This document shows positions 1 to 15,776 of a DNA stretch of 15,776 nt, one piece after another; the first letter of the stretch is position 1; each line of letters starts with the position of its first letter. The DNA is taken from positions 1-15,776 of the forward strand of contig SDNY01000085.1 in the NCBI GenBank assembly GCA_004524535.1, given 5' to 3'. Below the pieces are notes generated by a model, which did not search any database, was not told the DNA's origin, and saw nothing but the letters and a program-made list of their open reading frames with translations. The stretch is from Promethearchaeota archaeon. GTDB lineage: Archaea > Asgardarchaeota > Lokiarchaeia > Sigyniarchaeales > SOKP01. A program made the position numbers and the translations under genes.

Positions 1-165
1 AGTGAAGAATGGTCTGAAATAGCAAAACAAGGTTATGATGCATTGCCTTTAACAATGAAAACATACATTCAATTTATAAAAGATGAACTTCAAACAGAAA
101 TCGCAATGATCTCAATTGGACCAGACAGGAATGACACAATAGTATTGGAAGAAGATCTTCTTTAG
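1..165 (+). CDS. purA: Adenylosuccinate synthetase, C-terminal end (gene starts upstream of window)
   Basis: Frame +1 reads SEEWSEIAKQGYDALPLTMKTYIQFIKDELQTEIAMISIGPDRNDTIVLEEDLL*. This matches the PurA C-terminal pattern LP..x..Y+..I.......I..IS.GP.R..T. Not in the ORF track. Confidence 0.9.
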   Translation, partial: SEEWSEIAKQGYDALPLTMKTYIQFIKDELQTEIAMISIGPDRNDTIVLEEDLL

Positions 166-178
166 TTTAAAGAAATTC

Positions 179-185
179 TTTTTTT
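179..185 (+). terminator. Oligo-T tract, candidate archaeal terminator for purA
   Basis: T7 run 14 nt after the purA stop, between convergent genes. Confidence 0.4.
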
Positions 186-194
186 AATAAAACT

Positions 195-752
195 TTATTT
201 AAAGCAAACTAAGCCAAAGCGATAAACATAGCGCTTTGGTGGCCATTCTATTTTTATGTTTAAATTCCTAACTGTTTTATCCACATTGATACCCACGGCT
301 TCCATTGAGTATGTTTTTTTATTTGGATATCGGCACGGCTCTCCGCTGTCATAAGTACAAGCTTTTTTTTCTCTATTACAAATTCTGCAATGCCCGCCCC
401 ATAAAACTAGTTTTTCATCATATTTGCCTTGAAATTTATCTAAAAAATCGTCAATTTCTCTTTCTAAATAATCTCGAACATAATTTTTTCTATAAATAGA
501 GGATCTTATTCGATTTTCATTCCTTTTTGGGTGTTTTTCTTTTATTTTATTTACATATGCTTCTACATCAAATTGATAATATATTAGATAAAATTTTTTA
601 AATTGAGATACTTCATTTTCTAAATATGGGGCTTCAGGAGGGCAAGTCCAAGAATGACCGTAATTAGGACAACGAAATTTAGGATTATTACAATAGGTTT
701 GTACCTCTGGATCAAAAGCAATTTGATCGAATGAGATTTCCGTATAGGGCAT
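195..752 (-). CDS. DUF2284-family predicted metal-binding protein
   Basis: Motifs CPNYGHSWTCPP, GGHCRIC..C..PCRYP and SMEAVGINV are characteristic of DUF2284. Confidence 0.85.
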   Translation of the reverse strand: MPYTEISFDQIAFDPEVQTYCNNPKFRCPNYGHSWTCPPEAPYLENEVSQFKKFYLIYYQFDVEAYVNKIKEKHPKRNENRIRSSIYRKNYVRDYLEREIDDFLDKFQGKYDEKLVLWGGHCRICNREKKACTYDSGEPCRYPNKKTYSMEAVGINVDKTVRNLNIKIEWPPKRYVYRFGLVCFK

Positions 753-839
753 TAATTTCCAATTTTTATTTGGTTTTTGCTAAAATGAATTATAAAAATC
801 AATTAAAAATTATCATTATATTTTATTATCATTCATATA

Positions 840-1790
840 TCATTCATAATAATTTTCGCTTGAATATTTTAATACAAGTGCGTTTGCTATTAAAATGCAA
901 GCACCTCCAATTATCGTATAGATTGAAAATATTTTAAGAAAAATAATAGTGTTGATGGTTGCTACGACAGGCTCGAAATATGCCAATATTAAGATATTAC
1001 CGCCTTTATCATTTTTAACACCTACATTATGTAAGACAAAAGCTAATGCTGTTGGGATTAATCCCAATAAAAGGGCAAAAATTAAATCAACCAAATTTAA
1101 TTTAGGGAGATCTTCAAATCCTAGAGGTAAAAATATTAAGATTAAGAAAAGAGTATGCCACCAAGCTAAAAAAATATCAAAATCTCCTTTTGTTTTTAAA
1201 ATTTCTTGGTTATTATTCCTTTTATTATAAATGACCTTTTTAAAAAAAACAAAAATAGCCAGTGTTAACCCAGAAAGTAAGCCAGTAATTAAACCTAAGG
1301 AAAACACTTGTGATTGTGAGGTCCAAAATTCCATAATTATCGCTACACCGATAATTGCCAAAATAAAGCTTAAAATGGTTATTTTTGATACTTTATCCAT
1401 CTTTGATAATAAAATAAAAATAAGGACAAAAATTCCATTCGTATAAAGTAAAAAAGCTGCAATTGCATAACCATAAAAGATAATGGTAAAAAAATAAAGA
1501 TAGATTATAAAGGGATAGATTAACCCACTAATTATTAAGGGCTTCCAATGTAATTTAATAGATTCTTTCAAAAATTCGAGACTGAATGAACGACTTTTTA
1601 TCATAAATAAGGTTAGAAAAAGAGTCCCAAATAAGCCTCTTAATAAGACAATTGTAAAAATTGAATATTTGCCTAAAAATGTGACAAAAAGGCCGACGCA
1701 TCCCATAAATGAACCTGATAAAAGCATACTGATTTTAGAAATCGCCGGATTGACTTTCGTGTCCTTAGAATCTTCAGCTAAATTATCCAT
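840..1790 (-). CDS. DMT/EamA-family transporter
   Basis: 316 aa with ~10 hydrophobic segments in two repeats; C-terminal motifs GLIPTALAF and YFEPVVA. Confidence 0.88.
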   Translation of the reverse strand: MDNLAEDSKDTKVNPAISKISMLLSGSFMGCVGLFVTFLGKYSIFTIVLLRGLFGTLFLTLFMIKSRSFSLEFLKESIKLHWKPLIISGLIYPFIIYLYFFTIIFYGYAIAAFLLYTNGIFVLIFILLSKMDKVSKITILSFILAIIGVAIIMEFWTSQSQVFSLGLITGLLSGLTLAIFVFFKKVIYNKRNNNQEILKTKGDFDIFLAWWHTLFLILIFLPLGFEDLPKLNLVDLIFALLLGLIPTALAFVLHNVGVKNDKGGNILILAYFEPVVATINTIIFLKIFSIYTIIGGACILIANALVLKYSSENYYE

Positions 1791-1880
1791 TATTTAGGAA
1801 AATTTATGATAACTTTAATTATGTTGGATTTTCAAACGAAGACTTTTGAAATAAATAGACTTATCTCCTAAGGATTGGAT

Positions 1881-1952
1881 TTATATTGGATCAATCCGTT
1901 TTATGAGCAATATTTTATCAAAATCAGAATCATGTGAATATATCTTCTGAAT
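1881..1952 (-). pseudogene. C-terminal remnant of a VapC/PIN toxin
   Basis: Reads IQKIYSHDSDFDKILLIKRIDPI* directly after, and in frame with, the TAG of 1953..2192. IYS.D.DFD...I.R.DP is a typical VapC C-terminus. The N-terminal ~100 codons are absent. Confidence 0.75.
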
Positions 1953-2192
1953 CTATTCCTCTAATGACTTCCACATATTCTTATTTGCTTCTATAGTATC
2001 TACGTTTTTTAATCCACCTGATAATGGATTCTCTAAAATCTCAAGAATATTCTCTTTATTGACCATTTTTTTTCTAAGATCATGACAGAAAATAAGATAA
2101 TCACCAATTTTCATATTGAGCCGATCTGCTTCTTTTTTAATCTCCCACCATTTCTCTTTTAAATCATCATCAATTATAAAATTAATTCTCAT
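1953..2192 (-). CDS. Probable RHH/CopG-like antitoxin (VapB-like)
   Basis: 79 aa. An N-terminal alternating beta strand (MRINFII) is followed by two helices. It sits directly upstream of a PIN remnant and has a palindrome before its start. Confidence 0.6.
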   Translation of the reverse strand: MRINFIIDDDLKEKWWEIKKEADRLNMKIGDYLIFCHDLRKKMVNKENILEILENPLSGGLKNVDTIEANKNMWKSLEE

Positions 2193-2201
2193 GTATATTA
2201 A

Positions 2202-2214
2202 TATGTATTACATA
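2202..2214. promoter_or_regulatory. Palindrome TATGTA-T-TACATA, candidate antitoxin operator
   Basis: Perfect 6-bp inverted repeat 10-22 bp upstream of the ATG at 2192, where TA autorepression sites usually lie. Confidence 0.45.
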
Positions 2215-2267
2215 CTTGAAAATTTAATTTTGTTTTTAAGATATTATCTTTTGGAAAAATCATCTGC

Positions 2268-2291
2268 AGGAGGTAAGTACGAGGATGGATG
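2268..2291. repeat. Degenerate copy C of the G-rich intergenic motif
   Basis: AGGAGGTAAGTACGAGGATGGATG resembles copies A and B. It shares flanks with copy B (GGA.AAAA..CATC before, AAT..AGTGA after). Confidence 0.4.
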
Positions 2292-2338
2292 TAATAAGTG
2301 AAAAATGTATTAAAAATAAGATTTAATTTAAAATTCTA

Positions 2339-2464
2339 TCATTCAAATAAATTTTTATATTTATCTCTGATTTTTTTTAAGAGTTCTTTTTTCTCTTTCT
2401 CATCTATTCTATAAAGTTTTTCTCTTATTTTATGTATCTCTTCTAAAGATTTCTCTTCCTTTAA
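2339..2464 (-). CDS. Small putative antitoxin downstream of PIN toxin (start codon uncertain)
   Basis: Reads (L)KEEKSLEEIHKIREKLYRIDEKEKKELLKKIRDKYKNLFE* and overlaps the PIN stop. EEIHKIRE resembles small partners of this PIN subfamily. The expected start position is TTA; the nearest in-frame TTG is at 2488. Confidence 0.55.
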   Translation of the reverse strand, partial: LKEEKSLEEIHKIREKLYRIDEKEKKELLKKIRDKYKNLFE

Positions 2465-2913
2465 TAAACCATTTCCTCTGGAGTACAAATAATCACATCT
2501 TTTTCATTTAATTTTTCATTAATTTTTTTAACTTGAAGCTTGGTTTTAAATTTTACTATGTGGGTTAAATTCCAACTGATAATTGCATCCATTTTATATT
2601 TGGTTGCGATAGCTATATGGAGGGCATCATTTATATATTTTTTTGGAATAATTCCTTCATTTACATAAATCTCTGCTAATTTTTCAATTTGCTCTGAACT
2701 TTCTAAAGCCTTAATCTTAAATTTCTTAATAACATTTAGTAATAATTCTTTTTTTTGCTCTGTTGCTTGTTCAATTTCTAATAAAACAATATCTGAAATA
2801 AAAACTTCATATTCATCTATTATATTAAAAAATTCTTCTGTAATTTTCATTTTCTCAGGAGCATCTTCAGCAAATAGAAAATTGATTACTGAAGTTTCTA
2901 AATATATTTTCAT
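2461..2913 (-). CDS. PIN-domain (VapC-like) ribonuclease toxin
   Basis: KIYLETSVI, ISDIVLLEI, DALHIAIA and IISWNLTHIV are PIN-fold motifs; 150 aa. Confidence 0.88.
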   Translation of the reverse strand: MKIYLETSVINFLFAEDAPEKMKITEEFFNIIDEYEVFISDIVLLEIEQATEQKKELLLNVIKKFKIKALESSEQIEKLAEIYVNEGIIPKKYINDALHIAIATKYKMDAIISWNLTHIVKFKTKLQVKKINEKLNEKDVIICTPEEMVY

Positions 2914-3085
2914 TATTATTCCTTGCTGTTTTTCAATAATAATATCTTCTATTAGGTTTTTATAATCTTCTATTTATTTACTTTAGTTAAAGATTAAAGT
3001 TCTATTAATTTATCCAAGAACATATTTTTAAATCAAACTATAAGTGAATATTAAATATTAGGAGAAAAAACTACAACCCATCAAA

Positions 3086-3109
3086 AGGGGGCACAACGAA
3101 TAAGGGAGG
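3086..3109. repeat. Copy B of the G-rich intergenic motif
   Basis: AGGGGGCACAACGAATAAGGGAGG shares AGGGGGCAC.ACG and AGGGAGG with 3931-3955. Confidence 0.7.
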
Positions 3110-3278
3110 AAATGGAGTGATATTTTAAAAACGATAAAATTTGAATCTGTATTAGAGCAGAAGGTCCTAATAAAATTTCTTGAATAAGTATTATTTTGTT
3201 CTAATTTTTTTCCATTTATAGAAAACTACATCAAATAAGATTCCAAACTTAGGAGATTTTTAAAATAATTATATAATC

Positions 3279-3564
3279 TTATAATTTTAATAAGCGAATA
3301 CCATGGAATACAGTAATAATTTCGATGTAATCAACTATAATTCTGTAAATTATTCGATAAAATTGAAAGATAATTTCTCTTACTGATAAGATATTGACTT
3401 CAGGTACAACTCTTCCCATATTTGGAAACACCTTCAATCTCTGAACAGCATCATATACCTTTTTAATTAAAAAGATTTGCATAACTTTTAGAATCACGAG
3501 CTATATACTCATGGATCTCATTTAGATCTTCTAAAGAACGTTCCGTCCATTCTATTCGAACCAT
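3279..3564 (-). pseudogene. RelE/ParE-family toxin, frameshifted
   Basis: The ATG at 3564 overlaps the antitoxin end and reads MVRIEWTERSLEDLNEIHEYIARDSKSYANLFN* (TAA 3463-3465). Removing one base joins it to IKKVYDAVQRLKVFPNMGRVVPE..REIIFQFYRIIYRI..EIITVFHG. The span is 286 nt (95 codons + 1). Confidence 0.85.
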
Positions 3565-3737
3565 TTTTCGATAATTTCTTTTGCTTTTTCATTTGAGATT
3601 GTTTTACCTTCGTCAGCATCCTTCAAACCACGGATAATCTTTTCTCTAGCATATAAATGATACATGATATCTTCTAATGTAATATCATCAGGGAGATCTT
3701 TTATCATTTGCATGACATTTTCTTTTTCAGTTGTCAT
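3552..3737 (-). CDS. Antitoxin partner of the RelE/ParE toxin
   Basis: 61 aa with LPDDITLEDIMYHLY..EKI.RGLKDADEGK, typical of RelE/ParE-associated small antitoxins. GAGGT lies upstream of the ATG, and the gene overlaps the toxin start. Confidence 0.8.
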   Translation of the reverse strand: MTTEKENVMQMIKDLPDDITLEDIMYHLYAREKIIRGLKDADEGKTISNEKAKEIIEKWFE

Positions 3738-3930
3738 AATATTTTACCTCAATAAAAAAATCGAATTATAATAATAAAAAATTATTGTTCTAATTATTTT
3801 TTTCTATAATTTAACACTCAAGTAATTTTATACAGTATGAGAGTATTCATTTCTTGATTTTTATTAATGTAAAAACTAACTATCAAATAAATATTCAATA
3901 TAATCAATAGCAAATATCCTCCAAGTTATT

Positions 3931-3955
3931 AGGGGGCACCACGGCGGGAGGGAGG
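3931..3955. repeat. Copy A of the G-rich intergenic motif
   Basis: AGGGGGCACCACGGCGGGAGGGAGG (20/25 G+C) in very AT-rich intergenic DNA, 10 bp after the racemase stop. Confidence 0.7.
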
Positions 3956-3965
3956 TTAAAAGTCT

Positions 3966-5048
3966 TCAAACGAAAACTTTTTTAATAAATGGACTTGTCA
4001 TAGCATGGAGTAAAGCTTCATAATTTAGATCAAATCTTAATTCATTCCCAACTTTATAAGTTTCATTACCTTTTAGATTAACGATAAGATAGTCGCTAGT
4101 CGCACTCATTATCTCAACTTCATCTTTAGGAATTAAACCTTTCTCAATAATATCTTGTCTTCCTATATTTAGAAGTGCTTGAGTTCTAAATTCACTTTTT
4201 TTATTCAAACTACTTTTATTTTCGAAAATTGAAGGTTCTCCAAAAGCGTTTGTAGAAAAAGTTCCTTTAGGAGATAAAGGTTTTTTTTTTAATTCGACAA
4301 TTTCTGCAACTAAAGTAAAGGTATCAGTATATAGTTCCGGAATGGGATCTTCATAAATTCCTTCTAACCCCAATAAAATAGCTGTACCTAGTCTTAAATT
4401 ATTTATTAATCCTACATTATCTGTAGACATTAGCCAATTATAATTAGCGGAGTTGCCACCAGATATAATTTTTAAATTAATTCCCAATTTATGTTGAATT
4501 TCATCAACAATCTCCGAAAATTCATTCATGTTGTTCTCATCAGGTATCACACCTGCAAAACATTTTAGATTTGTACCAATTCCTTGTAATTCAACGCCTT
4601 TTAACTTAATAACTTGTCTAACTATATCTTCTAAATCATTAGGCATTATTCCTTCACGCAAATCACCCATTTCAACCATGAGAATAATTCCATGTTTTTT
4701 TTTATGTCGGATGGATTCTTCAGAAAGTTTTTCAATAGTAGATAATTCGGAATTTAGGCTAATATCCGCATTCTTAACAACTAACGGGACATCGTTAAGA
4801 GAGGGATTTCTTATCAATATAAATTGAGCGTTTATACCAGCTTCTCGCATTCTAATAATATTCTCAATTCTAGAGTCGCCTAAATAATTTATTCCCGCTT
4901 GAACTAATGTTTTAGCAATAGTAGAATTCCCTAAAATAAGTTTAGTTATACCTATAATCGAGATATTTTTTAAGTTTAATATCTGTTTTAAAGATTTCGC
5001 ATTATGGTGGATTTTCTTTAAATTAATTTCTAAATGGGGCAATTTCAC
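3966..5048 (-). CDS. Alanine/ornithine racemase-family PLP-dependent enzyme
   Basis: GITK (PLP lysine), GDSRIENI, MVEMGDLREG, GIGTNL.C, ISGGNS and LRLG.AILLG match the ornithine racemase-like fold-III family. GTG start. Confidence 0.88.
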   Translation of the reverse strand: MKLPHLEINLKKIHHNAKSLKQILNLKNISIIGITKLILGNSTIAKTLVQAGINYLGDSRIENIIRMREAGINAQFILIRNPSLNDVPLVVKNADISLNSELSTIEKLSEESIRHKKKHGIILMVEMGDLREGIMPNDLEDIVRQVIKLKGVELQGIGTNLKCFAGVIPDENNMNEFSEIVDEIQHKLGINLKIISGGNSANYNWLMSTDNVGLINNLRLGTAILLGLEGIYEDPIPELYTDTFTLVAEIVELKKKPLSPKGTFSTNAFGEPSIFENKSSLNKKSEFRTQALLNIGRQDIIEKGLIPKDEVEIMSATSDYLIVNLKGNETYKVGNELRFDLNYEALLHAMTSPFIKKVFV

Positions 5049-5059
5049 AGTCTAATTTC

Positions 5060-5326
5060 TTATTCAGTTTCAATTTCATTATGAGCGGTTGTAGAATCAG
5101 AGTTTTGTATATCTTTATCGAAATACACATAAACCAAAACAACACCAATAATAATTAGCAACATGAAAGGATTTATCCCAATCATTGAAAGAATAAAAAT
5201 TGTGATTGCACTAGCAATTATTATTACATATAAAATGACTTGATTTTTAGTTAAATTTACAGTATCTACTTCTATATCTTGATTCTGATCCTTATTTTTC
5301 TTTTTTATTTTCTCGTCATTCATCAA
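5060..5326 (-). CDS. Small membrane protein (2 predicted TM helices)
   Basis: 88 aa with two hydrophobic stretches, tightly spaced between co-oriented neighbours. Confidence 0.7.
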   Translation of the reverse strand: MMNDEKIKKKNKDQNQDIEVDTVNLTKNQVILYVIIIASAITIFILSMIGINPFMLLIIIGVVLVYVYFDKDIQNSDSTTAHNEIETE

Positions 5327-5356
5327 TTATTTAAAGTTTCCTTTATTTATTAATAA

Positions 5357-6910
5357 TTAGTCAATTTTTGCGCCACAATTTGGGCAGACATTTACATTTT
5401 TTACGGTCATTCCACACATTTTGCACAATTTAACGGAGTCTCTTTTTCTTGGAGGTCTTAATTCAGTTATGGATTTTATTTCCTCTTTATATTCAGGTTC
5501 AATAATTTTAATTGGTTTTTTCTCAGGTTTGAGTTCTACTTCTGTGCCAAAATATCCACCAATCCTTATTTTTTTCATTGGTGGTGGAGGAGGAATTTTT
5601 TGAAGATCTATCTCTATAGGAGGTGAAAAATCAGCTACTTCAAATAATTCAGTTGGTTCCTGTTCAGCTACTTCAAATAATTCAGTTGGTTCCTGTTCAG
5701 CTACTTCAAATAATTCAGTTGGTTCCTGTTCAGGTGCTTCAAATAATTCAAATGGTTCCTGTTCAGGTGCTTCAAATAATTCAAATGGTTCCTGTTCAGG
5801 TGCTTCAAATAATTCAAATGCTTCCTGTTCAGGTGCTTCAAATAGTTCAAATGGAGGAGGCTGTTCTATTTTAGAGTAATCTTCATATTCTATTGCTTCT
5901 TCTATTAATTCTTCCTCTATTAATTCTTCTTCTACTAATTCTTCTTCTACAATATTGTTTACTTCAACTTCTTCGATAGGTGGTATTTCTTGTAGGTCTA
6001 AATCTTTAAAATCTTTTTCATAGATTGAATCAACATAATCTTCATCAAGTTTTAGTAAATTTTCACACTGAGGACAATGAAAAATATGTTTAAACCCAAT
6101 ATTATCTGAAATAGCATAGCCTGCTATACAACAACTATGATATTTTGCACCACAGTTATAGCATTTAAGAATCTCATCAGATTCTTTTCCACAAATAGGG
6201 CATAGCTCGAACTGACAAACTGAGCAAACATTTTCATCTTCTGAGTCAAGTGATATTAAATCTGCTGCCAAACTTTCATAAAAACTTTTATCTTCCTCTA
6301 AAACTTCTTCTTTTTCTACTTTAATTACATTGAATTCTTGTTTACTCTTAACTAACGAGCTAAGTACATAATTGAATGAATTTTTATCACAATAAAATGT
6401 ACCTCCAAAAGTTGTGCTTGTTATAACTTTTATTTTAACGTCATCATCGTAGTGTTCGGCTTCTCCGACACGAATAATATCAATAAATGTTGAAAATTTC
6501 TTTGATTTTATAATTAAATCATACACAGCTTGATGATACTCATCTGAACGGTTTGATGGGGTGTCTGAGAAAATTATGATTCGATAAATTCTATTAATAT
6601 CTGTGCTTTTTCTAAAAATATAAGATAATATTTCAAAAAGCCCATTTTCTATATAGCTTTGGCTTTTTGGCCGGTTATCCCATCCTTCTTCAATTATCTT
6701 AATGATTGAATCAATATCTTTACTATCATATAATGTTATTGGATTTTCTTTTTCTTGAAATATGACAATGCCAAATGATGATTCATTACCATACTTATTT
6801 TTATTTTCAATAAACGATTTAATTTCTTTGATAAGAAATTTTTTATCAATGTAATCTGTGGCTAAATCGATAAATAATATGAATTCCTCCGAGGCCATCT
6901 CCGTTTTCAC
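5357..6910 (-). CDS. vWA-like domain + RING/PHD-like Zn finger + acidic repeats + C-terminal Zn ribbon protein
   Basis: vWA-like strands FILFID, FGIVIF, RIIIFSD, FIDIIRVG and GGTFY. Cys/His cluster CSVC..CPIC..CYNC...YHSCC..CPQC. C-terminal CKMC..CPNCG. GTG start (alternative ATG at 6898). Confidence 0.75.
   Translation of the reverse strand: MKTEMASEEFILFIDLATDYIDKKFLIKEIKSFIENKNKYGNESSFGIVIFQEKENPITLYDSKDIDSIIKIIEEGWDNRPKSQSYIENGLFEILSYIFRKSTDINRIYRIIIFSDTPSNRSDEYHQAVYDLIIKSKKFSTFIDIIRVGEAEHYDDDVKIKVITSTTFGGTFYCDKNSFNYVLSSLVKSKQEFNVIKVEKEEVLEEDKSFYESLAADLISLDSEDENVCSVCQFELCPICGKESDEILKCYNCGAKYHSCCIAGYAISDNIGFKHIFHCPQCENLLKLDEDYVDSIYEKDFKDLDLQEIPPIEEVEVNNIVEEELVEEELIEEELIEEAIEYEDYSKIEQPPPFELFEAPEQEAFELFEAPEQEPFELFEAPEQEPFELFEAPEQEPTELFEVAEQEPTELFEVAEQEPTELFEVADFSPPIEIDLQKIPPPPPMKKIRIGGYFGTEVELKPEKKPIKIIEPEYKEEIKSITELRPPRKRDSVKLCKMCGMTVKNVNVCPNCGAKID
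5631..5854. repeat. 33-bp coding tandem repeat, ~6.8 copies
   Basis: 3x TCAGCTACTTCAAATAATTCAGTTGGTTCCTGT, then ~3.8x TCAGGTGCTTCAAATAATTCAAATGGTTCCTGT. Encodes FELFEAPEQEP / TELFEVAEQEP on the minus strand. Confidence 0.97.
5897..5950. repeat. 15-bp coding tandem repeat, ~3.6 copies
   Basis: TTCTTCTATTAATTC-like units encoding EEEL(V/I) on the minus strand. Confidence 0.85.
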
Positions 6911-7068
6911 TACATCTCCAGTTTTTTATTAGAGTTTAATTGAATTTAAAATAGACTTATAAAAAACATATTACTCTTTTTATTTAATTTTATATTTTAA
7001 TTAAATAGAAAAAAAATAAATTCTTTTTGATATAAGTAAAATTGTTATAGAGAGAGATTGAACATCAA

Positions 7069-8859
7069 ATGGAAGAGATTTTAAAACAACTACAGCTTTC
7101 AAGCGAGGCTATTAAGATTTATGAACAATGCTTAAAACATCTAACGCCTCTAACTTACAATGAATTATATTCAATTATTCCTGATTTATCTTTCGACGAT
7201 TTTAAAAAGATTATTGATGAGCTTATTAATCATAACTTATTAATTCAAATTAAACCTCAAAACCCCGAAATTCTTATTCAATATTTAGCCCTCCCACCAA
7301 TTAAACCCATCTTAAATTTCCATTTAAATTTGGCCTCTAATTTTCAAGAAAATATTCAAAGATCAACGGAAAGTTCATTAAATCAGATTTTTGAGGAGAG
7401 CGAAATTATTGAATTAGATTCCTTCTTGAATAAATTTTTAGAGATACGTAAAGATGTTTCGGAAGATGGATTGATTCAAAAACAAGATGTTGAAGAAATT
7501 ATAGCAGAATTTGAAAGATTTACCGAAATTCAAAATAATTTATCCGAATTAAAAGATTTATTACCAGATCTGTCTCAAAAGATGATTAGGGGACTTCATC
7601 CAAAATTTGCGAATTTATTAGAGGATCTACCAAAAATTAAAAATAAAACTGGTGTGCAAGAGAGTTTAGAAAAATCTAGTATAGAAGTTGAAGAATTAAT
7701 TAAGAATCAATTTAAAGAAATGGAAGCGCTAATTGAAGAAACAACCATTGAGCCAGTTAAAACCAAAATTAAAGATAGTTTCCAATACGTTAAAGATTTC
7801 AAACTTTTATATCTAAATGTAATAAGTAATTTTGAGAAAATAATGAATAAAATTCAACAAATGATCTTACAGAAAAAGAACAAATTTGAAGATAATTTAA
7901 AAGGCACGGAAAATCTTATCTTAGAAAAGTTAAATTTTAATATTCAGGAGTTATTTAAACCAGTTTCGGGATTTAGCACCCATATAGGGAATATAATGCA
8001 GCAATTCGAAGTTTATTCTAAAAACTTGAGCATTGATAACCTTTGGTTAATTAAGAGCAAATCTAGAATAATAGATGAAATTACAACTATAATTTCTAAT
8101 TCTAAAAACGAAATTATGTTTATACTTCCGAAAATTGAGGACTTTTTAAATATAGAACAATTTCAAAATATTCCTAAAAACCTTAGGATTAAGATGGGTG
8201 CTTCAAATCCTCATACAAATAGTCTAGTAAAGAAATATAAAGAAATGAAAGTAGAATATAAGAATATACAAAATGAAAATAGAGTCTTTTTAAAAGGAGA
8301 TAATGATTATATCATAGTTGGATTAGTCAAAGAGGATTCAAAAAATCCATTAGAAAATATTATAGGTATTGGAAGTAATTTTAAGCCTTTAATAAATGTT
8401 TTTTCTCCTATAATCGAGGCATCCTGGAATGCTGCGAGTAGTGATACTTATGCATATACGAAAGGAGTTCACACTCCAAAAATGAAAGGATCTCCCAAGG
8501 AAATGCCTCAAATTGAAAAAAAAGAAACATCTTCTTCCACATATAAGACTCCGGTTGAACCTATTAAGACGCAAAAAATTGAACCCTCTCAAAAAAGTAA
8601 TGCTTCAGATCTTTATCCAATTAATACAGCATTTAACTTAGTAATTAAAAGACTAGATACGATGTCTGGTGTTGATTTTAGTAAAGCACTACAAAGAATC
8701 GCAGATCTGATTTTAGAGAAAATAGGTTCTTCCGTACATTTACTCAGAATTAAAGATTTAATTAATAAATATAAAGATCAAACTGCACCGATAAGCAGTC
8801 AACAGAACATATCAGAAATCATTGGAGAAATTGAAGAAATTAAAAAAAAAATATTATAA
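7069..8859 (+). CDS. TrmB-like protein: N-terminal wHTH, long coiled coil, PLD-like/effector domain, C-terminal helical domain
   Basis: The N-terminus LQLSSEAIKIY..LTYNEL..IIDELINHNLL..YLALPP fits a TrmB HTH. The middle is heptad-rich. LWLIKSKSRIIDEITTIISNSKNEIMFILP fits the start of a TrmB middle domain. Confidence 0.65.
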   Translation: MEEILKQLQLSSEAIKIYEQCLKHLTPLTYNELYSIIPDLSFDDFKKIIDELINHNLLIQIKPQNPEILIQYLALPPIKPILNFHLNLASNFQENIQRSTESSLNQIFEESEIIELDSFLNKFLEIRKDVSEDGLIQKQDVEEIIAEFERFTEIQNNLSELKDLLPDLSQKMIRGLHPKFANLLEDLPKIKNKTGVQESLEKSSIEVEELIKNQFKEMEALIEETTIEPVKTKIKDSFQYVKDFKLLYLNVISNFEKIMNKIQQMILQKKNKFEDNLKGTENLILEKLNFNIQELFKPVSGFSTHIGNIMQQFEVYSKNLSIDNLWLIKSKSRIIDEITTIISNSKNEIMFILPKIEDFLNIEQFQNIPKNLRIKMGASNPHTNSLVKKYKEMKVEYKNIQNENRVFLKGDNDYIIVGLVKEDSKNPLENIIGIGSNFKPLINVFSPIIEASWNAASSDTYAYTKGVHTPKMKGSPKEMPQIEKKETSSSTYKTPVEPIKTQKIEPSQKSNASDLYPINTAFNLVIKRLDTMSGVDFSKALQRIADLILEKIGSSVHLLRIKDLINKYKDQTAPISSQQNISEIIGEIEEIKKKIL

Positions 8860-8907
8860 AAATTTTTTAAATAATTACTTTCCTTTTATAAAATTCAAAT
8901 TCCCAAA

Positions 8908-9687
8908 TTAAGAAGAATCGTCAACCTTCTTTTTAGGCTTAGATTTTAGAAAGAAGCCAATTACAAAATAAAAAATTAGTACAAAAAAACATGCAAAAAA
9001 GAATATGCAAATACCTAAAGAAATCCCAAAATTAGGATCCATTAGACCTATGATTCCTATAATTGGTGCAACAGGAGATAGAATAATGACTGCTATATAA
9101 ATATGTTTGCTTTTTTCCCCAAACTTAATATGTGTTGTTATATTAAACCACCCGATAAAAATCATGATAATCGGAATTAAATAGTAAGATATCTCTGGAA
9201 AAGGATGTGTAATACCACCTAGACCATATGATAAAAAATAATTTCCATAAAAAAACACTATTATCGTTAAACAGCTTAACGGGGTTGGAACTCCAGTATA
9301 TCCAGATTGTTCCTCAGTTGTAATGTTAAATCTTGCCAATCTAAGTAGCGCACCTAAAGCAAAAGATATACATCCTATTATAATCACATAGTCATATATT
9401 CCACCAGTCCTAAAAGCTTGAAAAATTAAAACCGCTGGTGCAATGCCAAACGTTAAGGAATCACTGAGGGAATCTAATTCTATGCCAAATCTATTTACGG
9501 TGTTTGTAAGACGTGCTATATATCCATCTGCCAAATCTGTACCTAAAGTAATTGTTATCAAAAAAAATCCAAAAGAAATATAATAACGCGTTCCAAAACA
9601 TCCCAGTATTAAGGCTATAATCCCCAGAGTTGTACCAGTTAGAGTGATATAGTCCTTTAATTTTAAAAGTTTTGGTATGCTTGTCAT
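8908..9687 (-). CDS. CDP-alcohol phosphatidyltransferase (PssA/archaetidylserine synthase-like)
   Basis: Signature DxxDGxxAR...GxxxDxxxD is present as DLADGYIARLTNTVNRFGIELDSLSD. FGIAPA, LRLARFN and GVPTP are typical of PssA-type enzymes. Confidence 0.88.
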   Translation of the reverse strand: MTSIPKLLKLKDYITLTGTTLGIIALILGCFGTRYYISFGFFLITITLGTDLADGYIARLTNTVNRFGIELDSLSDSLTFGIAPAVLIFQAFRTGGIYDYVIIIGCISFALGALLRLARFNITTEEQSGYTGVPTPLSCLTIIVFFYGNYFLSYGLGGITHPFPEISYYLIPIIMIFIGWFNITTHIKFGEKSKHIYIAVIILSPVAPIIGIIGLMDPNFGISLGICIFFFACFFVLIFYFVIGFFLKSKPKKKVDDSS

Positions 9688-9720
9688 TATTCATAAATCA
9701 TTTTTATTTTTTTAATTAAT

Positions 9721-9750
9721 TAATATATCTTAATATATCTTAATATATCT
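9721..9750. repeat. Perfect 10-bp tandem repeat (TAATATATCT)x3 in divergent promoter region
   Basis: Three exact copies 34-63 bp upstream of the ATG at 9687. Confidence 0.9.
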
Positions 9751-9837
9751 TTTTCTTCTCTTTTTTAGCTTAAATTTAAAAAGAGTATTTGCTTTTTTTG
9801 ATTTAAAACAGAACAAATTAAGTAAAAGAAGTATGGA

Positions 9838-10545
9838 GTGAAAAAATTGAATTGTAAAGAGTGTGGGGCTGAGATCTTAAATCCTAACCAAAAGTTTTGT
9901 GAACAATGTGGAGCTAAAATACCGTTAATACGTGAAACGACAGAAAGAACTGCAAGTATTCCAACAACACAAGCTCAGCAAATGACTTACAGACGACCCG
10001 GGGATCTATTTGATATCAATAGAACCTATTATGTCTTAAAGGAAAAATATTGGGATTGGGGTGGTGGAGATATTTTAGATGATAAAGGTCAAATCATAGG
10101 TAAAATGAAACGAAAAATTTTAAGTATCCGAAAAAAGATAGAACTCAGAGAAATAGATGGAACTGTATCAGCCATGATTCATGAGAAAATAATTAGTGCG
10201 CGAGGAGCTCAAACTTTAATGGATTCTGAAGGGAATATCATAGCCCGGATAAAGAAAAAAATATTAACCTTCCTTAAACCAAAATTCTTTTTAGAGGATC
10301 CTGATGGTAATCGTTGGTATGAAGCATTAGGGAAATTTATGGGATTCTCATTTAAAATAAAAGATTTATCTACCGGAAAAATTATTGCCGAAATAGAGAA
10401 AGCTGACCGTTGGAGGGATGTGTTTCTTGGTGGAATGTTTGATTTTAAAGACACATATGCTCTCAAAATATTAGATAAAGAAACTGACAGGCGTATTTTG
10501 CTTGGCTTTGTTATAAGCATAGATAACGTGATGCACGATCATTAA
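9838..10545 (+). CDS. Zn-ribbon + LURP-one-related/scramblase (Tubby C-terminal-like) protein
   Basis: N-terminal CKECG..FCEQCG, then YVLKEKYWDWGG..ILDDKGQ..KKIELRE..GKFMGFSFKI..DTYALKI..LLGFVISID, typical of the LOR fold. GTG start. Confidence 0.82.
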   Translation: MKKLNCKECGAEILNPNQKFCEQCGAKIPLIRETTERTASIPTTQAQQMTYRRPGDLFDINRTYYVLKEKYWDWGGGDILDDKGQIIGKMKRKILSIRKKIELREIDGTVSAMIHEKIISARGAQTLMDSEGNIIARIKKKILTFLKPKFFLEDPDGNRWYEALGKFMGFSFKIKDLSTGKIIAEIEKADRWRDVFLGGMFDFKDTYALKILDKETDRRILLGFVISIDNVMHDH

Positions 10546-10611
10546 ATATACGATAACCAGATTCACGATCATTATATATGCGATAATCAGATCCATGATA
10601 ATTAGATCTAC
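10522..10611 (+). repeat. Imperfect 30-bp tandem repeat x3 spanning the LURP gene stop
   Basis: GATAACGTGATGCACGATCATTAAATATAC / GATAACCAGATTCACGATCATTATATATGC / GATAATCAGATCCATGATAATTAGATCTAC. Confidence 0.85.
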
Positions 10612-10619
10612 CGGGATAG

Positions 10620-10629
10620 TTTTTTTTTT
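10620..10629 (+). terminator. T10 tract, candidate terminator
   Basis: Oligo-T run just after the third 30-bp repeat. Confidence 0.5.
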
Positions 10630-10755
10630 GATTCACGAATAATGAGTAAACAACTAAAATTTTTATATGTCTAATCCTAATAATTCTTTAAAAGATTATG
10701 TAATATATTTTTTTTTTAAAGTAATTATTAATTGAAAAAAAAAAATCGTTTGAAT

Positions 10756-11775
10756 ATGTCAGAAGCTTACGGAAACTTTATGGTTTTTGAGCTTGATGAT
10801 TCAGGGGAAAGGATAAGATTATCTATAACAGAGGAAGAATTTTGTGAAGAAAATGGAAGTAAAGTATTGCACCCAGAACAAGTCGCAGTCATTGTGAAAG
10901 AAGCTATAAGAAGAATATATATTTGGAAAGGGGCTAAATCGCCTGTTCGAAGGCGATTTATTAGTAGTAGAGTTGCAAGTCAAATTCAACAAGAATTAAT
11001 TAATAATGCAGCATTCCATCGATGCAAAATAGTTTCCGTAGATCAAGGTGACGAGGTTGAGGAGTTTTTAAAAGCTTTTCGATTTACATCGATGCCTGTA
11101 GAAGAAAAACTTGCTGATATGCGATACATCCGCAACATTGATCGAGAAAAGATGATAGATAAGGGGATTATTCCTGAGGGTGGTGGACCAAAATTTGTTA
11201 AAGTAGAGAAAGAAGTAGAAAAAATCACTATACCCGCAACAAGAGAGATTCAAAAGCCGATGACTAAAACGATTGCTACTCCTTCTGAAAATATTATTTC
11301 AAAACCTAAAAGCCCTAAAATTGTTCAAGACCGCACAGTTGCCCCTCCACCTAGGAAAACTTCAACATTATCAAAAGAGTTATCAGAAGAGCTGACTAAT
11401 CAAATTAAAGATAAGATACTTAAAAATGAAGTTCCTGAAGGTTATATTCGGCAAAATTTAATTTTTGGACATATTTTATATGGTGCAGTTAATAAAACTG
11501 TGGATGTGTTAGGAAAAAAAATACAAGAAACTAAATGGGAAAATGTTAAAAAACTACCCGAGGGTGTGATAGAGTTAGATAATCAAAAAGTACGAGTTTA
11601 TTTCAACGCTAAAAAAGGAATTGTTGAGGCAGTTGAATTATTTGAAAAAGAAAGAGAGACGCCCATTCCTAAAAAAAAGGAGCCTACTAAAAAAAAACCT
11701 ACTGCTAAGAGAAGCCCCAGTACTAAGAGAAGACCTACTGCTAAGAGGAGACCCACAGGTCAAAAATTTAAATGA
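10756..11775 (+). CDS. Single gelsolin-domain protein with Pro/Lys-rich linker, unknown second domain and basic tail
   Basis: LHPEQVAVIVKEAIRRIYIWKGAKSPVRRRFISSRVASQI..KIVSVDQGDEVEEFLKAF matches the gelsolin repeat pattern (IYIWxG; QG.E..EF...F). I prefer the ATG at 10756 over the TTG at 10732. Confidence 0.82.
   Translation: MSEAYGNFMVFELDDSGERIRLSITEEEFCEENGSKVLHPEQVAVIVKEAIRRIYIWKGAKSPVRRRFISSRVASQIQQELINNAAFHRCKIVSVDQGDEVEEFLKAFRFTSMPVEEKLADMRYIRNIDREKMIDKGIIPEGGGPKFVKVEKEVEKITIPATREIQKPMTKTIATPSENIISKPKSPKIVQDRTVAPPPRKTSTLSKELSEELTNQIKDKILKNEVPEGYIRQNLIFGHILYGAVNKTVDVLGKKIQETKWENVKKLPEGVIELDNQKVRVYFNAKKGIVEAVELFEKERETPIPKKKEPTKKKPTAKRSPSTKRRPTAKRRPTGQKFK
11698..11757 (+). repeat. 18-bp coding repeat, ~3.3 copies (PTAKRR-like)
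   Basis: CCTACTGCTAAGAGAAGC / CCCAGTACTAAGAGAAGA / CCTACTGCTAAGAGGAGA / CCCACA. Confidence 0.85.
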
Positions 11776-11875
11776 AAAAGAAAGTTACCTAATTTTCCTA
11801 GTTCTGAAGATTGAAATTAAAACAAGGAAATAATATTAAATCTTATTGTAAAAGTAAAAAAGTTAAAAAATAGTA

Positions 11876-12559
11876 TTAAAGTAAATATTCTTCTTCGTTT
11901 TTATCCTCTAAATCATCTTTCTCTTTATCCTTTTCTTCTTTGTCCTTTTCTTTTTTTTCCTTTTCTTTTTTTTCCTTTTTTTCCTTATCCTCTTCTTCTT
12001 TATCGCCGACTTTTCCTCTCTCTGAAGCTTTTCCTTTTTCCATTTTTTTATCTTTAACCTTCTTTTTTATTTTTTTCAAACCTTCTATTGCTTCTTTTCT
12101 TACTTCAGGTGATTTATCTTTAAGAGCTTTAGCCAACGCGTCTAAAGAATAAGGATGATGTAAATCTCCTAACTCATCAGCTGCTTCTTTTCGCACTTCT
12201 GGATCAGGATCATGTAGCAGGACATAAGTTAAAACACCGAGAGCTTTTGTATCTCCGAAATTTCCAATAGTATCCACTGCTTCTTTCCTAACCTCAGCAT
12301 CAGTATCTGTTACAGCGGTTATTGCTATTTGCTTAGAAATTTCATCGGCAGTACCAATTGCTTCAATAAGACTGAGATCTACGCCACAATATTTACAAAA
12401 ATTATGACTGATTTTAATAATTCCACCACAAGAAGGACAAACCCGTTGAGTATTAAAATCAATAAATTCGGGGTTTCCCGGATTATTTGGGGATTGAGGT
12501 GAATTTCTTATCCTATATGGGTTTTTTTTAGGATCTGGTATAAAATCCTTTTTTGACAT
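11876..12559 (-). CDS. Zn-ribbon + HEAT (PBS-lyase-like) repeat protein with K/E-rich tail
   Basis: CPSCG..FCKYCG; three D....VRKEA...LG repeats; KEKE low-complexity C-terminus. Confidence 0.85.
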   Translation of the reverse strand: MSKKDFIPDPKKNPYRIRNSPQSPNNPGNPEFIDFNTQRVCPSCGGIIKISHNFCKYCGVDLSLIEAIGTADEISKQIAITAVTDTDAEVRKEAVDTIGNFGDTKALGVLTYVLLHDPDPEVRKEAADELGDLHHPYSLDALAKALKDKSPEVRKEAIEGLKKIKKKVKDKKMEKGKASERGKVGDKEEEDKEKKEKKEKEKKEKDKEEKDKEKDDLEDKNEEEYLL

Positions 12560-12593
12560 TTATATCATCACTTAGAGATTATTAAATTCATTT

Positions 12594-12659
12594 AGTCCAA
12601 TTTTTTTATAATAAATATATAAACGCGATATTATAAAATAATTTGGAGTCCAATTTTTT
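12594..12659. promoter_or_regulatory. Two 13-bp direct repeats AGTCCAATTTTTT in divergent intergenic region
   Basis: Copies at 12594-12606 and 12647-12659. The second overlaps the palindrome TTGGA-G-TCCAA (12643-12653). Confidence 0.4.
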
Positions 12660-12746
12660 AATTTGCTAATTATGTTGTATTAACTTCTGAGAATTATTCT
12701 TAAAATGATGGAAAAATTTTTCTTTTTAAATAATTTTTTTAATATA

Positions 12747-13085
12747 ATGCCAGATGAGTTTGATTTTAAAAATTATAAAAGCCCAGATGACTTTAATAAA
12801 TCCCCTGAGGGGGTTAGATATTTGCATGATCTTTATTTGAAAGCCGTAAATCACCCTATTCGTAGGGAGATTTTAACTGTTATTAATAAAGAAGGGCGTA
12901 TCTCAAAAAAGGAATTATTAAAAACACTCTTAGGAAGTAAAATTATTAGCGACGAATCTATGTTTAATTATAATATAGATTTTCTAATCAAAGCTTTTTG
13001 TATTAATCTTTTTAAAGAAGAAAAAGAAGATGAAATATTTTACGAGATAAGTCAGTTCGGAGAAGTAGTGAATTATTTAGAGTAA
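12747..13085 (+). CDS. ArsR-like winged-HTH protein
   Basis: LKAVNHPIRREILTVI..ISKKEL..FNYNIDFLIKA..YEISQFG fits ArsR-type wHTH. I prefer the ATG at 12747 over 12705. Confidence 0.7.
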   Translation: MPDEFDFKNYKSPDDFNKSPEGVRYLHDLYLKAVNHPIRREILTVINKEGRISKKELLKTLLGSKIISDESMFNYNIDFLIKAFCINLFKEEKEDEIFYEISQFGEVVNYLE

Positions 13086-13113
13086 AAAATACCACACTTA
13101 TTACTTATTATTT

Positions 13114-13614
13114 CTATGTGAAATTTTTTTTGAAGCAATTACAACAGGGAATTCCAAAATTCACATTAAAATTTTTTAGAAGTTTACTTTTTAATTTCAT
13201 TAATCTTATTAATTTATGCTTTATTGAGGTAGTGCTCTCGTCAAAGTAGAATCTCTTTAGATGCGAATAATGATTACAATTCCCACAAACAGGGCATACT
13301 GAATAGAAATTAATGAAATCGTAAAAAAAGTTTTTTTGTTTTTTGCTTAATGCTTTAAATTTCAAGTCAGGATTATTAGCAATTAAATCTTTTAAATTAT
13401 TTAATTCATTTAACATTTGATCTCTCAGTTGATTGGGATTATCAATGTTTAATTGATTTGCTTCTTGATTTATAAATGTTTCTTGGGTGTGAAACTCATC
13501 AAACTTATCAAAATATTCAATGGCATCATTGAAGAATATCAATTTCCTATTTCTTCGCTTTTTGAGGTTAATTTCAGTCATAATTAATTTGAATTCAAAA
13601 AAATTTTGATTCAT
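13114..13614 (-). CDS. Hypothetical protein with putative Zn-binding CPVC...CCNC
   Basis: 166-aa ORF with two distal CxxC pairs. The true start may be the second Met. Confidence 0.7.
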   Translation of the reverse strand: MNQNFFEFKLIMTEINLKKRRNRKLIFFNDAIEYFDKFDEFHTQETFINQEANQLNIDNPNQLRDQMLNELNNLKDLIANNPDLKFKALSKKQKNFFYDFINFYSVCPVCGNCNHYSHLKRFYFDESTTSIKHKLIRLMKLKSKLLKNFNVNFGIPCCNCFKKNFT

Positions 13615-13753
13615 AGAATTAGTAGAAATTTAATTTAAAAAATCTTTTTGAAAAAGAAAATAAGTTAGCTATTTCAATTATTAATCAGAAATTGGTTATT
13701 AAAATTATTAAAAGATTTTAATAAAGTTCGAATTTTAATTTATTCTATAAAAA

Positions 13754-14545
13754 TTATTTATTAAAGATAACTCCAATCCCACAATTACCTTGTTCCCAAT
13801 CCTCAACAAATTCTTTATAATCGTAAGACTTTTTGATTTCTTTCCAAAATTTATTAACATCACAAATATATTCAGGGGGATAAACAACTATGTCATGAAA
13901 GGCAATGATTCCATTTTTCTTAACTAAGGGGGCATACATTTCAAAATCTTGTTTAACGCCCTCATAAGTATGATCTCCGTCAATAAATAGTAAGTCAATC
14001 TCCTTGTTTTTTAAAATTTTTTTAACTTGGACTAATGTAGAAGGATCATGGGAATTCTTTCTGATCAAGCGGATTTTTTGATTATTGGAGGCAAATGATT
14101 TGTAGAAAGGAATTCGGTGAGAGAAATATCCCTCATTTTTTCCAACATCAGGTAATGCCATACTTAAAAGAATACAATCCGAGTCTGCTGATTTTGATAA
14201 TAAAAATAATGTTCCACCCTGAGCTGTACCGATTTCCAGAATTACTTTAGCTCGGATTTTAGAAATTATTTTGCATAGTTCCCTTATTTCTTTCTTTTTT
14301 TGGAAAACTTTTATGTTGATCTTATATGGAAGCCATTTAAATAGAGAATATTCATATTCAAAAACTAAATTAATATAATCCTCCAAGCTTTTACATTTTA
14401 AAGATTCTTTCTTTAGATTAATTCCAGCTATATAGTTAATTAATCTAAAAAATAGGTTTTTTGAAATTATTTGATTAATTAAATGAGAATCAACTGATAG
14501 TTTTGTTAATTTTTTATAGGATTTATTAAGAATTGAATTAATCAT
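13754..14545 (-). CDS. Class I SAM-dependent methyltransferase (Methyltransf_24-like)
   Basis: VILEIGTAQGGT (motif I) and DLLFIDGDHTYEGVKQDF..GIIAFHD. Confidence 0.9.
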   Translation of the reverse strand: MINSILNKSYKKLTKLSVDSHLINQIISKNLFFRLINYIAGINLKKESLKCKSLEDYINLVFEYEYSLFKWLPYKINIKVFQKKKEIRELCKIISKIRAKVILEIGTAQGGTLFLLSKSADSDCILLSMALPDVGKNEGYFSHRIPFYKSFASNNQKIRLIRKNSHDPSTLVQVKKILKNKEIDLLFIDGDHTYEGVKQDFEMYAPLVKKNGIIAFHDIVVYPPEYICDVNKFWKEIKKSYDYKEFVEDWEQGNCGIGVIFNK

Positions 14546-14629
14546 GAGATTTCAAATTATTGAGTGATTTAATTAAATATATTTTTCTAGTTCAATATGG
14601 TTTCGTTTTTTATTTTTTAATCTTCTTTT

Positions 14630-15739
14630 TTAGGAAAAATATTGTAAGCAGAATTTTATTCCTGGAAGAAATCTATAACCTATTCCCAATGCATGGGGTG
14701 TGAGAGCGGCTTTGGGATCATAGTCTAAATCACACTCGTGAGGGATGTCTAATTCGTTTAAAGTATTATGTAATTTTTTGACTCCATCAGCTAATTTAAA
14801 TTCATCTTCAAGATCACAGCTTAAATATAAATGAACTTTTTTGAAGGCTTCTGGGTTTTCTCTTACTAATTTATTAATATCATGTTTTACCCAACTATTT
14901 AATGCGTCCTTATTATAATCAACAACATTTCCTTCACTATCATATTTAATGGATGGGAGTAAAGGATTATTTTTAGATGTAATCAAATCCATTGTATCTA
15001 AAATATCGTTCATTGTGGAATCTCCGATTTGATTCGAAAATTTTTCACCAAATATTCTAGTAAATATAGGAATTCTTAACTTTACTTGTATTAATCCGAA
15101 ACCACTGAAATCTGCTGGACTTAACGATACTGCAGAGATAAACTTTTCAGGATGGTGGACAGCTAAATTTAGCGTGCCATAGCCACCCATAGAACCACCC
15201 ATGATAGCTCGATGTTGTCTATCTGAGATGGTACGATATTTATTATCAATATATTCTATAACATCATTTATGATATAATCCCTATAATTACCCACATGTG
15301 GAGAATTAATGTAAAAACTACCCTTGAGCATGACCCTTCTTGTAAAATCACGTAGACCGTCTTTATGAGGTGCATGGAGACTTCCATCTGGTTGTATAAA
15401 TATAAAAGGAGCCAATTCTCCGCTTGCAATCAGATCGTCTAATCTTTCAAAATCTAATAGCCTATCAACATCAATTTCTTTTAAATATTTTTTAGGAAGG
15501 ATTTTCCAATAATCAACACTATCTTCTGAATCTTTTGATGCTATAGTCCAATTGTGATTATGACCACCATAACCATGAAGAAAGTATATCACAGGATATC
15601 TTCTTTTTTTATTATCAAAATACCCAGGAGGTAAATAGATGTTAATATCTCGATCAGCAGTTGTCCCTAAAGGATTTCCTTCTAAGGTTTTAGAATGAAA
15701 TGAATCAATCACATATCTATTATTTCCATTCTCTTTCAT
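14630..15739 (-). CDS. Alpha/beta-hydrolase, putative esterase (Fes/PF00756-like)
   Basis: IYLPPGY..YPVIYFLHGYG, IEYIDNKYRT..RAIMGGSMGGYG (GxSxG nucleophile), and a C-terminal His candidate. Confidence 0.9.
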   Translation of the reverse strand: MKENGNNRYVIDSFHSKTLEGNPLGTTADRDINIYLPPGYFDNKKRRYPVIYFLHGYGGHNHNWTIASKDSEDSVDYWKILPKKYLKEIDVDRLLDFERLDDLIASGELAPFIFIQPDGSLHAPHKDGLRDFTRRVMLKGSFYINSPHVGNYRDYIINDVIEYIDNKYRTISDRQHRAIMGGSMGGYGTLNLAVHHPEKFISAVSLSPADFSGFGLIQVKLRIPIFTRIFGEKFSNQIGDSTMNDILDTMDLITSKNNPLLPSIKYDSEGNVVDYNKDALNSWVKHDINKLVRENPEAFKKVHLYLSCDLEDEFKLADGVKKLHNTLNELDIPHECDLDYDPKAALTPHALGIGYRFLPGIKFCLQYFS

Positions 15740-15776
15740 AATAGTTTTTAATATTTTAAATATAATAAAGATTAAT

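Follow-up and report, generated by a model that had tools for sequence, protein, structure and literature searches.

A decaying toxin-antitoxin islet between direct repeats of a racemase 3' end in an Asgard archaeon: a probable remnant of an integrated mobile element

In an Asgard (Promethearchaeota) archaeon, an array of toxin-antitoxin (TA) genes lying between an amino-acid racemase and a DMT transporter is enclosed by two copies of a 35-nt direct repeat, one copy being the last 10 codons and the stop codon of the racemase and the other a duplicate on the distal side of the array. This repeat encloses the entire array and represents the main feature of the locus, which was overlooked in an earlier note on the same DNA. 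We propose that the 2134-bp segment is probably a decayed, integrase-less remnant of a mobile element that integrated site-specifically into the 3' end of the racemase gene. The TA array itself is real, and gene calls and family matches agree with its previously described position, wedged between the two flanking genes in the minus-strand order racemase, TA array, DMT transporter. The features are listed in Table 1; the window designates the whole 15.8-kb stretch of DNA that was analyzed.

Table 1. Features of the TA islet and of its flanking genes, with positions in the window.
Feature	Position	Strand	Remark
EamA/DMT transporter, flanking host gene	840..1790	-	PF00892, E = 7.3e-15
Direct repeat copy D (attR-like), displaced racemase pseudo-3' end	1831..1865	-	Reads ISLFISKVFV + stop
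22 codons + stop	1884..1952	-	In frame after the 79-aa ORF (translation)
79-aa conserved small protein, possible RHH antitoxin	1953..2192	-	87 database clusters, 62-86% identity
49-aa ORF downstream of PIN, likely antitoxin	2339..2488	-	Overlaps the PIN end; reversed gene order
PIN-domain (VapC-like) toxin, intact	2461..2913	-	PF01850, E = 1.5e-8
G-rich motif copy B	3086..3110	+	845 bp from motif copy A, same orientation
ParE-family toxin pseudogene	3279..3564	-	Frame change near 3463-3475
61-aa antitoxin candidate (RelB/ParD-like)	3552..3737	-	End overlaps the ParE start
G-rich motif copy A (C-rich on the transcribed strand)	3931..3955	+	10 nt past the racemase stop
Hairpin over the racemase stop codon	3958..3981	-	10-bp stem, 4-nt loop, then T run (RNA fold)
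Direct repeat copy A (attL-like), live racemase 3' end	3965..3999	-	Encodes TSPFIKKVFV + stop
PLP-dependent amino-acid racemase (alanine/ornithine racemase family)	3966..5048	-	PF01168, E = 6.4e-27

The two repeat copies are identical at 30 of 35 positions with a spacing of 2134 bp, and the displaced copy, which can be read as a racemase tail in frame with its own stop codon, lies 41 nt ahead of the DMT start. Their alignment score was reached in none of 300 shuffles, and 30 matches out of 35 in none of 60 Markov-1 simulated sequences, which peaked at 25-28. They also form the only ungapped 35-nt direct pair with at least 30 matches in the window (distances 200-6000). The racemase-tail duplicate was absent downstream of the racemase in the five Promethearchaeota loci used for comparison (L001-L005, racemase identity of 58-69%); a lone 26-nt match in L005, located inside an ORF and equalled in 5 of 1000 shuffles, is probably due to chance.

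The mismatches between the copies bear on the direction of the event. At the two upstream ones, the live copy encodes Thr and Pro, as do all 30 aligned relatives, whereas the displaced copy does not. At the next one, the displaced copy encodes Ser, as do 34 of the 40 closest homologs, and the live gene encodes Lys, found in none of these 40. Judging from these homologs, the displaced copy retains the ancestral Ser and the live gene has a derived Lys, and the mismatches taken together show the pattern expected of attL/attR hybrids. This polarity argument is thin, as it involves four polarizable base differences, the fifth (GTT/GTC) being synonymous and impossible to polarize. Together with the duplication of the tail at the far end, this att-like polarity supports the insertion at the racemase stop that had been suggested earlier.

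The racemase is intact and full length, with homologs spanning 99-100% of the protein; it matches the NCBIfam model racem_Orr at E = 1.7e-108, yet its 362.8 bits remain below the cut-off of 480. Upstream synteny is indicated by a homolog of orf517 located 5' of the racemase in L001, L002, L004, and L005, and downstream synteny by an ortholog of the DMT gene (67% identity) located downstream of the racemase in L001 and by DUF2284 in L001, L004, and L005. The interval that follows the racemase is occupied by other genes in all five loci, which, given these different genes and a racemase identity of 58-69%, cannot show the pre-insertion state; no empty site was seen among them. The TA proteins of the islet had no match in any of the 80 retrieved loci, and the islet DNA had no DNA match in plasmid and phage collections. 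Its G+C content is 25.3%, versus 29.1% for the remainder of the 15.8-kb window. Palindromes, judged by eye, are present in relatives at the place equivalent to that of the hairpin over the racemase stop.

No recombinase, integrase, or transposase was detected in the window among ORFs of at least 70 aa searched against Pfam, NCBIfam, and PHROGs, in agreement with the absence of recombinase claimed previously; four ORFs of the window had no family. PADLOC run on the five TA proteins returned nothing. Short co-oriented TA genes forming an array could suggest an integrase-less integron cassette array (CALIN), and archaeal CALINs enriched in Asgard genomes are described in the available excerpt of PMC9668308. 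Such a reading is highly improbable here, given that no pair of R''/R' consensus boxes of attC sites 45-160 nt apart was found on either strand between positions 1780 and 4010, that seven intergenic spacers folded as DNA yielded z-scores of -1.36 to +0.97, and that the window has no IntI integrase, which could nonetheless be encoded elsewhere in the genome.

The first module starts with an antitoxin candidate of 61 aa that has 1642 relatives. NF050811, the NCBIfam model for RelB/ParD, is matched by five of the 29 family members (best E = 4.9e-4), none of the 29 has a match in Pfam, and a PDB search gave RelB at E = 0.026. The N-terminal part of the following toxin (3564..3466) matches positions 1-25 of PF05016 (E = 0.0075) and its C-terminal part (3497..3279) positions 29-85 (E = 1.4e-8). 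By its sequence, this module qualifies as a type II TA pair of the ParDE/RelBE class with a frameshifted toxin.

For the PIN toxin of the second module, 669 homologs were retrieved, among them copies at 97-99% identity and some 40 clusters at 71-88%, and the named ones are Promethearchaeota/Lokiarchaeia records. No family was found in Pfam for its 49-aa neighbor, whose Atlas score of 0.85 is below the useful level. A model of the complex formed by both proteins scored 0.89, against 0.01 for the best control, with runs agreeing in at least 98% of contacts and a pLDDT of 80-81 for the 49-aa partner. In the modeled interface, which involves PIN residues 7-18, 41-50, 91-96, and 114-117, the partner sits over the PIN active site. 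Among solved complexes, 58 of 80 attained the mark used for complex models, as did 2 of 110 mismatched pairs, and passing it may reflect likeness, since VapBC complexes have already been solved. The model suggests that the 49-aa ORF is likely the antitoxin of the PIN protein, and that the module, made of a PIN toxin and a predicted binding partner, is VapBC-like type II TA.

In the third module, relatives of the 79-aa protein are 76 aa long, and since the present copy reads three codons further, its native stop was lost. Atlas look-alike clusters at 0.91 contain members annotated as RHH_10 (40%), Arc (15%), and RHH_1 (13%), suggesting a possible RHH antitoxin. Pfam yielded nothing for this protein, a PDB profile search nothing meaningful, and its AlphaFold model (pLDDT of 60.6) had no Foldseek match at E up to 0.001. 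The 22-aa tail that follows (1952..1887) had no match in Pfam, plasmid tblastn, or PDB; it may be the C-terminus of a deleted toxin, with a likeness to PIN proteins that we presume. The PIN and 79-aa families are found in many Promethearchaeota assemblies at 62-99% identity. Overall, the modules conform to their first description as regards the antitoxin/RelE-ParE pair with a frameshift (PF05016 in both halves and a frame change between them) and the PIN protein with a small partner (PF01850 and the predicted complex). Concerning the RHH/VapC remnant, the conserved 79-aa ORF is real, the RHH assignment is only an Atlas lead, and the VapC tail is without any match.

Within the islet, the G-rich motif copies A and B have 9 + 3 + 6 bases in common and point the same way, copy A being the most G+C-rich non-coding spot of the window. 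The exact 9-mer of the motif occurs twice, three sites were found with at most one mismatch versus 0.40 expected, and the 23-nt pattern with at most three mismatches is limited to sites A and B, versus 0.00 expected (200 shuffles). A third copy, C, had also been claimed, which does not stand out from the background: 566 of 6298 windows give an alignment with A or B that is as good or better, and shuffles at least as good were obtained in 63 of 300 cases for A-C and 23 of 300 for B-C. The exact 13-nt pattern is absent from the 80 retrieved loci, among which about 61 kb of Promethearchaeota DNA, and an alignment scan of L001-L005 reached at best 10-11 of 25 positions.

Being G-rich on one strand only, the motif cannot be a dyad; dif-like symmetry is lacking and no self-pairing was seen in folds, the RNA z-scores of both copies on both strands being +1.08, -0.03, -0.62, and +0.42. 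At E up to 1, Rfam provided no family for the motif regions, with a sub-threshold C/D-box at 1871-1960 alone (23.9 bits versus a gathering threshold of 44). A tRNA-fragment origin is unsupported because no T-arm adjoins the motif by eye, and ARAGORN detected no tRNA or tmRNA. A replication origin with ORB repeats was rejected on context, as no orc1/cdc6 family is present and the motif copies are direct with genes between them; archaeal origins are defined by repeats flanking an AT-rich unwinding region beside an initiator gene, according to the available excerpt of PMC4010727. A 16-nt repeat (3196-3211 and 3785-3800) was attributed, by rough estimate, to chance in AT-rich DNA.

The earlier note suggested that three cassettes might have been added one by one, with the motif as a new recombination site, neither attC nor dif, of an unknown recombinase. 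Indeed, each of the two motif copies precedes the start of a TA operon by 173-194 nt, a 25-mer so rich in G is very unusual for a genome of 28.5% G+C, TA modules are typical cassette cargo, and integrons, mostly without integrase, are reportedly enriched in Asgard genomes (excerpt of PMC9668308). This model is nonetheless distinctly unlikely, given that the third motif belongs to the background, that the motif has neither dyad symmetry nor fold and is absent from the 80 retrieved loci, and that the true boundaries of the array are the racemase-tail repeats, the distal end being free of the motif. The statement on the site holds insofar as neither attC nor dif-like symmetry was found; it was overstated in that insertion took place at a protein gene's 3' end, the classic target of integrase-type elements. 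The motif adjoins the insertion site rather than being demonstrated as the site.

A stepwise addition of two units is another reading, which we hold to be doubtful. An older element carrying motif B, the PIN module, and the third module would have been followed at the same site by a second, small element with motif A and ParDE, pushing the older junction 845 bp inward and leaving motif B as the relic of its arm. Besides the bases shared by motifs A and B, the two junction regions give a weak alignment of about 50 nt that takes in the last racemase codons, a result equalled in 5 of 300 shuffles. Within the 40 nt ahead of motif B lies a core-like stretch resembling the displaced repeat copy, and a CG-containing hexamer common to this stretch and to both repeat copies occurs just 12 times in 31.5 kb. 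The far junction has, as predicted, a core and no motif, and bacteria provide documented cases of accretion at the 3' ends of genes (excerpt of PMC5704250). On the contrary, the upstream flanks of A and B show no significant similarity (491 of 1000 shuffles; 1224 of 10492 windows) and their downstream flanks are unlike (171 of 1000). The core-like stretch is equalled or exceeded in 117 of 10492 windows, a 1% match that is marginal because about four comparisons were made. Moreover, copy D, which would be the oldest, is still 86% identical and the middle copy barely detectable, whereas simple neutral decay predicts the reverse. No racemase-end core precedes the putative copy C, and the P-arm-like flank of copy D has no similarity to the flanks of B and C (786 and 843 of 1000). 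The proposed one-by-one accretion of modules is weakly supported for two units and not at all for three.

The hairpin region adjoins motif A and has a raw RNA fold energy of -8.6 kcal/mol, versus -3.2 at the displaced repeat copy. This hairpin could be a native terminator, in which case the flank of the live tail would be host DNA, which counts against integration. Alternatively, the repeat might be a long duplication of the target, or a local one, produced by another insertion route, and the motif a regulatory, terminator-like, or protein-binding sequence unrelated to mobility. The window without recombinase, the position of motif A directly after the terminator-like hairpin, and the variable interval downstream of the racemase in relatives, with no visible att repeat, are all consistent with such an origin. 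We nevertheless regard it as unlikely, as a target duplication of 35 nt would far exceed the known sizes of those made by transposases. Furthermore, a duplication would keep the live copy, which is under selection, ancestral, whereas the derived Lys is in the live copy and the ancestral Ser in the dead one, and the motif regions have no significant RNA or DNA structure and no Rfam family.

If the segment is, as we favor, the remnant of a site-specifically integrated element, this element would have borne a near-copy of the last ten racemase codons, and the crossover would probably have occurred within the 7-nt stretch common to both repeat copies (3984-3990 and 1850-1856). Recombination would have left the racemase whole with a tail supplied by the element, comprising the Lys codon, the stop, the hairpin, and motif A, whereas the original tail would have been displaced by 2.1 kb to just upstream of the DMT gene. 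TA modules typically stabilize integrated elements, and the cargo would have consisted of three type II modules, two of them later disabled, ParE by the frame change and the third toxin by a deletion of most of its sequence. The G-rich motif would be element DNA, with copy A in the arm beside the junction and copy B as a further binding or arm site or else as what remains of the arm of an earlier junction; we infer any role of the motif, as well as mobilization in trans.

The mobile elements of Asgard archaea have so far been poorly charted, and a clean example would add a data point on the entry and decay of accessory genes in these genomes. The present TA islet, in a Promethearchaeota chromosome, is tiny, att-bounded, and integrase-less, both of its junctions are readable, and the racemase tail offers a concrete target site to be searched in other assemblies. 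The PIN protein and its 49-aa neighbor in reversed order, as well as the highly conserved 76-aa family, would be cheap to test as TA components. A bolder hypothesis, to which we give little credence, is that an undescribed trans-acting recombinase uses the G-rich 25-mer as its arm or recognition site, moves integrase-less TA mini-elements among Promethearchaeota, and stacks them at the racemase tail. If true, this would represent an archaeal counterpart of cassette capture in which accretion relies on gene-tail attachment sites instead of attC or dif. Recurrence of the motif at such junctions elsewhere would point to an unknown recombinase system; otherwise, the islet is an ordinary relic.

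Several known systems share traits with the islet. Tyrosine-integrase islands are located at the 3' ends of tRNA or protein genes and, as in archaeal "gene capture," the 3' end borne by the element restores the target gene. The restored racemase, the displaced fragment at the far end, and the hybrid-site mismatch pattern are similar, whereas the islet has no integrase and is far below the typical size of such islands. Archaeal integron arrays and CALINs, as presented in the available excerpt of PMC9668308, likewise comprise co-oriented small genes including TA pairs without a nearby integrase. Unlike them, the islet has no attC or hairpins, and its array is enclosed by a duplicated gene tail, a structure that integrons do not produce. 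In Asgard genomes, the 2644-bp integrase-less mini-Yucahu-i of Atabeyarchaeia is able to excise according to the available excerpt of PMC11529989, and the islet is similarly small, with a short repeated attachment motif and no integrase of its own. Compared by this description, the attachment motifs of such Asgard integrated elements differ in being 11 bp long and AT-rich and in not corresponding to gene tails, the cargo is ParG/RuvB-like instead of TA, and circular forms were observed.

Finally, the islet resembles a bacterial CIME in having attL/attR-like direct repeats at its boundaries, with one copy serving as the live 3' end of a protein-coding gene, and in having no integration or transfer genes, a decaying cargo, and possibly stacked units. 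CIMEs are exemplified by the islands related to ICESt1 and ICESt3 at the fda gene of Streptococcus thermophilus. The missing integrase fits the CIME case rather than that of a full element, as CIMEs retain attL and attR after the loss of integration genes and may accrete in tandem at gene 3' ends, as reported in the available excerpt of PMC5704250. Unlike CIMEs, the islet is found in an Asgard archaeon rather than in a Firmicute, spans 2.1 kb with a cargo restricted to TA genes and an additional G-rich motif, and is known from sequence alone, with no related integrase-bearing element known. The kind of event is ordinary and already known, and this islet is a new example of it.

The window is AT-rich (28.5% G+C) and the closest relatives of its proteins are found in assemblies labelled Promethearchaeota or Lokiarchaeia. 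On the minus strand, a PLP-dependent alanine/ornithine-type racemase is followed by the studied region, an EamA/DMT transporter, a DUF2284 protein and the 3' end of another gene, which looks like purA by an eye-made match to adenylosuccinate-synthase-like ORFs of two related loci (L004 and L005). Orf517 encodes a zinc-ribbon protein of 517 amino acids without solid family, in which a 33-nt unit, present seven times in tandem, codes for an acidic repeated peptide. Further tandem repeats, of 15 nt and 30 nt, lie within or beside coding regions, with a HEAT-repeat gene and a LURP-one-related zinc-ribbon gene as neighbours.

Features of the racemase-transporter region and other sites of the window
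Feature	Position	Strand
EamA/DMT transporter	1790..840	minus
35-nt repeat, displaced copy	1831-1865	
C/D-box snoRNA-like match	1871-1960	minus
79-aa ORF	1953-2192	
Motif B	3086-3110	
Frame change in ParE-family gene	near 3463-3475	
Motif A	3931-3955	
Hairpin over racemase stop codon	3958-3981	
35-nt repeat, live racemase copy	3965-3999	
PLP-dependent alanine/ornithine-type racemase	5048..3966	minus
33-nt tandem repeats	5598-5894	
orf517	6910..5357	
30-nt tandem repeat	10522-10611	
15-nt tandem repeat	11913-12001	
Single-mismatch copy of motif 9-mer	13927-13935	
Methyltransferase ORF	14545..13754	

The 2134-bp segment between racemase and transporter, which carries two toxin-antitoxin (TA) modules and a candidate third one, is most likely a site-specifically integrated element minus its integrase, that is, a remnant similar to a cis-mobilizable element (CIME). 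This reading builds on what is observed: a direct repeat, the polarity of its mismatches and the TA genes of the segment, with no recombinase found in the window. The repeat, the strongest non-tandem one of the window, is 35 nt long (30/35 bases identical) and brackets the entire array with a spacing of 2134 bp, just beyond, on both sides, the limits that an earlier note had set for the array. Its alignment score was reached by none of 300 shuffles; no other ungapped direct pair of 35 nt at a distance of 200-6000 in the window has 30 or more matches, and the best such pair in 60 simulated sequences of same dinucleotide make-up had 25-28 matches.

The upstream copy consists of the last ten codons of the live racemase, its stop and one further base, and the downstream copy, lying 41 nt ahead of the transporter start, is an in-frame racemase tail with its own stop. 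Along the gene, the first two mismatches give Thr and Pro in the live copy, both invariant in 30 aligned relatives, versus Ile and Leu in the displaced one; at the next mismatch, the displaced copy has the Ser of 34 of the 40 closest homologs, versus a Lys in the live racemase that is present in none of these 40. Judged from sequence, this pattern looks like hybrid attachment sites left by recombination inside the shared 7-nt stretch that separates those differences. A plain duplication of the racemase end could also produce a repeat, but it would be expected to keep the live, selected copy ancestral, and the live copy is the one with the Lys. Under site-specific integration, a crossover within the 7-nt stretch would have joined the upstream portion of the racemase to a tail carried by the element and moved the former racemase tail to the element's far end. 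The TA cargo is decaying.

In the first module, the ATG of a ParE-family gene lies within a 61-aa ORF. The gene is disrupted where its frame changes inside a stretch of T and A, its N-terminal part matching positions 1-25 of PF05016 (E=0.0075) and its C-terminal part positions 29-85 (E=1.4e-8; Pfam). The 61-aa protein is a member of a large family, with 1642 relatives found (E up to 0.001); none of 29 sampled members matched Pfam, five of the 29 gave weak matches to the NCBIfam RelB/ParD antitoxin model, and the family profile reached RelB among solved structures at E=0.026.

The PIN protein of the second module (2461-2913) is intact (150 aa, PF01850), with only 20 bits for NCBIfam VapC against a cut-off of 80, and the 3' end of its gene is overlapped by a 49-aa ORF without any match in family searches. 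In a complex model, the 49-aa protein is predicted to sit over the PIN face bearing the invariant acidic residues (score 0.89 versus 0.01 for the best control), with at least 98% of contacts shared by three runs and a partner pLDDT of 80-81. The mark for this score was passed by 58 of the 80 solved complexes and by 2 of the 110 mismatched pairs, counts that apply only roughly here because our own alignment was supplied; since solved VapBC complexes exist, the pass may partly reflect likeness to them. Database copies of the PIN protein at 97-99% identity lie on short contigs and are closer than the relatives of the neighbouring racemase (90% for the best full-length one, 93% for a partial one), so that the PIN module may occur in other genomic backgrounds.

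The 79-aa ORF of the third module has relatives in 87 database clusters (86 excluding the window's own) at 62-86% identity, nearly all of 76 aa and, where the source organism is named, from Promethearchaeota, one record being labelled only subsurface metagenome. This conservation is unusually tight for a presumed antitoxin. The family has no match in Pfam, NCBIfam, PHROG or PADLOC, and ribbon-helix-helix (RHH) identity is only a lead. The window copy extends three codons beyond the family end and then continues in frame into a 22-codon tail, which fits a deletion that would have removed the family's usual stop together with the greater part of a gene further downstream; tool searches give no support to the previous description of this tail as a VapC remnant. 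Rfam gave a sub-threshold C/D-box snoRNA-like match (23.9 bits, gathering score 44, E=0.31) that overlaps both this tail and the beginning of the displaced repeat.

A racemase scan of genome contigs matched at least 601 stretches; 574 of them passed confirmation, and the 80 best were retained. These 80 include only five Promethearchaeota loci (L001-L005, 58-69% identity), the window's own genome being absent, and these five are too distant to reveal an empty insertion site. In all of the five except L003, an orf517 homolog is present on the upstream side of the racemase, and downstream the transporter ortholog recurs in L001 and DUF2284 in L001, L004 and L005. The TA proteins matched none of the 80 loci, and together with the recurring flank genes this indicates a lineage-specific array flanked by host DNA. 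Other genes occupy the interval in these loci: L001 has a serine hydrolase together with an MFS transporter, and L004 and L005 each have a D-aminoacylase-like ORF together with an MFS transporter. As read by eye, the racemase is followed in L003 (8368-9963), L004 (7096-8673) and L005 (7084-8673) by a convergent, D-aminoacylase-like ORF of some 525-531 aa, and also by a large membrane transporter. Such gene content suggests a variable D-amino-acid gene neighbourhood that may have been lost from this window. No convincing racemase-tail duplicate was found in the five relatives; a 26-nt near-copy of the L005 tail, 4.7 kb downstream at about 11763-11788 inside an unrelated ORF, is probably due to chance (5/1000 shuffles).

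An exact 9-mer, an ACG and GGGAGG are common to the G-rich motifs A and B, which have the same orientation and a spacing of 845 bp. When as many as 3 mismatches are allowed, their 23-nt pattern has exactly these two sites in the window (0.00 expected, 200 shuffles). Outside these ~25 nt, the surroundings of A and B show no similarity. The 9-mer recurs with one mismatch, and without the remainder of the motif, inside a methyltransferase ORF. Neither dyad symmetry, a significant fold on either strand nor an Rfam family was found for the motif, which is absent from the best 80 racemase-homolog loci and, in relaxed form, from the five Promethearchaeota loci. Motif A, the non-coding spot of highest G+C in the window, comes immediately after a hairpin of 10 bp that spans the stop codon of the racemase (-8.6 kcal/mol), and the motif may have a regulatory or terminator-linked role. 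The hairpin itself may be a conserved terminator or, alternatively, the core site for a recombinase; small palindromes are seen by eye at the same position in relatives, e.g., L001 at about 7055-7080.

The earlier note had listed a third motif copy and proposed that modules were added one at a time, each leaving a motif. The TA array and motifs A and B were confirmed, but the third copy is background-like (566 of 6298 windows give an equal or better alignment with A or B), its junction alignments are not significant (63/300 and 23/300 shuffles), and a third accretion step finds no support. The note's interpretation is partly supported. Accretion of two units, in which motif B would be what is left of an earlier junction arm, is weakly suggested by the alignment of the A and B junctions (5/300 shuffles), by a core-like stretch ahead of motif B resembling the displaced copy (its score is also reached by 117 of 10492 windows) and by a distal junction that has the core and no motif, as predicted. 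However, the remaining flank comparisons are not significant, and preservation is far better in the oldest pseudo-copy than in the presumed middle copy. An integron-like array was ruled out (no attC box pairs, spacer hairpins or IntI), as were a dif-like site on symmetry and an origin-type repeat on context.

An integrated element without its integrase is of a kind already known: CIME is the term used for such remnants in bacteria (PMC5704250), and small integrated DNA that lacks an integrase has a precedent among Asgard archaea (PMC11529989). The titles and abstracts listed by full-text searches on Asgard mobile elements, TA systems and genomic islands contained no description of this arrangement, and supplementary element lists may bear on whether it is already catalogued. 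Like bacterial CIMEs, the islet is bounded by att-like repeats, devoid of integrase and located at a gene 3' end, but its host is an Asgard archaeon; this Asgard example is apparently new, and has as one extra detail a G-rich motif present twice.
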